Source of the DNA: a virus
Taxonomy: Duplodnaviria > Caudoviricetes
IMG/VR virus record: IMGVR_UViG_3300035492_000236
Length of the DNA stretch: 64,000 nt
Strand: one strand, 5' to 3'
Shown: positions 1 to 64,000 of the stretch, piece by piece
How positions within the stretch are numbered: position 1 is the first letter of the stretch
Layout of the letters: each line of letters starts with the position of its first letter
Position numbers and translations under genes: made by a program
The notes under the pieces: model-generated
What the model saw: only the letters and a program-made list of their open reading frames with translations
Told to the model about the DNA's origin: nothing
The model's database searches: none

Positions 1-1
1 C

Positions 2-907
2 CGACGTCAGGTGGTCGTTCTCGTACAATGCAATCATGTCCACCGGCTTGCCGTGTTTGGCGATTGCGGCCATGATGTCGTGAATGGTGGATTTATCAAA
101 CCGTCCCTTGGCTGCCAGGTATTTGATCGCTCGCGGATTGGTCGGTTGGCTGGAGAGCAGGTACTCGGTTTGCGTGACTGTGTCCGGCGACTTCAAGTTG
201 GCGTAGAACTCATTGCTATTGAAGTGGTTTGACGTGGTCAGCAAGAGCTGCTCAGTCAGCTCTTCGTTGTACGTACTACAAGCCATCAGGATCAGTCGAG
301 AGGTCAGGTAGTTCCAATCAGAACTCTCCGACAGTTCCATCAGTGCCGGGTCAACTAGCATGGTAGGGTGGTTAATCTGCTCCAGGTGCTTGATGATCGC
401 AGGGCTGGCGTCAGTTAGGCTGTACCGTCGCAGATCCTCCGGCTGCGTGATGGGCAAGGTACCGTCTTGAAACGCCTGTTCAATCAGTGCCCGCTTGACC
501 TCCACCGACACCGTGGGATTGTTCAACACGCTGTCTAGCCGCACGTTGTAATCGTGAGCTTCTTGCAATGTGATGTTATCGTAACACCGCACGAAGTACG
601 ACGGCGGCAACGTATCACGAAACACGTCCACGGTGAACGCCAGGTGGTTGATCTTGGGGTTAGTGGTAACCGCCACCAGCTCATTACGAGCAAAGGTGTT
701 AATGTCCATGGCCCGCACACGCTCAGGTGTCAGGCGTGTCCAAGCACGCAACATCTGTGCACGGGTTAGCGCCCCCTTACGCAGTAGAATATAAATGTCC
801 TCCTCTGGCAGGTCTAGACGTGTGGACTCATACCGTTCCAACACCTCCGAGATACCACTGGAACGATTTGTAAAGAACTTCAGGTTGTCCTTATTAATGA
901 CCAGCAT
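2..907 (-). CDS. Hypothetical protein, partial (runs off the left edge; not in the ORF track)
   Basis: ATG at 907 preceded by GGAGG. Manual translation MLVINKDNLKFFTNRSSGISEVLERYESTRLDLPEEDIYILLRKG... stays open to the window edge. Confidence 0.75.
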   Translation of the reverse strand, partial: MLVINKDNLKFFTNRSSGISEVLERYESTRLDLPEEDIYILLRKGALTRAQMLRAWTRLTPERVRAMDINTFARNELVAVTTNPKINHLAFTVDVFRDTLPPSYFVRCYDNITLQEAHDYNVRLDSVLNNPTVSVEVKRALIEQAFQDGTLPITQPEDLRRYSLTDASPAIIKHLEQINHPTMLVDPALMELSESSDWNYLTSRLILMACSTYNEELTEQLLLTTSNHFNSNEFYANLKSPDTVTQTEYLLSSQPTNPRAIKYLAAKGRFDKSTIHDIMAAIAKHGKPVDMIALYENDHLTS

Positions 908-1033
908 AGCTTATTCCTCCTGTCGTGTCTTCCTGACACGGGTATACAAAGTCCGTCTATCCCAAACGGTCCGTTGTGGCAGAACCTACTCCCCACCACA
1001 ACGGGAAGCTACATCACTGCCATGAAGCATGTG

Positions 1034-1047
1034 GATGATATATGTCC
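1034..1047 (-). promoter_or_regulatory. AT-rich phage promoter-like motif (GATGATATATGTCC on +)
   Basis: Matches the recurring GATRAWATAT/C motif found upstream of six other minus-strand genes. Confidence 0.4.
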
Positions 1048-1118
1048 AACATGTTTTACAAGGCAGGTCACGGACGCACCCTCTCCTCCTAATACGTCAG
1101 GCGCTATGTATAATAAGA

Positions 1119-1877
1119 TTAATCGCCCCGCTCGATGTACGAGTCTATTATCGATACGATACGGTAATACGATTCCAGGCTAATTACCGTGAGCTTTTGC
1201 TGATCAGGTTTAAACGCACTTGCTGGCGCCTCCACTGCACACACTAGCACCCCCTCACTGTTCGGCAAACGAAACGCACCTGCCCCATTGGCCAATAGCT
1301 TAGCGGCCAAATCCCCATCTATCAGGTTTCTACTAATACTGTCCAGTGTGTTTACCAACCGGTAGATGCGGTAGCCTTCTAACTCCCACAGTCGCTCATC
1401 CATCTTGGCGGCCAGGTCATCCATCAGATAACGAGAACCCAACGCACGGTCGAACGTCGCACCGGCGGCCGTTTTATTGATCGCCTGTGCCACCACAAAC
1501 CCACCAGGCAGAGAGCTGAGACCGAGCAGCGCAGGAATACCTTGAACGTTGATGTCTGTGATATCCTTATTCGCCAACGTGTGGAGCTTATTGAGGTGAC
1601 TACTGTCGACCTTGCGGTAATCTTTCCATAATAACCCATATATAGGACGGCGAAGTAACGTCAGGGCTGCTATCCGTCCTTGCGGCAACATTTCGAAGAA
1701 GCTCTCTTTCATGTCTACCATTTTAGGATTATCAAAGTAATAAAGGTAGCGACCCTCCATCGGCACCGACAACAACACCGCAATCGAGCGGTCGGTGGCA
1801 GCAAACTGCGCACCGCGATCAAAGAACCGTGCGGTCTTTTTGATCCACTCAATCGGGTTATTCAACAACTCACTCAT
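1119..1877 (-). CDS. Hypothetical protein (252 aa)
   Basis: Long ORF co-oriented with its neighbours, GGAG upstream of the ATG, no recognisable motif. Confidence 0.7.
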   Translation of the reverse strand: MSELLNNPIEWIKKTARFFDRGAQFAATDRSIAVLLSVPMEGRYLYYFDNPKMVDMKESFFEMLPQGRIAALTLLRRPIYGLLWKDYRKVDSSHLNKLHTLANKDITDINVQGIPALLGLSSLPGGFVVAQAINKTAAGATFDRALGSRYLMDDLAAKMDERLWELEGYRIYRLVNTLDSISRNLIDGDLAAKLLANGAGAFRLPNSEGVLVCAVEAPASAFKPDQQKLTVISLESYYRIVSIIDSYIERGD

Positions 1878-1955
1878 ACAAGGTCTCCGTTAAAGGTCAC
1901 AATTCAATAGAATGCGGATGGAGGTAAGAATTAACAGGTGGTTGTTTTGACGCAC

Positions 1956-1984
1956 AAAAAAAAAGGAGGGGCCGAAGCCCCTCC
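1956..1984 (-). terminator. Rho-independent terminator
   Basis: GGAGGGGC-TTCG-GCCCCTCC then a T9 run on the minus strand, downstream of 2005..2538. Confidence 0.9.
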
Positions 1985-2004
1985 AATTACTTAGCAGTGG
2001 TCAC

Positions 2005-2538
2005 TTACGGAGCAGCGGGAGCCGGGGCTTCAAAGCCATTCAGCAGGTTGGTCGCTACACGGGTCGCCAGAGAGTCAACTACAGCGATGTCGAAGTGGTT
2101 GGTGTATGCCAGGTTCTCGGCTTTTGCAGAGACGCGCAGTACGCCAGCAGACTGGACAGCAACAGTGAAGTCAGCGTCAGTCATGGCCACGCCGAACTTA
2201 CGCAGGATCTCTGCGAAGAACACGGCGTTGTCTTCAGGCAGACCGTTCACGTTCAGGGGCACGTCAACTTCACGGAAGTTGGGGTTGATCACGCTGAACA
2301 GTTCGGTCAGGTCGATGCGCTTGTAGGTGAACTCAACGTAGTCGCCTTCCACTTCAGAAGGCATGGTCAGCAGGTCGATCTGGACAGAAGTATCCTGGAT
2401 GTCGCCCACTTCGCCCACGAAGGGCTGCGGAGGCAGGATAGCCACGTCGGCTTCAACCAGACCCAGGTTGTTGGCGTCGTTGAGCAGACCCAGCAGCATT
2501 TCGACCGGGCGCTTGGTCATATCAGTGATGTATGCCAT
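2005..2538 (-). CDS. Putative virion structural protein, stand-alone anchor-module family member
   Basis: Shares FTYKRIDLTELFS and C-terminal LLNGF motifs with 2614..3186, 8241..8744 and the N-termini of 3315..4613 and 50882..52192. Strong C-ending codon bias suggests high expression. Confidence 0.65.
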   Translation of the reverse strand: MAYITDMTKRPVEMLLGLLNDANNLGLVEADVAILPPQPFVGEVGDIQDTSVQIDLLTMPSEVEGDYVEFTYKRIDLTELFSVINPNFREVDVPLNVNGLPEDNAVFFAEILRKFGVAMTDADFTVAVQSAGVLRVSAKAENLAYTNHFDIAVVDSLATRVATNLLNGFEAPAPAAP

Positions 2539-2613
2539 GGAGATTTTTCCTTTCTTGGGATTTGAGGATTAACGTAAGCAAACTCAGGCGGCAACTACGT
2601 CACCGCCAGACCA

Positions 2614-3186
2614 TTACTCAACTACGTCAGCTTCCTGAATCGGGCTGTAGATAAAGCCGTTCAGCTTAGTAGTGGTGATGGTTTCAGAGAAGTGCTTCGG
2701 CATCTGGAAAGAGACAGTGGGCTTGAAGACCATTGACTCAACGGTAAAGTCCAGGAAGTACCGGTTAGACACGCCATCCAGGCGACGGACCACGCTGACG
2801 GTTTCAGCAGCGGCGTTCAGATCGATACCGTCACGCAGGGCAGCAGCTTTAAACGCGGCGATGGCAGCGGTAACGGAGGCAACGGGATCCCATTCGTCGG
2901 GAGCGTACCAGTCGAAGTCGCCGTCTTCCAGGGTCATTGCAGTGACGTCAGCCAGCGCTACCTTGTTGAAGTACACTTCAACAGTATCGGGAGCGTAGTT
3001 GGCGTTTTGCAGGGTGACGGCGTACTCACGCGGAATGGCTTCTTCAGGAGCCACTTCACGCTCGTTCACCAGCAGAACATCTGCCAGAGTCAGCGCGGTA
3101 CCCACAGTGGCCACGTTGTCGTGGTTCACCAGCTCGATGAAGCTTTGCTTGTGGGCCTTAGTCATGTCAAGAACGTAGTTTGCCAT
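2614..3186 (-). CDS. Putative virion structural protein, stand-alone anchor-module family member
   Basis: N-terminus YVLDMTK, VYFNKVAL and C-terminal KLNGF, parallel to 2005..2538. Confidence 0.6.
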   Translation of the reverse strand: MANYVLDMTKAHKQSFIELVNHDNVATVGTALTLADVLLVNEREVAPEEAIPREYAVTLQNANYAPDTVEVYFNKVALADVTAMTLEDGDFDWYAPDEWDPVASVTAAIAAFKAAALRDGIDLNAAAETVSVVRRLDGVSNRYFLDFTVESMVFKPTVSFQMPKHFSETITTTKLNGFIYSPIQEADVVE

Positions 3187-3230
3187 GATTTTGTCCTTAT
3201 TGATGATGGGAAAGTGAGTGTAGACAAGTT

Positions 3231-3243
3231 TCTACATAGTATA
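3231..3243 (-). promoter_or_regulatory. Candidate late/middle promoter (TATACTATGTAGA on minus)
   Basis: Identical 13-mer also at 24058-24070. Contains TATG, the short late-promoter core reported for phiKZ nvRNAP, and lies upstream of a structural gene. Confidence 0.35.
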
Positions 3244-3314
3244 CAATATCGGCAGTTTATATCCGAAGCGCATCGCCCCAGTGTTTATGCGGGTTTGCTG
3301 AGAAAAGTTTTATT

Positions 3315-4613
3315 TTAACCGTAAATTACGATGTCGCTGGTTTTATAGCCAGGCATGAATATTACTTTGTTTGTAACTGCCGCTATCCCATGTTGACTCC
3401 TAGTAGGTACCGGTCCGGTCAGCGTTGACCATTCACCTGTTATAGTGTTATACTTTTCGAAATTTGCGCTATTCGAGCTACTTATATACACGTTATTTCC
3501 ATGTGTTGTTACTGCGGCATATTGCCGTTTAACAAGTCCTCCTGGAATGTCCGTTAACTCGCCAGTAGTTAAGTCCAATTTTGAAAAGCCATCATGGTAA
3601 ACCAAGTACCAATCTTTTCCTATGGTTTTACCGCCAAAGTAATAACCGAGATCTCGCATCCCTCCAAAGGCCAACTCCCAGCTACCACTGACTGTGTCAA
3701 ATGCTGCAACTTGCGTCCCGAAGTAATAATAAACTTTCTTATTGTGGTACGCAATATTCGACGATACGCCAGATGCGAATTGTCCGGGCAACGACGGAAG
3801 CGCGACCCATACCCTTGAGGATAACGAATACCTTATAAATTGTCTTGCCGTCTGTCCCGCCCCCATGACGTACAGATATTCCCCATCTGTGCACATTGAA
3901 TGGTTTAGCGAAATCAGGGGCGACCCCAAGGATGTCCATGTGTTTGTCGAATAGTCGTATCTAAAAAAGGCGCTATTGGGCGTTGATGGGGACGCTCGCC
4001 GCCCACCGTGCATAAATACGACATCGCCCACGGCCACAGAAGCATATGCAAACCTATCATCTGCGTATGTTGGGTTGTTTATTTTAACATAGACGTCGTC
4101 TATAACGACCTCAGTCGTCAACTCAAATCCGTTCAGCTCACGATAGCCGATTCGACTGTCCAATGACAATTCAATCACGAGCGGACTGTATCCTACAAAA
4201 GCGGGGTTATTTACCTTCGCGAAGAACACGTCATGCCCTTCGATTTGTTTGACGCCAAACATCCCACTCTCAGTATTGATACCGTACTTCCTCGCCACCT
4301 CCTGAAGTACCAGCACCTCATCAAAGCTACCGTCTGCCTTAATATCGACTTCCCTGAGTTTGACCTCGACCACACTAAACAGCGTCGCCAAGTCAATTCG
4401 GTTAAAGTGGATTGACGCATACGGCACGTCTGCAGTTTCAGGGTGTCCCACCAACGTCACATCGACAACCGTGTTATATGGTTCCAATGGCGAAGGCTTA
4501 GGTTCCGACCCGACGGTCAGTTCAACTTCACTGTAGTTAGTGTCATTGAAATGGTTAAAGAGTTCACGCATCAGTGTACTAGGATGTTTATTCAACTCTA
4601 CAACATACGACAT
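3315..4613 (-). CDS. Virion anchor module fused to a Kelch-repeat beta-propeller
   Basis: Start moved to ATG 4613 (AGGAG RBS); the ORF-track extension runs through a terminator. N-terminal ~165 aa are paralogous to 50882..52192. C-terminus has Kelch blades (VFMHGG...FRYDYSTNTWTSL; LYVMGAG...RYSLSSRVWVALPSLP; FEKYNTITGEWSTL). Confidence 0.8.
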   Translation of the reverse strand: MSYVVELNKHPSTLMRELFNHFNDTNYSEVELTVGSEPKPSPLEPYNTVVDVTLVGHPETADVPYASIHFNRIDLATLFSVVEVKLREVDIKADGSFDEVLVLQEVARKYGINTESGMFGVKQIEGHDVFFAKVNNPAFVGYSPLVIELSLDSRIGYRELNGFELTTEVVIDDVYVKINNPTYADDRFAYASVAVGDVVFMHGGRRASPSTPNSAFFRYDYSTNTWTSLGSPLISLNHSMCTDGEYLYVMGAGQTARQFIRYSLSSRVWVALPSLPGQFASGVSSNIAYHNKKVYYYFGTQVAAFDTVSGSWELAFGGMRDLGYYFGGKTIGKDWYLVYHDGFSKLDLTTGELTDIPGGLVKRQYAAVTTHGNNVYISSSNSANFEKYNTITGEWSTLTGPVPTRSQHGIAAVTNKVIFMPGYKTSDIVIYG

Positions 4614-4659
4614 CTCTAAGCTCCTTCCGATAAAAAAAATGTGCCTTATCAAAAGATGC

Positions 4660-4692
4660 AAAAAAAAAGAGGGCAGGCATAACGCCTGCCCC
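4660..4692 (-). terminator. Rho-independent terminator
   Basis: GGGCAGGC/GCCTGCCC stem with a T-rich tail on the minus strand, after 4749..4979. Confidence 0.75.
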
Positions 4693-4748
4693 CCATAAAA
4701 CCACGGTCCGTCTTGCACACCGTCCCGTGGGCTTCCCTCTAACCTAAC

Positions 4749-4979
4749 TCAGTTTACAGAACAGTTCTTGGCAGAACCGTTCTCAAATTCCCAACCAAAG
4801 TCCGGATGGTAGTCTACTACCAGACTCGGATCGATTTGTTTGACGCCGTCTTGCAATACGCAAGACAGGACGGCTTCGCCAGATTGTACCTGTGCCAGCA
4901 GGTCGGCACTGGACAGGTTCAGGCCAACCAACAGAACAACGGCAACGACGATGGCGATAACAACATGATAACGTTTCAT
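4749..4979 (-). CDS. Small membrane-anchored or secreted protein (76 aa)
   Basis: N-terminal basic plus hydrophobic segment (MKRYHVVIAIVVAVVLLVGL), two Cys, RBS GGAGA, own promoter-like motif and terminator. Confidence 0.7.
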   Translation of the reverse strand: MKRYHVVIAIVVAVVLLVGLNLSSADLLAQVQSGEAVLSCVLQDGVKQIDPSLVVDYHPDFGWEFENGSAKNCSVN

Positions 4980-5038
4980 ACTCGAATCTCCTAGATATTA
5001 AAGTCGGTTAGTGCACGTTTAGTGTGCAACTTCACCTA

Positions 5039-5053
5039 GATGATATATATCTG
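5039..5053 (-). promoter_or_regulatory. AT-rich phage promoter-like motif (GATGATATATATCTG)
   Basis: TTCACCTAGATGATATATATCTG nearly identical to TTCACCTCGATAATATATATCTG at 23881-23903. Confidence 0.55.
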
Positions 5054-5068
5054 AGATTTCTTTTATTG

Positions 5069-5554
5069 TCACCGTGGCTTATTAGCCTGCCCAACCCGCA
5101 CCGGCAGGACCTCCACTGCGTACACTGTGTCTACCAACTGTGCCACTGCTTCTCGCATTGGTTGGTTCATCGGCGGCGATGGCTTCAATCGCCCACTGTG
5201 GTATTCCAGCACATATCGTCGATCTCCCCACCCATGGCCAAAACCTACAATCTTGAACCCGCTCTTTAAGAACAGTTGCAATGCTGGCAGGTTATCGGTC
5301 TCTACACTGGCCCGCAGATGATCGTGGGTGTGCTTATCGATGGCATGCTGCAATAGTGTTTCACCATACCCTGAACGACGCATGTCGGTCGCCACATGAA
5401 CGTATTCTACCCGAGCGCCGTTATAAACAATGGCCCCCACACACTGCCCTTCGTCCACGTACCCCACTACTTTCAACCCGTCACGCTCAGCCACGTACTG
5501 AGCCAAGGCGGGAAACTTCTTCAAATGCTCTTCAGTAAACTCAATGATACGCAT
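5069..5554 (-). CDS. GNAT-family acetyltransferase
   Basis: Acetyl-CoA motif A VHVATDMRRSGYGETLL and motif B DNLPALQLFLKSGF. Confidence 0.85.
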   Translation of the reverse strand: MRIIEFTEEHLKKFPALAQYVAERDGLKVVGYVDEGQCVGAIVYNGARVEYVHVATDMRRSGYGETLLQHAIDKHTHDHLRASVETDNLPALQLFLKSGFKIVGFGHGWGDRRYVLEYHSGRLKPSPPMNQPMREAVAQLVDTVYAVEVLPVRVGQANKPR

Positions 5555-5560
5555 CACCAC

Positions 5561-6064
5561 TCACTCCACTTCAGGGTAATTCACATGACGGTCTTGTTCC
5601 AGATCAAAATGAATCAACCATCGCACACGACCTAAGATGCGCCACACCGTCACCTCGCTAAGGTAATGTTTAAACATGTCGCGCGGAATACCAATGTCGA
5701 GTTCGCGACATTGTTCATACGTGGTTTGATTCGGTAATTCCGACCCTGGACAACTTACGTATCGGTCGATCAGGGCATATACCGCATCCAGCGCCTGTTC
5801 CACATGCCGTTGGGTGTAAGTGTCTTTATGAGGGATTTCTACCCGCCGCAGGAACCGCTCTGCCGAATACTGCACCAATGCACGGCGGCGCTGTGCGCTG
5901 TATAGAGACAATCCCGCATGATGACACCGAAATCTGAAATAGTGACGCAGCGCCCTGGCCAGGAACGTCGTATCGCCGTAGTGCTTACCCAGGCAATGTG
6001 GTACGGTGAAGGCCCGTTGCAGCACGCTGATGTCGTAGGTGACGATTCGTTTCTTCGGACTCAT
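5561..6064 (-). CDS. Hypothetical protein (167 aa)
   Basis: ORF with AAGG upstream, abutting the GNAT gene. Confidence 0.65.
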   Translation of the reverse strand: MSPKKRIVTYDISVLQRAFTVPHCLGKHYGDTTFLARALRHYFRFRCHHAGLSLYSAQRRRALVQYSAERFLRRVEIPHKDTYTQRHVEQALDAVYALIDRYVSCPGSELPNQTTYEQCRELDIGIPRDMFKHYLSEVTVWRILGRVRWLIHFDLEQDRHVNYPEVE

Positions 6065-6123
6065 GCTCTTACCTTATAAATGCTGCAGTTAACATAGCAT
6101 TATTTCAACTGGTATTTTAATAC

Positions 6124-6156
6124 AAATAAAAGCTAGGGATGCCGAAGCATCCCTAG
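6124..6156 (-). terminator. Rho-independent terminator
   Basis: CTAGGGATGC-TTCG-GCATCCCTAG plus a T-rich tail on the minus strand. Confidence 0.85.
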
Positions 6157-6158
6157 AC

Positions 6159-6668
6159 TTAACGACGCTTTGCGATACGATGCAACAGGGCGTTCACCAC
6201 CAGCTCCTGCAGTGGACCTACCCGGATACCGAAGAAGCTCAGCAACGCCAACGACGGCACGCCAAAGACGATAAGCAGCTCTTCCACTGAAGGCATACGA
6301 CCATTTTCGAGGTATTGCTGACCCAGCATCGCACCAAAACCAGCGGACAGAAACACAATCACCACCGCAATCATCATCGCGATGTACGCGCGAGCACGAG
6401 AAGACGGTGTCTCTTCTTCCATGGTGGTTTTGAGTTCAGTCCAGGCGGTGAACTTCGCCAACTCGGAATCGATGGTTTTGTTCAGGAACTGGAGTTTCTG
6501 CTCGGCCGGCAGCGACTCGATCAGTCCGCCCAACTCTTCCCCGGTGAGGGTGTCTCGCGGCAGTTCTTTCCCCACTACCATCTCCGCGATGTCCATGATC
6601 ACACCGCCCAACGGCACTTCTTTCAACAGCGACTTACCGGTCGCTTTCAGGATCTTCCCGATGTTCAT
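6159..6668 (-). CDS. Membrane protein, possible holin (GTA 3TM-holin-like)
   Basis: Amphipathic N-terminus and two hydrophobic segments (YIAMMIAVVIVFLSAGFGAML; LLIVFGVPSLALLSFFGIR). The FFGIR end resembles the YFGxR of that family. Confidence 0.45.
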   Translation of the reverse strand: MNIGKILKATGKSLLKEVPLGGVIMDIAEMVVGKELPRDTLTGEELGGLIESLPAEQKLQFLNKTIDSELAKFTAWTELKTTMEEETPSSRARAYIAMMIAVVIVFLSAGFGAMLGQQYLENGRMPSVEELLIVFGVPSLALLSFFGIRVGPLQELVVNALLHRIAKRR

Positions 6669-7312
6669 GATGCTTTCCTCTTTTTGCGTCGTCTGGATTT
6701 TTTTGCGGTTTTGGGTTTCTTCATGGAGAATGACTCATCCAACAAAAACTTTCGCAGTACAGCATGATTTACTGCCGTGGCGTCGATAGCATGCTCGTCA
6801 AGCTCCAGAAGAGGTACCTCTTCCGCACAGGATTCCTGATAAAGCGTAAGAATTGCAGCGCGAACATCGTCCTTAGTGGTTTTGATGTGAGAAACACCAA
6901 CCGCGTTCTTCACAGTAATGGGGTCGATGCGACGCAAGTACAAGCTCGGACTGTAGTCCCAACACACCGCACGTAACATGGCATGACATTCCACCAACGC
7001 CGCAAATGCATCCACACGACCCCTGCCGAGGAACGGACTCTCAGCTGATACCAAGGTGGGGGTGGTGAGTCGCATCAGCTCATATAGCCGCTCATAGTGC
7101 GATACCAACCGAAGATCACGCCCACCTCTTAACTCTTCTGCCCAAGGGCGCCCGCGGATCTCTCTTGATGCCACGAACGTGTCAGCATACACCAAGGTCG
7201 GCTCGTAGGTATCAATCGACACGTCGGTGATCGCCACGCCTAAGGTATCGGTGCCTGGGTCAATTCCCAGCAGTCGGATCACATCATCTGCGGGACCCTC
7301 GGGGAACCTCAC
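6665..7312 (-). CDS. ruvC: RuvC-like Holliday junction resolvase
   Basis: LLGIDPGTDTLGVA, VSAESPF, PITVKNAVG and EHAIDATAV supply the RuvC acidic catalytic motifs. Confidence 0.9.
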   Translation of the reverse strand: MRFPEGPADDVIRLLGIDPGTDTLGVAITDVSIDTYEPTLVYADTFVASREIRGRPWAEELRGGRDLRLVSHYERLYELMRLTTPTLVSAESPFLGRGRVDAFAALVECHAMLRAVCWDYSPSLYLRRIDPITVKNAVGVSHIKTTKDDVRAAILTLYQESCAEEVPLLELDEHAIDATAVNHAVLRKFLLDESFSMKKPKTAKKSRRRKKRKAS

Positions 7313-8244
7313 AGCAACGTACCGCCGCTAGCGCTGCCGGTCTGCTGCGGCACCTGACCTGCAGCCAACACCATCGGCTCGGTCTGGCCAATGTTCAGTA
7401 CGTACGCCAGACTACGGTTAGCATAAGCCACGTTGGTGAAAGTGGTCAGGAACACGGCAACTTGTGCACCAATCACTTCGTTGTACTGGAACGGGGATCC
7501 CACCATGCTCTCACCCGTGGCTACAGTGTCAATGCCAGTGCAAAGGCAGAACTCAGACACCACCGCTTTGCGCGGGTCGCCGTACAACACCGTGGCCACG
7601 TTCAGCAGCTCTTGAATGTCGAACTGGTCCAGTGGGACAGTGGTTTCTGCCGATGTGTGGACGTAGTCGCCGTCACTGACTGCCAGTTTGTCATCGACTT
7701 CGTAATCGTAGTCAGGGGACGCAGGTGGTGTGGGGTACAGGTTGATGTCAGAGTATTCAAACTCCCGCACGCTCTTCTGGCCGTCACGGATACGAGTGTA
7801 GTAGTCCATGGTCCGCACACCACGGAAATCCAACCGCTTCATGTAGTATGCCCAATAACGACGGCCGCCATGCTCTTCGATGCGGCGCAGGGCGTATCGC
7901 TCCCGTACGTCATCACCCAGGTCTTTGTCTACCGGACGCAGCACTAGCGGGATGATGTTGTAGGGAGCAGCATCGGTCGGGTTGTGCTTGACTGGAATAG
8001 GTGTGGCCAGGTTATCGGTGGCGGTAACGATATGCCCACCATTACCCACGCACAGGAACCGTGCTTCCGGTTTCGCCAATGCTTCAGGTCGACGATCTGC
8101 CAGGATACCCAAGTGTTCGTTCAGGGTGGACTTTTCTTTATAGGTGATCGGCAGACCCAGGAAGATGGAGTTCTGCACGTTCAGCCCCGCCAGGGTGTTC
8201 GTAACATGCTTGCCGTCGTACGGCTTGGTTTCAATTGTACTCAC
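7309..8244 (-). CDS. Putative virion structural protein (baseplate/tail region)
   Basis: 311 aa, ATGA-type overlaps with its neighbours, within the structural block next to the portal as in phiKZ-like phages. Confidence 0.6.
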   Translation of the reverse strand: MSTIETKPYDGKHVTNTLAGLNVQNSIFLGLPITYKEKSTLNEHLGILADRRPEALAKPEARFLCVGNGGHIVTATDNLATPIPVKHNPTDAAPYNIIPLVLRPVDKDLGDDVRERYALRRIEEHGGRRYWAYYMKRLDFRGVRTMDYYTRIRDGQKSVREFEYSDINLYPTPPASPDYDYEVDDKLAVSDGDYVHTSAETTVPLDQFDIQELLNVATVLYGDPRKAVVSEFCLCTGIDTVATGESMVGSPFQYNEVIGAQVAVFLTTFTNVAYANRSLAYVLNIGQTEPMVLAAGQVPQQTGSASGGTLL

Positions 8245-8744
8245 AATGGTACCTCAACTGAATTGGCGTAAAAGCCGTTCAACAATGTGTTTTGGAGTCG
8301 GTCGGTGAGGACCTCGACATATTTCAAATGGATGACGCCGGCATACACCAGCGACTGGCCAGAGATACGGAGCAAATCATCGACGGCGTCTATTGGCACC
8401 ACATCACTGATGATGTCGATTGGATCCAGGCGGATGCCTAGTTCCCGCAACACCACCGGTCGTGCATCGCCAGTAAAGGCCACCGGTGGCGGTACTAAGA
8501 CGCTGACCCCATCCAGGTACTTGGTGAGGTTAATGCGATTATAATAGATACGCACTGCCCCCGACCAACCAGTGTTGGGCCGGGCTCGGAGCACCACTGT
8601 CGTGTCACACCCACGGTAGTCTATCTTTGCCAATGTATCGCGGTCAAAATAAACGTCGTCCAATGAAAAGTTTTTGCCGTAGGATTCGTTGATCCTGCGG
8701 ATCAACACCTCGTCTGGAGGGAGTGATAAATCGATCGTTGCCAT
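8241..8744 (-). CDS. Putative virion structural protein, stand-alone anchor-module family member
   Basis: IDLSLPP N-terminus, IYYNRINLTKYL and C-terminal LLNGF. Confidence 0.6.
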   Translation of the reverse strand: MATIDLSLPPDEVLIRRINESYGKNFSLDDVYFDRDTLAKIDYRGCDTTVVLRARPNTGWSGAVRIYYNRINLTKYLDGVSVLVPPPVAFTGDARPVVLRELGIRLDPIDIISDVVPIDAVDDLLRISGQSLVYAGVIHLKYVEVLTDRLQNTLLNGFYANSVEVPL

Positions 8745-8824
8745 AACAATAAGTTTCCCGTAGTTGTATACTAAAAAATGTTATCTCCAAGAACAGTCAT
8801 AGGATACCTTACCCCTGTTAAACG

Positions 8825-10945
8825 TTATTGCACGATTTCTCGGTAGTCTTGAACTGTCGTGGCTGGTCGCACCACGGAAACTTCCAGCCGTTCACTGAGG
8901 TCGGTGCTGGCTTCCACGTAATGCGGCACGTCGTAAGTCAAGTCTTCCACTAGCTGATGATCGAGCAATTCAGGGTAATTTATCTGGATCTGACTGCCAT
9001 CGCGGATAGCCTGCTCGGCGCGCAGGATCGTCACGGGATGTCCTTGCAGATTCGCATCGCTGACCTCGTCGCCGTCGACGTGGCCCGGTATACCACCACG
9101 GGAGTTCGTGGCAATAACTTCACCGCCGATGATTTCTTCAATGAACTGAATGGTGTAGCTACTCAACCGGCGGAACAATCGCACCATCGCAGATTGGATT
9201 TCTTTGAGGCTGATCAAGTTGAGCTTGCTGAAGTCAGTCGCTGCATTGAGGGCAGCCATTGCCATGTCTTGCCACGCTTCCATCGACATCTTCTCGCGAT
9301 CCAACGCGATATAAAGGAAGAAGTCGTCATACGTTCGTATCGTGGGACTACGAATGTCACACACGTAATCAACGTAGTTGTAATCATACATCGCCCGCCG
9401 ACCGGCACGCTCTGTCCACCGATGGGGCTGGTAAACATACTGATGGCGTACCCGCTTACGCGCAGTGATGGTCTGACAAACTCGCATGAAGTCTTCCGGG
9501 ATGGCGATGTCGTCGTAGATTTCATAATGCGTCTTGGCAAAGAACTCCAGTTCGTCGTCCCACCCCTCGAAGTGATCGTGCTCCAAAATCGCCAAGTATT
9601 CCGAATCTGGAATCCATCGCTTACGCATCACGCCATACGCCAAGAACTCCGGGATGTCTTTCATCGCCACCCCATGGAATCCCTGGGCATGGGCATACGC
9701 AAACAGGATGAACAGCTCACGTGTGTCAAGACGAATATTGTCACCATTCAATGGGTTGATGATGTCAATGGCGGTCTCGTACATGCCGGCGGCGGCCATG
9801 TACAACCATTCGTTAATCAGGGTATCAATCAATTTGATCGGGTCGATGTTCTCCGGATCAATGGCCGATACTTCTAATACCTTAGTCGGCAGGTTGGACA
9901 TGGAACTGTGCTTGCCGGCAAACTCCGCCTCAGCAATGTAGTCGTTAAGAAACCGCGGGTTGTCTCGCGCCAAACCGCTTTCTTTATACAGGACGTCATC
10001 AACGTCCCATTCGCTCAGATCGCGCGACGTCAATCCGGTCTGTAGATTTAACTGGTTCTTCACGAAGACTGGTGTTGGTGATAACTCACCGGCGGCAATG
10101 TCCATGTCCTTCTGTCGCAGGGTGTAATCGTACAACGGCAGATACCTGGCGGTGAGCAAGTTCTCCACCAGCAGATCAAAGGTGTCTTGCAGTCCAGTAT
10201 GTCGTTCTATGTACAGTAGGTTGCGGTACAGGAACAGCATCTGGCCCAGAGTTAGGTAGGGTACGAATTCTTCTAGCCGTTGGTGTGAAGCCAAGTACGT
10301 TATGATATGAAAGCTGTGGGTTTTGGACGTCTTGATGTTCAATTCCCGCAGGTCGAGGATCTTGACCGGTAAGAACGCGTACATCTTCGCCACGATCACC
10401 GCCACGAACAACTCGTCCGTTTCCGCAAAGCTTTCCATCAGATAGCGGTACATGTACCCCCGCATCCAGTCTTCAAGGTCGAGAATCAATGACCGCTCTT
10501 GGATTTCGACTTTATCTGCATCGTGCCAAAGCACGGTGCAGTCTTTGGCTTCCACCGCACGTTCAATCGGAATGGGGCGCAATATCCCCCGGATCAGGTT
10601 AGACTGCTGTGGGTATCGTTCAATCAACCGATCGACATAACTGCGGTTGTAAAGATAAACCGAACGTGTTTTCTTATGTATCTTTAAATTTTTACCGTTG
10701 AATTCTATTTCAGACCCATCGTCCAATGAAGTGATGGTCATCGACGTGTCAAAAAAATGATACTGACCAGCGAGGTGCTGATAATAGCGCCATTCGTACC
10801 GGTTTTCGCTGACAGCAATACCGCTATCAGCCAGTTCACGGTTCATTGCGCGACCGATCCAGTCCAGCCGGATGATCATCGTACGCGCAAGCTCGAACGT
10901 GTTCCGTAGATAAATGTTGTACAATGAGTAGTTCATAAATGACAC
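8825..10945 (-). CDS. Virion structural protein (phiKZ gp128-like by synteny, possible baseplate component)
   Basis: 706 aa ORF divergent from the portal gene, as in phiKZ-like genomes. Confidence 0.6.
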   Translation of the reverse strand: MSFMNYSLYNIYLRNTFELARTMIIRLDWIGRAMNRELADSGIAVSENRYEWRYYQHLAGQYHFFDTSMTITSLDDGSEIEFNGKNLKIHKKTRSVYLYNRSYVDRLIERYPQQSNLIRGILRPIPIERAVEAKDCTVLWHDADKVEIQERSLILDLEDWMRGYMYRYLMESFAETDELFVAVIVAKMYAFLPVKILDLRELNIKTSKTHSFHIITYLASHQRLEEFVPYLTLGQMLFLYRNLLYIERHTGLQDTFDLLVENLLTARYLPLYDYTLRQKDMDIAAGELSPTPVFVKNQLNLQTGLTSRDLSEWDVDDVLYKESGLARDNPRFLNDYIAEAEFAGKHSSMSNLPTKVLEVSAIDPENIDPIKLIDTLINEWLYMAAAGMYETAIDIINPLNGDNIRLDTRELFILFAYAHAQGFHGVAMKDIPEFLAYGVMRKRWIPDSEYLAILEHDHFEGWDDELEFFAKTHYEIYDDIAIPEDFMRVCQTITARKRVRHQYVYQPHRWTERAGRRAMYDYNYVDYVCDIRSPTIRTYDDFFLYIALDREKMSMEAWQDMAMAALNAATDFSKLNLISLKEIQSAMVRLFRRLSSYTIQFIEEIIGGEVIATNSRGGIPGHVDGDEVSDANLQGHPVTILRAEQAIRDGSQIQINYPELLDHQLVEDLTYDVPHYVEASTDLSERLEVSVVRPATTVQDYREIVQ

Positions 10946-10970
10946 CGGCTAATCTGTAGAGGTTTTTTAC

Positions 10971-13565
10971 ATGCAAACTAAAAGGAATGGGACGTCACCT
11001 ATCGATCGCCGCACACACAGCAGCACAGTAGGCGGTCGCGATGAAGTCGTCGACTCCATCGTACGTAAGCTAATCAAGCCGCGTAACGAATCGCAGTCGT
11101 CTCAAAGTGGCGCAAAAATACCGACGCAGCATGAGCTGGCGCCGATCATGCGAAATAACATCCAACGTGCCACGGATAACGACTACATCTTTGAAGTACT
11201 GCCGGACCTTGAGCTGGTGGCACAGGTGGCCATTTCCAGTATCCTGTCCAGCAAGGACATGGTGACCACCGCCATTAACTACGACTGTCAAAGCAATGAC
11301 CTCCCACTGGAGCTCAAGTCGGAAATGATTCGGTTGGTAAAAACCCATTTTGATGATGAGTATAAACTCCCAACATACCTTTATGACATTCTGTACGATG
11401 TCATGTTCAAGACCGGCTCGTATGCGGCCGCCATCATCCCCGAAACATCAGTCGATGCAATCATCAATGACGGCAATAACACGCGGGTAGGTACGGAAGA
11501 ATTTAAAGCGGAGCTACGTAAATCCTTCCGGCGGCGAGGACTGCTGGGACCCATTGATACGGAACGCACGTCGGGGGTTGGTCTTGAGGCATTGGGGTTG
11601 GATGGGCCTAAATCAGCGACCGATGACCAGATGATCATTCGGTTCGAAAATGAAAAACTGGCGCCCATCCATTTAACAGATAACCCCGACACCGTCAAAC
11701 TTCAGCGGATTCAGCAAACCCTCACCAAACGTCATGTGGCGGCCGCATATAATGTATCCGTTGAATCGGGTGGAGAGGTCGTGTATGACCGCAACAGCTT
11801 CAAGACGCCGCTGTATCGCACGAAGACCGTGGAAGACATGAAGCGCGCTGAAGATAGTGACCGTCCCTCCATCGGCCACCCGCTAATCATGCATCTGCCT
11901 TCCGAGTCGGTGATTCCAGTGCATGTGCCGGGCGACTTCAAAGTTCATGTCGGTTACCTGGTATTGCTCGATAACACCGGCAACCCAGTCAGCCGCCATG
12001 ACCTGATGAACAACACCACGGCGTGGGCGTGGATGAACGGTGACGCCTCCTCTCAGCTGATCAAAGACGCTGCTGAAGGCTTGGGTCTAGGTACAGATAA
12101 GCAAGAGCAGTGGACCATCAGCCACCTGAATAACTGTTACGCAGACCTGGTATCAGACAAGCTGATTCGGTCACTGAACAACGGTGTGTATGGTGACTCG
12201 GTGACGATCGCTCGTCCGCAGGAAGTGTACCGTATCATGATGGCGCGGAGTCTGGCCCGTAAGAACACGCAGATCTTGTACATCCCGTCTGAGCAGTTGA
12301 CCTACTTTGCATTGGACTACCACAAGGACGGCACCGGTCGTTCCATGACCGATAAGACGCGGGTGGTGGCCGCAGCACGATCGGCGATTGCCTTTGCCAC
12401 TATGCAGGGCTCTATCCTTAATGCCACGCGCAATTTGCAATACGACATCATCCTCGACCCAGACGATCGGGAACCGGAGAAGACCATTGACGACGTACAG
12501 TACCGGGTCAGTCAGGGGTTTGCGTCGCGGATCCCGTTTACTGGCAGTATCAAGGATGTGGAGTCTTACTTCGCTAATGCAGGTATCTCCTTCAACATCG
12601 AAGGGAACGCCCATTACCCCAGCTCCAAAACTGCGGTGTCGGACATCACGCCCGACTACAAGATCCCGGCCAAAGACATCTCCGATGACCTGGCGCGGCA
12701 ACATTACCGTGGGTTTGGTGCGGATCCTGATTTGATCATGACACCAGAGTCGATTGAGTTTGCCACGCAGGTGGTTTCCAAGGACTTAATCGCTACTAAG
12801 CAGATCTGCAAGAACCAGGAGAAGATCGCCCCCCACCTGACTCACTTTGTGAAAACCTACATCATTAGCTCCGGACCACTGCTGAAAAAACTGGCAGAGC
12901 TGATTAAGGAACACTACGAGTCTGGGGAAAGCAAGCTTCGTGAAGGGGAAACTGGCCACTATATCAACGACTTCCTTAGTAGCCTAACGGTGACTTTGCC
13001 GCCACCGGACATGTCCATGTTGGCGTCTCAGCTCAATGCCTTTGAAGACGAAGAGCAAGCCATTGATAAGATGGTGGACCTGTGGCTGGATGAGGAGTTG
13101 CTAGGTGAGTCAGTTGGCTTTGATGTGCGGCGGGCCAAGTCTGTGATCGCCAATCACCTGAAGCGGAACTGGTTGCGTAAGAACGCGGTGAAGGAAGACC
13201 TGATCGACCTGTTCGAAAACGAAGAGAACCGGGCTGAGCTAGTACAAATCATCGGTAACGAAAACGTGAAGATCACTGAAGTGGTCAGTATGATCATGAA
13301 GCGTGTTGACTCCCGCGTCAAGACCGTAGTTGAGAACATCGAGATGCCTGAAGGTGTCGGTGGTGGCGGTTTTGGCAGTGATGATTTTGGTGGCGATGAT
13401 GAGTTTGGTGGGAGTGGAGATGACGAATTCGGCGAAGGTGCCGATGAAGACTTCGGTGGAGATGACGGTGGGTTTGATGATGACGCAGACATGGACTTCG
13501 GTAGCGATACCGCAGACGGCGGCGCTGAAGAACCCGACGATGTAGATGATGAACCTTTAGCATAA
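10971..13565 (+). CDS. Portal protein (phiKZ gp129-like)
   Basis: 864 aa, position relative to MCP/RNAP genes, internal xLE protease motifs (GTEE, VGLE) and an acidic disordered C-terminus. Confidence 0.7.
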   Translation: MQTKRNGTSPIDRRTHSSTVGGRDEVVDSIVRKLIKPRNESQSSQSGAKIPTQHELAPIMRNNIQRATDNDYIFEVLPDLELVAQVAISSILSSKDMVTTAINYDCQSNDLPLELKSEMIRLVKTHFDDEYKLPTYLYDILYDVMFKTGSYAAAIIPETSVDAIINDGNNTRVGTEEFKAELRKSFRRRGLLGPIDTERTSGVGLEALGLDGPKSATDDQMIIRFENEKLAPIHLTDNPDTVKLQRIQQTLTKRHVAAAYNVSVESGGEVVYDRNSFKTPLYRTKTVEDMKRAEDSDRPSIGHPLIMHLPSESVIPVHVPGDFKVHVGYLVLLDNTGNPVSRHDLMNNTTAWAWMNGDASSQLIKDAAEGLGLGTDKQEQWTISHLNNCYADLVSDKLIRSLNNGVYGDSVTIARPQEVYRIMMARSLARKNTQILYIPSEQLTYFALDYHKDGTGRSMTDKTRVVAAARSAIAFATMQGSILNATRNLQYDIILDPDDREPEKTIDDVQYRVSQGFASRIPFTGSIKDVESYFANAGISFNIEGNAHYPSSKTAVSDITPDYKIPAKDISDDLARQHYRGFGADPDLIMTPESIEFATQVVSKDLIATKQICKNQEKIAPHLTHFVKTYIISSGPLLKKLAELIKEHYESGESKLREGETGHYINDFLSSLTVTLPPPDMSMLASQLNAFEDEEQAIDKMVDLWLDEELLGESVGFDVRRAKSVIANHLKRNWLRKNAVKEDLIDLFENEENRAELVQIIGNENVKITEVVSMIMKRVDSRVKTVVENIEMPEGVGGGGFGSDDFGGDDEFGGSGDDEFGEGADEDFGGDDGGFDDDADMDFGSDTADGGAEEPDDVDDEPLA

Positions 13566-13568
13566 CTT

Positions 13569-13600
13569 GGTTGGGGCTTCGGCCCCAGCCCATTCTCTTT
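13569..13600 (+). terminator. Rho-independent terminator (portal)
   Basis: GGTTGGGGC-TTCG-GCCCCAGCC followed by a T-rich tract. Confidence 0.7.
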
Positions 13601-13608
13601 ATTTGCAC

Positions 13609-13634
13609 AAAAAAAAAGAGGGCCGAAGCCCTCT
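13609..13634 (-). terminator. Rho-independent terminator
   Basis: AGAGGGC-TTCG-GCCCTCT followed by T9 on the minus strand. Confidence 0.9.
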
Positions 13635-13648
13635 ACGTATTGGTTCAA

Positions 13649-15469
13649 TTACAGCTTACGAACCTTGATCGCGCCACCGGACTGATTACCTGCCAGTATC
13701 ATCAGCTGATTCCCTACAGAGTCGACAATGACGATGCCGGACATTTTCAGGGACCGGTTACGGTATGCGACCAGACGCTCACAAGCGCTGTAGAAATCCG
13801 GCGTGTACTTGAACTCTACGGCAGCGATGTGGTCCTTGTTAGAGAACTGCAGGCCGTCTGCCAACAGGTCACCGGCCGCGCGTACCACTACCAGATTAGT
13901 ACGGAACCAGCAATATTGGATTTCCGCAGTGTTCTCGATGATCGGGTACAGTACGCCTTCGCTTGCCAGCTTGGCCGCTTTTTCAAAATCCAGCATGGCG
14001 AAGTTATGGCGCAGGAATTCCCGTTCCAGCTCACACCACTTGGCGTACTCGTCAGCTTGTGCCGGCGACTTCAGGTATTTCATGCCTTCATGATAGTGCT
14101 GAATGAAGGAGTCAAGGCTAGCACTGTACGGCAGCACGATGGCCAGCAGATTGTTGAACAGGAACTGCAGGTTCTCCTCCAGGAATGACAGATAACCATT
14201 GGCCAGGAATGCGTCAGTGCGCGACATGGTAGGAATGGCGTCCTGGATTAAGGTCATGGTGTTGTGCCAGCTCTCGAAGGTACTGTACCGATCGGCCCCC
14301 GCCATCAGGCTAAGGATAGACTTAGGCACAGCAATCGGACGGTACTGATCGCCTTTGGCGATGGTGTAGTCAGCGTCAGTCAACAACTTACCTTCCAGAC
14401 CAACCATGCACAGGCGCCAATCAGTGTTGCAGAAGCTCACCGGCTGTACCTGCACGATCTTAGCAGCCACGGCCGCTTCTTCCGCTTCTGCAGTGCCCAC
14501 ATCTGGCAGTTTACGGAAATCCACCTGAGGCACAACCACACCACCTTGCTTGTCGGTGGAAACGTAGCTGCGTTTGATTTCGTGGTCCTTATACTCCTCC
14601 ACGTTATCCCCTTTCTCAAACACGGTTTCAAACACGCCCCGCTCGGTCCCAACATGCACAGTCACCTGTTCAGTGGGGTTGATCATCCAACTGTAGTTGG
14701 TGTTCGGTTCAAACTGAGGCACCACTTTGGATTTTTCTTTCAGTACGATCTTGGGCTGGGTGACGACAGTGGCGTCTTTCAGCTCAGTACGGCGTTTCGG
14801 CTCCACACGTTCCTCCTCGCGACGGGTGTCGCGGCGATCATCACCCCGTTGGGGCGACCGGTTGCCAGCATTGTAATTGGTCCGCACACTGGTGGTACCA
14901 CGACCACCACGACGACTGGTACCACGACCACGACCACGATCGTCCAAGCGGTCATCGCGGTCGCGGCGACTATCGCGACGATCGTCCCGGTCGCGACCAC
15001 GGTCGCGGCGGCTGGAACCACGGCGGTCATCGTAACGGTCGCGACCACCACGACCACGACTACGGCTACCGCCGCGGCGAATTGCAGAGACCAGCTTGGC
15101 ATGGGTGTCTGCCAGACGCTTAAAGTAATCAAAGTCACGGTCACTCAGAGTGTCCGAGATCTCACGATCTGCCAACGCGAACACTGCGATTGAGAAATCG
15201 TAAGCTTGCTTCAGTACCTTATCTAGGGCACGACGGTCGCCCAGAACATCGATACCTTCATCATCACCTTGCATGACGCCGTACGCAACCACATCAATAG
15301 CGGTCTGGAAGAAATCATCAGCGTCGCGGTTGTTGTAGTCGCCAGCGCAGATCACATCGCGAATGTCTTCTTCGACCACATCGCGCGTGTCTTCCAAGAA
15401 CTCGATCATGGTGTCGATTACTTCGCGAACGTCTTCCTCGATCAAAATTCCATGAGTGTTAAAAGCCAT
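13649..15469 (-). CDS. Hypothetical protein (606 aa) with an internal Arg/Asp/Gly-rich low-complexity region
   Basis: AGGAG RBS, acidic helical N-terminus, RDDRRDSRRDRDDR tract, globular C-terminus. Confidence 0.8.
   Translation of the reverse strand: MAFNTHGILIEEDVREVIDTMIEFLEDTRDVVEEDIRDVICAGDYNNRDADDFFQTAIDVVAYGVMQGDDEGIDVLGDRRALDKVLKQAYDFSIAVFALADREISDTLSDRDFDYFKRLADTHAKLVSAIRRGGSRSRGRGGRDRYDDRRGSSRRDRGRDRDDRRDSRRDRDDRLDDRGRGRGTSRRGGRGTTSVRTNYNAGNRSPQRGDDRRDTRREEERVEPKRRTELKDATVVTQPKIVLKEKSKVVPQFEPNTNYSWMINPTEQVTVHVGTERGVFETVFEKGDNVEEYKDHEIKRSYVSTDKQGGVVVPQVDFRKLPDVGTAEAEEAAVAAKIVQVQPVSFCNTDWRLCMVGLEGKLLTDADYTIAKGDQYRPIAVPKSILSLMAGADRYSTFESWHNTMTLIQDAIPTMSRTDAFLANGYLSFLEENLQFLFNNLLAIVLPYSASLDSFIQHYHEGMKYLKSPAQADEYAKWCELEREFLRHNFAMLDFEKAAKLASEGVLYPIIENTAEIQYCWFRTNLVVVRAAGDLLADGLQFSNKDHIAAVEFKYTPDFYSACERLVAYRNRSLKMSGIVIVDSVGNQLMILAGNQSGGAIKVRKL
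14810..15080 (-). repeat. Low-complexity coding repeats (RG/RD-rich)
   Basis: Runs of ACCACGACC / CGCGACG units encode RGRG and RDDR repeats. Confidence 0.7.
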
Positions 15470-15497
15470 TTGTTAATCTCCTGATATAGTGCATATG

Positions 15498-15512
15498 GAT
15501 AATATATGCTTG
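15498..15512 (-). promoter_or_regulatory. AT-rich phage promoter-like motif (GATAATATATGCTTG)
   Basis: About 30 nt upstream of ATG 15469; matches the recurring motif. Confidence 0.5.
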
Positions 15513-15539
15513 ATGTGGTTTTTGTTATGGGCGGGTGCC

Positions 15540-17222
15540 TTAGCACCCTTTCTGACGGAGGTCGGCATGGACCCGATCCAAGTCATCGACATTTTCTTCT
15601 TTGCGCACAATCCGCCCCAACTCATTGATTTTCAAGTAGGGGTTAAGAATCGCCCACCCGAACGGGGACGACTTCGGCAAGTTAGCCACCGACCCCACTT
15701 CCAGGAAGCTGGCATGGATGTGCTTGGTTGGGTCATTTAGATCCACAACTTTTTTACCTGAGCCGGAAGCTTTGCGTGCATCGGTCTGATCAATCGCGCG
15801 TGAAGTAATCCCCACCAACATGTTGTCCGTGGTAACCAAAAACGGTGTTACTTCTCCGTGGTTGGTCACGATACGTTGAATGGTGTCTGTGTGAATGTTC
15901 CGGTGGATAATGGACGACACCTTCTGTCGGGAGACAGGTAGCCCAACTGCCCGTTTGTTGCCATCCATCCCTGCCCGTATCAGGTCCCATGCAGCTTTCT
16001 GAATGCCGTAACGGATTTGTGCAGTTACGTACTCAGAACACGTCAGATAACGGCCCCAGAGGTTCGCTAGGTTAGCTGTGCGACTTTCATCCATGCGAGT
16101 GGTCTGGTCTGCGATGTAGAACAGGAACTCGTAGATATCACCACACTCGATCCCTTCCATCAACAACTCTTGGCGGAACACGTCATCGATCATCTGTTCC
16201 ACGTTACCCAGGTGGGTATCGATCTCTGCGATGATGTGCTGGTCACCATGCTTACCACTGCCAAAGATGGAGTAGCCTAACATGATCATCCACAACGAGG
16301 GATCGTCCAGGTATTCCTTCACCAAGCGGTTACCGAAGAAGCTGGCCACGTAGAACATGGTCCCGATAAAGATCATGGCGGTGGGTGTCAGCTGTTCCTT
16401 CGGCAGTACCACTGCGAACTGTGACCGCGTTTCCTTCTTATATGGCAAGGGAGCCCGACACACCGCAAACTCATTCGTGTCCAACGTCTGCAACTTTGGA
16501 TCGTTGTCGTGGTACACCTGCACGTCAATGTTCAAGAACTGTGCAAAAGTATTGGTGATGCCGTACCGTGCAAACAGCCATCCGATCAGTGGCGGTTTGA
16601 ACTTGGCGTTGCCGTCTTTCTTGCCACGATGCAGTTCCGTAGTAACGGGAATGTACACATGCTCAGTGTTACCGTTAACCAGGAAGCTGCGAGGCGTCCG
16701 TTCAAAGTTCACCCGGTTACTGGGGAATTCGACGAAATACCCTTTCGGTGTAACCGACAGGCCTTTGGTCTTGATCACTGGCATGATGGAGTATTTCACG
16801 TTGCGGATGTGCATGACGCCACCGCGACGTACGAATGGGATCTCGATGTATTTGGGAAACTCTTCCCCACCGTTGACGAAGTTGTACTTCACCAGGTAGG
16901 TGTCCGTGATGGAGTGTTGATACCCCGCACTTTTATCCGAAGGTTGGCGCCGTACTTTACCATCGGCTTGTACGCGATATTCCTCTTCCACCGGGATTAA
17001 CTCCATCCCGACGTAGTCAAACCCCTCAGGCAGGCGCGGGTTGTTTTCACGCCGCAGCAAAATGCGCATCAGCTGATCAATCTTTTTATGCAGGTTGACT
17101 AACTGATGGTAACTGAACCCCTCCCCGATGATTGGATTGATCTTTGGAATCGCGCCACTCTCGTAGATAAAATCAAGAGCATCTCTCTGCATTACTTTAT
17201 GCCTTTGCTTTGTACATGCCAA
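15540..17222 (-). CDS. Non-virion RNA polymerase beta subunit, N-terminal part (phiKZ gp123-like)
   Basis: 560 aa; IEIPFVRRGG, GSVANLPKSSPFG (beta E..N.G-like region) and LNPYL; lies two genes from the MCP. Confidence 0.8.
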   Translation of the reverse strand: MACTKQRHKVMQRDALDFIYESGAIPKINPIIGEGFSYHQLVNLHKKIDQLMRILLRRENNPRLPEGFDYVGMELIPVEEEYRVQADGKVRRQPSDKSAGYQHSITDTYLVKYNFVNGGEEFPKYIEIPFVRRGGVMHIRNVKYSIMPVIKTKGLSVTPKGYFVEFPSNRVNFERTPRSFLVNGNTEHVYIPVTTELHRGKKDGNAKFKPPLIGWLFARYGITNTFAQFLNIDVQVYHDNDPKLQTLDTNEFAVCRAPLPYKKETRSQFAVVLPKEQLTPTAMIFIGTMFYVASFFGNRLVKEYLDDPSLWMIMLGYSIFGSGKHGDQHIIAEIDTHLGNVEQMIDDVFRQELLMEGIECGDIYEFLFYIADQTTRMDESRTANLANLWGRYLTCSEYVTAQIRYGIQKAAWDLIRAGMDGNKRAVGLPVSRQKVSSIIHRNIHTDTIQRIVTNHGEVTPFLVTTDNMLVGITSRAIDQTDARKASGSGKKVVDLNDPTKHIHASFLEVGSVANLPKSSPFGWAILNPYLKINELGRIVRKEENVDDLDRVHADLRQKGC

Positions 17223-18261
17223 AAGCTAACCCGGCAAACCCCAGAATGGAAGGGACGATCTTAAGCCACTCGGAGGTGTTCTTCCGAACGGCAGACTGTT
17301 CTTCGTATTGGTGTTTGATGTCAGCCTCCCTGATTTTGTGGTTGGTTTCTTTCACCTTACGCAGGTGCTCCAACTCCTTCTCGCGTTCTGCCAACTGTGC
17401 CTCCATGCGTTTGTTACCCGCTTCGAGCAATTGGATCTCTCGCTTGTGCTCGACTTCCATTTGACTTTTCCCTGCCGACAGCTCCAATTCTTGTAGCTTC
17501 AGTGCATGCTTGCGCATCTCAAAGTCATGTTTCGCAACCTCCAACTCATCGCCATGAGCCGCAGCCTCACTGCGCGAGTACCAGAACCGTATAGGGCAAT
17601 TGTCACTATCCAGCTCATATCGGGTCGCGTCTGCGACCTTGGCCGTGGAGTACGCCACATAGACCCCGTCTGGCATGATCGGTGACTGCACGGTTGGAAC
17701 TTCGATCACCTCCCCGCCTAGGTTGATGTATCGTCGTCCGAACAGATGGTGTTTGTCTACCACCACGATGCGGTAATTGATCATCCCGGTCTGAGCTTCA
17801 GGAATCAGCGCTTCGGTCACACTGGTGCTTGAGCGCGGGTGTTTCGGAACCTCCTCATTACGTTTCTCGGTGAACACCAGATCCAGCACGTCATGATACA
17901 CCCCACGACAGCCTTCCAATTCCTCGAAAGGAATCTGATACGCCACCGTTAGGGTGTTGCCTTTTCTAGTGCCTCGTGCCATCGCCTCCTCAAACAACCG
18001 ACGTTCTGTCCCGTCAAACTCAAAGGTTTGCGGCAGACTGTTGAAATGCGTGTCGCTGTTAAAGGTATAGGTGACCAATACTGTAAAGATGCCGCTGGCG
18101 TTAGTATCAAGCATCGGGTGCAGGACGGCATTCTGACCGTTCTTCCAAACGACCGTAATAGTCCGACCTGTGCGATTGATGAATGCCAACGACATGGTAA
18201 GTTGGGGTCGCAAATTCCCAGGTGGTGGGCTGGATGCCCGTGTGTTAATCGTCTTTAGCAT
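17197..18261 (-). CDS. Hypothetical protein (phiKZ gp122-like), coiled coil with a C-terminal hydrophobic tail
   Basis: 354 aa, E/K-rich heptads, ends IVPSILGFAGLAFGMYKAKA; overlaps the RNAP gene start. Confidence 0.7.
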   Translation of the reverse strand: MLKTINTRASSPPPGNLRPQLTMSLAFINRTGRTITVVWKNGQNAVLHPMLDTNASGIFTVLVTYTFNSDTHFNSLPQTFEFDGTERRLFEEAMARGTRKGNTLTVAYQIPFEELEGCRGVYHDVLDLVFTEKRNEEVPKHPRSSTSVTEALIPEAQTGMINYRIVVVDKHHLFGRRYINLGGEVIEVPTVQSPIMPDGVYVAYSTAKVADATRYELDSDNCPIRFWYSRSEAAAHGDELEVAKHDFEMRKHALKLQELELSAGKSQMEVEHKREIQLLEAGNKRMEAQLAEREKELEHLRKVKETNHKIREADIKHQYEEQSAVRKNTSEWLKIVPSILGFAGLAFGMYKAKA

Positions 18262-18283
18262 AAATCACCTCGTTGTGCAGGTT

Positions 18284-18298
18284 GATAAAATATATCTT
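18284..18298 (-). promoter_or_regulatory. AT-rich phage promoter-like motif (GATAAAATATATCTT)
   Basis: Upstream of the 18261/17222 (nvRNAP) operon. Confidence 0.55.
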
Positions 18299-18393
18299 TA
18301 TCAACTTTCACTCGAAGGGTCATGCATAACATCGACCTTGCAGTAAAAAAACACGGCCTTGATTATTTTTTAGGGCATTTCTTCACGACGCAC

Positions 18394-18426
18394 AAAAAGA
18401 AAAGAGGTGGGCCGAAGCCCACCTCT
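18394..18426 (-). terminator. Rho-independent terminator (major capsid gene)
   Basis: AGAGGTGGGC-TTCG-GCCCACCTCT followed by TTTCTTTTT. Confidence 0.9.
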
Positions 18427-18455
18427 CATGCTTTGGTTCTGTCACCTATCAATGA

Positions 18456-20705
18456 TCAGGGTACCAGGTCACCAATTACCAGGTCGTCACCGCTACCAGT
18501 ACCGCCGGCCAGTTCGCCGGTGAATACCATACCTTGAACCGGACGAGACTGGATGAACTCGCGCAGGCCGCGCGGGATGATCACGCCAGTGATCGGGCAG
18601 TGTACCACGTGGGTGTTACGGGTCTGCACGGTGATCTCGTTGGCGGTGCCTTCGTTACGGGTCAGGTTGGTATCGGTGATGAGCTCAGGTACCCAGATGT
18701 GGTTACCGAAGTTCAGCGGGTTGATGCCGTTGGTGCCGTCGGACACGTTGAAGAACCACTGGATGCGACCTTTCCAACGATTGTCGGCGGTGGTCACGAT
18801 TTCGTACTCGAACTGGTCACCCAGGGTCGGACGATTGGACTTGCGATCAATCCAGTTGGCGATCACGATGTCGGTCGCGATAATCACCTTGGGCTTGGTC
18901 ATGGTGTAACCGGACAGCATTTCCAGCGCAGGCTGGAAGCGGGATTCCTGCATGGCACGAACCACTTGCTCGCGGATCAGGCCCACGATGGTGGCAGCCA
19001 GGTTCTCATCCACGTCCTGAGAGTCTTTGGTGGACACCAGGTTGGCCACGTCGAACTCGAAGCGATCGAACCAAGGACGCACGTAGTGACGACCCACACC
19101 CTCGATCGGCAGTACGTCGTATTCGTTTTCCTTGGTAATACCCTTCACCACTTCTTCCAGCACGTCAGTCACGTTCAGGATCTTGGTGATACACTGAGAG
19201 CTGGTGCGGATACGGGAAGCGGTGATCAGTCGCTCAATAGCAGCGCCCTTGTCTTCACGGCCGATCGGCTTACGAGAAGTGATCGGGGAGCCCAGTTGGA
19301 TCTTGTAACGCTCGCGCTCAACTACGCCGTCCAGCAGCAGGCCTTTGGTACGACGGTTGGAGTTGTCACGGGTCATCTTGTACTCGTAACCTACGGGTAC
19401 GATTTCCAGCGCATCAACTACGGTCTTGCCGGCACCTTTGGTGTGGTCGATGCGGTCGCCGTCTTCGTTGGACAGTTCCAGGTACTCTACCGGAGAATGC
19501 ATGGACGATTCAACGCCGGTCTGCAGGTTCAGCTTGTTGTGCACGTCGATGGTGAAGCGCAGCTGGTAGCCGGCTGACTTCAGTTCGTCGAACGCAGTCA
19601 CGGGCTGACCGGCACGGTCAGTGCTGTCGCCAGACACGAGGAAAGCAGCACCGGAGAAGGACAGTTCCATGCCCATACCGTCGCCTTCCTGGCTCTTGTT
19701 GAAGGTAGAGCGCGGCAGGTTGGCGGTGTTCATCACCAGCACTTGGCGGGTGGTGTCAGCAGCGCCTTTCTTCTTCACGGTGAAGTACAGCTTGGCCAGT
19801 TCCACGCGACCGTTGATTTCGTCAGACTCATCCAGTACGCCGGAGGTAACCAGCTTGGGATGAGCAGACAGCTCCAGCATGTTCTTTTTCTTACCGGAGA
19901 AAGCCAGCGGGTTGGTCCGTACGCTGTAGTCACCGACCATCACGTGGTGCGGAGTTACCAGGCTGGCGTCAACGAAGTTCTCGGCGTTGTCGCCATCTTC
20001 CAACATGTAGGGAACGATGTCGATGGAACGGTCTTCCAGGACGGTGTGGTCAGACACGGCATCCAGGATGTTACGGCGCTGGAACGGTACGCTGTCTTTG
20101 GAGCGTACGGCATGACGTACGGCGCGGTGCACCATGGACTTGTTGATTTCCATCAGCAGACCAGCATCAGTGGGGTCAGCCACAACGGTGGGCATGATAG
20201 TTTCAGCGAAGTTGTCCTGACGGGCGGCCTGTACGTTGAAGGTAAAGGAAGCGGCCAGGTGCTTGTCCAGAGCTTGTTCGGTGAAGTATTCCAGGGCGAT
20301 GCTTTCAGCACCTTGGTCGCTCAGGCCGTGGGCACCGGCCAGGATGGCAGGGCCATCAACGTCGCCAGATTCCAGCGCAGGGAAATCAGTACGCATGGCG
20401 GCATGAGCGTAACCGACCAGGTCACCTTTGGCCATGGCGATGATAGCACCGGCTTGTTTCTGAGCTTCGGTCAGTTCGACATGGCTCTCGGCAGCGATAG
20501 CTTGAGCCAGTTGGTCACCCAGCTTCTCTTCGAGGTTGGCACGGTGAGTCATGCTCACACCGTCCATGTGGGATTCCAGGCCGATCACGTTACCAACGGC
20601 CTTGCCGTCGCGCAGTTCGGTTTCGTTGGTGGCGAGCAGGTTCTCAGCAGCAGAATACATCTTGCTGAAGCCGACGCTAGCCTGACCTTTATTGAGTTTT
20701 GCCAT
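18456..20705 (-). CDS. Major capsid protein (phiKZ gp120-like)
   Basis: 749 aa, extreme codon bias, propeptide with xLE sites (IGLE, ALES, IALE), QARQDxF-like AARQDNFAE, NPLNFG and ELITD; flanked by gp119- and gp122-like genes. Confidence 0.92.
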   Translation of the reverse strand: MAKLNKGQASVGFSKMYSAAENLLATNETELRDGKAVGNVIGLESHMDGVSMTHRANLEEKLGDQLAQAIAAESHVELTEAQKQAGAIIAMAKGDLVGYAHAAMRTDFPALESGDVDGPAILAGAHGLSDQGAESIALEYFTEQALDKHLAASFTFNVQAARQDNFAETIMPTVVADPTDAGLLMEINKSMVHRAVRHAVRSKDSVPFQRRNILDAVSDHTVLEDRSIDIVPYMLEDGDNAENFVDASLVTPHHVMVGDYSVRTNPLAFSGKKKNMLELSAHPKLVTSGVLDESDEINGRVELAKLYFTVKKKGAADTTRQVLVMNTANLPRSTFNKSQEGDGMGMELSFSGAAFLVSGDSTDRAGQPVTAFDELKSAGYQLRFTIDVHNKLNLQTGVESSMHSPVEYLELSNEDGDRIDHTKGAGKTVVDALEIVPVGYEYKMTRDNSNRRTKGLLLDGVVERERYKIQLGSPITSRKPIGREDKGAAIERLITASRIRTSSQCITKILNVTDVLEEVVKGITKENEYDVLPIEGVGRHYVRPWFDRFEFDVANLVSTKDSQDVDENLAATIVGLIREQVVRAMQESRFQPALEMLSGYTMTKPKVIIATDIVIANWIDRKSNRPTLGDQFEYEIVTTADNRWKGRIQWFFNVSDGTNGINPLNFGNHIWVPELITDTNLTRNEGTANEITVQTRNTHVVHCPITGVIIPRGLREFIQSRPVQGMVFTGELAGGTGSGDDLVIGDLVP

Positions 20706-20773
20706 TGTGACTTTTCCTTAATTGTTTTACATGTAAAAACAAACAGTACAAATTTCGCGATGCTAGCGACATG

Positions 20774-21325
20774 TTAGCACGGAATACTTTCCACATACAA
20801 TGTGGTCAGCGACGGATTGTCCCGGAAGACCGAGGATTTGTCCACCGCCCCATTTTGGATACGCAAGCGGTTATGCATAACAGCCAACATATCAGTGATC
20901 ACAGTATAGCGTTTGTCAACACCATCTTGCGTCTGATGCTCGCCACATCCCCCTATAATATAGATGGATGCGCCTTCAGACTGTGTGTCCACGGTAAAGG
21001 TGATTTGTGCGAACTCGCCCACGCCAGACGCCAACAACCCAGGGTTCGGTTCTCGATCCCGACCTTGCTGCAAATATGCTTCAAGTTCCGGCATATCGGG
21101 AAGTGGGTGGGCAAACAACGAGTTGTACATAAGATACAGTTCCGGGCCGTATTCCTTACCCCTGGTTAAAAAATTAAAGAACTCTATCTGGGCTTTGTGG
21201 TAATTAATAACATCAACTTGAGATACTATAGTCGACGTCAGGTTCTCATCAAGTACAGCGAACGACGTGCCCGTGGATTGCAGGTCCTCACGGAGCCAGT
21301 CGGGAATGAACACTAACTTGGCCAT
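20774..21325 (-). CDS. Minor capsid/virion protein (phiKZ gp119-like by synteny)
   Basis: 183 aa, between MCP and the divergent DnaB. Confidence 0.55.
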   Translation of the reverse strand: MAKLVFIPDWLREDLQSTGTSFAVLDENLTSTIVSQVDVINYHKAQIEFFNFLTRGKEYGPELYLMYNSLFAHPLPDMPELEAYLQQGRDREPNPGLLASGVGEFAQITFTVDTQSEGASIYIIGGCGEHQTQDGVDKRYTVITDMLAVMHNRLRIQNGAVDKSSVFRDNPSLTTLYVESIPC

Positions 21326-21362
21326 TACTTATTTCCTCATTTGAATTTTTTTCAGGGGCAGC

Positions 21363-22877
21363 ATGGAACAGAAAATTGCACTCGTGAATAGTCTTGCGTT
21401 GATCTATCACGAAAGTAAACTCGGTGAGCGCGGCCGCTATAACGCTCTTATTAAGAAAGTCATAGCCAGTATTAAAACCCCCGAACTGATGGCTGACGGG
21501 GACAGTCAAGCTGCACTGGCTGGCGTTAAGTCCATCGTTAAGGACTTGGTAGAGGACGACCTGGTCTTTGATCGCAAAGCGATCCTACAAAAGATTCGGA
21601 TTTATTGCTCTTTAGACCAATCATTTTACAAAAATATCGAGCATGCGCTGTCAGACGATGAAGACTCTGTAGATGATGTTAAGAAAACCATTGCCAGTTA
21701 CGCGTCGCAGCTGAGCCTGTACAGTAACCGCAGTGAAATGCGGAGATTGATCTCACGAGCATCGTTTGCCGTGAATAATGACGCAGAAGCCAACCTGAAA
21801 GAAGTGGCGCAAGAACTCCAGCATGAGCTGTCCAAACTCAATCGCCATGGTGGGAATGCGGCACGACCTAGTTTGGTGGCCTCAGTTGGGACAGACAACC
21901 CGGAAGGGTTCGAAAAGATCTTTGAGAACACCAAACGTCAGCTTGAAGGTAATGTCCTTAAGACCGGCTGGAAGTTCCTGAACCGCATGATGGGCATCAA
22001 CAACGGCATCGTCCCTGGTGAGCTGTGGCTAATGCCAGCGCTCCCCCACAACGCCAAGACCACGTTCTCACTGATGCTGTCGCTGAGCCTGGGATTGTTT
22101 AACGACCCAGCACCATTCGTCCCTGAAGGTAAGAAGGCCATGATCCTCGATCTCTCTTTTGAGAACGAGTTGGAAACTAACTTGCCGATTGCGTACAAGG
22201 CCATCAAGGAGAACCTGGAAGGGGTACCGGTCAACATCAAAGACATTGATCCTGCAGAGGCTTCTAAGTACGTTTGTGACAAGCTCCGGGAGCGCGGTTG
22301 GGAATACAAGTTCGAGCGACACATCAACTCGGCTTTTGAGATCTCGGCGCTAGAAGAGACCTTTGCGCTGTACGAGTCACAGGGCTACCATATCGTGGTG
22401 TGTCGTGCAGACTATCTTGGCACTATTAATCGAGCAGGGCTGGGTAATGGTACTATTGGCAGTGACGTGCGTGAGTTGTACCGCCTGGCACGTAACGTTT
22501 GCGCGCCTCGTAAGTGTGCCTTGTTGGCTCCACATCAATTGTCTCCTAAAGCCAAGGAACTGAAGTCCATTGATCCAATGAAGTACGTTCGGTTACTGCC
22601 AGGTAAGGGCTACTACGACGGCTGTACCACGGTGGATAACGAGGCTGACGGTGAACTGTACTTCGGTATTACAGAAGTGAACGAGCAGTCGTTCCTGGAA
22701 GTGCAGCGTGGCAAGCACCGGACACTGGTGGATACACCGGTGGCACACCGCTACCGTGTCATCCCTTTCAGCGATATGGGCACCTTACCGTGGGATGTGC
22801 ACCTTGATAAAGACAACAGCATTAAATCGGTGAACACCAACTCTATACTGGGTGAGATGGACGGCCTCTTCGGATAA
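21363..22877 (+). CDS. dnaB: DnaB-like replicative helicase (phiKZ gp118-like)
   Basis: LKTGWKFLNRMMG...GELWLMPALPHNAKTT (family-variant Walker A), CRADYL (Walker B-like), PHQLS and QRGKHR. Confidence 0.88.
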   Translation: MEQKIALVNSLALIYHESKLGERGRYNALIKKVIASIKTPELMADGDSQAALAGVKSIVKDLVEDDLVFDRKAILQKIRIYCSLDQSFYKNIEHALSDDEDSVDDVKKTIASYASQLSLYSNRSEMRRLISRASFAVNNDAEANLKEVAQELQHELSKLNRHGGNAARPSLVASVGTDNPEGFEKIFENTKRQLEGNVLKTGWKFLNRMMGINNGIVPGELWLMPALPHNAKTTFSLMLSLSLGLFNDPAPFVPEGKKAMILDLSFENELETNLPIAYKAIKENLEGVPVNIKDIDPAEASKYVCDKLRERGWEYKFERHINSAFEISALEETFALYESQGYHIVVCRADYLGTINRAGLGNGTIGSDVRELYRLARNVCAPRKCALLAPHQLSPKAKELKSIDPMKYVRLLPGKGYYDGCTTVDNEADGELYFGITEVNEQSFLEVQRGKHRTLVDTPVAHRYRVIPFSDMGTLPWDVHLDKDNSIKSVNTNSILGEMDGLFG

Positions 22878-22918
22878 AAAAAAAAACAAAAAAAAAAAAG
22901 GAGGGGCTAAGCCCCTCC
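22876..22918 (-). terminator. Rho-independent terminator between convergent genes
   Basis: GGAGGGG/CCCCTCC stem with a long T run on the minus strand. Confidence 0.75.
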
Positions 22919-22921
22919 CAG

Positions 22922-23431
22922 TTATTTTCTTTTTTGCCGCATGACGGATTTAATCGTCGGGGCGGCGTTGATTTCTTTCAGGAAGGTGAGGTAAAGCTGA
23001 CGCATGCGTTGGTACGCATCCTTGCGCTCTTGCTGATTATCTGCGGTGGTGAGTACTGCACGTTGGAATGCCACCTGCTGCTTCAGCTCCTTCCGGCAGA
23101 CGTCAGGAATCACCCGTTTACCCTCGGCTTTGCTCAGTGCCAACAACACCGAGGAGTCCATTAGGAAAGCATCGCGATCGAACAGCTTTAAGAGTTCGTC
23201 CTCCTCAGGCTTACAGGTGGGTTTGTTGTTCTTCACTGGCTTAGTAAAGTCAAGCGTCGCAATGCTAACGTTGACATCCACCAACTCAGTGACCTGTTCA
23301 CGGGGAAGTGGCAAACCACAAACCACGATAGTGTCTTTATCTACCACCACATCGTCGGTAAATCCCTCGAACCACTCCTTGGCGCAGAATGGACCAACTT
23401 TGTTAATCTGGTAACCCTTAACGTATTTCAT
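22922..23431 (-). CDS. Hypothetical protein (169 aa)
   Basis: GGAG RBS, co-oriented with 23454..23855. Confidence 0.7.
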   Translation of the reverse strand: MKYVKGYQINKVGPFCAKEWFEGFTDDVVVDKDTIVVCGLPLPREQVTELVDVNVSIATLDFTKPVKNNKPTCKPEEDELLKLFDRDAFLMDSSVLLALSKAEGKRVIPDVCRKELKQQVAFQRAVLTTADNQQERKDAYQRMRQLYLTFLKEINAAPTIKSVMRQKRK

Positions 23432-23453
23432 CTGAACTCCATTATTGTTATTT

Positions 23454-23855
23454 TTATTGATAGGCGCGCACAGTCTCGTACAATCTACCGCGGAGATTAT
23501 CTACGTCCACGGTACCTTTAGTGGCAACGGTCATCCTGAATTCTTTCATTAACACATCAGCCTCACGCTGGAAACGTTCGATGATGTCTGCGCTTTTGTT
23601 ATTAGCGATAACACAGGCGGCAATCGCGCGAGTGCTGTCAGATACCCGCGTCACGAAGTCGACGTAAGCGGCATCGCCTGCTAACTCATCCTCAACCCGA
23701 ATGAGTGAGGACGCTTCAATGGGAATCCCGCCGTAACTGAGATATTCACCAGAGATACGTAAATGTTTCAGTGGCACCACGTATTGTACCGGCTTGGTGG
23801 TCAGTTTGCCACCAACAGACACTTCGGTGACCAGACCTTTCAGAATGTACAGCAT
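23454..23855 (-). CDS. Hypothetical protein (133 aa)
   Basis: Start moved to ATG 23855 (GGAG RBS), which places the promoter motif about 34 nt upstream. Confidence 0.65.
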   Translation of the reverse strand: MLYILKGLVTEVSVGGKLTTKPVQYVVPLKHLRISGEYLSYGGIPIEASSLIRVEDELAGDAAYVDFVTRVSDSTRAIAACVIANNKSADIIERFQREADVLMKEFRMTVATKGTVDVDNLRGRLYETVRAYQ

Positions 23856-23888
23856 GCTAAACTCCAAGTATGGTTGTTGGTTCACCTC

Positions 23889-23903
23889 GATAATATATAT
23901 CTG
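23889..23903 (-). promoter_or_regulatory. AT-rich phage promoter-like motif (GATAATATATATCTG)
   Basis: Near-identical to 5039-5053. Confidence 0.55.
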
Positions 23904-23923
23904 AAGATTTTTTTATACGGCAC

Positions 23924-23951
23924 AAAAAAGAGGAGAGGCCGAAGCCTCTCC
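23924..23951 (-). terminator. Rho-independent terminator
   Basis: GGAGAGGC-TTCG-GCCTCTCC then TCTTTTTT. Confidence 0.85.
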
Positions 23952-24080
23952 AAAAATCAGGATTCAATGACTAACAACAACTAACCCCGCGCAAGTACAG
24001 GTGAACGTAACCCACGCATCGTAAACACTCAGAGTTCGCAACTTTACCCAGAGGTTGTCTACATAGTATAACGGTTTGTT

Positions 24081-24809
24081 TTAGTTAGCCTTAACACAAC
24101 CCATTACGTCGGCCCGATACCGGTCGCCGTTGTAGCTCACGGTGGCGGTAACACCGCTCTGCTCCACCACCGCAGTACCTAGACTGCGATAGATAACTGC
24201 CCCACACACTGTCGGTCCAAACTCGTCGTCCTTTTTCAAGGACTGGCGAGTGACGTTATGCGGTACAGTAACCGCGGCATTCAGTGCAAGATAACGCCCT
24301 ACCACTAACACCGGGTACACAACCGGCACTCGCTCTACCGGCTGAGGCCCCACCCACACCGCATCTTCCATCAGTACGTCAGTCATGCAGACCACACCAT
24401 GCTCCCGCCACCGGGTGATGTGGTCAACACGGTACGCGCTGAACGGCACGTGCTCCATCTCAGTCTCGACCATTGCCGGAGTAATGTCGTGGACCAATTC
24501 CAACTCACCGCAGCCGAAGGCAACACCGAGCTTGGTAGCAACTGTCTCGATGAACTCCCAACTCTGATACGGTAGGGCAGTACGCAGAACCGCAGGCAGG
24601 GTGTACAATCCGATTGCAGCCTTGATCAAGTCTTCTTCTACCTTGGCTTCAACGGTAACTTCTTTGCTGTCGATGGTCACAGTGGACATTACCGGGTTGA
24701 TGGACACCGATGTTGGGTTGGTCACCGCCTGTCCGAGCAGCTGCATCACATACTCGTTAAACGCAGGTGAGTACAAAGTTGGATCAACGTTGACGATCTT
24801 GGAAGACAT
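24081..24809 (-). CDS. Hypothetical protein (242 aa)
   Basis: AGGA RBS; long ORF with typical codon use. Confidence 0.7.
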   Translation of the reverse strand: MSSKIVNVDPTLYSPAFNEYVMQLLGQAVTNPTSVSINPVMSTVTIDSKEVTVEAKVEEDLIKAAIGLYTLPAVLRTALPYQSWEFIETVATKLGVAFGCGELELVHDITPAMVETEMEHVPFSAYRVDHITRWREHGVVCMTDVLMEDAVWVGPQPVERVPVVYPVLVVGRYLALNAAVTVPHNVTRQSLKKDDEFGPTVCGAVIYRSLGTAVVEQSGVTATVSYNGDRYRADVMGCVKAN

Positions 24810-24843
24810 AAAGTATCCTTTTCTAGTGCATGTAATGGTTATT

Positions 24844-26166
24844 TCACATCATGCCATCATCCTTTAAAAATAACGACAAACGTACTACGTTGCGGTGCTC
24901 TGGTTCGATGAAGCCTTTCTGCGGGATCGACGAAACCAGCTCTGCCGAAAGCAATGTGCCATAACGTTGCTTCAGCACTCCATTCGCCCCGTAATAGAAA
25001 GTGGTGGGCATGCCTGGCCGTAACGGCTCCAAGGTTCCATGTAACCAAGTCACGTCCACTACCTCACCGCCACGTTGGGCCATTACTGACGCAATGACCA
25101 GTGGGTTGTCTGAAAACCGGGTTGATGACGTCACCGTGTTCTGAATGTCTTTAAGGTGTCGACTGCCACGATACTCCGTCATGTATTGTTCTGGCAGGCG
25201 CTCTGGATCAACCGTAGGGTCCGAGGTGGATGTGTTACCATTAATAGACCGCATGTCCGCATACCGCACTCCCGTCCCGCCGTTCAGCGCATCCTCGTCA
25301 CTATATCGTCGGTGCTTGGTTTCCCCTGTCGCGATCACTGTCACGGTCTTACCTACGATATGAAAGTTCTTAGGCACGTCCCGATAACGCGCCGGAGGCG
25401 CGTTAAACACCACCAACCGAGGGATGTCGTAATCACGCTTGGTGATATTGAACGGCGCAAAGATGTGCCACTCTAGCCCGCGAAGGAAGCAGCCCAGCCC
25501 TTGGGCATATATCCCATACTCACGTTGCAGGTAGTCAGGGAACGCCATGAATCGCGTCCCTTCCGGTATTTTAATCGGATTGAACTTTCGCTGAGACGCG
25601 CCAGGTTCAACCGTAACTGTGGCCACGGCTTCGGTTTGGCTGAGTCGGTCATGTAGCCTGGTTTTAGCCAAATAATGCCGTAGCACATCTACTGCGCAGC
25701 AGTTTGGATAGATGGCACCGATTTCCCGTAGGCGAAGATCAAAGGCTGCCGAGGTGATCAGCTGGAACGTGATCACTGAGAACGTCGTCAAGTCCAGCGC
25801 GCCAGGCTCTGCGACGTCGGTGATGTTACCATCACGCTTACCGTCTTGGTGACTGATAATCACCGCATGGTACTCTTTAGTGTACGGCGTACCTCCCTCA
25901 TAAGGTCGCTGTGTCAGTTTCATGGTCATGTCTTCGTGGCCGTGCAACACCAACTCGGTGTAATGCGACGCTTGCATTGCCACCGTCACTTGAATATCTT
26001 CAAACAAGTTCTCCAAATAAAGGTGACGCTCCGTCAGGGCGGTAACCGCCACCGACTTAAACCGCATGCCAGAAACCGAAACCTCCGCATCATAGCGAAA
26101 CGACGGCAGCGACACCGCCCGCGTTAGCTGGCGGTTGATGGCATTGATGAACGGATCTACACTCAC
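24844..26166 (-). CDS. Virion structural protein (phiKZ gp101-like by synteny)
   Basis: 440 aa, last gene of the structural run 29658-24844. Confidence 0.6.
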   Translation of the reverse strand: MSVDPFINAINRQLTRAVSLPSFRYDAEVSVSGMRFKSVAVTALTERHLYLENLFEDIQVTVAMQASHYTELVLHGHEDMTMKLTQRPYEGGTPYTKEYHAVIISHQDGKRDGNITDVAEPGALDLTTFSVITFQLITSAAFDLRLREIGAIYPNCCAVDVLRHYLAKTRLHDRLSQTEAVATVTVEPGASQRKFNPIKIPEGTRFMAFPDYLQREYGIYAQGLGCFLRGLEWHIFAPFNITKRDYDIPRLVVFNAPPARYRDVPKNFHIVGKTVTVIATGETKHRRYSDEDALNGGTGVRYADMRSINGNTSTSDPTVDPERLPEQYMTEYRGSRHLKDIQNTVTSSTRFSDNPLVIASVMAQRGGEVVDVTWLHGTLEPLRPGMPTTFYYGANGVLKQRYGTLLSAELVSSIPQKGFIEPEHRNVVRLSLFLKDDGMM

Positions 26167-26720
26167 GACCTGCCTCCTAACCGGTGACGTATGGTGGCCT
26201 GTTGATGGATTTCGGCAAAGATGGATTCATCATGTTCGAAGTCCTTCAACTGGATCGGTGCCACGAAGCCGGAGGAGAACGTCCGGTGATGTCGCTTCTG
26301 CTCGCTGGGGATCTCCAGTTCCACCAAACCGTGACGTCGGCCTATTTTGGCCATTTGTCTCGCTAAGTCGTTGAACTCCCGCAGCCCTTTCAGCGGCACC
26401 GCCTTGCGACGAATCGCCCCCTGCGTCACGACACGATGCCAATCATTAAGGTGATCTGCCAGCATCCGGTAAATCACTACTGCGTCTTTGGGATCGTGGA
26501 TATCAACCCGCACTTTCCGGCCAGCGAACTCTGCTGCTTCCGCAGGTGTCATGTACACTGGCTCCATGGCTGATGCCAATTGCAGATCCCACGCTTCATT
26601 ACCAGTGGAGACCCTGCCGAAATACTCGGTGTCGTTTTCATCAAACGTTTCGTTTCGTGGGACGTAAAACATGTAAGGGTAATGGAACAGCTTATATGCT
26701 GCGGAATGTTCTTCTTTCAT
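26163..26720 (-). CDS. Hypothetical protein (phiKZ gp100-like by synteny)
   Basis: 185 aa, translationally coupled to its neighbours. Confidence 0.6.
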   Translation of the reverse strand: MKEEHSAAYKLFHYPYMFYVPRNETFDENDTEYFGRVSTGNEAWDLQLASAMEPVYMTPAEAAEFAGRKVRVDIHDPKDAVVIYRMLADHLNDWHRVVTQGAIRRKAVPLKGLREFNDLARQMAKIGRRHGLVELEIPSEQKRHHRTFSSGFVAPIQLKDFEHDESIFAEIHQQATIRHRLGGRS

Positions 26721-28088
26721 TTAGTCACCTCGACGGCAATAATGAATTAGGACCAGCAGAATCGGCATATAGTAATACTGGTGTTGGCGCGGTTCGAGGA
26801 AGATCGACTCACACAGCCACTGTACGAGCTCACCACTGACACGTTCGCCTTGCAGCATCCGATACGACAACAGCTCCAGCACTGACATCTGGACCGGGTC
26901 TTCATCGTAGAATGCGCTTGAGAGCACGTAGGACGTTCCTGACAGTGTCGGGAACACGGGCCGATCAATCAGTTGATGTTTCTCCGCCAGGGCGTCAGGG
27001 AGCATCTGAGGGGTTGTAATAGCGTCATTGTCGGAGAAGTCGACCCATGCAGTGCACACTCGGATGGCGTCCGGGTAATCCGGCACACCGCCGTCTGGGT
27101 AAATGGCCTGACTATAAGGCGACCATGTCACCCCACGGTACGCGGCAATCCCCCCGAACGCTTTGACAGACGTCCCTCCTAGTTTCCGACAAGCATCCAT
27201 CATGGGCCAGAATGCCATCTCCCGGAACGCATCCCATAGCGTGGGAATGTCCTCAGCATCCACCGTACCGTATCGGTACAAGTCAATGGGACGCAAGACA
27301 TCACCTAACCCCACGTGTTGACAGAACGCCGCATGGAACCCATCGTACGTCAACGTTGGTAAGTTGGGTAGTGCAATAGAGTTCACCGCCCGTGACCAAA
27401 AACGGTCCATGAACTGCTGGCGGATGCGAACATCATATTCGTTCAAGCTCAGCAACCGTCGGTGGGCTTCTTTCGACATGAACGGACTGTCGTGCAGCTC
27501 CACCATGCTGGTTTCAAACACCACAGATTCCACTACCTTGGCTTCCAGGTCAGTTTCCCATACCGTGGTGTATTCACTCACCAACTGATAACGAATGCGG
27601 TAGGTGGCCGATTTGGTGTCGATCAGTCGCTCACTGGAGGTGATGAGAAACAACCCGGTTCTGCCAGAGCCAATGTCCGCAACGAACATGTCACCCGTGT
27701 TCGGGATGAGACCATACTCGATCGCTCCCTCACCAGTGACAGTGAACTCCTTAGTCTGAGTGTCTTGCACTGGCTCCAGTGCCTGGTCAACCTTGATGAC
27801 CATCCCTTCTACTTTCAGGTATTGCTGATGAGCTGGGAGAGTACCACGTTGCAAGGGCTGCAAAACATCGTCCAGTCCCAATTGTTGGCGATAATAATCG
27901 ACTGTCCAGCCATCGCCGCCGGTGTGAATGATCAAGTGACTGACAGGGGCATATTCGGTATCCACTATCGCTTTGCGGTCGGCAACATCAGTCACTACAG
28001 GTTTATGTTCTACCACGCCATCCAAGGACGTCTGTGGATTACTGCCGACGGGTGGCTTGGGGGTTGGTTTACGCGCTGCGAGTGCCAT
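26721..28088 (-). CDS. Virion structural protein (phiKZ gp99-like by synteny)
   Basis: 455 aa; WTVDYYRQ and IPNTGDMFVAD, beta-rich N-half. Confidence 0.6.
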   Translation of the reverse strand: MALAARKPTPKPPVGSNPQTSLDGVVEHKPVVTDVADRKAIVDTEYAPVSHLIIHTGGDGWTVDYYRQQLGLDDVLQPLQRGTLPAHQQYLKVEGMVIKVDQALEPVQDTQTKEFTVTGEGAIEYGLIPNTGDMFVADIGSGRTGLFLITSSERLIDTKSATYRIRYQLVSEYTTVWETDLEAKVVESVVFETSMVELHDSPFMSKEAHRRLLSLNEYDVRIRQQFMDRFWSRAVNSIALPNLPTLTYDGFHAAFCQHVGLGDVLRPIDLYRYGTVDAEDIPTLWDAFREMAFWPMMDACRKLGGTSVKAFGGIAAYRGVTWSPYSQAIYPDGGVPDYPDAIRVCTAWVDFSDNDAITTPQMLPDALAEKHQLIDRPVFPTLSGTSYVLSSAFYDEDPVQMSVLELLSYRMLQGERVSGELVQWLCESIFLEPRQHQYYYMPILLVLIHYCRRGD

Positions 28089-29658
28089 ATCTCGGATCCA
28101 GGTAAGTAAAGAGGCGACTGTTCATCACCGTAATCATGATACGAATGGATTTGCCCCAAGGACCCATGTTCGGATGGGTGGGACGTAATCCGCCATTGCC
28201 GGCATTGGTGATGCCGTTCCCGCCAATCAAGTCGATGACTTTATCGAGATTGTGCGTGGGGTAGGTTTTTCCCGTCTCCGGTTCAATAGCCGGCCGCAGG
28301 TACGGGAAGAAAGTGTCAATCACAGCATCCACGAACTCCGGGTGTCGTCGAATGCTGTCGTATTGACAATCACTGAGGATGGTCCAGTCAGTTTGCAGGG
28401 CGATGGCAAACTGGTAGTTCTTGGTTAAGTCAGGCAGGTAGTCCAGCCACACCTCATTGGTTGCGCAGTCCACTCCGACCAGGTCCATGTCTAGCGGTAC
28501 ACCGTCTTCATAGACGATGATTTTCATCACCGAACACTTACCATTCTTCCCACTGCAGTATGCATCGCGCAAATACGCCAGCGTGCTATCATCAAGGTCT
28601 ACGCCAGGAATTCCGTCAAGTGGAAACAGGAACGCAGGCTTAGTGATTTCGTCTTTATCAAACACCAACTGTCCGATGATGATCGGTACATACCCGCCAA
28701 TGGACGGCAGGTTCAAGTTAGGGTAATCGCAGGCTGGGACGTAAATGGGGAGTGTAACCTCAGCAGGCGGCGTCAATTGATTACCGGCGTTGACGTGGAC
28801 GTTACTACTGGCATCATCTTCAAAGCTCATGCCTGGGTGTGTTTGGTCGACCCACCACTCTTCTGGCAACAAAGTGTTATTGAGTATCACCGGGTAGCGC
28901 AACACCACAGCTTCGGGCCGGGTGTAACTAAAGCGGTACTGGTATTCCCCCACCCAACTGACTTGGTTATCGTCGCGGACCTGCTGCGGACCATCACCGG
29001 TAATCACCCCCACCACCCGACATGCTGTATGGCGCATTGCGTACTCTTGGCCCTGCCCTGCCATGTTACTGATCAACGTAACGGCTTTGCTGAAGTTCCA
29101 GCGTAGATATTCCAGTAGGGACTTACCGGATGGAACGTTAGTCTCCATCGCACGGTAGCAGGCAGCGGCCAGATTCAGGCAAGCGGGGGGGATGACGTAG
29201 TGGAAGTCAAACTGCGTAACCATCACAGCACGGTCTTGATCGAGAATACGCTGGATGGCATTACACCAGTTGGCGACAATCGCACGAGATGGTGCGCGCC
29301 GACGAACTGTAACCGTCACGTCGTAACGCACTTGCGTGGGCGTCATTGAGATACGGTTGTCAGTGTCTTTGAAAAACGGCAATTCGAAATCAGCACCGGG
29401 AGCCCGCTCTATCCGGTTCATGACATCACGCTGCTCATCGTAGTCGATCACAACCCGGTCGGTGTTGCCGTAGGACAGCGTACGCTGCTCGCCCACGGTG
29501 GAGTCAGGCTGCGCCACCTCGCGACCCTCACTGCCCTCGTAAACAATGTCGGCACCCTCCAGCCCCAAATAGCGCAGTAAGTTGCGACTCACACTGTCGT
29601 GGATGTTCTTTTGGATAGTGTTATTCACATCCGGAATTTCAACAATTTTGATTGGCAT
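28069..29658 (-). CDS. Virion structural protein (phiKZ gp98-like by synteny)
   Basis: Start moved to ATG 29658 (AGGAGG RBS); the GTG start at 29694 lies in the tail of a terminator. Confidence 0.6.
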   Translation of the reverse strand: MPIKIVEIPDVNNTIQKNIHDSVSRNLLRYLGLEGADIVYEGSEGREVAQPDSTVGEQRTLSYGNTDRVVIDYDEQRDVMNRIERAPGADFELPFFKDTDNRISMTPTQVRYDVTVTVRRRAPSRAIVANWCNAIQRILDQDRAVMVTQFDFHYVIPPACLNLAAACYRAMETNVPSGKSLLEYLRWNFSKAVTLISNMAGQGQEYAMRHTACRVVGVITGDGPQQVRDDNQVSWVGEYQYRFSYTRPEAVVLRYPVILNNTLLPEEWWVDQTHPGMSFEDDASSNVHVNAGNQLTPPAEVTLPIYVPACDYPNLNLPSIGGYVPIIIGQLVFDKDEITKPAFLFPLDGIPGVDLDDSTLAYLRDAYCSGKNGKCSVMKIIVYEDGVPLDMDLVGVDCATNEVWLDYLPDLTKNYQFAIALQTDWTILSDCQYDSIRRHPEFVDAVIDTFFPYLRPAIEPETGKTYPTHNLDKVIDLIGGNGITNAGNGGLRPTHPNMGPWGKSIRIMITVMNSRLFTYLDPRYGTRSA

Positions 29659-29694
29659 ATTGTTAGCCCTCCTACATGATGTCTGAGAACGCAC

Positions 29695-29728
29695 AAAAAA
29701 CCAACAGCAGGGGCCGAAGCCCCCGCTG
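29695..29728 (-). terminator. Rho-independent terminator
   Basis: ACAGCGGGGC-TTCG-GCCCCTGCTGT then GGTTTTTT. Confidence 0.8.
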
Positions 29729-29753
29729 TCGATTCAACTAGCTAAGGGTAACC

Positions 29754-30998
29754 TTAGGCAGCTTTGTAAGCACCGATAGACGCGGCGATGTAGCCAGCGA
29801 TACCGGCACCGGCGTTCTTCAGACCGGTAATCACAGCACGCTCTTGGGCCTTGGCGTTGCCAACCACTTGACGGGCCTTGGCCAGGTCGGCTTTGGCTTT
29901 ACGCTCCTTGTCAGAGTCGCTGTCCTTCTTGGCGTCTTTAACAGCCTTGGCAGCTTCACCCACTGCCTTGGCCAGCTCTTCCATGGCGGCATTGGCGTCA
30001 CGGAAACCTTTCAGTTTGGTTTCCAGAGCGTCGCCGATGGCGTACAGGGCCTCAACACCAGCTTTACACTTGGCAGCGTCCAGGGGCTGGATCTTTTCTT
30101 TACCGGCCGGCTTGTCCGGGGCGGCTACGAAACGGGTGTAAGCGATGTCGTTATGGGTGTAATCGACCACGTAAGCATTGCCAGGCAGCGCGCGAACGTT
30201 CAGGTTGGTAGCGCCCTGAGGAACGATGGCCAGCTTCTTGGAAACTTTCTTACCGAACTCGGTAGTGGCGGTTTTGGCACCATCGCCCACGGGAGAGCCA
30301 CCGCGAACCAGTTTGTTGGCGTCGCTAACAGAAGCTGCAACTTTGGTGGCCAGTTTGTCCAGCGAGGCGCTGTCTTTACCCAGACCCACGCAGAAGTCGT
30401 AGTTGAAAGCTTCGTCCACGGTAAGCTGTTTAACCCAGCCACCATCAACTTCTTTCTTGTCCTGCACGCCCAGACCCTTGTTCAGACGGGCTTCCAGTTT
30501 CTCGGCGCGCTTCTTCAGCGACTTACCGGCGTTGGTCAGCTTCAGCAGCTGGTCTTTGGCCTTGGCGATCAGCTCTTTCAGCCACTTAACGAAAGTGTCC
30601 CACATGTTAGCGGCAGCGTCTTTCAGGGACTCTACAGCCACCTGGGTGGCACGACGACGGCCATCGGCAGAGGAGAAGGATTCCAGGCCAACTTTCTGGC
30701 GCTTCACGCCCCACTTGGCGGTGAAGGCTTCGGCGGCGATTTCGGTGGCGCGGGCGGCAGTTTCATCCATGCCGTCTTCTTCCAGAGAAGCTTCGGCGTT
30801 GTCGGTCAGGGCGTCCAGTTGCTCCTGGTCATGCTCCAGTTCTTCACCGTCAGCGATCAGGCTTTCGATGTCCTTGTCCTGGCCTTCGATTTCCACCAGG
30901 TCGGCTTCCAGAGTTTCGGAAGGCACTTCCATCAGGTCGGCGTTTTCTACGTTCTCGTCGAACTCTTCAACCGCAACCCAGCTTTTACGATAAGACAT
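29754..30998 (-). CDS. Internal head/ejection protein (phiKZ gp93-97 / SPN3US gp53-type family)
   Basis: Start ATG 30998. Acidic propeptide with VAVE, VGLE and VAVE protease motifs followed by an amphipathic MWDTFVKWLKELI helix; extreme codon bias. Confidence 0.8.
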   Translation of the reverse strand: MSYRKSWVAVEEFDENVENADLMEVPSETLEADLVEIEGQDKDIESLIADGEELEHDQEQLDALTDNAEASLEEDGMDETAARATEIAAEAFTAKWGVKRQKVGLESFSSADGRRRATQVAVESLKDAAANMWDTFVKWLKELIAKAKDQLLKLTNAGKSLKKRAEKLEARLNKGLGVQDKKEVDGGWVKQLTVDEAFNYDFCVGLGKDSASLDKLATKVAASVSDANKLVRGGSPVGDGAKTATTEFGKKVSKKLAIVPQGATNLNVRALPGNAYVVDYTHNDIAYTRFVAAPDKPAGKEKIQPLDAAKCKAGVEALYAIGDALETKLKGFRDANAAMEELAKAVGEAAKAVKDAKKDSDSDKERKAKADLAKARQVVGNAKAQERAVITGLKNAGAGIAGYIAASIGAYKAA

Positions 30999-31100
30999 GT
31001 GTATTTTCCTTTTATGGTTAACCATTACAACAAACTAAACCTACACAATATAGGTCGATTTGGAAATAGGGCCCGTTCAAGGTGAACAGGGGGTTGCCCC

Positions 31101-31649
31101 TCACAAAGAGGGGCGATGATCCATCACTGCGTAAATCTTCGACAGCGCTGTCAGAGTTTGCAGCATATCATCGATGCCGTTTTTACGGAGTAACCACATA
31201 TGCAGGATGTCTCGGTGTGCATATGATAGTAACTCTTTACGCACATGGCCTTGTCCAAAGGATGGTGCCGTGACCCGATTGTCGCCTTTGAAGCGCGCAA
31301 ACTGTTGTCCGGTGATACTGCCTTTGTTACCGACCAGTCCTTCTTTAGGAGTGTCATAGATATCGTTAATGATACCAGCCCACAGTTCCAGCCGGATAGG
31401 CCGACCTTCACCCAGGATGAAACCCACAGACTCATTATAGAAACGACGCACAGTGTCGCTGTCATACAATGCACCTGTGACCGGCGGTTTGGCTGCAAAG
31501 CCAGACATCAGCGGAATCAACGTTGCACATACTTCGATCACACTATGGATTGTTTCAAACCGACGAGCTTGCATCGGGTTCGCTTGAAACAGCGTCCACA
31601 GGTCATCGAGCTGCACAATCGAGGCCTTAACTCGGTCGATTGAGACCAT
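31101..31649 (-). CDS. Minor capsid protein (phiKZ gp91-like by synteny)
   Basis: 182 aa, overlaps the end of 31627..32553. Confidence 0.5.
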   Translation of the reverse strand: MVSIDRVKASIVQLDDLWTLFQANPMQARRFETIHSVIEVCATLIPLMSGFAAKPPVTGALYDSDTVRRFYNESVGFILGEGRPIRLELWAGIINDIYDTPKEGLVGNKGSITGQQFARFKGDNRVTAPSFGQGHVRKELLSYAHRDILHMWLLRKNGIDDMLQTLTALSKIYAVMDHRPSL

Positions 31650-32553
31650 ACTTCTTCTCCATCTTCTCGATCTTCTGCTTGATGAGGTTGAGACGTTCTT
31701 CTTCGTCTTTCAGGCGTCGCTCCAATGCCGCATCACCTTTACCTTGCTCCAGTCGCTGCTTGATCAGGATGGTCCGGTACTCCAAAGCACGAGCGTCCGC
31801 CTTAGCTTGATCGTAGCGGGCCAACTGACGCTCCGCCCAGATCATACCAATACGGTAACTAAAGGACAGCGGGAAGGGCAGGTTGGCCATGTGGAACGGG
31901 TCCATGCGACCACTCCCCACCACGACCCGCATGTCGGCTTCGGCGGTGGCATCGATCAACATGTCGGGAATCTTACCCAGATCGCTTTCCAGTTGCTTGG
32001 CGTCGGTATCCATGATACGCATTGCAATCACGAACGAGTGACGATTGGCCATCAGGTATTGCTGGTCATCTGGCGCGACGCCATCCAACGGGCGGCGACT
32101 ATCGGACAGGTTGTTCAGTTCTACCGCCGACACATAGTTGAAGTACAGCCGTGCGTAGTTCACGAAGAACTCGGCCACCTCGGCCAGCTGCAGCAAATTG
32201 GCTTTGCCAAAGGTCAGACCACTGGACACCACACGTGCACCGAACTCTTTGGTCACCTGGTTCTTCAGCAGCGGCAACGTGGTCTGCATGTTGGTGGCCA
32301 CTTTGTGGATCAACTCCAGGCTGTTGGCATCGCGGTACGGTACCTTGCCTTTATAACCGGTGACAATCACGTCGTTCAACTGCTTAACTTCAGCGGATGC
32401 CCAGTCACGTTTGCCAGGGAGGGCTTCCGCCAGTGCTTTCATCGACGGAATGGTCTCACTGTCGAGCTCATCCGCCAGGTTCATCAGACTATCGCGCAGA
32501 GACGATGCCTCAAACGACGGCAGCATCCCTTTAATGTATTCAACCACACTCAT
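31627..32553 (-). CDS. Virion head protein (phiKZ gp90-like)
   Basis: 308 aa, C-terminal coiled coil, syntenic position. Confidence 0.65.
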   Translation of the reverse strand: MSVVEYIKGMLPSFEASSLRDSLMNLADELDSETIPSMKALAEALPGKRDWASAEVKQLNDVIVTGYKGKVPYRDANSLELIHKVATNMQTTLPLLKNQVTKEFGARVVSSGLTFGKANLLQLAEVAEFFVNYARLYFNYVSAVELNNLSDSRRPLDGVAPDDQQYLMANRHSFVIAMRIMDTDAKQLESDLGKIPDMLIDATAEADMRVVVGSGRMDPFHMANLPFPLSFSYRIGMIWAERQLARYDQAKADARALEYRTILIKQRLEQGKGDAALERRLKDEEERLNLIKQKIEKMEKKYGLNRPS

Positions 32554-32567
32554 GGTCAGTTCCTTAT

Positions 32568-33803
32568 TTAGATGACAGGGGCATTGCCGGCTTGGTAGGC
32601 CTTTACAATGTCTTCTACGTTGTTGTTAGCGCCCTTGGAGGCACGCTTCAGGTCACTCTTGGATAGGGTATTGGACGCATCCACAGACCGGTGGTAGAAG
32701 GTCACAGTGTCCCACTTGGTGTCCACTACAGCCATGATCATAGCGGCGGTGCTGGCAAAGACTTTCTCCCGCACTTTGAAGTTATCCAGATCGTCACCGA
32801 AGTGGAAGGCGGCTTCGTCGGCGGTTTCCTGCGACATCACCAGAAACGCCGAAGCGTTATTAATGGAGGGAGACAGCGAGAACAGGCCAGACAGGAAGTT
32901 ACGATTACGGCGACGCATCATATGCTCATAGAAGCCCGATTTGTCACGCACACGCGCCCGGCGGGCTTCTGCAACCAGATCGTGGCAGAACAGCAGGTCT
33001 TTAACGAACGACAGATCACCGTTGCGCATCCGACGCCAACGGGTACTGAAAGTGTTATCCACGCCGGCGGCAGAGACGATGGTCTTCATTGACTCTTGGT
33101 CGGTGTTGGTTACGGCCAAACGGATGGTCAGTGGCACAGTGATCTTGTTACCATTGCGCTCCAGGGTCAGCTCCAGCATTTTACCTGTAGACAGATTGGA
33201 CAGCTCATCGATGGTCTTCAGGTCATTGCGACCGAAGCCACCACCACCGCCTTTTTTGCCGTCACCTTTACCGCTATCGACATTAACGTTCTGATTGACG
33301 TTAACGTTCACTTCGGTTTCTTCGGTGATCTGTTCGCCACGCAGCCGGCGTTGTTCCCGCTTCAGTTCTTCGGTGACCTTGTCCGCTTCCAGCGCGAAGC
33401 ACTCAGCGGCGATAGAACCGTGGTAGGCGGGACCGCTGGACGGCAAGCCGTATTCCAGCGACTCCGTACCAACAAACTTGTAGATGGCGGCACCTGACCC
33501 CAAGATCGATTCGATCGGGTCACGTTTTACAGCCAGTTTATCCAGCACACGTTTGACGTTGATCTCCGGCACATCCACCAGCAGCGTGGCAGCGCTCAAA
33601 AAGTACCCAGAGATCAGGGACAGACCCCGGTCCAACACGTCCGGCAGGTAATCCAGATACAGCAAGTCGTTTTCGACCAGGGTCAAAAAGTCGTTGCGGG
33701 TGGTCCGGGTATATTCCGGCAAGGAATCACCCCGCTGCGCAAACAGATCAGGCAGGTTCGTCACGATGCCTGACAGCAGGGTTTTGGTTTCTTCTGCTAA
33801 CAT
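32568..33803 (-). CDS. Virion head/inner-body protein (phiKZ gp89-like)
   Basis: 411 aa; SLE and ALE cleavage motifs in the N-terminal part; syntenic position. Confidence 0.65.
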   Translation of the reverse strand: MLAEETKTLLSGIVTNLPDLFAQRGDSLPEYTRTTRNDFLTLVENDLLYLDYLPDVLDRGLSLISGYFLSAATLLVDVPEINVKRVLDKLAVKRDPIESILGSGAAIYKFVGTESLEYGLPSSGPAYHGSIAAECFALEADKVTEELKREQRRLRGEQITEETEVNVNVNQNVNVDSGKGDGKKGGGGGFGRNDLKTIDELSNLSTGKMLELTLERNGNKITVPLTIRLAVTNTDQESMKTIVSAAGVDNTFSTRWRRMRNGDLSFVKDLLFCHDLVAEARRARVRDKSGFYEHMMRRRNRNFLSGLFSLSPSINNASAFLVMSQETADEAAFHFGDDLDNFKVREKVFASTAAMIMAVVDTKWDTVTFYHRSVDASNTLSKSDLKRASKGANNNVEDIVKAYQAGNAPVI

Positions 33804-33835
33804 AATTCGATTACTCCGGTGAAGGAAAGTTTAAC

Positions 33836-34969
33836 ATGTCAGAACACGACAATCAGGTCCCCACAGATTACAGCGATCCGGCCACGCTGGAACTTATTAG
33901 CAAGCTCCGTCGGCGACGTGTAGATCGGCTGACCGGACGTGGCGATGCGGCCTCGCCTATCACAAACACATTAATGGGGTTTAACCATAGAATGGCGCCG
34001 ACACAGGTGCCGAAGAACCGGGAGCGGGTCGGGTACACCTTTTTTACCCGCCCTGACATGCACATTACCAGGGAGACCGCACGGGCCTCACGACGCATCC
34101 AGAAGTTGGTCGACATGCCCATGAATAGTGCTCAGCGGGCAATCATTGCCATGCTAGACCCCCTGTCGGAATTCACCACTATGGTTAAAGGCAACACCGC
34201 GCTGGGACTACGTTGCCACCCCGACATCCCGTTTGATAACCGCCAGGCCTTTCTCCCCATCCTAAGCAACCGCCTGGTGTCATTGTCAGGATTTCCTGAC
34301 AATACCTTGGATGTGTACCTGTCGAATGAGGGTATTAAGCGAGAACAATTTGCTTTAATCGACTCACACTACGCGGTGAACAACGCCTACACGTTAAACG
34401 CCGTGTTTCAGAACCTGGACAAGGACATCATCACCGAACTACTATCCACTTGGCTGGAATTAATGTCCGGGTACTTTGACGGAACTTTCATTCCCCGGAT
34501 GCGCAACATGGTCCAGCATGAAAAGAATTACGAGACTCGCATTTATCGGTTGCTGATGGACCCCACCAACCGCTTCGTTACGAAGATCGGGGCGGGGATT
34601 GCCGGCTTCCCTGTTAACGACACTCTCGGTTCGGTCATGAATGTCGACACAGCCAATCTGTTAACTGAAGCCAATGACCAGATCAACGTGCAGTTCCAGA
34701 TGGTGGGGGCACAGTACCTCGACCCGATCTTGGTGGAGGAGTTCAACGCCACCGTAGCGCTATTCAATCCAGACATGGTGCCGGAAGATTACAGTGCGGA
34801 CGTATACCGACCTTCTGGCTGGGAGAACTTGGCACGTCTTTACCCTGACGAATTGGCAACGTTCAACTACTACGGCTACCCGTACATAGATCCACAAACC
34901 ATGGAGTTACAATGGTACGTGGACGTCGAAGACTATCATCGTATCCTAGAGGAAACTGGCAATGGCTAA
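33836..34969 (+). CDS. Virion structural protein (phiKZ gp88-like)
   Basis: 377 aa; GYTFFTRPD motif typical of tube/hub-like proteins; divergent from the gp89-like gene. Confidence 0.65.
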   Translation: MSEHDNQVPTDYSDPATLELISKLRRRRVDRLTGRGDAASPITNTLMGFNHRMAPTQVPKNRERVGYTFFTRPDMHITRETARASRRIQKLVDMPMNSAQRAIIAMLDPLSEFTTMVKGNTALGLRCHPDIPFDNRQAFLPILSNRLVSLSGFPDNTLDVYLSNEGIKREQFALIDSHYAVNNAYTLNAVFQNLDKDIITELLSTWLELMSGYFDGTFIPRMRNMVQHEKNYETRIYRLLMDPTNRFVTKIGAGIAGFPVNDTLGSVMNVDTANLLTEANDQINVQFQMVGAQYLDPILVEEFNATVALFNPDMVPEDYSADVYRPSGWENLARLYPDELATFNYYGYPYIDPQTMELQWYVDVEDYHRILEETGNG

Positions 34970-37892
34970 CCACATTCGAGCATTACTGGCAGACATGCGC
35001 AAAGTGATGTACAACCCCTCCCTGTTGCAAGATGCGGTTCTGGATACCTTAACCGCAGTGAATGATGGAGAGGACATTGAGATCCTCGATCCAAATAACC
35101 CGGTGGTGTTTTCTATCGAAGCTGCCGCCACCCTCGCCCAGGCCAGCATCGAACAGGGACAGAAAGTCCTGCGGCGGCGTAATGCAGTCATGGCCACGGA
35201 ATGGGAAGACCTTTACGGCCACATGTCTGACCGCGACACATTGGGTCGGTTTGCGCAACCGGCGCGCACCACAATCGCCCTACTCATCGGTAAAGATGAA
35301 GTGATGAACAAAGCGATGCCGCGCGATCATTCAGGTGTGCGAAAACTGGTGATTCCCACCGACACTGAAATCATCGTAGCGGGACACCCTTTCACTTTGC
35401 AATACCCGATTGAATTCCGGGTCATGCCGTATGGCGGCATTCAGGTGATTTACGACACCAGCGTTCAATCGCCGATCCGCGAACTGTCCAGCAACACCCT
35501 CGACTGGCGGATGGCATCCGTCCCGTACGACGGACGACCCATCGACACCATGATCGTGCAGATACCAGTCCTACAGTACCGCATTACACCATTCACTGAC
35601 GTTATCACCGAAGGGGTGAGTTGGCGTCATCGCTATCAGTTCGAAGACCAGTACTTCACTGCGCGTGTGTGGGTACGTGAACGCACCACCTGGAAGGAGA
35701 TCGGCACCACCCACTCTATTGAGGTTATCGATCCCCTTAAGCCCACTGCCCAACTGCAAGTACTGAATAATGAACTGCAGGTGCATATCCCGGACGTGTA
35801 CGTTCGCACGGGACTGGTACGCGGCGATGTTCGGGTGGACATATACACCACGCGTGGCAAAGTGGAACTTGACCTGTCCAAGTACGAGGCCAGTGACTAC
35901 CAGTTCGTGCTGCGGGATTTAAGTGGACGCATTGATCGCCAGTTCTACACACCACTGAACACGTTCTCTCAACTGTCAATGATGTCTGCCGACCAACTCC
36001 GTGGTGGGCGCCCTGCCCTGACTTTCATGGAATTCAGGGACCGGGTGATCGATAACTCATTCGGCGCACGCAAGTTACCAGTGTCTGAGAAGCAGCTGGA
36101 AACCGCCCTGGCCGACGAGGGTTTCAGTGTGGTCAAGAGCATTGACTATGTGACTGAGCGGATCTACTTGGCTTCCATCGACATGCCAGAGTCCACCATC
36201 CCTGGGTTATCTACCGCCATCGGCACCATGAACGGCATCGTAACGGCCAGCGTGGCCACGCTGGCCACGCTAGATACCGTGAAGGACAACGGCAAGCGGC
36301 TGACGATTCTACCTTCCACACTGTACCGTTACCAAAACGGTGAGGTTACGTTGGACACCGTCGGTGGGTTAGGTGAGTACCTGCGAATGGAGGCCAATCA
36401 GCTGGTGGCGGAAGTAAATGCCAACACCCTTTTATACACGCCGTTTCATTACGTGCTGGATATCAATGGGGAGATTGCTGAGAGCCGACCGTACTATCTC
36501 AGCAGTCCCGCCATCACAAACAAACGGTTCAACACCACCAACGAGACCTTGGCGTTGGAGGTATCAACTGACACATACAACCTGGAACCCCACGACCGTG
36601 GCTATCGGCTACTGATCAAAACCAAGAGCGACAAGACGTATCGTTCCTTAAAGAACGAACAGTGTCATGTGCAGATCAGCTTCACTCCACGGGGTTATGT
36701 TGGCCAGTATGCGTATCTGGATGGAACCTATGTCGGTACGGATCCGGACGGTGAGCGGGTGTTTGAGTTTATCCTCGACACCAACCTTGATATCGATCGA
36801 AATCACGACTTGATTGTGACGAACTTTATCATGGTTGGCGATAGTGTAACGCCCATCCCCATGCCATTGAATGTCAACATGAATGTGATTTACAGTGTGT
36901 CTGATTACACCACTCCTGATTACCGGGCGGTGGAGGTTGATCGCATTCTGCGCTCACGTGATTTCGGGGCAAAGGCGGCGACCCATGAAGAGCTACGGTT
37001 TGACCTGGGGTCACATCTGGGCGCACTCTGGGCCAACACACGCACTGTGGCAGGCACGCTCCATTACGTTAGACATGAAGAGGATGTCTATGACACCTAT
37101 GCGGAGGACGTCTATGAACGGGATGAGGTGCTGGGAACGCACAAGTACACCATCGAGACCGTTGATGGCAAACCTGTGGTAAAGCGTAATCTACTGCACA
37201 AAAAAGGCGATCCTGTATTGAAGAACGGTGAGCCTGTAGTACTACACCAGGCAGGCGATGTGGTACTGGGCAGTGACGGTAAGCCCATCATCGCACAACC
37301 TCGTAAGGTATTGCGGCGAATGGAGATGTTCTTAATGGACGCCAAATTCCTGATCTCTCAAACACAGGAGACCCAGGAATACCGGAAGATGGTTGAACAG
37401 CAGTTGCTCAAGTACATTCTGGTTGACATTCCCTCGGTCGACACTAGATTACTGGAAAAGACCTCACTGTATTTCTTCCCCAAAACCACCATGGGCATGT
37501 TGGATGTATTGTTGGGCGATGGTAATATTACCAAATTGCCTGCCGAGACCCGGTTCTCCATCAGGTACTACCTGACAGGAGCTACGCGTCAGAACGGCGA
37601 CTTCCTCAACGCGTTGGCAGAGACCACCCGGTCAGCCATTAAGGTGAACTTGCGGGGGCAGACAATCTCAGCGTCGGCCATTACCGCGGAAATCAGACGT
37701 CGTCTTGGCGACGAGATTATCGATGTGGAAATGGACGGTATTGGCGAGGGGCAGGATATCTTCATCTTCAGCATGAAGGACCCGTCAGCTCGCCCTGCAA
37801 TTGGGAAGAAGTTGTCGGTCAATCCGGACTGGTCCGTATCGATTCGTGACGACATCTCAATTGCCTATAACCGGCATGATGTGACAGCATAA
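34962..37892 (+). CDS. Large virion structural protein, probable baseplate wedge (phiKZ gp87-like)
   Basis: 976 aa; DVRVDIYTTRG and LRGGRPAL...FRDRVI resemble baseplate J/gp6-type segments. Confidence 0.65.
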   Translation: MANHIRALLADMRKVMYNPSLLQDAVLDTLTAVNDGEDIEILDPNNPVVFSIEAAATLAQASIEQGQKVLRRRNAVMATEWEDLYGHMSDRDTLGRFAQPARTTIALLIGKDEVMNKAMPRDHSGVRKLVIPTDTEIIVAGHPFTLQYPIEFRVMPYGGIQVIYDTSVQSPIRELSSNTLDWRMASVPYDGRPIDTMIVQIPVLQYRITPFTDVITEGVSWRHRYQFEDQYFTARVWVRERTTWKEIGTTHSIEVIDPLKPTAQLQVLNNELQVHIPDVYVRTGLVRGDVRVDIYTTRGKVELDLSKYEASDYQFVLRDLSGRIDRQFYTPLNTFSQLSMMSADQLRGGRPALTFMEFRDRVIDNSFGARKLPVSEKQLETALADEGFSVVKSIDYVTERIYLASIDMPESTIPGLSTAIGTMNGIVTASVATLATLDTVKDNGKRLTILPSTLYRYQNGEVTLDTVGGLGEYLRMEANQLVAEVNANTLLYTPFHYVLDINGEIAESRPYYLSSPAITNKRFNTTNETLALEVSTDTYNLEPHDRGYRLLIKTKSDKTYRSLKNEQCHVQISFTPRGYVGQYAYLDGTYVGTDPDGERVFEFILDTNLDIDRNHDLIVTNFIMVGDSVTPIPMPLNVNMNVIYSVSDYTTPDYRAVEVDRILRSRDFGAKAATHEELRFDLGSHLGALWANTRTVAGTLHYVRHEEDVYDTYAEDVYERDEVLGTHKYTIETVDGKPVVKRNLLHKKGDPVLKNGEPVVLHQAGDVVLGSDGKPIIAQPRKVLRRMEMFLMDAKFLISQTQETQEYRKMVEQQLLKYILVDIPSVDTRLLEKTSLYFFPKTTMGMLDVLLGDGNITKLPAETRFSIRYYLTGATRQNGDFLNALAETTRSAIKVNLRGQTISASAITAEIRRRLGDEIIDVEMDGIGEGQDIFIFSMKDPSARPAIGKKLSVNPDWSVSIRDDISIAYNRHDVTA

Positions 37893-37896
37893 GACG

Positions 37897-37929
37897 CTAG
37901 GGTGGGGATCTCCCCACCCTAGTTCTTTT
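37897..37929 (+). terminator. Rho-independent terminator between convergent genes
   Basis: CTAGGGTGGGGA/TCCCCACCCTAG perfect stem followed by TTCTTT. Confidence 0.8.
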
Positions 37930-37936
37930 ATGTGTG

Positions 37937-39478
37937 TCAACTCACCCGTTTGGTGCCACGGTCTACAATTTCCACCGCGTAGCGTGCACCTTCGGCCAAC
38001 TTACCCAAGGCTGCGAACGACATTTGAACCACGTTCATGACATCCTTAGTCAGATCCAGCGTGGACATCAAGGCATCCATGATCTCGATTTCCTGCTTCT
38101 GATCGGAGTTAGGTATGTCTACCAAGATCGGCTGGGTCAGGTACGATCCTTCGCCTGCTTTTCCTTTTAGCAGCTTTATAGAAGCATTCAGATCACTCAT
38201 GCGCTTGCGCAGGACGGACAAATCTGACTCAAATCGCGGCTTACCCTTTTCATCAAAGATACTCCGGTGTAACCGGCCGAGCTGATCCAGCCCTTTCTCT
38301 GACATCAGTCCAGTCACCACCTTACGATGACGAGCTGGGCTGATTACCTTACCTTTCTGGTAATCGCCATCCACCCACATCCCCACGTAGTTACCACTAC
38401 GTTCGTTGATCGCATCCAGCACGGTGCGGAACTCAGGATCAATGGCAGCACGGAACTTACCCGATCGCAGGCCACGGTCCGTCATTGTGGCCGACGGCAT
38501 GTCTGTCTCAAACGTGATAATTGGGGCAGGATCCTGTCGTTTGTTGTCAATGGCGCGGCTGGCTGTACCTAACATGTGAATGACAGACTGCACTGCACGC
38601 TTGAGGTCACCATCGACAACGTATTGACCGTCTGAACCTTTTTCAGGCTCGCGAATTCGACCGACCTGCTCCACAGTTGAGCGAAGTACGTCAATCAAAC
38701 TGCTGGCACGGCTAAGCCAATTGTGCATGGCCAGGAAGTGGGTTGATGTCATCTGGATCTTACCATCCTTACCCTCCCACTCGTACGCTTCCAATACTTG
38801 AGGAATGGCACCGTGTTTGGACAGCAACATCTCCCCCAGCACCATATGCTCCCGCGTATCGCGGTCGGTCAGGCGAAACACACTTCGTATGGAATCCGCA
38901 TACAGTGCAGCGGCATCCTTAGCCTGACGCTCATCCAGCTTGGTTTTCTCCATCAATGCAGACAGCCGATGTAGGTATCCGTTTTGTACGGAATCCTCAG
39001 ACGTGAGATAACGACCAGGAAAACTGCCGGTGGCTGCTGAAGTGGTTACGGTAGAAGCGGCCGGCTCTTTTGCGACAGGGACAACCTTCTCCGCTGCTTC
39101 CTTCACGTCTTGATTTACTTTGTCCGTGTTAGTGATGGCACCGCCTTTACCACCCAGCGTACCGAAGGCATCGGACAACCAAGAGATCACCTTGGTAATC
39201 ACGAAGATGATGGCCGCCGCCGCCGCTGTCAGCACACCCAGTCGTTTAAAGTCAATGCGCTCCAAGGCCAGGCTACGCATGGTGTTGGACGGGAATGCCG
39301 TAAACGCCTTGATGTTTTTGTCACTGAAGATATCCGGACACACGGCTTCCAATACCGCAGCATCATCGCGCGACATACCTTCCAACGCAATCCGTTGGCG
39401 AATGACTTTCAAGTTATCCGCCACGGCCGTATATCGAAACGGCAATTCCTGCTCTTCAAATGCTTCCATGGCGAACAT
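37937..39478 (-). CDS. Internal head protein (phiKZ gp86-like), ejection-protein propeptide family
   Basis: Start moved to ATG 39478 (GGAGG RBS). AME/ALE...T.FPS.T...LALE propeptide followed by a hydrophobic helix, paralogous to 41211..42509. Confidence 0.65.
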   Translation of the reverse strand: MFAMEAFEEQELPFRYTAVADNLKVIRQRIALEGMSRDDAAVLEAVCPDIFSDKNIKAFTAFPSNTMRSLALERIDFKRLGVLTAAAAAIIFVITKVISWLSDAFGTLGGKGGAITNTDKVNQDVKEAAEKVVPVAKEPAASTVTTSAATGSFPGRYLTSEDSVQNGYLHRLSALMEKTKLDERQAKDAAALYADSIRSVFRLTDRDTREHMVLGEMLLSKHGAIPQVLEAYEWEGKDGKIQMTSTHFLAMHNWLSRASSLIDVLRSTVEQVGRIREPEKGSDGQYVVDGDLKRAVQSVIHMLGTASRAIDNKRQDPAPIITFETDMPSATMTDRGLRSGKFRAAIDPEFRTVLDAINERSGNYVGMWVDGDYQKGKVISPARHRKVVTGLMSEKGLDQLGRLHRSIFDEKGKPRFESDLSVLRKRMSDLNASIKLLKGKAGEGSYLTQPILVDIPNSDQKQEIEIMDALMSTLDLTKDVMNVVQMSFAALGKLAEGARYAVEIVDRGTKRVS

Positions 39479-39479
39479 G

Positions 39480-39911
39480 TCACTCACCTCCAGTGATCTG
39501 GGTAAAGGCAGCCTGCATTGCAGTGTGGAATTTACCAACCCACAACTCGTAATGGCTGGTCAGACCATCACCTGCCTTCAGGTCGGTATAAAAGGCGTCG
39601 GTGGACGGACCCACACGTGGGTTATTAATAGCGTGGTAGCGAGCCAGCCACAGTCTTTGTACATCCGCCAGTACTTGATCGGTGCGCACCAAGCAGATTT
39701 CATTCACCGAAGAAATCAGCTTCATGGCAGGCCCTTGCACCAGCGTGCGGTAGAAACCCATGTCTCCACCCACCTCTCCAGCAAAGCACGGTGCGGAGTA
39801 CGCGATGCTAGCCGCCAGACATTTCTCCAGAACCGTGCTCCGGTTCGGACCCACCAAACCAGAATTGACCTGAAAGCTGTGCAGGATCTCCCGCATGTTT
39901 GAATTACTCAT
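39480..39911 (-). CDS. Minor capsid protein (phiKZ gp85-like by synteny)
   Basis: 143 aa, in the operon between the gp84- and gp86-like genes. Confidence 0.55.
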   Translation of the reverse strand: MSNSNMREILHSFQVNSGLVGPNRSTVLEKCLAASIAYSAPCFAGEVGGDMGFYRTLVQGPAMKLISSVNEICLVRTDQVLADVQRLWLARYHAINNPRVGPSTDAFYTDLKAGDGLTSHYELWVGKFHTAMQAAFTQITGGE

Positions 39912-39926
39912 TGGTTTTCGTCTCCA

Positions 39927-41210
39927 TTATTGAAACTTGGCGGCGGCAGCAAACAGGTCGTTGTTTGCCAGACGCTCTAATGATTGTTGGAATTCCATGC
40001 GCTTGCGCGACTCGTTGCCGGAAGGGATCACGTACAACCACATGGCTTCAAACAGGGTGGGTTTGTCCTTCACTACTTTACTGATAGCGCGGATGGCGTC
40101 CAGGTCCGCCAGAATCTCTTCCCGACGGTACGGTGCTAGCGACCGGTTTTTCAGCTCACTAACCATCTCTCGGTCGATGCGATCGAACCGCTCCCTGGGG
40201 TCGTCGTAGAGTTTGTCCATCGGCCGGGCGGCCAGCAACATGCCAATGTTAGCGATCAAAGTAAGCGGACTACCATATGCGGCCACGGCGGTGCTGGCAA
40301 TGAATGCCACTGTCTTAAGCAGTTCGATGGTCACATGCAGTGGCCAGGACATGTATGCGGGATTGAGCCACTGACTCCGATGCAGTTTATCCAGGGAAGT
40401 GATCAGGTACTTACCTGCACCATGGCGCACTGCAAACTGGTCGGCGGAGAACTCAAATGCCCGGTACGAGTAAACCTCATCTCCTTCTTCATTGCGACGC
40501 TGCTTCATCGTCTCACACACCAGGTGGGTATGCAACGTACCGCGATTGTCAGACGTAACTACTGTTTCTTTATCAGGAACAGTGATGCCCATGTGCTTGT
40601 CATAATCGAGCAGCACCTCGATCCGGTCTACATTCCGCTCCAGTTTGAGGATGCGTTCGACCGCTGCCGTGATAGCGTAATTGGCACTGACCAAATCGAT
40701 GAGGCGCTCAAAATAACTGGACAGGTGACCCATCTCATGCAGAATGATGGCAGCGATCTCATGGTCACTGAACTTGTTATTCTTCAGCAGGCCAGTCGAC
40801 AGATTCACTACAGACGTCAGTTTAGTGAAGTCACCATACACCTTGCCGTCTTTACGGTCATAGATTCCAGAGAACCGCCCCTTGACGAATTTGCGCACCG
40901 ACTCCAGATCGTCGTTAGTAGCATAAATCCGCATAAAGTTAGCCCACAGCGGATGGTTCTTATCCAGTTGCGGCACCCGCACGCTGGCATCAACGAACGG
41001 CAGATTGATGATGTTGAACTTCACGGAGATGCCAGTGTGGTCTTCAATAAGGCTAGGCATACCACGCTCAGCGAAAACGGCGTCCGTGAATTCACCCGCT
41101 CGTCGAATCTCGCCGATCATAGCGGCTAGCGGCTCAAACAGCTTGGCTGAAGATTGAAAGTCTATGGCTTCAGCAGCCACCCATGATTTCTTCATGTTAG
41201 TTGTTTCCAT
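39927..41210 (-). CDS. Virion protein (phiKZ gp84-like) with a zincin metallopeptidase motif
   Basis: AIILHEMGH (HExxH) plus downstream FEFSADQFA (ExxAD). Confidence 0.65.
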   Translation of the reverse strand: METTNMKKSWVAAEAIDFQSSAKLFEPLAAMIGEIRRAGEFTDAVFAERGMPSLIEDHTGISVKFNIINLPFVDASVRVPQLDKNHPLWANFMRIYATNDDLESVRKFVKGRFSGIYDRKDGKVYGDFTKLTSVVNLSTGLLKNNKFSDHEIAAIILHEMGHLSSYFERLIDLVSANYAITAAVERILKLERNVDRIEVLLDYDKHMGITVPDKETVVTSDNRGTLHTHLVCETMKQRRNEEGDEVYSYRAFEFSADQFAVRHGAGKYLITSLDKLHRSQWLNPAYMSWPLHVTIELLKTVAFIASTAVAAYGSPLTLIANIGMLLAARPMDKLYDDPRERFDRIDREMVSELKNRSLAPYRREEILADLDAIRAISKVVKDKPTLFEAMWLYVIPSGNESRKRMEFQQSLERLANNDLFAAAAKFQ

Positions 41211-42509
41211 TTAAAGGTTGGTGATGATGCCCAAGATTCTGGTTTTACTGATGCTAGACATCAGTTGACGACACGCATCACTGTAGCGGCCCGCCATCAA
41301 CACCACCGGCAAAATCTGGTTGGAGATTTCCGTCAGGGATTTCATGTGTTCCTTGAACGACTGTTCTTGGTGTTTGAATTCCTGTTTGTTCCAGAACTCG
41401 CTCTTGGCATCTTTGCGACGGCGGACACTGCGCAGTTTGCTAACGATAGTGGTGTTGTCGATGTCGAGTTTTCCTGGACCCTCCAGATCTACATCTGCGA
41501 GTTTAGTGTCGGGCATTTCTACCCCATCGCCAGGACGGTAGCTGAACTTGCGTCGAGACAACTCCTTTGCCTTCTCGAACTCCTTAGATCCGCGAAGACC
41601 TTGGATGCGTTCAACCCGTTTGCGAAGATCGACCACCTTGTGACCGAGCTCACCCACACGCAGGCCGGCCTGTTGTCCATTCGATGCATTCAGTACGTCA
41701 CTGGCTTGCTTAAGGCAATCAGTCAACCCATCAAAAACGCTCGAAACATCGCGAAGGATACCAGGGAGCCTATCGCCATAAACGGTCCCAATCATCACTG
41801 CACCAGAAACTGGGCGATTGGACGCCAGGGCTCCAGCCATGTGAGGTGACTTGCGGTAGATCGGACCATTTACGATAGTCTCGAACTCCTTCTTGAAGTT
41901 CTTGGTGCTGATCTTTTCGTTCTTGCGAACCAGTACTTGCATCAGGGCAATCTTGTTAACGTCTGTCTCATTAAACAAGTACTCAACCACTGCCTTATTG
42001 AGGTCCTTGTCATCGGTACGCGGGTTGAGTGTTGCATTACGCATCTTCTCGCCAGAGTCCGCCACGGCCTTGCTGAGTTTGGCATGATAATCATTCATCA
42101 GTTTAAAGTGGTCATTAACTGCACTCTGGTACTCCTTGCCCAAGTTACCACCGCCGACCTTACTGTCACCACCACTACCACCACCAGAAAGTTTACCCAC
42201 GATCCAGTCAATCAGTTTACCAACCGCATAGCCAACACCGGCACCGATCACTGCCGCGCCAGCGATCTTACCGACCGCTTCCAACACCGACTCAACCGCC
42301 ACGGTCTGTTGGGTTTTGGACGGGTAGGTGGTGAGCTTCCGGCGATCCACTTGCTTAAGGGCGCCTGGTAACACGGCTTCGATGACATCGTAGTCTTCAA
42401 CACACACGCCAACGTGCTGCATTCGTTGGATGCGCGGGGCCAACGCACCCGCAATCACCGATTTGTCGAAGTCAAACGCCTCGACCGCGACAGAAAAATC
42501 CTCAGTCAT
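41211..42509 (-). CDS. Internal head protein (phiKZ gp83-like)
   Basis: VAVE...LTTYPSKT..VAVE propeptide then a Gly/Ala hydrophobic helix ending KLIDWI. Confidence 0.65.
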   Translation of the reverse strand: MTEDFSVAVEAFDFDKSVIAGALAPRIQRMQHVGVCVEDYDVIEAVLPGALKQVDRRKLTTYPSKTQQTVAVESVLEAVGKIAGAAVIGAGVGYAVGKLIDWIVGKLSGGGSGGDSKVGGGNLGKEYQSAVNDHFKLMNDYHAKLSKAVADSGEKMRNATLNPRTDDKDLNKAVVEYLFNETDVNKIALMQVLVRKNEKISTKNFKKEFETIVNGPIYRKSPHMAGALASNRPVSGAVMIGTVYGDRLPGILRDVSSVFDGLTDCLKQASDVLNASNGQQAGLRVGELGHKVVDLRKRVERIQGLRGSKEFEKAKELSRRKFSYRPGDGVEMPDTKLADVDLEGPGKLDIDNTTIVSKLRSVRRRKDAKSEFWNKQEFKHQEQSFKEHMKSLTEISNQILPVVLMAGRYSDACRQLMSSISKTRILGIITNL

Positions 42510-42597
42510 CTCTTGCTCCGTTAATTAATTAAGAGGGTTGCCAATCATACGTTATCGACAATCGACAAAAAAATAATCTCGTCAGGGGTATCGTGTA

Positions 42598-44006
42598 ATG
42601 GTCAAAATACCACCCGATCAAATCAAAGGTATCGAGTGTAAACATGTGGCATACCAGCAGTCCATCGACCGCTCGGAAAATGACATGCTACTCGTAAAGG
42701 AAGTGGTACACACAAAAGATGGTCAACAGATCCCACGCATTAAGCTGATGGAGAATTTCAAGCGGCCAGTTTACGTTACCAAGAAACCTTATCGGAACCA
42801 CGAAGACAAAAAAGAATACGAAGAAGAAAGTAAACTCGACCGGTACGATTGCACCCAGGCAGGCATGTCGACCACGCTACAACGGGCATTGGGTTTCAGC
42901 GTACCCAATCCCGCGAAGCAGCTGCGTGAGGTGTGTCGCAGTCCTTATATCTACAACGCGGACCTGAACTCCACCACCATTGTGAAAGCCGCCTACAAAC
43001 GTAAATGGCCCGACGTGGTGTCATTGAGTAAGGTGGCTGTACTCGATATCGAGACCGATGTGTTGTACGGGACTGGTGAGCCTATCATGGTATCAGTGAC
43101 CATGGGCAAGCATAAAGTCATCGCGTTTGCGGATTGGTGGGCGGCAAAAGTCCACAACCTCGAAGGGCGGCTAAAAGAACGGTACGCACACCACCTGTCA
43201 GCGGTCACCATCTACGGCAAAAAGAAAGGCACCTACGTTACTCGTAACTTGGTGGAAGAGACCGGGTCAGACATTACCGTCATTGCGGATTGCAATATTG
43301 CTGAAGGTCTTCGTCGGGTGATGGAGTTAGTGCATCAATGGATGCCAGACTTCTTGGCCATCTGGAACATCGACTTCGACTTACCGCACTTGTTGCGGAT
43401 GTTAGATAAGTACAACGTCCCGTATGAGGACGTGTTTGTGGATCCGTCAGTACCACAACGGTATCGTCGCGTGTGGTATAAGCAAGCCAAAGCCGTGCGC
43501 GAGACCAACTCCAAAAGCATTGCCCAACACCCGGCCGACCTTTGGCACGTGTTGTTTTGTTTGGCAGGCTTCTACACCGTAGATGCCATGGCAGTGTTCA
43601 AGAAGATACGGACCGCGTTAGGGAACGAACCGGACTACAAACTGGAAAACGTGTTAAGGCGACACCTGGGTATTGGTAAACTGCGGATTCCGGAGTGTAA
43701 GACCGACCCCGAACAGGGCCTACCCTGGCACGTGGAGATGCAGCGGGATTTCCCGATCGATTATGCTGTCTACTGTATGTTCGACTGTATCTCCATCGAA
43801 CTGCTAGATCAGCGTACCGGCGACTTGGCAGTTACCCTGCCAGTGTTGTGTGGCATTAGTGACTTTGCGATTTTCCCTTCACTACCGAAACGGCTGGTAG
43901 ATAACCTCACCTACTTCTATCGTGACCGTGGTCTGATTCCTGGATGTGTGGGGGCAGACATCACCACCGACGAAGACGAGGGGGTGATCTCTATGACTCA
44001 GTGGAT
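42598..44006 (+). CDS. Family-B DNA polymerase subunit with 3'-5' exonuclease (phiKZ gp82-like), exon 1
   Basis: ExoI VAVLDIETD, ExoII IWNIDFDLPH, ExoIII YCMFDC. The unspliced frame stops at 44034; the exon ends ...CAG TGG AT. Confidence 0.85.
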
Positions 44007-44526
44007 AAACTGTATGAAAGCGTGTTTTGCGTAGCGTATTGGTTGCCGTATTGTAACCATTGCCGCATTACTCGTTTTCAGTAACAACTGTCCCACCCTC
44101 GAGTGATTGGGGGTTGATCGATATCTAATTGCTGGAACATCCTAAAGCTCAAGACGCGACAACGTGACTCGAAAGGGTGAGCGTGACCGTTGCCGAAAGG
44201 CAGAAAAAAGACTTGAGATGCCCTATGCTTAAAGGAGTGCCCGTCGGGAGACGCGCCGCTAAGGGGTGATATAATGGATGATCAGCAGCCAAGGCTCTGT
44301 GGAACGTCGGGAGACGCGCTATGGGCAAGGTTCAACGACTATGGCCTAACTAGCCAGTACCTGCCAAGCGGCTGGGGAAATGGTATCCGCCTGCGGGTTG
44401 TATTCGATACAACAATGCGCAGGATGATAATATAGTCTGGACATCTGGGGAAACCCCAGAGCAGCGTCGCCGACCGGGAGGTCCGCGATGGCGGTTTGAG
44501 GTTAGCGGCCTCAAGCGAACATTTCG
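44007..44526 (+). ncRNA. Group I self-splicing intron, IA-like, no homing endonuclease ORF (520 nt)
   Basis: P AATTGCTGGAA (44127-37), Q ATCAGCAGCC (44281-90), R GTTCAACGACTAT (44330-42), S GATAATATAGTC (44426-37). P7 GACTAT/ATAGTC, P3 GATATC/GGTATC and P4 TGCTG/CAGCA pair. The exon ends in U and the intron ends in G. Confidence 0.92.
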
Positions 44527-44863
44527 TGTAACATTACCTGCCCATATGGTGGAACTCAATGGTCTTAAATGCGTTGCAGAGATCCCCGAACTCACCACTA
44601 CATTTCGGGCACAGACTGCTGACGATGATATCACACAGGCTTACCCTACTGGGGAAGTGATCATGAACGTCTCTAAGGAGACGACCTGTATCGAATTATG
44701 TGAGATCGAAGGCGTGTCGGAAGAAGCCCGGCGTCGTCAAGGCATCAACCTCACGGGTGGCAATACTAACGCCATCGAGATATGTAATGAATTGTTGAAC
44801 ATGCCGTACATCCACGATGTATTGGACGTATTTAAAGCTGACATTGAGGCAGGATTAGTATGA
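44527..44863 (+). CDS. DNA polymerase subunit, exon 2
   Basis: Splice junction TGG AT|T GTA ACA TTA CCT gives WIVTLPAHMVELNG, in frame with the track ORF 44546..44863. The spliced CDS is 1746 nt (581 aa). Confidence 0.85.
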
Positions 44864-45513
44864 AATCGTTTTTAGCGATGGCCATTGAGTCCCACGGTGG
44901 CAAGGAAGAAGAAAAAGAGTACAGTTACTTCGTTAAGCTCACTCAGGCGCAATTGAACGACATCATTGCCATGGAAGGGGCGGTCGTAGGTAGCACCTTC
45001 TCCGAAACCAAACTGCCCTCAGAGAACGGACTGGCGTCGCGACTGCGGCGTTATCAGAAAGACGGGGTTGCTACTTATGAGCTCACAACTAAGGAGTACC
45101 ACGGTGAGCACAAGACCAAACTGGAGACCAACGACACGCTGTCTGAAGCGAACTACCGCTCGCTAATGCAGCTGGGCATCAGCACTAACGTGCGTAGCCG
45201 CATTCATCTGCCAGTTTACAAGCACGGTGAGCCGGTGATGAAGAAGCACGGCCCACTGCAGTGGGAGTTTGATTTGTATCACGTCGCTGACGACAACCAA
45301 GTCAGTGCGTGGGCAAAAGTGGAGCTGGAAGTAGATGTGGTGGCATTTGGCGACATTATCGACTTGATTCCGTTCGCGTACGATGACCTGATCCCCTCAG
45401 ACTCCAGCAAGGAAGAAGACCGGGCCTTTATTGCACACCTCTACGCCAACGTCTACGACGTGTCTAAAAACCCAACTAGTGCTGCAGAAGAAGACGTGCT
45501 CACGTTCTCGTGA
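44860..45513 (+). CDS. CYTH / triphosphate-tunnel metalloenzyme-like protein
   Basis: ExExK-like EEEKEY, then SRLRR, YELTTK, KLETN, RSRIHL, WEFDLY and KVELEVD in the CYTH motif order. Confidence 0.6.
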   Translation: MKSFLAMAIESHGGKEEEKEYSYFVKLTQAQLNDIIAMEGAVVGSTFSETKLPSENGLASRLRRYQKDGVATYELTTKEYHGEHKTKLETNDTLSEANYRSLMQLGISTNVRSRIHLPVYKHGEPVMKKHGPLQWEFDLYHVADDNQVSAWAKVELEVDVVAFGDIIDLIPFAYDDLIPSDSSKEEDRAFIAHLYANVYDVSKNPTSAAEEDVLTFS

Positions 45514-45522
45514 CACATAACA

Positions 45523-45552
45523 CCCTCTAGGAGCCTGCGGGCTCCTAGAGGG
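45523..45552. terminator. Hairpin between convergent genes, probable bidirectional terminator
   Basis: CCCTCTAGGAGCC/GGCTCCTAGAGGG perfect 13-bp stem. Confidence 0.7.
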
Positions 45553-45561
45553 GACGTCTAT

Positions 45562-46161
45562 TTATTTGCTAGGGAAGAAGCCAGCGAATGCTTTGGCTGC
45601 CGCTTCGTTTTTCACGTGGCGCAGCGCATACTCAACGTCTTTCATCGCACGGATCTTGGTGGGATCCTCCAGACGAACGTAACAGGTCAGCAGATCCAGC
45701 ACGCCCACGAAGGTTTCCCGGTCGGCGGTGGTTTTGATACCATTAGCATATCGATACAGGATCGTCGGGGCAAAGGCACCGGCCTTGTCGTTCTTGATCG
45801 CATTAACCAGCGTATCAAAGATACCACGCAGCTCGCCATTGTTCAGGGTGAACATGTTACGTACCGCAGTGACCAGGCCGGAGGTAGCCAGTTGGGTATC
45901 TTTGGTGTCGCCGGAAGCCACGCCGCACTTGGCAGCATAATCGGCGATTTGAGCCTTGATGATCTTAACCCGCTCCGGATTAGAGGCGGTATCTGCACCA
46001 GCCTGTTTGCGGAACATACCTGCCGGGGCGGCATTTTCGGAACGGGTGGCTTTCTGTTGCTGCTCCCGTTCACGCTCCTGGCGGCGATCCTGACGACGCT
46101 CAGGTTGATTGCGCTCTTCCTGATTGGGCTGTTCTTCGATCTTCTCGATATCGTCACTCAT
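45562..46161 (-). CDS. Hypothetical or virion protein (phiKZ gp79-like by synteny)
   Basis: 199 aa, charged disordered N-terminus, AGGA RBS. Confidence 0.6.
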   Translation of the reverse strand: MSDDIEKIEEQPNQEERNQPERRQDRRQEREREQQQKATRSENAAPAGMFRKQAGADTASNPERVKIIKAQIADYAAKCGVASGDTKDTQLATSGLVTAVRNMFTLNNGELRGIFDTLVNAIKNDKAGAFAPTILYRYANGIKTTADRETFVGVLDLLTCYVRLEDPTKIRAMKDVEYALRHVKNEAAAKAFAGFFPSK

Positions 46162-46181
46162 GACTATTCGTCCTTTTACGG

Positions 46182-47468
46182 TTAACTGATGTGTAGTTCA
46201 GGTTTATACTCGGCCACTGCCAGCTCAATGCCGTGCATAGACGACATATACGCGAGCATGATGCCGGAACCCAGTTCAGAGATTTCTGCTGCGGCAGCAC
46301 TAGGATCGCGCGCCAGCGCCTCCACCGCACAAGCCGAACAGTAGTCATCGTCTGGCTGTTGACATAAGATAGGGCGACGTAGGCCCACCACTTTATTAAA
46401 GTGACGTTCAGCACTTTCTTCCGTCAGGCGCTCAGTGGTGCTACCAACCACCACGTTCATGTTCTGATATGGCTTCCAATTGTCCTTGGTGAGGATGAAC
46501 TTATGCACTCGCTTGGTGCCACAGTCCCCCTTGATAACCCGTAGACTTTGGAACATTCGCTGCAGCAAGGTAACCTTCTCACCACCCTTAGCGGTGTTCA
46601 GGCCTCGGTCCAACGAACCTTCACGGGTGGAGTTGTACAGTTCCGGCAGGTGCTTCATGTCCCAACCCTCGTTCAGGGACTTCGACACGAACGTGAATCC
46701 ACCATCCTCGCGGAAGGCACTTTCCACCCCCGACATCACGAACATTTTCTTTCGCTTAACCGAGTAGTCTTTGCCGCTGAGGTAGAAGCCGGCGGCGTCA
46801 TCGTCTTTAAGCCATTCCTTATCAAGCGCCACCAATTCATCTTGGATCTTTGCAATGACCGACTGATCATTCAACTGGTCCTTGTATTTCTCAATGAGTT
46901 CGTCACGGCGCTTCGCCATTTCAGGGTGTGTGGTCAGGGACTTGGTTGACCCAGTCGGGGTAATGTACGGACACAGGCTGGTCAGTTCAAACATGGCCTT
47001 AACAAACCGAGACACCTCACTGGGGTAAAATTTGTCAGGTGCCCGGTCTTCCTCACGCTCAGGCTCATCGACCACGCGATTGATAAACTGCTTAACTAAA
47101 TCACCGGCCGTCACCTTGTGCTGAAAGGGGAGCTTCTTCCCAAACGCATAGTGCACTACCATATAGTTAAACAAGGCCCGGCCATAGGTTGTTTCCATTT
47201 TACTGTCGTGGTTAGGCAGATCGCCAACCTCAAAGGTGGCTAGTCCACGGTTATCCAAAATAGGGTCCGTGCTGGGAATGCCCTCTAGCTTCTCCCATGA
47301 CTGCTCTGGCGTGTACCAATACACACCGTCGGATCGGTAGTCGACATCGTACGGTTCGAGCTCGTGATCGGTCGGCAGTCGAGACACAGAAAATAAGCTG
47401 ATGCGCCATGCCCGCCACTTCCACCGGTCAGCCAGGCAGCCGCGGACAAACAATTCATGCGGTGTCAT
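46182..47468 (-). CDS. Virion RNA polymerase beta' subunit, C-terminal part (phiKZ gp80-like)
   Basis: Start moved to ATG 47468. REGSLDRGLNTAKGG (bridge helix), GDCGT, CQQPDDDYCSAC zinc site and trigger-loop-like LAYMSSMH. Confidence 0.85.
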   Translation of the reverse strand: MTPHELFVRGCLADRWKWRAWRISLFSVSRLPTDHELEPYDVDYRSDGVYWYTPEQSWEKLEGIPSTDPILDNRGLATFEVGDLPNHDSKMETTYGRALFNYMVVHYAFGKKLPFQHKVTAGDLVKQFINRVVDEPEREEDRAPDKFYPSEVSRFVKAMFELTSLCPYITPTGSTKSLTTHPEMAKRRDELIEKYKDQLNDQSVIAKIQDELVALDKEWLKDDDAAGFYLSGKDYSVKRKKMFVMSGVESAFREDGGFTFVSKSLNEGWDMKHLPELYNSTREGSLDRGLNTAKGGEKVTLLQRMFQSLRVIKGDCGTKRVHKFILTKDNWKPYQNMNVVVGSTTERLTEESAERHFNKVVGLRRPILCQQPDDDYCSACAVEALARDPSAAAAEISELGSGIMLAYMSSMHGIELAVAEYKPELHIS

Positions 47469-48318
47469 GCTCCACATCCTCAGTAGGTTGGTACAAAGTC
47501 TCGAGGGCGGACAGTACCGCTTTAGAGATCGCAATACGCTCAGGCAAGTCGTCAGTATGTGACAGCAATTCGACGTAATGATCAACCATCTCGCTTGCTG
47601 CAAGCAGGGTGTCGTTCTTCACATACAGCAGGCCGGTAACTGCTAACGCCACCTCCTCTTGGTAGTTAGCGGAGGTCAGCCGGTCAATTTCGATCTGCGT
47701 TAACAATTCGTCCATAGGGGCGCTGTAGCCACCGTCATCTAACACGTCAGTGATCACATTGTCTGGATACGTGGCGATGAAGGTGGCGGCACGCGTGGCT
47801 GCCTCTGCGTCCACATGATCGATGGTGGTATCGCTAAGCAGTTTGGCCACTAAGATACTGTGAACAATTCGCATCAGTTTCGGACTCACTGCTTCGATGA
47901 TATCAATGTAGTCGCTGTCGAAACCACCTACCACAAACGCCACCAAGTTCGCCATCATGATCGACTCAGGTTCGCCCGATTCATAGATAGCCATCAGCGA
48001 CTCATAATCGTCGAATGCTTCCAAGTCGCCCAACAACACTTTGATAACTTCCAGTGCAGCGCGTGGTGATGCATACACAGACTCAGTGCTGACAGTTACC
48101 CCTAATCGCATTAGCAGTTCAGCAGCACCCCCACAGATCAGACTTTCGGTAGGGAGAATGATGTCCGCTACGGCGTCATTTTGCGCCACTAACGTAAGCA
48201 CTTCATTCAAGTGCTCTTCGTAACCGACGTCATACAACTGTTCGGTCAGTTCCATTAAAACCTCAACTCGCTCGGGACTGCGCCCATCTTCCAATATAGA
48301 TCGGTATAACTCGAGCAT
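47455..48318 (-). CDS. Hypothetical protein (phiKZ gp78-like by synteny)
   Basis: 287 aa, acidic and helical; overlaps the start of the RNAP gene. Confidence 0.65.
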   Translation of the reverse strand: MLELYRSILEDGRSPERVEVLMELTEQLYDVGYEEHLNEVLTLVAQNDAVADIILPTESLICGGAAELLMRLGVTVSTESVYASPRAALEVIKVLLGDLEAFDDYESLMAIYESGEPESIMMANLVAFVVGGFDSDYIDIIEAVSPKLMRIVHSILVAKLLSDTTIDHVDAEAATRAATFIATYPDNVITDVLDDGGYSAPMDELLTQIEIDRLTSANYQEEVALAVTGLLYVKNDTLLAASEMVDHYVELLSHTDDLPERIAISKAVLSALETLYQPTEDVEHDTA

Positions 48319-48445
48319 CTCATTATTCCACTTTATGGTTAAAATTTAGGCACGGTGGCCATCATACGTACCTATTTCATAGAATGACCCTCGACTTGTC
48401 ATATATACGTTATTTTACGTCGAGGCCTAACACGCAAGGTGTACC

Positions 48446-48907
48446 ATGAGAAAAAATGAACAGCGCAGGCCCCGCCCGTCAAGAAAGACTCGCAACAAAA
48501 GCTACCGCAGTCCTGAGCCAAGACTGGACATCGATAGCAAAGGCGCACACAACCGTGAGGTTATGTTTCAATTGCGTGCATGTGATGAGTTTATTGATCA
48601 AGTCAATGGAACGTTACAGGTCTTTGCTAAACGTATTGACCGCGATGGTCGGACCGCACTGGGCGAGTACCACAACGAGTGTGTGACCATCCTCGACACT
48701 ATCAACGATGACCTGCACGATTTCTGCAGCAAGCTCAAGCCGCTGCAACAACAGGCCAAAAGTTTCATGGATAACCCGCAAGGTGAAGCCTGGGAATGGA
48801 CCATGAATACTCATTCCATCTGTGAGTCGCTGAACCTGCTCCGCGACCAGTACGTTACCCTGTATATGGCCAACTACAACTCCCTGATGGATCAACTCGA
48901 TCGCTAA
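48446..48907 (+). CDS. Hypothetical protein (153 aa)
   Basis: AAGG RBS, basic N-terminus, helical. Confidence 0.6.
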   Translation: MRKNEQRRPRPSRKTRNKSYRSPEPRLDIDSKGAHNREVMFQLRACDEFIDQVNGTLQVFAKRIDRDGRTALGEYHNECVTILDTINDDLHDFCSKLKPLQQQAKSFMDNPQGEAWEWTMNTHSICESLNLLRDQYVTLYMANYNSLMDQLDR

Positions 48908-48921
48908 CTGAGGATACATTA

Positions 48922-50433
48922 ATGTCTAACGAAGAAGTGCAGCACACCCACCCTGCCAATCACGAACCGTTGCCGACCGAAGTCGAAAACACCCCGCCTG
49001 CTGAATCCGTCAATGTTGAGACGGCTGCATCGGGAACGGTGGACGACAGCGAGCCTGCACTGGCCGAAGTGGCGTATGAGCAGACCGCCCCTGCCGTTGA
49101 AGAAGGTGTCGCCAAAGGCAATCTCCAGTACCAGCCACAACTGACGTTCTACAACTACGGCATGGAAGTGCTAACTAAATACACCCTTAATGCCGACATC
49201 GACACTGAAGTGGTCAGTAACTACACGCCGGAACTGATCCACACCGACAAGTTGACCGAAGCAGACACGTACTGGTCGCAACACATTCGTCGTGAAGGTG
49301 GTGCGGTAATTGGACCCCGTCGTCCCAGACTGGCCTCTACCGGTGGTACCCTGACAGGCATGGCAGCCATCGAGTCAATTCGTCGGGTGGCTGGCGCTGG
49401 CGGCTCCCTGACCTACGAACTGGCCCATAGTGGCCTGGTAATCACAGTTACACCGGTCAAAGAAACCGAGATGATCGATTTCGAGTTTGATCTCACTCGT
49501 GCTGCCACTCAAGTTGGTCTGTCCACCACCGGTCTGCTGCTGAACGGGCGCAGTGGTGTGTTCAGTGAAGCCCTGGTGAACTTGGCGCTGGATCACATCA
49601 CCTCGTGTAACTTCAAGGAAGTGGGTACTAACTTCCGAGCACTTGCTGACTACATCGATCCGCTCGACTATGGTGCATTAATCTGGGGTATGTTGGCCAC
49701 CACCTTGGCCAACGGCCATCCGTGGGAGTTTGCCTGCACCAACGGCGAATGTAAACATCGCCGGGAAGCGCTGGTGAACTTCTCACGGATGTTGTGGGTG
49801 AACCGCAATGGCCTGACCGAAAAACAGCAGAACATGCTGGTCAAGTTCAGTAACAACATCACCGCCGCCCAACTGACTGAGTACCGTCAGGAGTTTACTG
49901 ACAAGGCCGCCACCTACACCATGAGTACAGGGGTGATCGTCCACTGGCAACGGTCTACTCTGGCCGAGTACCTGCGTCAAGCCAAAGAGTGGGTCTCTGC
50001 CATTGAGAAGCAGTACAACACGGCCATGACCAACTACTTTACTGAAGCGGAACGGCGCCGTTACCTCAATGGGCAAATCCAGGCCCGGCGGATGCACAAA
50101 TACATTCACCAGGTCGGTAAGATCATGGTTCCGTCTGCGGTCGAGGGTGAGTATGATGAGATCGTCGATCGCGATGCAATTCATGCGGTTCTGCTGGAGC
50201 TGACTGCCATTACTCCCGACATCCGTGAGTTTGAAACTGCTGCCGTGGACTACATCGAATCCAACACTGTACAAGTGGTCGGCTATCCTGGCGTGAAGTG
50301 TACCAAGTGTAACCATGTGCCGAAGGGCCGCGGTGGTGAATTCCGTAGTATCGTGCCGGTCGCGGTGGATCGGGTGTTTTTTACGTATGTTCAGCGGAAA
50401 ACTTTGGCCTTGATGGATCTGGCGACCGTATAA
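48922..50433 (+). CDS. Tail/baseplate assembly chaperone-like protein with Cys motifs (phiKZ gp77-like; T4 gp26-like features)
   Basis: VTPVKETE, LDYGALIWG, FACTNGEC and KCTKC; ends DRVFF over a T6 run. Confidence 0.55.
   Translation: MSNEEVQHTHPANHEPLPTEVENTPPAESVNVETAASGTVDDSEPALAEVAYEQTAPAVEEGVAKGNLQYQPQLTFYNYGMEVLTKYTLNADIDTEVVSNYTPELIHTDKLTEADTYWSQHIRREGGAVIGPRRPRLASTGGTLTGMAAIESIRRVAGAGGSLTYELAHSGLVITVTPVKETEMIDFEFDLTRAATQVGLSTTGLLLNGRSGVFSEALVNLALDHITSCNFKEVGTNFRALADYIDPLDYGALIWGMLATTLANGHPWEFACTNGECKHRREALVNFSRMLWVNRNGLTEKQQNMLVKFSNNITAAQLTEYRQEFTDKAATYTMSTGVIVHWQRSTLAEYLRQAKEWVSAIEKQYNTAMTNYFTEAERRRYLNGQIQARRMHKYIHQVGKIMVPSAVEGEYDEIVDRDAIHAVLLELTAITPDIREFETAAVDYIESNTVQVVGYPGVKCTKCNHVPKGRGGEFRSIVPVAVDRVFFTYVQRKTLALMDLATV
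50376..50382 (+). other. Candidate -1 ribosomal frameshift site G_TTT_TTT
   Basis: In-frame GTG TTT TTT. The -1 frame is open from 50349 to 50828 with no ATG/GTG/TTG before 50481. Confidence 0.6.
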
Positions 50434-50480
50434 CTGCGGAAACGTTTTCTACACGTTGGGATAAGAATGGGCAAGACGCG

Positions 50481-50828
50481 GTGGCTGAACTGTTGGCCAC
50501 CGATACTCACCAGGTCGAGGACGGCATTCAGTATACCGAGAGTTTGCGCTACTTGCGTGAAGCTTATGACGAAAACTTCCGGCTGGAAACCGGTCCAACC
50601 GGGGTGGAGATGTGTGACAGTGAGCACGCGACCCGCGGGTCGCTGTTTGAATACTGGATGGGTAAGTTCGTACAGTTTCAAATCGCAACGTTATTCAACA
50701 TCTCCTTGAACGAGTACCTAGACCAACCACGGTTTCGCATACAGGCAATGAACCGCATCGCTGAACAAGACAGTCACAGTGAGGTGGCAACTGCCAATCG
50801 GCTAGCTAGCCAGCTCGGTAAGAAGTGA
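50481..50828 (+). CDS. Chaperone C-terminal extension-like ORF (probably made mainly as a frameshift fusion)
   Basis: GTG start without an SD sequence; IATLFNISLNEYLDQP resembles gpGT / T4 gp51-type segments. Confidence 0.55.
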   Translation: MAELLATDTHQVEDGIQYTESLRYLREAYDENFRLETGPTGVEMCDSEHATRGSLFEYWMGKFVQFQIATLFNISLNEYLDQPRFRIQAMNRIAEQDSHSEVATANRLASQLGKK

Positions 50829-50844
50829 CAAACAAGCGGACATC

Positions 50845-50876
50845 AGGTATGGGCCTAAGCCCATACCTACTTTTTT
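50845..50876 (+). terminator. Rho-independent terminator
   Basis: AGGTATGGGC/GCCCATACCT stem then ACTTTTTT, followed by GTGC. Confidence 0.85.
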
Positions 50877-50881
50877 GTGCA

Positions 50882-52192
50882 TTAAACGTTACCTGTATTT
50901 GTTCGGGGGAATTGTCTATCACTACCCCAAATAATTCTCACCGCACCAGCGCCATGACCGACATATGTAAATGCAGTAGTGTATCCACTTCTGAATCTAA
51001 CACCACCAGCGCCAAATTTAACTTTTATTGGGGAGCTACCTGCTGTTCCCTCTTTACCGCCCGAACCATCACTCTTAGGTTTTGGGCCACCAACCCCGCT
51101 GCTTCCAGCCCCAAGGATGCCAACACCGCCGCCACAATACGGTGGGTAATAATACCGATCATTCCTGTAGCTTGGTTGATATATGGCGCCCGCAGAACCA
51201 CCACCGCCACCGGCGCCACTACTTGAAGTACCAGCAGTGCCAACAACAGTAGAACCCAATGAAGTAGGATCCTGGACACCATGACCACCGTATCCACCAT
51301 TTCCGTAATAACCGCCAGCACCGCCGCCACCGCCACCGCTGTCCCGGTTTATTCCGCCCTGACCGCCGTCACCACCGCCACATTCTTGATGACCGATAGG
51401 CCAAGTTGTAGATAGCAATGTTACTGTGCCGTTCGAAATAGAACTATTTCTCTTAGCGTTATCGCTGCTAGCTGCCCCGGAAACTATAGTAAGTACCTCA
51501 CCTGGAGTCACTGGGATGTCGTTACGCCAGCGCAAATTACCGCCGTATCCACCATTCCCGTTATTGGAACTTGACGCCACCTGCCCGCCGGCAACTACAA
51601 CCGCACTAATCAAATGGCAACCGTCGGGCACTGTCCATTTAAGAGTGCCAACGGTTGTGAATTCAATCTGCCCAGGAAGTATCGACGGTGGCACCTCGAA
51701 CCCGTTTAACTCTCGATAAGCTATCCGCGAATCAAGCGATAGTTCAACAACTATGGGTACGCTACCCTTGAAAGCCGTGTTGTTGCTTTTTGCGGCAAAT
51801 TGCAAACTACCATCGATAGTAACCACAACATAATAGCTCTGGTCAGTATATAAATTGTACTTACGAGTAATCTCCTGCATGATAAGGTCAGGGTCAATAC
51901 TCCCGTCTTCTTTAACGTCGACTTCACGAATTTTTACCATTACCTCGCTGAATAAAGTTGCCAAATCGATACGATTAAAATAAATCGTTGCGTAAGGAAC
52001 ATCTAGCCCCTCCACGACGCCTACTCTACGTACTCGTAATTCGGTGTTAAATTGATCCCCTATCGACGTTATGACGGGGAGGTTCTCACCTACCACCAAT
52101 TCGGTTTCGCTAAAGTCGGTCTGGTTAAAGTAGTTAAAGAGCTCCCTAACCAACACATTGGGATGTTTACTTAGATCAACGTTGTATTGCAT
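50882..52192 (-). CDS. Virion anchor module fused to a glycine-rich tail-fibre-type domain
   Basis: N-terminal ~165 aa paralogous to 3315..4613. FTTVGTLKWTVPDG...VVVAGG...IPVTPGEVLTI and GGGGG runs are typical of phage Gly-rich domains. Confidence 0.8.
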   Translation of the reverse strand: MQYNVDLSKHPNVLVRELFNYFNQTDFSETELVVGENLPVITSIGDQFNTELRVRRVGVVEGLDVPYATIYFNRIDLATLFSEVMVKIREVDVKEDGSIDPDLIMQEITRKYNLYTDQSYYVVVTIDGSLQFAAKSNNTAFKGSVPIVVELSLDSRIAYRELNGFEVPPSILPGQIEFTTVGTLKWTVPDGCHLISAVVVAGGQVASSSNNGNGGYGGNLRWRNDIPVTPGEVLTIVSGAASSDNAKRNSSISNGTVTLLSTTWPIGHQECGGGDGGQGGINRDSGGGGGGAGGYYGNGGYGGHGVQDPTSLGSTVVGTAGTSSSGAGGGGGSAGAIYQPSYRNDRYYYPPYCGGGVGILGAGSSGVGGPKPKSDGSGGKEGTAGSSPIKVKFGAGGVRFRSGYTTAFTYVGHGAGAVRIIWGSDRQFPRTNTGNV

Positions 52193-52221
52193 TTTTTTGT
52201 CCTTTATCGTATACCGGTAAG

Positions 52222-52250
52222 AAAAAAAAAAAGAAGGGCCGAAGCCCTTC
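52222..52250 (-). terminator. Rho-independent terminator
   Basis: GAAGGGC-TTCG-GCCCTTC followed by T11. Confidence 0.9.
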
Positions 52251-52252
52251 GA

Positions 52253-52609
52253 TTAAGTGCGGAGCTTCAAGGTCACCCACGGATACCATTTGTCCGAAAA
52301 CGTCCTGTAAGCGATGTTGTGCTCATCCGGTTGTTTAGGGTCATGATGCCACAGAGTCTTGACGTAACGCTCGTAGCCGGCCGTGCCGCGTATATTAGAG
52401 GCACGATTGACCTGCCACGTATACCCGCGCTGACGAAACCAGAACGTCGTGACCTGTTCACGTAGCGTAAGGAGGTGAAACGCCTTGTATTCATCCGACA
52501 TCCCATCGACCAGCCGGTTGACGCCTGCCTCCACCGAGGGGTAGGCGTATAACACAGTGGCCAAGAACGTCGTCAGATCCATATTGCGGTATTGAATCGG
52601 TATCAGCAT
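52253..52609 (-). CDS. Hypothetical protein (118 aa)
   Basis: Directly follows the helicase stop codon. Confidence 0.55.
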   Translation of the reverse strand: MLIPIQYRNMDLTTFLATVLYAYPSVEAGVNRLVDGMSDEYKAFHLLTLREQVTTFWFRQRGYTWQVNRASNIRGTAGYERYVKTLWHHDPKQPDEHNIAYRTFSDKWYPWVTLKLRT

Positions 52610-52610
52610 A

Positions 52611-54179
52611 TCAGATCCAGAATTGACTGTTGAGGGTTCGGAATGACTTCACCTTACCTTGGAACATCTTCTGTCGTCGGTTAAGGTACACACTATGTTT
52701 CGCAATCTGCTTACAGTGGAAGTACACAACTCTTGGCGTCAAGTCCCAGTCCCGCACTTTCCGTGTCCTACCCAACAACTGTAGGTTGGCCTTCTCCTTC
52801 CCCATCGCTACCGTACAGATACTGATAACCAGCCCTTTGATATCTACTGCGGTAGAAGACTTGCCTGGAGTGGACACGCCGATGTCCGCGTTCACGAACA
52901 CGTCATAGTTATCCCCTTGGATGTAACGCTGCACATCCAACTCAGGGTGCAGTCCCTTAACGTAGTTGGTGAACTCAGTACACATTTTCTTGGTAGAGAA
53001 GAACACCAAACACCGCTGTCCGGGCTGACGCCCCTTGAGATACCAAGCGGCCATGACATCATACACCATCTTGAAGTACGCCTGCTGAATCCGTTTCTTG
53101 CGCATGATGGCTTTTTCGAATTCAGTGTGGTTGTACATCTTCATCCGATTCATTCGGTTGATCAAGTCGACGTTTTCGGTATGGAAGTAGAGGGAGTATG
53201 CGTCGATGTACGCGTCGTATTCCAGGCCGTTGTACCTGGCTGCCTTAGGTACCCGCTCAGCATACCGGGCGTCCATGAACGCGTCACCTTCGTCACCTAA
53301 GGTGGCGGAGAGGTCCAGCACACGGGGGGCACCCAATAGCATAAACGACCAATAGTTCATACGGAACAGTTGGTGGGTCTCATCATAAAGAACCAACCCC
53401 ACACCTAACGTCTTGAGCAAATCAGTGAAGTGGCAGCTCTTATCACGCTTGAGCGACTCCTGAAGCCAGTTGTCTAACGTGTGGCTGGAGATGGCGATCA
53501 TCTTCACTTCTCGCTCGCCGGGCGCCTTACCTAAGCGACCTGCCTCGCCAATGGCAACGATGTTGTCAAAGTCCTGCAGGTTCTTGATACGTACTAGCTC
53601 CCCCGGACGAAGGGACAGTGAGAACTTTTTAGCTGTGAGGTCACCAATCCATTTTTCAATATATGCGGCTTTGGTGATGAATAGCACGCGCCGTTTTATA
53701 TTGACAATGGTTTTCATTGCCATGGCTGTCTTCCCGAGACCCGTCTGGATCTCTAGGATGTTGTGATGGAACCCATCACGACTGGCATGTGGTACTATGT
53801 CATTCTGGTATACGAACGGTGAGTCCTCTGGCTCCACGATATTCAGGGTGTGTCGGTCAAACTCAACCACGTCACCGTCATGCGGCTCTACCTTACGCAC
53901 AACGATGTCCATAGTCCGGGACACTCCCAGACGTTTTTTGATGTTGTCTAGCACGTTAATGAGTTGGTCATACAAAGCATCGATGTAGTAGTACCGATCA
54001 AATGCTTCCTCATACACAAAATAACGATCGCCTTCCACTGTCTCAATCTGTCCACGAGACGGGGCCAACTTCGGTTGGATCAAACTCTCGTTGTAAAACT
54101 CCAGTTCACGCTTCACGTCGTAGTCGGACGTGTCCACGCTAAACCCGCGTGGGTAACGCGTAATCAAAACATCCGCCAT
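52611..54179 (-). CDS. Superfamily 2 (UvsW/DEAD-like) helicase (phiKZ gp75-like)
   Basis: Start moved to ATG 54179. Motif I EIQTGLGKT, II LYDETH, III LSAT and VI QLLGRTR. Confidence 0.9.
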   Translation of the reverse strand: MADVLITRYPRGFSVDTSDYDVKRELEFYNESLIQPKLAPSRGQIETVEGDRYFVYEEAFDRYYYIDALYDQLINVLDNIKKRLGVSRTMDIVVRKVEPHDGDVVEFDRHTLNIVEPEDSPFVYQNDIVPHASRDGFHHNILEIQTGLGKTAMAMKTIVNIKRRVLFITKAAYIEKWIGDLTAKKFSLSLRPGELVRIKNLQDFDNIVAIGEAGRLGKAPGEREVKMIAISSHTLDNWLQESLKRDKSCHFTDLLKTLGVGLVLYDETHQLFRMNYWSFMLLGAPRVLDLSATLGDEGDAFMDARYAERVPKAARYNGLEYDAYIDAYSLYFHTENVDLINRMNRMKMYNHTEFEKAIMRKKRIQQAYFKMVYDVMAAWYLKGRQPGQRCLVFFSTKKMCTEFTNYVKGLHPELDVQRYIQGDNYDVFVNADIGVSTPGKSSTAVDIKGLVISICTVAMGKEKANLQLLGRTRKVRDWDLTPRVVYFHCKQIAKHSVYLNRRQKMFQGKVKSFRTLNSQFWI

Positions 54180-54232
54180 AGAAACTTTTTCCTTATTGAT
54201 TCTTTTCAATGTGCACGATGCCGAGGACATTG

Positions 54233-54259
54233 AAAAAAAGACGGGGCAGTGCCCCGTCT
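54233..54259 (-). terminator. Rho-independent terminator
   Basis: AGACGGGGC/GCCCCGTCT stem followed by T7. Confidence 0.75.
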
Positions 54260-54266
54260 GGTTAAT

Positions 54267-56243
54267 TTACGGTTTGTCGTCACCAACAGGGATATAGATC
54301 AAGTCATCCATGATGCTCGGCAAGCGATTCTTGAGCAGGTAACTGTCAAGGTTATCATAGATGTCCGCCTGACCCTCGTACAGCATAGCCACCGACAGAC
54401 TGCGGTTGGCAATGATGTCATCGTGGGTTTGGAACGTTCCTTCATGGATCGATCCAGGCATGCTCCAATCGCCTCGAGTCTTATCTTTGACCCGTGTGGC
54501 GGCCAGAATAGTGGCGATGTGACCCAAGTACACCCCGTCCAACTTTTCCGAAATCAGGTAATAGGCATCATACAATGCTTTGTCTACTTCCTTATAACGG
54601 GTCAGCATGGTGACGCTTTCCTTGGTAATCACCTTAGATTCGCCCGCATACCGCGCCGAACGAATGAACCGTTCCACCCGGTCACCAAACTCGGACATGT
54701 TCTCGTGTTTATGTGGGTACACAAACAACGGATTGCGCCCCTTCCAGCCGTCGATGTCGATGTAGTAGAACTGATCGTCTTCACGCCAGCCGTTACGTTT
54801 GGCATGCTTTAACAACGCAGGTGACAACGACGCCCGCGTCGAGTACTTCACCATGTCAAAGTCAGCGCCGTCATGCAACACCCCATTCGCATCCTTACGG
54901 TAGAAGCCGGCGTACTGCAATGCACTAACCCGTGCCAGGTTTATGTGGTCGATGTCGGACACATAGTTCACGTCTACCAGTCTGGGTGCCTCTTCCTTCA
55001 GAATGCGCAGGGTGATACTTTCCCCTTCGCGTGCCTCAGCCAGGAACAACTGATCAGGACGTTTCTCCTCCGTGCGCAGGAACGCCTCCTCACTGCGTCG
55101 CAGTCGCGCAATAAACGCGTGGATGATGAAATCCAAGTGCTTGGTGGAGATGATCAGCTGAGTAATCACCTTGTTGATGGCGGTGCAGCTCACATGGCCC
55201 GGATTGGTGTCGTGGGGGATGGCGTACGCCACGTCTCCATAACACGACTCACACACCCCCTGCTTGGGCAACAGCCGGCACGTTGCCGTGGTGAAGAAGC
55301 TGATGTCCTTACCAATGAGGTGGGTGTCTTCCGGGTGGATCGTACGCTTCTTTCCTTTATCGTCGAGGTAAGTCAGTCCGACCATCGAACGGAACAACTC
55401 CTCACCAACATTATAGAAGACATGCGGTTCGGTAGACCCACAGTCCCCCTTGTAGATTTTGCGCACGTATGCAATGACGAACTGCAATTTACGGTTGAAA
55501 TACTCAGCTGCCGCCACCGGGTCTTTGTTGAACAACAGTGCCTTGGCCGCTGAGCGCGACTCTTTGGCAAAGTCAGTGATGTCGGTAAAGCCCATGGCAA
55601 AGCCACGACGCACCGGGTTACGGTAAATAACCGAGTCGATGTCAGTGACCCGACCACGCGGACCGAACGACGGCAACATCTGGTTCATCTTCACGGTCTT
55701 GTATTCCACCGCCCGCACGATCGGGTTATGGGGATACTTGCCCGATTTGAATACCCGCTTGATGGTATCGTACGCCCGGTCAACCGTGGCCAGCGCCGGG
55801 GTAACTTGCCGGTTCGCTTCCATGATCTCGGGATCATCCAGGATCTCCAGGATCGCTTCGCCGTCCGTACTCGAGATGTGATCCATGGTCCGAGTAACGA
55901 GTGCGTTATACAACCCATTGTAGCATTCCGAATACGCCAGCAGCCAGATGTCTTCCTTGTCAATGTGGTCAAACTGGCGAGTGGATTGGATGGCCCGGTT
56001 GAGGATGTCCTGGAATACGTCGTCGGTCAAGGCCCGCCCATTCAAGAACAAGTCGCTAGTGAGGGGAATCTCATGGTAGTGCGTAGTCAGCTGCCAGAAA
56101 TACCAACTGACGGGAATATCAGCAATATCCACTTCTTCGAGTGTGGTATCATCAAACACCAGGTGACAACTCTCATCCAGTTCGAGACCCCATATCTCGT
56201 CTTCCGTGTAGTCCAGTAAATCACGGGCGTGGTAAGTGATCAT
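54267..56243 (-). CDS. Non-virion RNA polymerase beta' subunit, C-terminal part (phiKZ gp74-like)
   Basis: ESRSAAKALLFNKDP, GDCGS, CRLLPKQGVCESCYG and TQLIISTKH. Confidence 0.88.
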   Translation of the reverse strand: MITYHARDLLDYTEDEIWGLELDESCHLVFDDTTLEEVDIADIPVSWYFWQLTTHYHEIPLTSDLFLNGRALTDDVFQDILNRAIQSTRQFDHIDKEDIWLLAYSECYNGLYNALVTRTMDHISSTDGEAILEILDDPEIMEANRQVTPALATVDRAYDTIKRVFKSGKYPHNPIVRAVEYKTVKMNQMLPSFGPRGRVTDIDSVIYRNPVRRGFAMGFTDITDFAKESRSAAKALLFNKDPVAAAEYFNRKLQFVIAYVRKIYKGDCGSTEPHVFYNVGEELFRSMVGLTYLDDKGKKRTIHPEDTHLIGKDISFFTTATCRLLPKQGVCESCYGDVAYAIPHDTNPGHVSCTAINKVITQLIISTKHLDFIIHAFIARLRRSEEAFLRTEEKRPDQLFLAEAREGESITLRILKEEAPRLVDVNYVSDIDHINLARVSALQYAGFYRKDANGVLHDGADFDMVKYSTRASLSPALLKHAKRNGWREDDQFYYIDIDGWKGRNPLFVYPHKHENMSEFGDRVERFIRSARYAGESKVITKESVTMLTRYKEVDKALYDAYYLISEKLDGVYLGHIATILAATRVKDKTRGDWSMPGSIHEGTFQTHDDIIANRSLSVAMLYEGQADIYDNLDSYLLKNRLPSIMDDLIYIPVGDDKP

Positions 56244-58375
56244 CGTGTTTCCTCTTGATCCATCAGGTAGTTAGTGGCCTGCCGGCGAGTGGTGAATTTC
56301 TGCCCGTCGCATGCCATGATGTGGCGCAAGATTTCCATTGAGCGGTTATGGCCCAGCGGGAACTTCCCACGGTCGATGACCACGTCGAGGTTCATTGGCA
56401 CTTCCGCCATCAGGATGTTGCGCACAATCTCCCCAGCTTCCACCGGGTTATTTGCCCGACTGTGGATTTCCGCACAGACATTATCCCCCACGTAGGCTTC
56501 CAGGTGTCGGGCTTCCGACTCACCCATGAACTTGATCGGGTTTTCGCTAACTGGTCGACGGTTCTTGTCCGCGCTGTGACGCTTGGCAATCGTGCCAAAG
56601 CTTTGGAACTTGCCCGCACTGACTGCGGAGAATTCGCGACCGGTTTTGTCCAATCGGATCATGTACAACTCGCCGACGATGAACGATTCTTTGGTACGAA
56701 TCATTTCACCAGACGGGCCACGGAAGGTCAACGGTGAACGCACCGGCGGGTAATCCCGTTTGATGTTGCGCATCACCTCATCCATCGGAATGGGGTTACT
56801 GGATGGCACCCACAGTCGAAGGTCTTCTTCACGCAGGTCCTCGATGAACTCTACGATCTTGTCTATCGTCTGATGGGTATGTGCTACCGCATTTGCCCAG
56901 ATCGGATTAACGGCATTCAGGAACCCAATCAAGTACTCCCACGCCACCTCTGGACCATCGGACTCGTACATCTCCATTGTGCGCTTCTGCACATCGCGAC
57001 GCGCAGCATTCACGTAATGCTCAAAGCCTCGGTTGAAGTTGGTTCGCCGCAACATGGCGTTCTCAGACATCATGATGTCGACGCGGTTTCCGTAATCATC
57101 CACCGGCATGTCTTCATCATCCACCACCATGCAGACGATGCCTTTACCTCCCATGGTGTCAGTGATTTTACCAGACATGGCCAGCGGGATGGGGTACTTG
57201 ACAGTGATCTCGATACGGTAGTTATCGATCATGTCGTAGTTGAACTGCTTAACCCGTCGAGGCTCTCCTGGAATCACCGCATCCGGTTTGTCAGCGATGG
57301 CCATCCGCACAGCCTGACGTGCCCGTGGAGTGAGTGGTACTTGTCGACCGCGACGTCCCAACTCCTTGCGCTGTTCGTTATAGAACAGGCGGATCTCCTC
57401 CTGGTATTTGGACAGCGCCTCGGCATACTCGTCACAGATCTCTTGCATGCCGGCTGGCGTGGCCATCTTCGAGCTCGGCAACCGTCGACCTTCCGCATCA
57501 CGTTCCCTCGGCTTAGTGTCGTCGCGATGGATTTTGATATCCACCACCACGCTCTCCGGATCCACGAATGTGCAGATATCGTAGTGGCCGCAAGGCGTGG
57601 AGATCGCCCCCACAGACATTTCCACTGCGGCCAGTAGGGGATCGTACGGACGTTTAGCAAACAAAATACCGTCGTCGCGTATCTTCTCCCCTACTTTTGG
57701 AAACATCCGCCGATCATCACCTTCGCCGTAGATCATCAGAGGGTATTCTTTCTTGCCAACATCCATGGTAAAAGTTTTGTAGCCGTACGTCAGCATCTTC
57801 TCGGCGAAGCTACGAGAGATCAGGCACGAGTCCTCAATCACCATGGGATGCGACACCAAAATGGCGTTCGCGTGAACCCCTACCGACCATTCCCCCTCGA
57901 TGACCGATGGCGTTTCTGCCAGTACGGTGCCCTTCTTCAGCACCATTCCAGGCTTTAACTTGCGACCAATGTCAGTCAACTCCAGATTGTAACCAAAAGT
58001 TTGGTGGTTGGACATGTATTTCGGAATGATGATGATGTCAATTTCCGAACGGCCGCCGTCGGGATTGATGAGCTCAACAAACACCGTGGTTTCCATGGGT
58101 GTACGCAAACCAGGCCGTTCTACCCGTTCAATGGTTCGCAGTACCCGGCAAGTGTGCTCCACCACCACGTTGAACATGTAATTGGCGTAGTCGCGCTCAG
58201 GACCTGCGAAGATCTTGCGCAGCTCCGCCCCTACGCACTGCACCGTCTGCGGGTAGTGGGTGCCCTGCATGGCCACCCGTGCGCCAGACGAACCCTGCGG
58301 AAAGATCTGCAAGTTCGTTGTACATCCAACATAGTCCAGCCGGATTGAGCCGGGCTTGAGGTTGTTAATTTGCAT
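56240..58375 (-). CDS. Non-virion RNA polymerase beta subunit, C-terminal part (phiKZ gp71-73-like), uninterrupted
   Basis: IEDSCLIS, GKITDTMGGKGIV, GELYMIRLDK and KFMGESE are DPBB beta motifs. Confidence 0.92.
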   Translation of the reverse strand: MQINNLKPGSIRLDYVGCTTNLQIFPQGSSGARVAMQGTHYPQTVQCVGAELRKIFAGPERDYANYMFNVVVEHTCRVLRTIERVERPGLRTPMETTVFVELINPDGGRSEIDIIIIPKYMSNHQTFGYNLELTDIGRKLKPGMVLKKGTVLAETPSVIEGEWSVGVHANAILVSHPMVIEDSCLISRSFAEKMLTYGYKTFTMDVGKKEYPLMIYGEGDDRRMFPKVGEKIRDDGILFAKRPYDPLLAAVEMSVGAISTPCGHYDICTFVDPESVVVDIKIHRDDTKPRERDAEGRRLPSSKMATPAGMQEICDEYAEALSKYQEEIRLFYNEQRKELGRRGRQVPLTPRARQAVRMAIADKPDAVIPGEPRRVKQFNYDMIDNYRIEITVKYPIPLAMSGKITDTMGGKGIVCMVVDDEDMPVDDYGNRVDIMMSENAMLRRTNFNRGFEHYVNAARRDVQKRTMEMYESDGPEVAWEYLIGFLNAVNPIWANAVAHTHQTIDKIVEFIEDLREEDLRLWVPSSNPIPMDEVMRNIKRDYPPVRSPLTFRGPSGEMIRTKESFIVGELYMIRLDKTGREFSAVSAGKFQSFGTIAKRHSADKNRRPVSENPIKFMGESEARHLEAYVGDNVCAEIHSRANNPVEAGEIVRNILMAEVPMNLDVVIDRGKFPLGHNRSMEILRHIMACDGQKFTTRRQATNYLMDQEETR

Positions 58376-58407
58376 CCTATGATCTCCTAGGTATAGAACT
58401 TCGTGGA

Positions 58408-58422
58408 GATAAAATATATCCC
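58408..58422 (-). promoter_or_regulatory. AT-rich phage promoter-like motif (GATAAAATATATCCC)
   Basis: About 33 nt upstream of the nvRNAP beta gene start. Confidence 0.55.
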
Positions 58423-58443
58423 ACTTTTATTGGAGTGTTTTTT

Positions 58444-58770
58444 ATGTCGCCGCTCTCTCGACTGGTCACGTACAAGCCACATCGGAGTCAAACGGACGTT
58501 GCTATCCGTCGGCTACTTGGCACGCACTATCATTATCTAAAGACGCATCCCGACACACGAAGAATGGTGGTCGATCATGAAAAGGCTGCCCCGTTCTATT
58601 ATAACCTGTTCGCGTACTTACACAACGTTGGCATTGCGCGCGAGGTGCACTACTGTGTCATGTTGCTGTCGGACCTAATGAATCCCGAACAGTTCGACAG
58701 CAGCACGATGGAATTGGTGATTCCGGACTTGGTGTTGGTGGAAACCATCATCGCAGAAGCAGGTTTGTGA
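58444..58770 (+). CDS. Small conserved protein (phiKZ gp70-like by synteny; weak T4 gp53/LysM-like pattern)
   Basis: Start moved to ATG 58444 (GGAG RBS); HYCVMLLSDLMNPEQF...LVIPD. Confidence 0.55.
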   Translation: MSPLSRLVTYKPHRSQTDVAIRRLLGTHYHYLKTHPDTRRMVVDHEKAAPFYYNLFAYLHNVGIAREVHYCVMLLSDLMNPEQFDSSTMELVIPDLVLVETIIAEAGL

Positions 58771-58771
58771 T

Positions 58772-58806
58772 AAAAAAAGAGGGCCCAAGGCCCTCGTTTT
58801 TTTTTT
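58772..58806. terminator. Bidirectional rho-independent terminator
   Basis: A7-GAGGGCC/GGCCCTC-T10 between convergent genes. Confidence 0.85.
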
Positions 58807-58817
58807 ATTTGTGTTGA

Positions 58818-60047
58818 TTAAATACCCAGACGGCTCAGGCTAAACCGCCCACCACCGTCACGGTCATCACGACGTCGATCGCGACGGTCATCGCGACGGT
58901 CATCGTAACGGCGGCTATTACGGTCTGACAAGTCCAGCGGTCCGCGCCGACGACTACGACGATCGTCGTAACGATCGTCGTAACGATCATCATAGCGGTC
59001 CCGGCGATCTTCCAGGTCACGAGGGTCACGTAGCATGTCAGACACGCTTACACGACCGCTACCACTTCGACTGTCGCGGCGTTCGTCGCGAGCGTCATCA
59101 TCGCGACGGCGACGGGGCACATCCGGTTCAAACGGCGGTTCGTCATCGTCGTCTCGCTTGCGCACTGTCACGTTCGCCTGGTCGTACATCGCGGCTTCCG
59201 GTTCAATGCCTGCATTACGGCCCGTAGTTTCCAGTTTAGTGCCCTCGTTACCGGGGAGTTTCGGAATGTGGCGACGGAACTTATCCATGTCATCGTATTC
59301 GGTCAACCACTCCAGCGGCACCAGCGGTACGGGATTTACCTTGGACAACACTTCCGCGTACTTATTGTACTGTTGGACACTGTCGCGGACCACTTGCAGC
59401 AGAACATCGAGATAAGGTGTGGCGTGGTTAGAACCATGGGGGGTCAGCACAGGCTCAAACAGGCACTTCACCAGCTCCCGAATAGTGTTGGCATCCTGGA
59501 CAGAGATCGGCAACCCGAACGGCTTACCACCTTCAGTTTCCAGCAGCGGAATTGACAAGTCAGCCCGGCGCTGCACTTTGGTTCCATCAAGGTCGCTAGA
59601 ACGACTGACGTACAGTTTGAGGAAGTGTTCTTTGGCGAACCGGCCTTGCAGTTTCTTCCACGCTTTGACGGTGGTTTCTTTTGCATTAGGAATCGGCAGC
59701 TTGGCGAACAGGGGATTCTTCACATCCTTGGCCAACTTGGGGTCAGCCGCCACCGTCAAGATGGCGGTGATCAGGTTACTGTACATGATCGTGGTGTGGG
59801 CTCGCCACAGCCGCAGCATAAAGTGGTAGGTTTCCGACTGACCCATCATGGCGTCTTCACACAGTGGATGAAACGGCCACACCTCGGACCAGTCATTGGC
59901 GTCCAGGTACGCTTTGGTTGGAATAACCACATCCTTGTCGCCTATTTTGTACGGTACTTGACTGACTGGATTCAGCACCACACCAGCATCGGTCACCACC
60001 GCGCCCAGGGACTCCAGGATATCTTGATAAAACTTTTGTACTTTCAT
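58818..60047 (-). CDS. picA: Probable phage-nucleus protein import factor PicA/Imp1 (phiKZ gp69-like)
   Basis: Assigned by synteny between the gp68- and gp70-like genes; FHPLCED motif and a disordered charged C-terminus. Not verified by alignment. Confidence 0.6.
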   Translation of the reverse strand: MKVQKFYQDILESLGAVVTDAGVVLNPVSQVPYKIGDKDVVIPTKAYLDANDWSEVWPFHPLCEDAMMGQSETYHFMLRLWRAHTTIMYSNLITAILTVAADPKLAKDVKNPLFAKLPIPNAKETTVKAWKKLQGRFAKEHFLKLYVSRSSDLDGTKVQRRADLSIPLLETEGGKPFGLPISVQDANTIRELVKCLFEPVLTPHGSNHATPYLDVLLQVVRDSVQQYNKYAEVLSKVNPVPLVPLEWLTEYDDMDKFRRHIPKLPGNEGTKLETTGRNAGIEPEAAMYDQANVTVRKRDDDDEPPFEPDVPRRRRDDDARDERRDSRSGSGRVSVSDMLRDPRDLEDRRDRYDDRYDDRYDDRRSRRRGPLDLSDRNSRRYDDRRDDRRDRRRDDRDGGGRFSLSRLGI

Positions 60048-60101
60048 TAGTAAGGCCTCTGAAGGTTATGGGGAGGGTGGATTCCACCCTCCATGCATTT
60101 G

Positions 60102-61664
60102 TTAACGACGGCGCCGGGACGAAGACGGCAGATCCAAGTCCAGCAGGTCGAGGCCGCTGTTACGGCGGCGGTTGGTGTCTTCTACTTTACCGTCACGAAT
60201 GCGACTGGTGGTATCAATACGCCCCTTCCCACCGACGAAATCATCGATGGCTTCATCTACTTTCTTCCGCAGGTCGACGTAGCGCTCAGCGTTGTCGTCG
60301 ATGAGGCTTTTGTTGCGCGTCACTACTGGAGTCAGCATGGCGTCGGCGAATGACGGGAATACGTAAGGAACCGTGGGGTTGTCGTCGATGGAAATCTCCA
60401 CGCGGGTGAAACCACCCTCCTCGGAACTCACCGACAGATCCACGTCGAAGTAGCCATTATTACTGATGACGTTGAACACCTCGCGAATTACCCGACCTTT
60501 GAAGGTGTCAATGACTGAGATGTCATCGAAGTCTTCACCGATATAACTGGCAGAGTCCTCCAGAATGAATTGCGGTTCACGGTCGTATGTCCGCAGGTTG
60601 TTGATTCGGAACTGCACGAAGCTGAACAGACACCCTAGCATGATGATCGGAATAGCGTGACAGACTTGGGCCGCTGCCATGGTTTCCGGACTGGCCCCAT
60701 ACCACACTTCTGACTCAAACGAGAATATGTTGTGGGCGATGGGGGCAATCTTGGTCACCTCATCCAAATCCTGCAAGGACCGACGGTCTGTGAAAGGTAC
60801 CAGGTCACGGTACTCGAAGAAGTTATCCTCCGCGTAGTTACTCCGTGAAGCAATGGCTTTCAGGAACAGGTTACTATCCACACGTTGCGGTCGCAGGATG
60901 TCCGCCGCTTCACTTTCCCGTGACATGTCCATGATGTCGTTGGAGTAGGTTCTGAGGTTACCGAGACCCTGGCGGTCGGCCGCCACCACCTGTGCCAAGT
61001 AGCGGTTGCTGTCGTTAGAATCGCGGCGGTTCATCTCCACGCCATACTGAAAGGTATTGCGCAGGTCAATACTGTCATCGTGCCGGCCGGTTTCTTTGTG
61101 GGTGTCTACGGTATTAAACAAGTCGTAAGGACGCATCAGGTATTCGGAACCGCCAGACCTGCCAGTGATGTCGATGTCACCGAGCATGGTTTGTTGGGAG
61201 TCCAACACCTTGCTGGAGATATAGGTACGACCGCGGCGGTCCTTCTTCTCGATATCCCGAATAAGCACCACGCTGTTAACGTACATCTCCAAGTCAGGCG
61301 CTACGGTGTTTTCGTGCGACAAATCCACACGGTCCGTGTAACCGACCACGAACGCGCGGGTAGCAGAGTTACGGTGGCGGGCGAAGCCTTCGATTTCCAC
61401 TTCCGCGATAAACCGGTAGCGATTCTCACGCCACGCCCGTCGACCAGTGCGGCCAGCAATGCCCACTTCTTCGGCTTCACTGGACAGTCGCAGTGCTTCA
61501 GAGGCAGTGCCAATAAACAGGTCAGGTGATAGGTTGCCATGGTTACTGCGAACCAGCGATTCGATCGACTGCAACACATCACCCCCAACGTTAAACTCGA
61601 AGGGGTGACGGTACTGCTCTTCCAGGTCAGCCACTTCGATCAGGGTCAGTTTAGTCAGTCTCAT
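60102..61664 (-). CDS. Non-virion RNAP promoter-specificity (sigma-like) subunit (phiKZ gp68-like)
   Basis: 520 aa, position upstream of the gp69-71 block; W.E.RYRF, GYTD and YLMRPYD. Confidence 0.7.
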   Translation of the reverse strand: MRLTKLTLIEVADLEEQYRHPFEFNVGGDVLQSIESLVRSNHGNLSPDLFIGTASEALRLSSEAEEVGIAGRTGRRAWRENRYRFIAEVEIEGFARHRNSATRAFVVGYTDRVDLSHENTVAPDLEMYVNSVVLIRDIEKKDRRGRTYISSKVLDSQQTMLGDIDITGRSGGSEYLMRPYDLFNTVDTHKETGRHDDSIDLRNTFQYGVEMNRRDSNDSNRYLAQVVAADRQGLGNLRTYSNDIMDMSRESEAADILRPQRVDSNLFLKAIASRSNYAEDNFFEYRDLVPFTDRRSLQDLDEVTKIAPIAHNIFSFESEVWYGASPETMAAAQVCHAIPIIMLGCLFSFVQFRINNLRTYDREPQFILEDSASYIGEDFDDISVIDTFKGRVIREVFNVISNNGYFDVDLSVSSEEGGFTRVEISIDDNPTVPYVFPSFADAMLTPVVTRNKSLIDDNAERYVDLRKKVDEAIDDFVGGKGRIDTTSRIRDGKVEDTNRRRNSGLDLLDLDLPSSSRRRR

Positions 61665-61688
61665 TGATGATCTCCAATTACTACGATG

Positions 61689-63284
61689 TTAACGGTTGCG
61701 ATTTAGTTTAATCAGGAGTTCTGCCAGGTCACACTTTAATGTGCTGGCCGGTTTAAAAGTGCCAAAGTCTTGTTGGAGGTGCTCGGCTACTTTCTTACTG
61801 CAATGCAGTTCCCATTGACGGTCCGCGTAGAGCTTAGCGAACTCACCAATGGCCACGAATCCAGGACACAGTGCTTTCGGATCAGACGAGTCCCGTGTGT
61901 GGCGGTAGTACGGATAAATCTCCCGCAACTTCTCCCGCAAGTCTAGCGACGGGGTTTCAAACGGGGTGGCGATGATCGGTGCGTAGTAATCCGTTTCCAC
62001 CGGTCTAGCGCTGAGCAATGGCGCCAGGGCACGAAACCGCCAGTGGATCAACGCTGCCTGTGTTAGACCCATGGCATTGATCATGGCTTCTCGATCAATG
62101 TAGGGGATTGCCCGCGGCATGATGAGGTTACCCAACACCCACTGCACTGCCGCCACGTGGTCCGGCCGGATAGGACGAGGCGAATACTCGTGAAACGACT
62201 CGATGCAGGTTTTTACCAACGACGAAGGGATGGTCTCATCCAACTGCCGGCGCACTTTACGGTAGTCGTAAAGATACACTTGGTTGGTCAGATATACGTC
62301 GTCGCTGACAGACTGCCTAACCGAGTACGTTTCAAGGTACCCAATCTTATCTTCGTCGGCGCCACCGCCACGACTCACCCGCTCGCGCAGCGGTTGGAAT
62401 TTATCGCCTAGCTTGCTGGCTTCCGACTCCACCCGAGTGTAGATGGTGGAGATAAGGTTGCCGCGGTCTGCGAAGGCGTTGATTTCCCGGATGGCTAGTT
62501 TGTCAATAATAGCTGTCGCAAACAAGTAATACGGGATGTCTGCCGAACCGAAGCCTGCTACCACCGACCCCAGACTTTCATGCGCTTTGACTTTGTGACA
62601 CACCGCTTCCACGAACTCAAACAGCCGCTCAGTGGCCGGGTGCTTAATCAGTTCCGTCTTGCGCAGAGTCCGCAGCAAGTCGTATTCAAAGAACGCCTTG
62701 CGTTTGGTGTCGGTACTGTTATTACACCGCAGTGCTTTCATCCAGATCGGATACACTGAACGGAAGATCACCGCCAACACTGCTAAGTCGAAGTATTCAT
62801 GTGTCAGGTACGTGGTCACTCGGTCTTTGGAGTTGTACTGACTCTCGAACTTATCCTTGACCGTGTCCGGATAGTCGATGTGCTGGGTTTTCATGAACTC
62901 AGCCACTGCATCGAAGGGATGGTATTTGTCCACGACGGTGCGCACCACCTCTTCCAGCATCGCAGCCCGCTCTGCCGGATTGGGGATGGCAGGGTAATCT
63001 TCCACCACCCGCTCATACAGCTCAAACAGCTCGCGTCTACTTTGCGCAGGTAAGGTAGCCCAGTACCCATTCAGCTCTTTGAAGATGGCTTCCGTATACT
63101 GTTTGCGGATACTGTCAAACGACTTTCGTTCTTTTGCCGTGAGGTTCTGTCGGTTCAAGTTAGGTTTGAACTTCTCGAAATCGAGCACGTCTTCTCTGGC
63201 GGTTGGGTCCTTCGGCTCAAAGTCCGACTTCTCCAACTTCACACATAGCGTCCGTTGTTCGTCGGCCTCTACATAAATGATCAT
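61689..63284 (-). CDS. Conserved protein (phiKZ gp67-like by synteny; phiKZ gp67 is recalled as an import cofactor)
   Basis: 531 aa, first gene of the operon with the gp68/gp69-like genes. Confidence 0.5.
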   Translation of the reverse strand: MIIYVEADEQRTLCVKLEKSDFEPKDPTAREDVLDFEKFKPNLNRQNLTAKERKSFDSIRKQYTEAIFKELNGYWATLPAQSRRELFELYERVVEDYPAIPNPAERAAMLEEVVRTVVDKYHPFDAVAEFMKTQHIDYPDTVKDKFESQYNSKDRVTTYLTHEYFDLAVLAVIFRSVYPIWMKALRCNNSTDTKRKAFFEYDLLRTLRKTELIKHPATERLFEFVEAVCHKVKAHESLGSVVAGFGSADIPYYLFATAIIDKLAIREINAFADRGNLISTIYTRVESEASKLGDKFQPLRERVSRGGGADEDKIGYLETYSVRQSVSDDVYLTNQVYLYDYRKVRRQLDETIPSSLVKTCIESFHEYSPRPIRPDHVAAVQWVLGNLIMPRAIPYIDREAMINAMGLTQAALIHWRFRALAPLLSARPVETDYYAPIIATPFETPSLDLREKLREIYPYYRHTRDSSDPKALCPGFVAIGEFAKLYADRQWELHCSKKVAEHLQQDFGTFKPASTLKCDLAELLIKLNRNR

Positions 63285-63306
63285 ACTGACCTCCTTTGTT
63301 CGCTAT

Positions 63307-63321
63307 GATAAAATATACTTG
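63307..63321 (-). promoter_or_regulatory. AT-rich phage promoter-like motif (GATAAAATATACTTG)
   Basis: About 23 nt upstream of ATG 63284. Confidence 0.55.
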
Positions 63322-63363
63322 AAAGTTTTTAGACGGGCCATCAGCCCGCCTAAAAAACTGAAG

Positions 63364-63999
63364 TTAGATGTTGATGAAGTCGTCGAAGTCTCCGTCAGCC
63401 GCCGGCGGACGATTGTTGTTACTATTGAAGTTATTGCCGCCGCCGCCGTAGTTGCGGTTACCGCCACCATTACCGCCGTAGCTCTTATTACCGCCAAAGC
63501 CTTTATTGGTGTCCTGACGCTGTTCTGGCATATAGTTCTTTTCCCACTCGCGAGCAACGATTTCGCCTACGCGATTCACCCAGTTAATGGCGCGGCGGCG
63601 AGACATCTCAGATTCCGGCATCGGCTGTCCATTGAGAGCGTGTGCGTATTGTTTCAGTGGCAGGAATTCAAACCGCACTGCCGGAGTGTCGGGTGAGCCC
63701 AGCGCCAGGAATACCAGGCCATCGTTATCGCGACCAACCATGACTGTGGAGACCACTTGATCACGCTTCTTACAGGCGATATCATGGCGATAGGTCTCTT
63801 TGGATGCGGCTGCCATTTTAACCGACGCCAACAGGTCATCCCAGGCATCGATGGTCAGGTCGGCATTGATCCACTTTTCGCCGCTACGAGCAGACAGCGA
63901 CACCCGGTTAAACCGGTTCGGGTTGATTTGCAGACGGCCGGAACGGCCAGAGCCGTCGGGGCGAGTGCCGAGCTGGAGTGAGCGTTCTTTGAGTACTTC
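63364..63999 (-). CDS. Putative single-stranded DNA-binding protein, 5'-partial
   Basis: Frame stays open upstream of the track start 63903 to the window edge. Gly/Asn linker and acidic tip DGDFDDFINI resemble SSB C-termini. Confidence 0.5.
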   Translation of the reverse strand, partial: EVLKERSLQLGTRPDGSGRSGRLQINPNRFNRVSLSARSGEKWINADLTIDAWDDLLASVKMAAASKETYRHDIACKKRDQVVSTVMVGRDNDGLVFLALGSPDTPAVRFEFLPLKQYAHALNGQPMPESEMSRRRAINWVNRVGEIVAREWEKNYMPEQRQDTNKGFGGNKSYGGNGGGNRNYGGGGNNFNSNNNRPPAADGDFDDFINI

Positions 64000-64000
64000 A

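What the first reader, a model, noticed from the sequence alone, without database searches (positions are those of the whole stretch)
44007..44526. Hidden ORF-less group I intron splits the DNA polymerase gene
Seen in sequence: the track shows two unrelated ORFs (42598..44034 and 44546..44863) with a 500-nt gap. The gap holds complete P/Q/R/S elements and pairings P3, P4, P5 (CATCC/GGATG), P6, P7 (GACTAT/ATAGTC), P8 and several P9 hairpins. Two helices lie between P7 and P3, an IA-like feature. Cutting after U44006 and after G44526 restores one frame, QW-I-VTLPAH (581 aa). No endonuclease ORF is present. Established: group I introns occur in phage DNA polymerase and RNAP genes. Inference: full-length polymerase here depends on splicing, and the intron is either a relic or is moved by an endonuclease encoded elsewhere. 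The P1/IGS pairing is weak by eye (GGAU with GUUU), so the 5' site rests mainly on frame restoration.
Basis: partly seen in the sequence, partly recalled or inferred. Interest (0 to 1): 0.85.

Follow-up and report, generated by a model that had tools for sequence, protein, structure and literature searches.

The report
Self-splicing intron in jumbo-phage DNA polymerase
A 520-base self-splicing RNA element (a group I intron with no gene of its own) interrupts the DNA polymerase gene of an uncultured phiKZ-like giant phage, and must be cut out of the RNA to make the full enzyme; this is a well-known kind of element, found here at a spot that many related phages also have occupied.

Summary
Confirmed. 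Window 44007-44526 (+) is an ORF-less group I intron. It splits the phiKZ-gp82-type DNA polymerase N subunit (DNAP-N) gene of an uncultured jumbo phage from tar-pit metagenomes.

- Rfam RF00028 hits at 51.4 bits (gathering score 50).
- Both flanking ORFs match one PHROG polymerase profile back to back (positions 4-468 and 469-568).
- Cutting after U44006 and after G44526 gives a 581-aa protein. It aligns without gaps to intron-less relatives, two of them 82-83 % identical and exactly 581 aa.
- Four metagenomic relatives carry homologous introns at the same nucleotide position.
- On these five introns, 91 % of cells pair and 51 of 100 pairs show compensatory changes.
- Exon 2 is under the same purifying selection as exon 1 (pN/pS 0.13).

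Three sister introns (two complete, one cut by a contig end) carry an HNH endonuclease ORF in the P1 loop; the window has an 83-nt hairpin arm there. PhiPA3 has an unannotated intron 30 codons downstream in the same gene.

Splicing itself is not shown, because no RNA data exist. This is a new member of a known kind. Another reader of this scan noted the same stretch.

The parts
42598..44006 (+). Exon 1 of the DNAP-N (phiKZ gp82-type family-B DNA polymerase, exonuclease + N-terminal palm) gene; ends with the first two bases (AU) of Ile470
   Evidence: phrog_3011 'DNA polymerase', profile positions 4-468, E 1.1e-161. Weak DNA_pol_B_exo1 match. Aligns to pVa-21, Kwan, SPN3US and phiKZ gp82.
44007..44526 (+). 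ORF-less group I intron, 520 nt, IA-like (P7.1/P7.2 present)
   Evidence: RF00028 at 51.4 bits. Homologous introns sit at the same position in L010, L011, L013 and L014. Covariation: 51 of 100 pairs compensatory.
44003..44007 (+). P1 5' strand (GGAU|A), with the 5' splice site after U44006
   Evidence: Unconstrained MFE pairs it with 44089-44093, and L014 does the same. The exon-terminal U is conserved in all 5 same-site introns.
44011..44087 (+). Long hairpin arm in the P1 loop (L1); this is where the sister introns hold their HNH ORF
   Evidence: MFE structure with an 8-bp UGAAAGCG/CGUUUUCA stem and a 7-bp tip. The ORFs of L010 and L011 lie between the 5' splice site and the IGS.
44032..44034 (+). 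UAG that ends read-through of exon 1 into the intron (8 extra codons)
   Evidence: ORF list.
44089..44093 (+). Internal guide sequence U-GUCC; G44090 pairs with U44006
   Evidence: GUCCC sits 35 nt upstream of the AAUUGC/AACUGC P3-P4 anchor in all five same-site introns. The guide covaries with the 5' exon in related introns of other genes.
44095..44114 (+). P2 hairpin (7-8 bp) with GNRA loop GUGA
   Evidence: 7 of 8 pairs show compensatory changes across the five introns.
44120..44125 (+). P3 5' strand (GAUAUC); pairs with 44382-44387 (GGUAUC)
   Evidence: 4 of 6 pairs compensatory.
44130..44287 (+). P4 (44130-35/44282-87), P5 (44138-42/44276-80) and a large P5 extension (44148-44267)
   Evidence: RNAalifold and pair counts. 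This block is 76-79 % identical to introns in other phages.
44288..44331 (+). P6/P6a/P6b
44337..44342 (+). P7 5' strand (GACUAU); pairs with 44432-44437 (AUAGUC)
   Evidence: Invariant in all five introns.
44343..44376 (+). P7.1 (44343-55) and P7.2 (44360-76), between P7 and P3'
   Evidence: P7.2 appears in the consensus fold with compensatory pairs. P7.1 is read from the alignment (GGC/GCC, GGU/ACC-type, GGGG/CCCC).
44382..44387 (+). P3 3' strand
44390..44423 (+). P8 (CCUGCG/CGCAGG, with an inner 7-bp hairpin)
   Evidence: 5 of 6 pairs compensatory.
44432..44437 (+). P7 3' strand
44444..44516 (+). P9 (44444-60), P9.1 (44465-90), P9.2 (44494-44516)
44526..44526 (+). Terminal G (omega-G), last intron nucleotide
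   Evidence: A G at this position is conserved in all five same-site introns and in PhiPA3.
44527..44863 (+). Exon 2: third base of Ile470, then VTLPAHM..., including the motif-A-like ADDDITQAYP; stop at 44861-63
   Evidence: phrog_3011 profile positions 469-568, E 4.1e-38. pN/pS 0.13. No SD before the ATG at 44546.

Best explanation
Window 44007-44526 is a structurally intact, ORF-less group I intron (IA-like, with P7.1/P7.2 and a large P5 extension). It lies inside codon Ile470 (phase 2) of the gene for the N-terminal subunit (DNAP-N, phiKZ gp82 type) of the split family-B DNA polymerase of an uncultured phiKZ-like jumbo phage.

Inferred mechanism, by analogy with characterised group I introns. 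The pre-mRNA folds so that the guide GUCC (44090-93) pairs with the exon end GGAU, giving the U44006-G44090 wobble. An external guanosine attacks after U44006. The freed exon then attacks after omega-G44526. The ligated mRNA reads UGG-AU|U-GUA and encodes a 581-aa protein. Its exon 2 supplies the motif-A-like ADxDxxxYP segment, so an unspliced message would give a 478-aa product without it.

The intron belongs to a lineage that occupies this exact nucleotide position in many related phages. Some members carry an HNH homing endonuclease ORF in the P1 loop, where the window copy has only an 83-nt hairpin arm. The window copy is therefore either a derivative that lost the endonuclease or a form that never had one. 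It cannot home by itself. Because it disrupts the target site, it should make this allele immune to the sister endonucleases, and those could mobilise it in trans.

Shown here: intron identity, boundaries, conserved fold, host-gene continuity, and selection on exon 2. Inferred: actual splicing, immunity, and mobilisation in trans.
For: 1. RF00028 full-length hit at 51.4 bits against a gathering score of 50, E 3.9e-10.
2. ORF1 and ORF2 match adjacent parts of one profile, phrog_3011 positions 4-468 and 469-568.
3. The spliced product is 581 aa and aligns without gaps to uninterrupted homologs. WIVTLPAHM is identical in pVa-21 and Kwan, and phiKZ gp82 reads DWIVTLPSYM. Relatives P0002 and P0003 (82-83 % identity) are exactly 581 aa and continuous.
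4. Homologous introns lie at the same nucleotide position in L010, L011, L013 and L014. Each follows TGGAU and ends in G, and each restores an Ile codon followed by V-T-L. Intron-less alleles read TGGAT|TGT.
5. Fold conservation: 94 RNAalifold pairs, 43 compensatory. With P3 and P8 added, 91.1 % of cells pair against 32-39 % in slid controls, 51 of 100 pairs are compensatory against 7-9, and 0 of 500 shuffles reach the observed values.
6. No decay: the window intron forms 98 of 100 consensus pairs and has 12 of 177 private substitutions, like its sisters L014, L010 and L011.
7. P1 with the U-G wobble comes out of unconstrained MFE folding in both the window and L014. The guide position covaries with the 5' exon in related introns of RNAP beta-prime and nrd genes.
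8. Exon 2 has pN/pS 0.13, equal to exon 1, and the fewest private amino-acid changes (4 of 92) among the three closest relatives.
9. The ATG at 44546 has no SD, unlike neighbouring genes, and it is an internal conserved Met.
10. The sister-intron ORFs are HNH endonucleases, phrog_59, E 1e-23 to 1e-28.
Against: - No RNA evidence: splicing has not been observed.
- The Rfam score is only 1.4 bits above the gathering score, although sister introns score up to 73 bits and the covariation evidence is independent of Rfam.
- P1 has only 4 exon base pairs and P10 is weak.
- The Logan assembly graph breaks inside the intron at a 63-nt core (44423-44485) shared with a paralogous intron, so the join across it rests on the assembler. 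It is validated by exon 1 and exon 2 belonging to one gene and by conserved synteny on both sides.
Confidence: 0.9

Rival explanations
1. The element is a dead intron relic that no longer splices. The polymerase subunit is then either a pseudogene or is made as two separate polypeptides (478 aa and about 105 aa) that assemble non-covalently, as DNAP-N and DNAP-C already do in this phage family.
For: Splicing is not demonstrated. The Rfam score is close to threshold. Chimallivirus polymerases are already naturally split into subunits (preprint 10.64898/2026.10.01.755736). An in-frame ATG exists at 44546.
Against: The core is intact: 98 of 100 consensus pairs form and there is no excess of private substitutions. 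The U at the 5' splice site, omega-G, the IGS and P7 are all conserved. The ATG at 44546 lacks an SD and would drop the conserved V-T-L-P-A-H. Exon 2 is under strong purifying selection, equal to exon 1. A decaying ribozyme would not keep 51 compensatory pairs.
Confidence: 0.06
2. The intron is real but its boundaries are shifted by one base (cut after A44007 and after U44527). This gives the same protein through an AUA Ile codon.
For: UGG-AUA-GUA also encodes W-I-V (from the sequence).
Against: It would put A rather than U at the 5' splice site and U rather than G at the intron's 3' end, against both group I rules. All five same-site introns have U before the cut and G at the end, whatever base follows. 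The P1 wobble involves U44006.
Confidence: 0.02
3. Assembly artefact: the intron, or its 3' part, was joined wrongly through the 63-nt core it shares with a paralogous intron of the same genome.
For: Logan contigs end at 44452/44456. The 63-nt piece has about 2.4 times the flanking depth, and other contigs of equal depth carry a related intron.
Against: The sequence on either side of the repeat is exon 1 and exon 2 of the same gene family, in frame, with the same downstream neighbour (phrog_7768) as in relatives. Sister introns at the same site have the same overall architecture through to the 3' end.
Confidence: 0.02

Closest known systems
Group I introns in phage DNA polymerase genes (SPO1/SP82 with I-HmuI, Bastille with I-BasI, LUZ24; cited in PMC11620839, PMC12908238, PMC10914365)
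   Same: A self-splicing group I intron that interrupts a conserved part of an essential phage DNA polymerase gene. The sister copies carry HNH endonucleases, as SPO1 and Bastille do.
   Different: The host gene is the phiKZ-gp82-type DNAP-N subunit of a split polymerase, not a family-A or T4-type single-chain enzyme. This copy has no ORF. Splicing is not shown experimentally here; it is shown for LUZ24 in PMC10914365.
PhiPA3 gp210 intron in the RNAP beta-subunit gene (Birkholz et al. 2024, PMC11620839)
   Same: A group I intron in an essential, conserved nucleic-acid polymerase gene of a phiKZ-like jumbo phage, associated with an HNH endonuclease (in the sister copies).
   Different: Different gene and site. 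The window copy lacks the endonuclease, so no weapon function can be assigned to it.
Unannotated ORF-less intron in PhiPA3 gene 085 (DNAP-N), found here (L017 2352-2695)
   Same: Same host gene family. ORF-less. The 5' exon ends in U, omega-G is present, GUCC lies 10 nt into the intron and a P2 hairpin follows. RF00028 scores 71.7 bits.
   Different: It sits 30 codons downstream, after A-D-L-D of motif A. It is 344 nt long and only distantly similar in sequence to the window intron (45 bits by blastn).
Subgroup IA2 phage introns (T4 td/nrdB/sunY, Twort); recalled from general knowledge, not tested
   Same: Two extra helices (P7.1/P7.2) between P7 and P3'. The P3-P5 block is 76 % identical to introns in Staphylococcus Twort-like/K-like phages.
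   Different: Subgroup membership could not be tested with subgroup-specific models. The P5 extension and the long P1 arm are lineage-specific.

Membership tests
Group I catalytic intron (Rfam RF00028) | Covariance-model score at or above the curated gathering score | tested here: met
   51.4 bits against 50, full model 1-253, E 3.9e-10.
Group I catalytic intron (Rfam RF00028) | Conserved core helices P3-P9, including the P3/P7 pseudoknot, supported by covariation | tested here: met
   91.1 % of cells pair. 51 of 100 pairs are compensatory, against 7-9 in slid controls. P3 has 4 of 6 and P8 has 5 of 6 compensatory pairs; P7 is invariant.
Group I catalytic intron (Rfam RF00028) | 5' splice site after a U that forms a U-G wobble with the internal guide sequence in P1 | tested here: met
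   U44006-G44090 pair in the unconstrained MFE. GUCC is conserved in register in all five introns. The guide covaries with the exon in related introns.
Group I catalytic intron (Rfam RF00028) | Terminal guanosine (omega-G) at the 3' splice site | tested here: met
   G44526; a G at this position is conserved in all five same-site introns and in PhiPA3.
Group I catalytic intron (Rfam RF00028) | Guanosine-dependent self-splicing that yields ligated exons | not testable with these tools
   No RNA run holds the sequence. Needs RT-PCR or an in-vitro assay.
Subgroup IA (IA2-like) | Extra helices P7.1/P7.2 between P7 and P3' | tested here: met
   44343-55 and 44360-76. P7.2 is in the consensus fold, and P7.1 varies compensatorily in window, L014 and L013.
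Subgroup IA (IA2-like) | Best match to a subgroup-specific covariance model | not testable with these tools
   Rfam holds a single group I model.
Mobile (homing) group I intron | Intron-encoded homing endonuclease ORF | tested here: not met
   The intron contains only ORFs of 53 and 59 aa that lie across core helices. tblastn with four sister HNH proteins finds nothing in the 64 kb at E < 0.06. Sisters L010, L011 and L012 do carry HNH ORFs.
phiKZ gp82-type DNAP-N (phrog_3011) | Full-length homology to the family, including the C-terminal motif-A-like segment | tested here: met
   phrog_3011 E 1.1e-161 and 4.1e-38. phiKZ gp82 at 35 % identity, E 2.7e-66 and 4.7e-45. ADxDxxxYP is aligned in exon 2.

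The most novel reading that the evidence does not exclude
The region around motif A of the chimallivirus-type DNAP-N gene is a family-wide, multi-site arena of intron warfare, with at least three insertion points within 32 codons. HNH-bearing introns attack intron-less alleles of co-infecting relatives, as PhiPA3 gp210 does at the RNAP gene. ORF-less copies such as this one persist because they shield the target site. If the phage is nucleus-forming, this implies that these ribozymes splice efficiently in a ribosome-free compartment. T4 introns, by contrast, need ongoing translation (Sandegren and Sjoberg 2007, cited in PMC10914365). The long P1 arm may be the fold-stabilising substitute.
Probability: 0.3. 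Interest if true: 0.6.

Novelty: new member of a known kind. Interest (0 to 1): 0.42.

Why it matters
**Annotation.** The polymerase N subunit of this phage is 581 aa, not 478 plus 105. The same error exists in deposited genomes: PhiPA3 gene 085 is truncated at motif A, and RNAP beta-prime is split in Shewanella phage FishSpeaker and Aeromonas phage pAEv1810.

**Biology.** An essential replication gene of phiKZ-like jumbo phages turns out to be a recurrent target of group I introns and their HNH endonucleases. This extends the one studied case of intron-mediated competition in this group (PhiPA3 gp210, RNAP). PhiPA3 also offers a cultured system for testing splicing and immunity at the polymerase gene.

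**Scope.** The element itself is a textbook kind of element.

Tried and rejected
- Megablast of the gene against INPHARED phages: no match. The phage is novel; the nearest relatives are Vibrio phages pVa-21 and pVp-JHP1101 at about 64 % amino-acid identity.
- The search for related loci in IMG/VR with ORF1: nothing.
- No whole genome is held for the window.
- Sequencing runs: only four tar-pit metagenome DNA runs hold the stretch; no RNA holder was listed, so splicing could not be observed.
- Read laying on Logan contigs: no intron-less joint was seen. Contigs drop rare variants, so this says nothing about polymorphism.
- An exact-pattern scan of JGI metagenome contigs for the shared 41-nt core, meant to recover the paralogous intron: 0 matches.
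- An 8-nt word in the intron (44050-57, AUUGUAAC) identical to the ligated-exon junction: reached by 4 % of shuffles and absent from the ORF-less sisters, so treated as chance.
- Recent transposition between the W-I site and the PhiPA3 A-D-L-D site, suggested by the shared GGAU/GUCC: not supported, because the PhiPA3 intron is only distantly similar.
- Chimallin check: Pfam gave nothing for the large ORFs at 58.8-63.3 kb. C-terminal fragments of two annotated nuclear-shell proteins gave no tblastn hit in the window. Nucleus formation is therefore not shown here.
- Literature: no report of an intron in the gp82-type DNAP-N gene was found in the searchable library. This is not proof that none exists.

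Full report
**Observation**

The window holds a 478-aa ORF (42598..44034) and a 105-aa ORF (44546..44863) on the + strand, separated by about 500 nt. A scan of the whole window against Rfam 15 gives a single hit: RF00028 (group I intron) at 44040-44461 on the + strand. The hit covers the full model at 51.4 bits (gathering score 50, E 3.9e-10). Nothing else appears even at E <= 0.1. MFE folding recovers P4, P5, the P5 extension, P6, P7, P8 and three P9 hairpins.

**Host gene**

Both ORFs match the same PHROG family, phrog_3011 'DNA polymerase'. They match it back to back: ORF1 covers profile positions 4-468 (E 1.1e-161) and ORF2 covers 469-568 (E 4.1e-38).

Homologs in Vibrio phage pVa-21 (586 aa), Erwinia phage Kwan (590 aa), Salmonella phage SPN3US (594 aa) and phiKZ gp82 (638 aa) are single uninterrupted ORFs. 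Except in phiKZ, they sit in the same neighbourhood: a virion structural gene upstream on the opposite strand and an RNAP beta subunit gene downstream.

A recent preprint identifies phiKZ gp082 as DNAP-N, the exonuclease-bearing N-terminal subunit of a three-subunit chimallivirus DNA polymerase (10.64898/2026.10.01.755736). The window protein matches gp82 at E 2.7e-66 and 4.7e-45.

**Boundaries**

Joining 42598-44006 to 44527-44863 gives 581 aa. The product aligns without any gap to the homologs. The junction string W-I-V-T-L-P-A-H-M is identical in pVa-21 and Kwan, and phiKZ reads D-W-I-V-T-L-P-S-Y-M.

The large protein database holds two close relatives (P0002 and P0003, 82-83 % identity). 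Both are continuous and exactly 581 aa.

The alternative one-base-shifted cut would give the same protein, but it violates both the U(-1) and the omega-G rules.

Comparative data settle the matter. Four other metagenomic phages (L010, L011, L013, L014) have insertions at exactly this point. In each, the 5' exon ends TGGAU and the insertion ends in G. The next exon base (U, C, C or A) completes an Ile codon followed by V-T-L. Intron-less alleles read TGGAT|TGT. RF00028 hits all four: 45.7, 35.1, 46.6 and 73.3 bits.

**Structure**

The five introns are homologous; window against L014 is 75 % identical over 374 nt.

- RNAalifold on their alignment (A1) predicts 94 pairs, 43 of them with compensatory double changes.
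- I added P3 (pseudoknotted with P7) and P8 by hand and counted pairs. 91.1 % of cells pair, against 32-39 % when partners are slid by 1-3 columns.
- 51 of 100 pairs show compensatory changes, against 7-9 in the slid controls. None of 500 column shuffles reaches the observed values.
- Window coordinates of every helix are in the parts list.
- Two helices (P7.1, P7.2) lie between P7 and P3', as in subgroup IA. Subgroup membership could not be tested formally.

**P1 and the guide sequence**

In all five introns GUCCC lies 35 nt upstream of the P3-P4 anchor (UAAUUGCUGG or UAACUGCUGG). A 7-bp hairpin with a GNRA loop follows it, and that stem is completely different in sequence in each lineage.

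Unconstrained folding of exon(-10) to the IGS gives P1 = GGAUA/UGUCC with the U44006-G44090 wobble. It is closed by a long hairpin arm. This holds both in the window and in L014, whose arm is unrelated in sequence.

The guide position is validated across genes:

- Related introns in RNAP beta-prime (NADFDG|D) of Shewanella phage FishSpeaker and Aeromonas phage pAEv1810 pair exon GACGGU with GCCGUC or GCCGUG.
- An Enterococcus phage nrd intron pairs GCCU with GGGC, followed by the same P2-GNRA hairpin.

**Is it still functional?**

- The window intron forms 98 of 100 consensus pairs.
- It has 12 private substitutions at 177 columns where the other four agree. That is the same as L014, L010 and L011 (9-14).
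- Exon 2 carries the motif-A-like ADDDITQAYP.
- Against the intron-less relative L009, pN/pS is 0.13 in both exons, with synonymous sites near saturation. In exon 2 the window lineage has the fewest private amino-acid changes: 4 of 92, against 9-10.
- The ATG at 44546 is a conserved internal Met and has no Shine-Dalgarno sequence. The start of ORF1 and the next gene both have one.

All of this argues that exon 2 is translated as part of the full protein, which requires splicing. Splicing was not observed directly. The DNA occurs only in four tar-pit metagenome DNA runs, and no RNA run was listed.

**Mobility**

The intron has no endonuclease ORF. In L010, L011 and L012 a 283-344-aa ORF lies between the 5' splice site and the IGS, that is, in the P1 loop (shown for L010 and L011; the L012 contig ends before its core). 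L015 has a 447-aa ORF upstream of its intron core at a neighbouring site. All four are mutually homologous HNH endonucleases (phrog_59, E 1e-23 to 1e-28).

The window has an 83-nt hairpin arm at that place, and nothing HNH-like related to these in 64 kb. The window copy is thus a derivative that lost the endonuclease, or a form that never had one. By established homing logic (reviewed in PMC12908238), an occupied site is immune to the cognate endonuclease. An ORF-less intron can also be mobilised in trans. Both points are inferences here.

**Wider pattern**

Among the 120 best homolog clusters, at least 12 end right after (G)W-I, which is this site. About 10 end roughly 30 residues downstream, in or next to the A-D-x-D of motif A.

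L015 is cut after A-D, and its intron scores 41 bits.

Among 291 deposited phage genomes with a homolog, the 60 rows listed included PhiPA3, which is split. Its gene 085 is annotated as ending at ...HVADLD*. A 344-nt ORF-less group I intron (71.7 bits) follows, and the homology to gp82 resumes at IVSTYPNVSQ, which is unannotated.

I found no description of these polymerase introns in the searchable literature. The known chimallivirus intron is the gp210 intron in the PhiPA3 RNAP gene (PMC11620839).

**A paralog in the same genome**

Logan contigs of the four runs break inside the intron. The 63-nt piece 44423-44485 has about 2.4 times the flanking depth. Contigs of equal depth end or begin with a related but different intron that has the same 3' terminus, GAACAUUUCG.

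Unchecked notes from other first-stage readers report two ORF-less introns in virion RNAP genes and one in thyA elsewhere in this genome. That is consistent with this signal, but I could not fetch those regions.

The repeat raises the question of a mis-join. That is excluded by exon 1 and exon 2 belonging to one gene and by the conserved synteny.

**Verdict**

The observation and the interpretation are both correct, apart from the IGS. The element is a well-preserved ORF-less group I intron at a recurrent homing site in the jumbo-phage DNAP-N gene. It is a new member of a known kind, of moderate interest mainly for annotation and for the intron-hotspot pattern it reveals.

Noticed in passing
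L017 (PhiPA3 NC_028999) 2352-2695; exon 2 about 2696-2905: PhiPA3 gene 085 (DNAP-N) is annotated as truncated at ...HVADLD*. An unannotated 344-nt ORF-less group I intron (RF00028, 71.7 bits) follows, and exon 2 (IVSTYPNVSQ...) is not annotated.
   Followed up: yes
window 44423-44485: This 63-nt intron core has about 2.4 times the flanking depth in the source metagenomes. Contigs of equal depth (62 kb and 19.5 kb) end or begin with a related, non-identical intron that has the same 3' end. The same phage genome therefore likely holds a paralogous intron outside the window.
   Followed up: partly
L015 4480-6233; protein clusters P0072, P0077, P0089, P0096, P0107 and others: A second cluster of insertion points lies about 30 codons downstream, in the motif-A A-D-x-D (after A-D in L015, after A-D-L-D in PhiPA3). 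L015 has a 447-aa HNH ORF and a group I core (41 bits).
   Followed up: partly
L004 (Shewanella phage FishSpeaker) about 1950-2356; L005 (Aeromonas phage pAEv1810) about 1950-2270: Unannotated group I introns (72.5 and 42.3 bits) split the RNAP beta-prime-like gene inside the universal NADFDG|D motif. The deposited CDSs read through into the intron.
   Followed up: partly
L006 (Enterococcus phage phiEF17H) about 1940-2290; L007 (Staphylococcus phage SA11) 1983-2609: The ribonucleotide reductase gene is split by an unannotated group I intron (41.9 bits). The SA11 portal gene is split into three CDSs, and the gap contains a RAGATH-18 RNA (60.6 bits) next to a stretch similar to the window intron's P3-P5 block.
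   Followed up: no
window 44860-45513: The 217-aa gene overlaps the polymerase stop (ATGA). It belongs to phrog_7768 (unknown function) and is syntenic in pVa-21 and L009. Other readers suggest a CYTH-like enzyme; this was not tested here.
   Followed up: no
window 44050-44057: The 8-nt word AUUGUAAC in the tip of the P1 arm equals the ligated-exon junction. It is reached by 4 % of shuffles and is absent from the ORF-less sister introns, so it is probably chance.
   Followed up: yes
L018 (Pseudomonas phage vB_PQ1 PQ516283) 860-3309: The DNAP-N homolog is annotated as five consecutive short 'DNA polymerase' CDSs. This looks like frameshift or assembly errors rather than introns; it was not examined.
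   Followed up: no

Follow-up and report, generated by a model that had tools for sequence, protein, structure and literature searches.

A probable programmed -1 frameshift at a conserved T-run in the gp77-family gene of phiKZ-like phages

The phiKZ gp77 homolog and the small ORF that follows it very probably form a single recoded locus, from which a short and a long protein are made by a -1 slip at a run of Ts. We examined this locus in a 64,000-nucleotide stretch of phage DNA (the window) and in its relatives. A sequence-only reading of the window had already taken the two ORFs for one locus joined by a -1 slip, and our comparisons support this interpretation and extend it to the whole family.

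According to the model that we favor, most ribosomes would read the upstream ORF (ORF1) through to its TAA and produce a 503-aa protein. A minority would slip one base back while the Phe-tRNA occupies the run of Us (G UUU UUU A, 50376-50383), and would continue in the -1 frame to the TGA at 50828 to give a 635-aa protein. Residues 1-487 would thus be common to both proteins, and the long form would end in a C-terminal domain of its own, 148 residues long and mostly helical.

The slip site and its surroundings in the window

All features described here lie on the + strand. ORF1 (48922..50433), whose frame-0 product is the 503-aa short form, matched phrog_4585 at 6.5e-93, and its tblastn match in phiKZ was PHIKZ077. 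This bears out the initial assignment to phiKZ gp77; of the gp77/gp76-type pair that had been suggested, the gp77 half stands while gp76 does not, as the partner in the current phiKZ record is PHIKZ076.4. The gp77 family comprises 1,159 protein clusters, and four of its cysteines (C272, C277, C460, and C463 in ORF1) are nearly invariant. An AF2 model of ORF1 had a pLDDT of 87.6 and contained a helix, residues 482-502, that crosses the slip site. In this model it is a C-terminal helix of the short form that packs on the body of the protein; in the long form it would be interrupted after F487 and substituted. A search of phage records for DNA nearly identical to the locus found none. Searches for related loci with ORF1 or an alignment of its clade returned zero loci from viral contigs and genome contigs and two loci only from metagenome contigs. 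The relative P0002 is 70% identical.

The slip site, GTG TTT TTT ACG, lies at 50374..50385, with the T6 run at 50377-50382; its residues in ORF1 are V485 F486 F487 T488, then 16 sense codons and the TAA. The -1 frame is without a stop from 50349 until the TGA at 50826-50828. Read from the T-run, it provides an extension (50382..50828) of 148 codons plus TGA that matches phrog_7580. The earliest ATG, GTG, or TTG in this frame is a GTG at 50481, 34 codons past the T-run. Its Shine-Dalgarno (SD) match is weak, at -3.5 kcal/mol, where 40 long ORFs from the window had a median of -5.85. A slip after F487 yields a computed product of 487 + 148 = 635 aa, reading ...DRVFF-YVCSAENFG... across the junction, and the predicted junction peptide includes ...VFFYVCSAENFG...

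The sequence-only reading had described the motif near the end of the 503-aa ORF, the stop-free -1 frame between 50349 and 50828, the lack of any ATG, GTG, or TTG before 50481, and a product of about 635 aa, and on each of these points the sequence and our recomputation agree. Its statement that the GTG at 50481 has no SD sequence also holds, in that the match is a weak one. The ORF list, which gives the gene-caller view, places a 115-aa “ORF2” at 50481..50828, beginning with this first GTG; this ORF is unlikely to be a gene in its own right. The DNA from the T-run to the end of ORF1 (50383..50433) would be read twice, encoding the tail of ORF1 in frame 0 and the first part of the extension in frame -1.

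A 153-aa gene from the ORF list (48446..48907), at the position of phiKZ gp78, precedes ORF1 and is probably the first gene of its transcription unit. It had no PHROG or NCBIfam match beyond chance-level rows, and a small ORF occurs immediately before the gp77 homolog in all homologous loci, often overlapping its start. Downstream, sequence and predicted fold indicate a terminator-like hairpin of 10 bp (50845..50876, -17.8 kcal/mol, followed by T6) that begins 17 nt past the TGA at 50828 and closes the ORF1 unit. The neighbors of the locus are genes for a virion RNA polymerase subunit, a head-protein-like product, a Gly-rich virion-protein-like product, and a helicase, and this synteny is repeated in relatives. 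The caveat raised at the outset, that the locus is not beside the tube or tape-measure genes, is confirmed by these neighbors.

Conservation and constraint among relatives

To the window we added 30 related loci, for a total of 31 from about 20 genera, including phiKZ, SPN3US, RAY, Goslar, RSL2, Bacillus phage AgentSmith, and BONAISHI. A run of T5 to T8 was present at a homologous, nearly invariant Phe-Phe motif in all 31, a count that includes RTH11, whose run is one T too short for its frames (its record has T7, though the frames require T8). The run was T7 or T8 in most loci and 5-6 T in nine of them, among which are the window, with T6, and its closest relatives, with T5. The heptamer U_UUU_UUN was present in 20 of 28 relatives.

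In the 31 loci, the -1 frame stays open for 146-178 codons past the T-run, through the small downstream ORF. Summed over 28 loci, the part of this frame that runs from the T-run to its first ATG, GTG, or TTG comprises 1,222 codons, none of which is a stop. Within the ORF1 homologs, by comparison, the -1 frame has a stop rate of 0.095, a mean of one per 10.6 codons, and the nearest -1 stop upstream of the run is a median of 35 nt away (minimum 8 nt). The remaining two frames of the “intergenic” stretches contain 29 and 42 stops in 392 codons. The stop-free stretch that follows the T-run therefore far exceeds chance. An open -1 overlap in homologs had been set beforehand as a test, together with retention of the T-run and the search for a conserved independent start of the second ORF; the run was kept in every locus, no stop interrupted the overlap in any of them, and no such start was found.

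The -1 frame is also conserved as a peptide. In tblastn searches, Vibrio phages aligned from the T-run onward (2e-25), and in phiEaH2 the alignment spanned both annotated CDSs. The close relatives L024 and L025 have 76 conserved codons without any start codon, and the corresponding start-less stretch is 87 codons in phiKZ and 89 in AgentSmith. The position of the first start codon varies between relatives. In some it is near the run (Wellington, 14 codons after it) or upstream of it (RAY, RSL2, and Noxifer), and for this reason the small ORF may be initiated independently in these four phages.

Codon choice at the motif points to constraint on the nucleotides themselves. For the first Phe of the motif, 25 of 25 loci use TTT, in spite of a general preference for TTC: elsewhere in ORF1, RSL2 uses no TTT as compared to 18 TTC, and Xoo-sp14 none as compared to 14. 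In the window's clade, identical residues of the overlap share identical codons in 100% of 17 columns, a codon identity of 1.00 versus 0.48 in 300 upstream codons. It is raised in the overlap of three further clades as well. Selection on the T-run at the nucleotide level is thus shown by sequence comparison. The peptides of both frames are conserved in the overlap, the zero-frame tail of ORF1 included. Because this tail is conserved too, both the short and the long product appear to be under selection.

Two separate genes are annotated in all of the public genome records that we compared. Among the best 150 of the 1,159 family clusters there was no natural fusion of ORF1 with the -1 domain, nor did one turn up when we looked for longer proteins that carry this domain. 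The absence of natural fusions among the clusters examined would fit, if only weakly, a need for both forms.

Nature of the shift and competing explanations

The heptamer of the window, G_TTT_TTT, is not a canonical X_XXY_YYZ site, and the nearest relatives have T5 only (CTT TTT A). As a result, only slippage of a single tRNA re-pairs perfectly: UUU UUU allows the Phe-tRNA to re-pair one base back without mismatch. We searched for elements that could stimulate such a slip. The 80 nt after the site in the window fold with z = -0.34, and RNAalifold on three clades gave weak energies, almost no covariation, and no conserved structure. The GGTGG noted earlier as a weak SD-like element is present at 50364-50368, upstream of the slip site. 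It is an unlikely stimulator, to judge from its absence in the nearest relatives (L001, L024, and L025). As no stimulator was found, the slip is expected to be of low efficiency. The lack of a stimulator lowers the efficiency to be expected, yet the locus may still belong to the programmed -1 frameshift class, since many phage frameshift sites have no stimulatory element.

A second way to reach the same fusion is transcriptional slippage, in which an RNA polymerase, from the phage or the host, slips on the T-run, so that some transcripts carry an extra U and with it a fusion ORF. Polymerase slippage is feasible at T7 or T8, the run found in most loci, and phages of this group encode their own unusual RNA polymerases. 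The T7 of RTH11 in place of T8 also shows that the length of the run is readily altered in copying or sequencing. Useful transcriptional slippage in bacteria, on the other hand, is known from tracts of about 7-9 or more, and the run is only 5-6 T long in the window and eight other loci of the 31. Moreover, the frame of the run is kept such that the Phe codon can re-pair, as is expected of a ribosomal slip. The missing ribosomal stimulator is neutral towards transcriptional slippage. We consider this explanation unlikely and infer that the shift is ribosomal.

Another possibility is that these are two ordinary genes, the T-run being simply the codons of a conserved Phe-Phe and the small ORF starting at GTG 50481. 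Phe-Phe is indeed conserved at the protein level, the public records that we compared are all annotated in this way, the SD match of GTG 50481 is weak but not zero, and Vibrio phage pVp-JHP1101 has GAGGAG 3 nt upstream of its first ATG. However, two independent genes leave unexplained why a conserved peptide stretch, free of stops and of starts, precedes the first start, as in the 76 start-less codons of L024 and L025. The choice of TTT against codon bias, the suppression of synonymous change in the overlap, and the shifting position of the first start among relatives are not accounted for either. This arrangement is therefore highly improbable.

Least probable of all is separate synthesis of the downstream domain from a non-canonical start (AUU, AUA, or CUG) in or just past the overlap, for which there is a precedent in the nested product 26' annotated in the T4 record, which we take to start at an internal AUU, and a candidate in the ATA after the ORF1 stop of the window, L001, and L025; this ATA is replaced by GTA in L024, the conserved peptide and open frame begin at the T-run and not at a shared near-cognate codon, and selection on the T-run is left unexplained.

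Known frameshift systems, function, and significance

The arrangement that a ribosomal -1 slip would create here resembles that of lambda gpG/gpGT, reportedly a -1 frameshift that is conserved in the chaperone genes of long-tailed phages. In both cases the slip lies a few codons before the upstream gene ends, the ORF that follows is without its own start, the short and long forms have their N-terminal part in common, the arrangement is kept despite sequence divergence, and a strong stimulator is not required. In contrast, the gp77-family proteins are 503 and 635 aa rather than about 140 and 280 aa, the slip is on a U-run rather than on G GGA AAG, and the gp77 locus adjoins genes for a virion RNA polymerase, a head protein, and a helicase. 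Neither ORF1 nor the extension had a Pfam match at E <= 1, and a PDB Foldseek search with ORF1 returned zero matches at E <= 0.001. The extension had a sub-threshold protein-atlas row for Phage_TAC_19 (0.81), a score level that is often due to chance. The label “G/GT-type assembly chaperone” from the sequence-only reading is thus not borne out as worded: ORF1 matched tail assembly chaperones of the lambda gpG or P2 gpE type neither in sequence nor in fold, and its gene lies elsewhere than between those for the tube and the tape measure. For the same two reasons, what the locus shares with G/GT is the logic of its expression and not the protein family.

Two other systems share the type of slip. 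P2 gpE/gpE+E' is a tail chaperone of a myophage with a slip in a T-run; here too the phage is a myophage with a -1 slip of Phe-tRNA on a T-run, and the relative pEa_SNUABM_54 has T TTT TTG. There is, however, no detectable homology, and the gp77 gene is much larger and occupies another genome position. In T7 gene 10A/10B, a -1 shift occurs at G GUU UUC. The Phe-tRNA likewise slips on U UUC or UUU close to the end of the gene, a minority of the products carries a C-terminal extension, and the SPN3US clade has GTT TTT TTC. T7 10B differs in that it adds a short extension to a capsid protein, whereas the addition in the gp77 family would be a folded domain, about 150 aa long, that is conserved throughout the family.

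Outside its own family, the best fold-level likeness of ORF1 is to T4 gp26/gp51 (PF12322, phrog_150). A BFVD Foldseek search returned models of T4-like “baseplate hub assembly protein/chaperone” at E 1.9e-4 to 1e-2, with a target-normalized TM of about 0.5 and an rmsd of 7-8 A, a weak to moderate likeness. In the protein atlas, ORF1 had a PF12322 lead at 0.91, and an atlas structure search gave a TM of 0.49 to a cluster with PF12322 in 14% of its members. A gp77 homolog is labelled “T4 gp26 like” in two phage records. Both families have two Cys pairs, and gene 26 also yields two nested products; on the other hand, ORF1 is twice as long, and T4 has two separate genes and an internal start with no frameshift.

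Profile methods did not bear this lead out. By hmmscan, PF12322 had no match at E <= 1 in ORF1 and nine homologs. A six-frame search of five whole phage genomes found no PF12322 at E <= 10, with the controls of that search also silent. The hhalign comparison of gp77 with gp26/gp51 family profiles reached 19% probability over 12 columns, and profile comparison with T4 gp26 and gp51, singly and as a 12-sequence family profile, recovered the CxxC motif only. NCBIfam searches of ORF1 and the extension returned chance-level rows with no link to gp26/gp51, and the -1 domain matched neither T4 gp26/gp51 nor PDB sequences. Modelled alone, this domain had a pLDDT of 58, too poor for a fold search. We found no solved structure of the gp26/gp51 (PF12322) family for comparison. 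VIA-align of ORF1 against the PDB returned helical-hairpin matches (Z <= 5.8 over 50-60 residues), which we judged non-specific. The proposal to search both ORFs by structure against gpG/gpGT and gp26/gp51 therefore had, for ORF1, a divided outcome: there was no match to gpG, and there was a weak likeness to gp26/gp51 that the profiles did not confirm.

The weak, model-based likeness makes an assembly role of the gp77 family plausible. Given this fold likeness to T4 gp26/gp51 and the adjoining virion-protein genes, the two forms may cooperate, in a constant proportion, when the virion or the baseplate hub is assembled, by analogy with G/GT in tails. The virion proteins named in the Goslar cryo-EM text that we searched do not include a gp77 homolog. 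It could be speculated, tentatively, that in nucleus-forming jumbo phages the gp77 family serves as the chaperone for assembly of the hub or the tape measure: an enlarged relative of gp26/gp51 that adopted the G/GT logic independently, with a fixed low ratio of long to short form that is essential for the tail or hub, the extra domain of the long form recruiting a partner. If this doubtful but possible reading were true, the hub “catalysts” of T4 and the lambda-type chaperones would become one functional class.

Full-text literature searches and jumbo-phage papers contained no mention of a frameshift at the gp77-family gene, and the “gp77” named for Goslar, PCH45, and PhiPA3 was in each case a different gene. 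The earlier remark that recoding of the phiKZ gp77 pair seems undescribed is in keeping with this, as no describing paper was found.

Nucleus-forming phages of the phiKZ type are the subject of intense study, in which their core genome guides knock-outs, transposon screens, proteomics, and cryo-EM. If the locus is recoded, the two-gene annotation would be wrong in all of the public records compared. In phiKZ, a single domain of 167 residues would take the place of the 80-aa PHIKZ076.4 and a 219-nt “intergenic” gap. All protein lists would lack a core protein of about 70 kDa, and the long form of gp77 would be the actual target of any mutation or insertion placed in the “small gene”. The family would offer a natural U5 to U8 series with no obvious stimulators that is useful for studies of slippage, and a large, ancient phage lineage would join the short list of conserved programmed frameshifts. 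Recoding would also offer a starting point for working out what this core gene, which has no solved relative, does.

Reading frames at the 3' end of ORF1

ORF1 (503 aa; 48922-50433, plus strand) belongs to a unit that probably begins with a gene of 153 aa, starting at 48446. Near its 3' end, the sequence GTG TTT TTT ACG (50374-50385, plus strand) encodes V485 F486 F487 T488, and a TAA stop follows 16 codons past T488. On the same strand the -1 frame has no stop from 50349 until a TGA at 50828, and its first ATG, GTG or TTG is a GTG at 50481. A slip after F487 would give ...DRVFF-YVCSAENFG..., a product of 635 aa (487 + 148). The sequence-only reading had proposed this site, open frame, first start codon and fusion, and all were borne out by the sequence. 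It had also held that the GTG lacks a Shine-Dalgarno (SD) sequence; a match is present, but it is weak (-3.5 kcal/mol; the median over 40 long window ORFs is -5.85).

The unit ends in a 10-bp hairpin (-17.8 kcal/mol) followed by T6 (50845-50876). The next gene downstream (436 aa; 50882-52192, minus strand) converges on the same region; its product starts with a virion structural protein domain (phrog_2935/1037), and its long C-terminal part is rich in Gly (phrog_4474). The hairpin, a strong one, sits between two convergent genes and could be a transcription terminator for both directions.

Conservation of the T-run and the -1 frame

We compared the junction across 31 loci. Besides the window, these were 23 phage records from some 20 genera, five IMG/VR loci and two relatives from metagenomes with about 45% identity. 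A run of 5 to 8 Ts occurs at the homologous position in all of them, coinciding with a nearly invariant Phe-Phe motif (F486, F487), and the downstream ORF is always in the -1 frame relative to the ORF1 tail and open from the run to its end (146-178 codons). The only apparent exception was Xanthomonas phage RTH11 (OQ790161.1, locus L011:2651-2657), whose record shows T7 although the conserved ORF1 tail requires T8. As deposited, its ORF1 continues for about 70 extra codons in the third frame and the small ORF lies in the +1 frame; with T8 allowed, its three frames are arranged like those of every other locus. Either a homopolymer miscount or genuine length variation probably accounts for the T7.

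Within ORF1 bodies the -1 frame contains 1,421 stops in 15,025 codons (mean open run 10.6 codons); the distance from the last upstream stop to the run has a median of 35 nt and a minimum of 8 nt. Between the run and the first possible start codon, the 28 loci together have 1,222 codons and no stop (naive probability about 2e-53). In stretches annotated as intergenic, the frame of ORF2 (the small downstream ORF, 115 aa in the window) has no stops in 392 codons; the remaining two frames contain 29 and 42.

This start-less stretch is conserved as protein. In tblastn searches with the -1 frame, two Vibrio phages aligned from the T-run residue onward (E 2e-25 and 8e-23) and phiEaH2-type phages aligned across both annotated CDSs. 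The first ATG, GTG or TTG lies 76 codons past the run, within a conserved motif, in two close relatives of the window (L024 and L025), and there are 87 start-less codons in phiKZ and 89 in AgentSmith. Those of phiKZ (NC_004629.1, locus L004:2665-2882) fill the 219-nt annotated gap between PHIKZ077 and PHIKZ076.4, which is stop-free in the -1 frame and encodes a motif, D-x-D/N-G-H-V...F-G, common to Psa21, PS119XW, Noxifer, Viktualia and Xanthomonas phages. Of the conserved -1 domain, PHIKZ076.4 represents just the C-terminal half. Earlier start codons, where present, vary in position among genomes. In Erwinia phage RAY, the annotated gp266 (locus L006:2517-3065) begins before the T-run and shares 135 nt with gp267; this start is an artefact of gene calling in the long open -1 frame.

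Codon usage indicates selection on the nucleotides of the site, beyond Phe-Phe as protein. The first Phe codon was TTT in 25 of 25 loci, although ORF1 prefers TTC elsewhere (TTT:TTC of 0:18 in RSL2, 0:14 in Xoo-sp14 and 3:17 in 2050HW). In the clade of the window, identical residues had identical codons in 100% of cases over 17 columns of the stretch coding in both frames, compared to 48% over 300 upstream codons of similar amino-acid identity. Codon identity was also higher in the overlap in three other clades (0.61-0.68 versus 0.45-0.51). The zero-frame ORF1 tail is conserved too in the window's clade, and no single-frame fused version was seen among the best 150 of 1,159 family representatives or in a search for longer proteins, so both the short and the long product appear to be retained.

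Probable slippage at the T-run

Of 28 loci for which frame data were available, 20 carry the canonical heptamer U_UUU_UUN. In a few loci, among them the window with its G_UUU_UUU, perfect re-pairing is possible for one Phe-tRNA only; the window's nearest relatives read CUU UUU A. No conserved downstream RNA structure was found in the window, where the downstream 80 nt gave a folding z of -0.34, or in alignments of three clades (-2 to -5 kcal/mol, covariation almost absent). The sole structural feature downstream was a small hairpin, invariant within the SPN3US clade. An SD-like GGTGG suggested upstream of the site proved not to be conserved. From these results together, a low-efficiency -1 shift driven by the slippery sequence alone would be expected; many tail-chaperone genes of phages have such a shift. 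On the runs of T7-T8, transcriptional slippage may act instead of a ribosomal shift; it is less likely at the T5-T6 loci, the window included.

The gp77 family and known recoded systems

ORF1 matched no Pfam family; it matched phrog_4585 and phrog_8054, and the small ORF phrog_7580. By tblastn ORF1 was found in 201 phage records, every one below 60% identity, including SPN3US, RAY, Goslar, RSL2, a Bacillus phage and phiKZ, where the match is PHIKZ077, confirming the gp77 assignment. An exhaustive search extended the family to 1,159 clusters. A gp78-like small gene precedes ORF1 in conserved synteny, and beyond it lie a gp79-like head-protein gene, an opposite-strand gene for a virion RNA polymerase subunit and, nearby, a helicase. 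The locus is therefore outside a tail gene cluster, as the sequence-only reading had cautioned, yet among virion-related genes. The RNA polymerase subunit ORF (46182-47603, minus strand) is listed with a TTG start and so shares about 150 nt with the gp79-like gene (47455-48318); its real start probably lies further downstream.

AF2 modelled ORF1 confidently from 108 sequences (pLDDT 87.6, pTM 0.86), as a mixed alpha/beta body. Four nearly invariant cysteines in two pairs (C272/C277, 49735-49752; C460/C463, 50299-50310) suggest a structural zinc site. The slip site lies inside the C-terminal helix (482-502), most of which would therefore be missing from the long form. The -1 domain alone folded poorly (pLDDT 58, helical) and matched nothing known.

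No solved structure matched the ORF1 model. Among predicted viral structures it matched, after its own family, T4-like 'baseplate hub assembly' proteins of the gp26/gp51 type (E 1.9e-4 to 1e-2, TM about 0.5 by target length), and a protein atlas likewise pointed to a cluster with 24% PF12322 members (score 0.91). T4 gp26/gp51 also have two Cys pairs, but hhalign paired them out of order, and sequence profile comparisons did not confirm the relation. We regard homology to gp26/gp51 as about as likely as not. In Cronobacter phage GAP161 (locus L035:901-2191), genes 51 and 26 overlap and point the same way; they are divergent in T4 (locus L031:5803-7229), RB69 and Ac42. In the record of Acinetobacter phage Berthold, the gp51 homolog is called 'tape measure protein assembly chaperone'. 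The Goslar homolog, gp81 as its locus tag suggests, is absent from the text of the Goslar virion cryo-EM preprint, which is compatible with an assembly factor but no proof of one.

No frameshift is annotated at this locus in the public records compared, and full-text literature searches and jumbo-phage papers yielded no published description. The locus shares its expression logic with lambda G/GT, P2 E/E+E' and T7 10A/10B, and to this extent the label of a G/GT-type chaperone holds, but only as a functional analogy. However, it differs from G/GT in protein family, size and genome position, and we do not class it as a tail assembly chaperone. As had been proposed, the two ORFs very probably form one locus with conserved -1 recoding of some kind; the account as a whole, with a shift that would be made by the ribosome, is likely.
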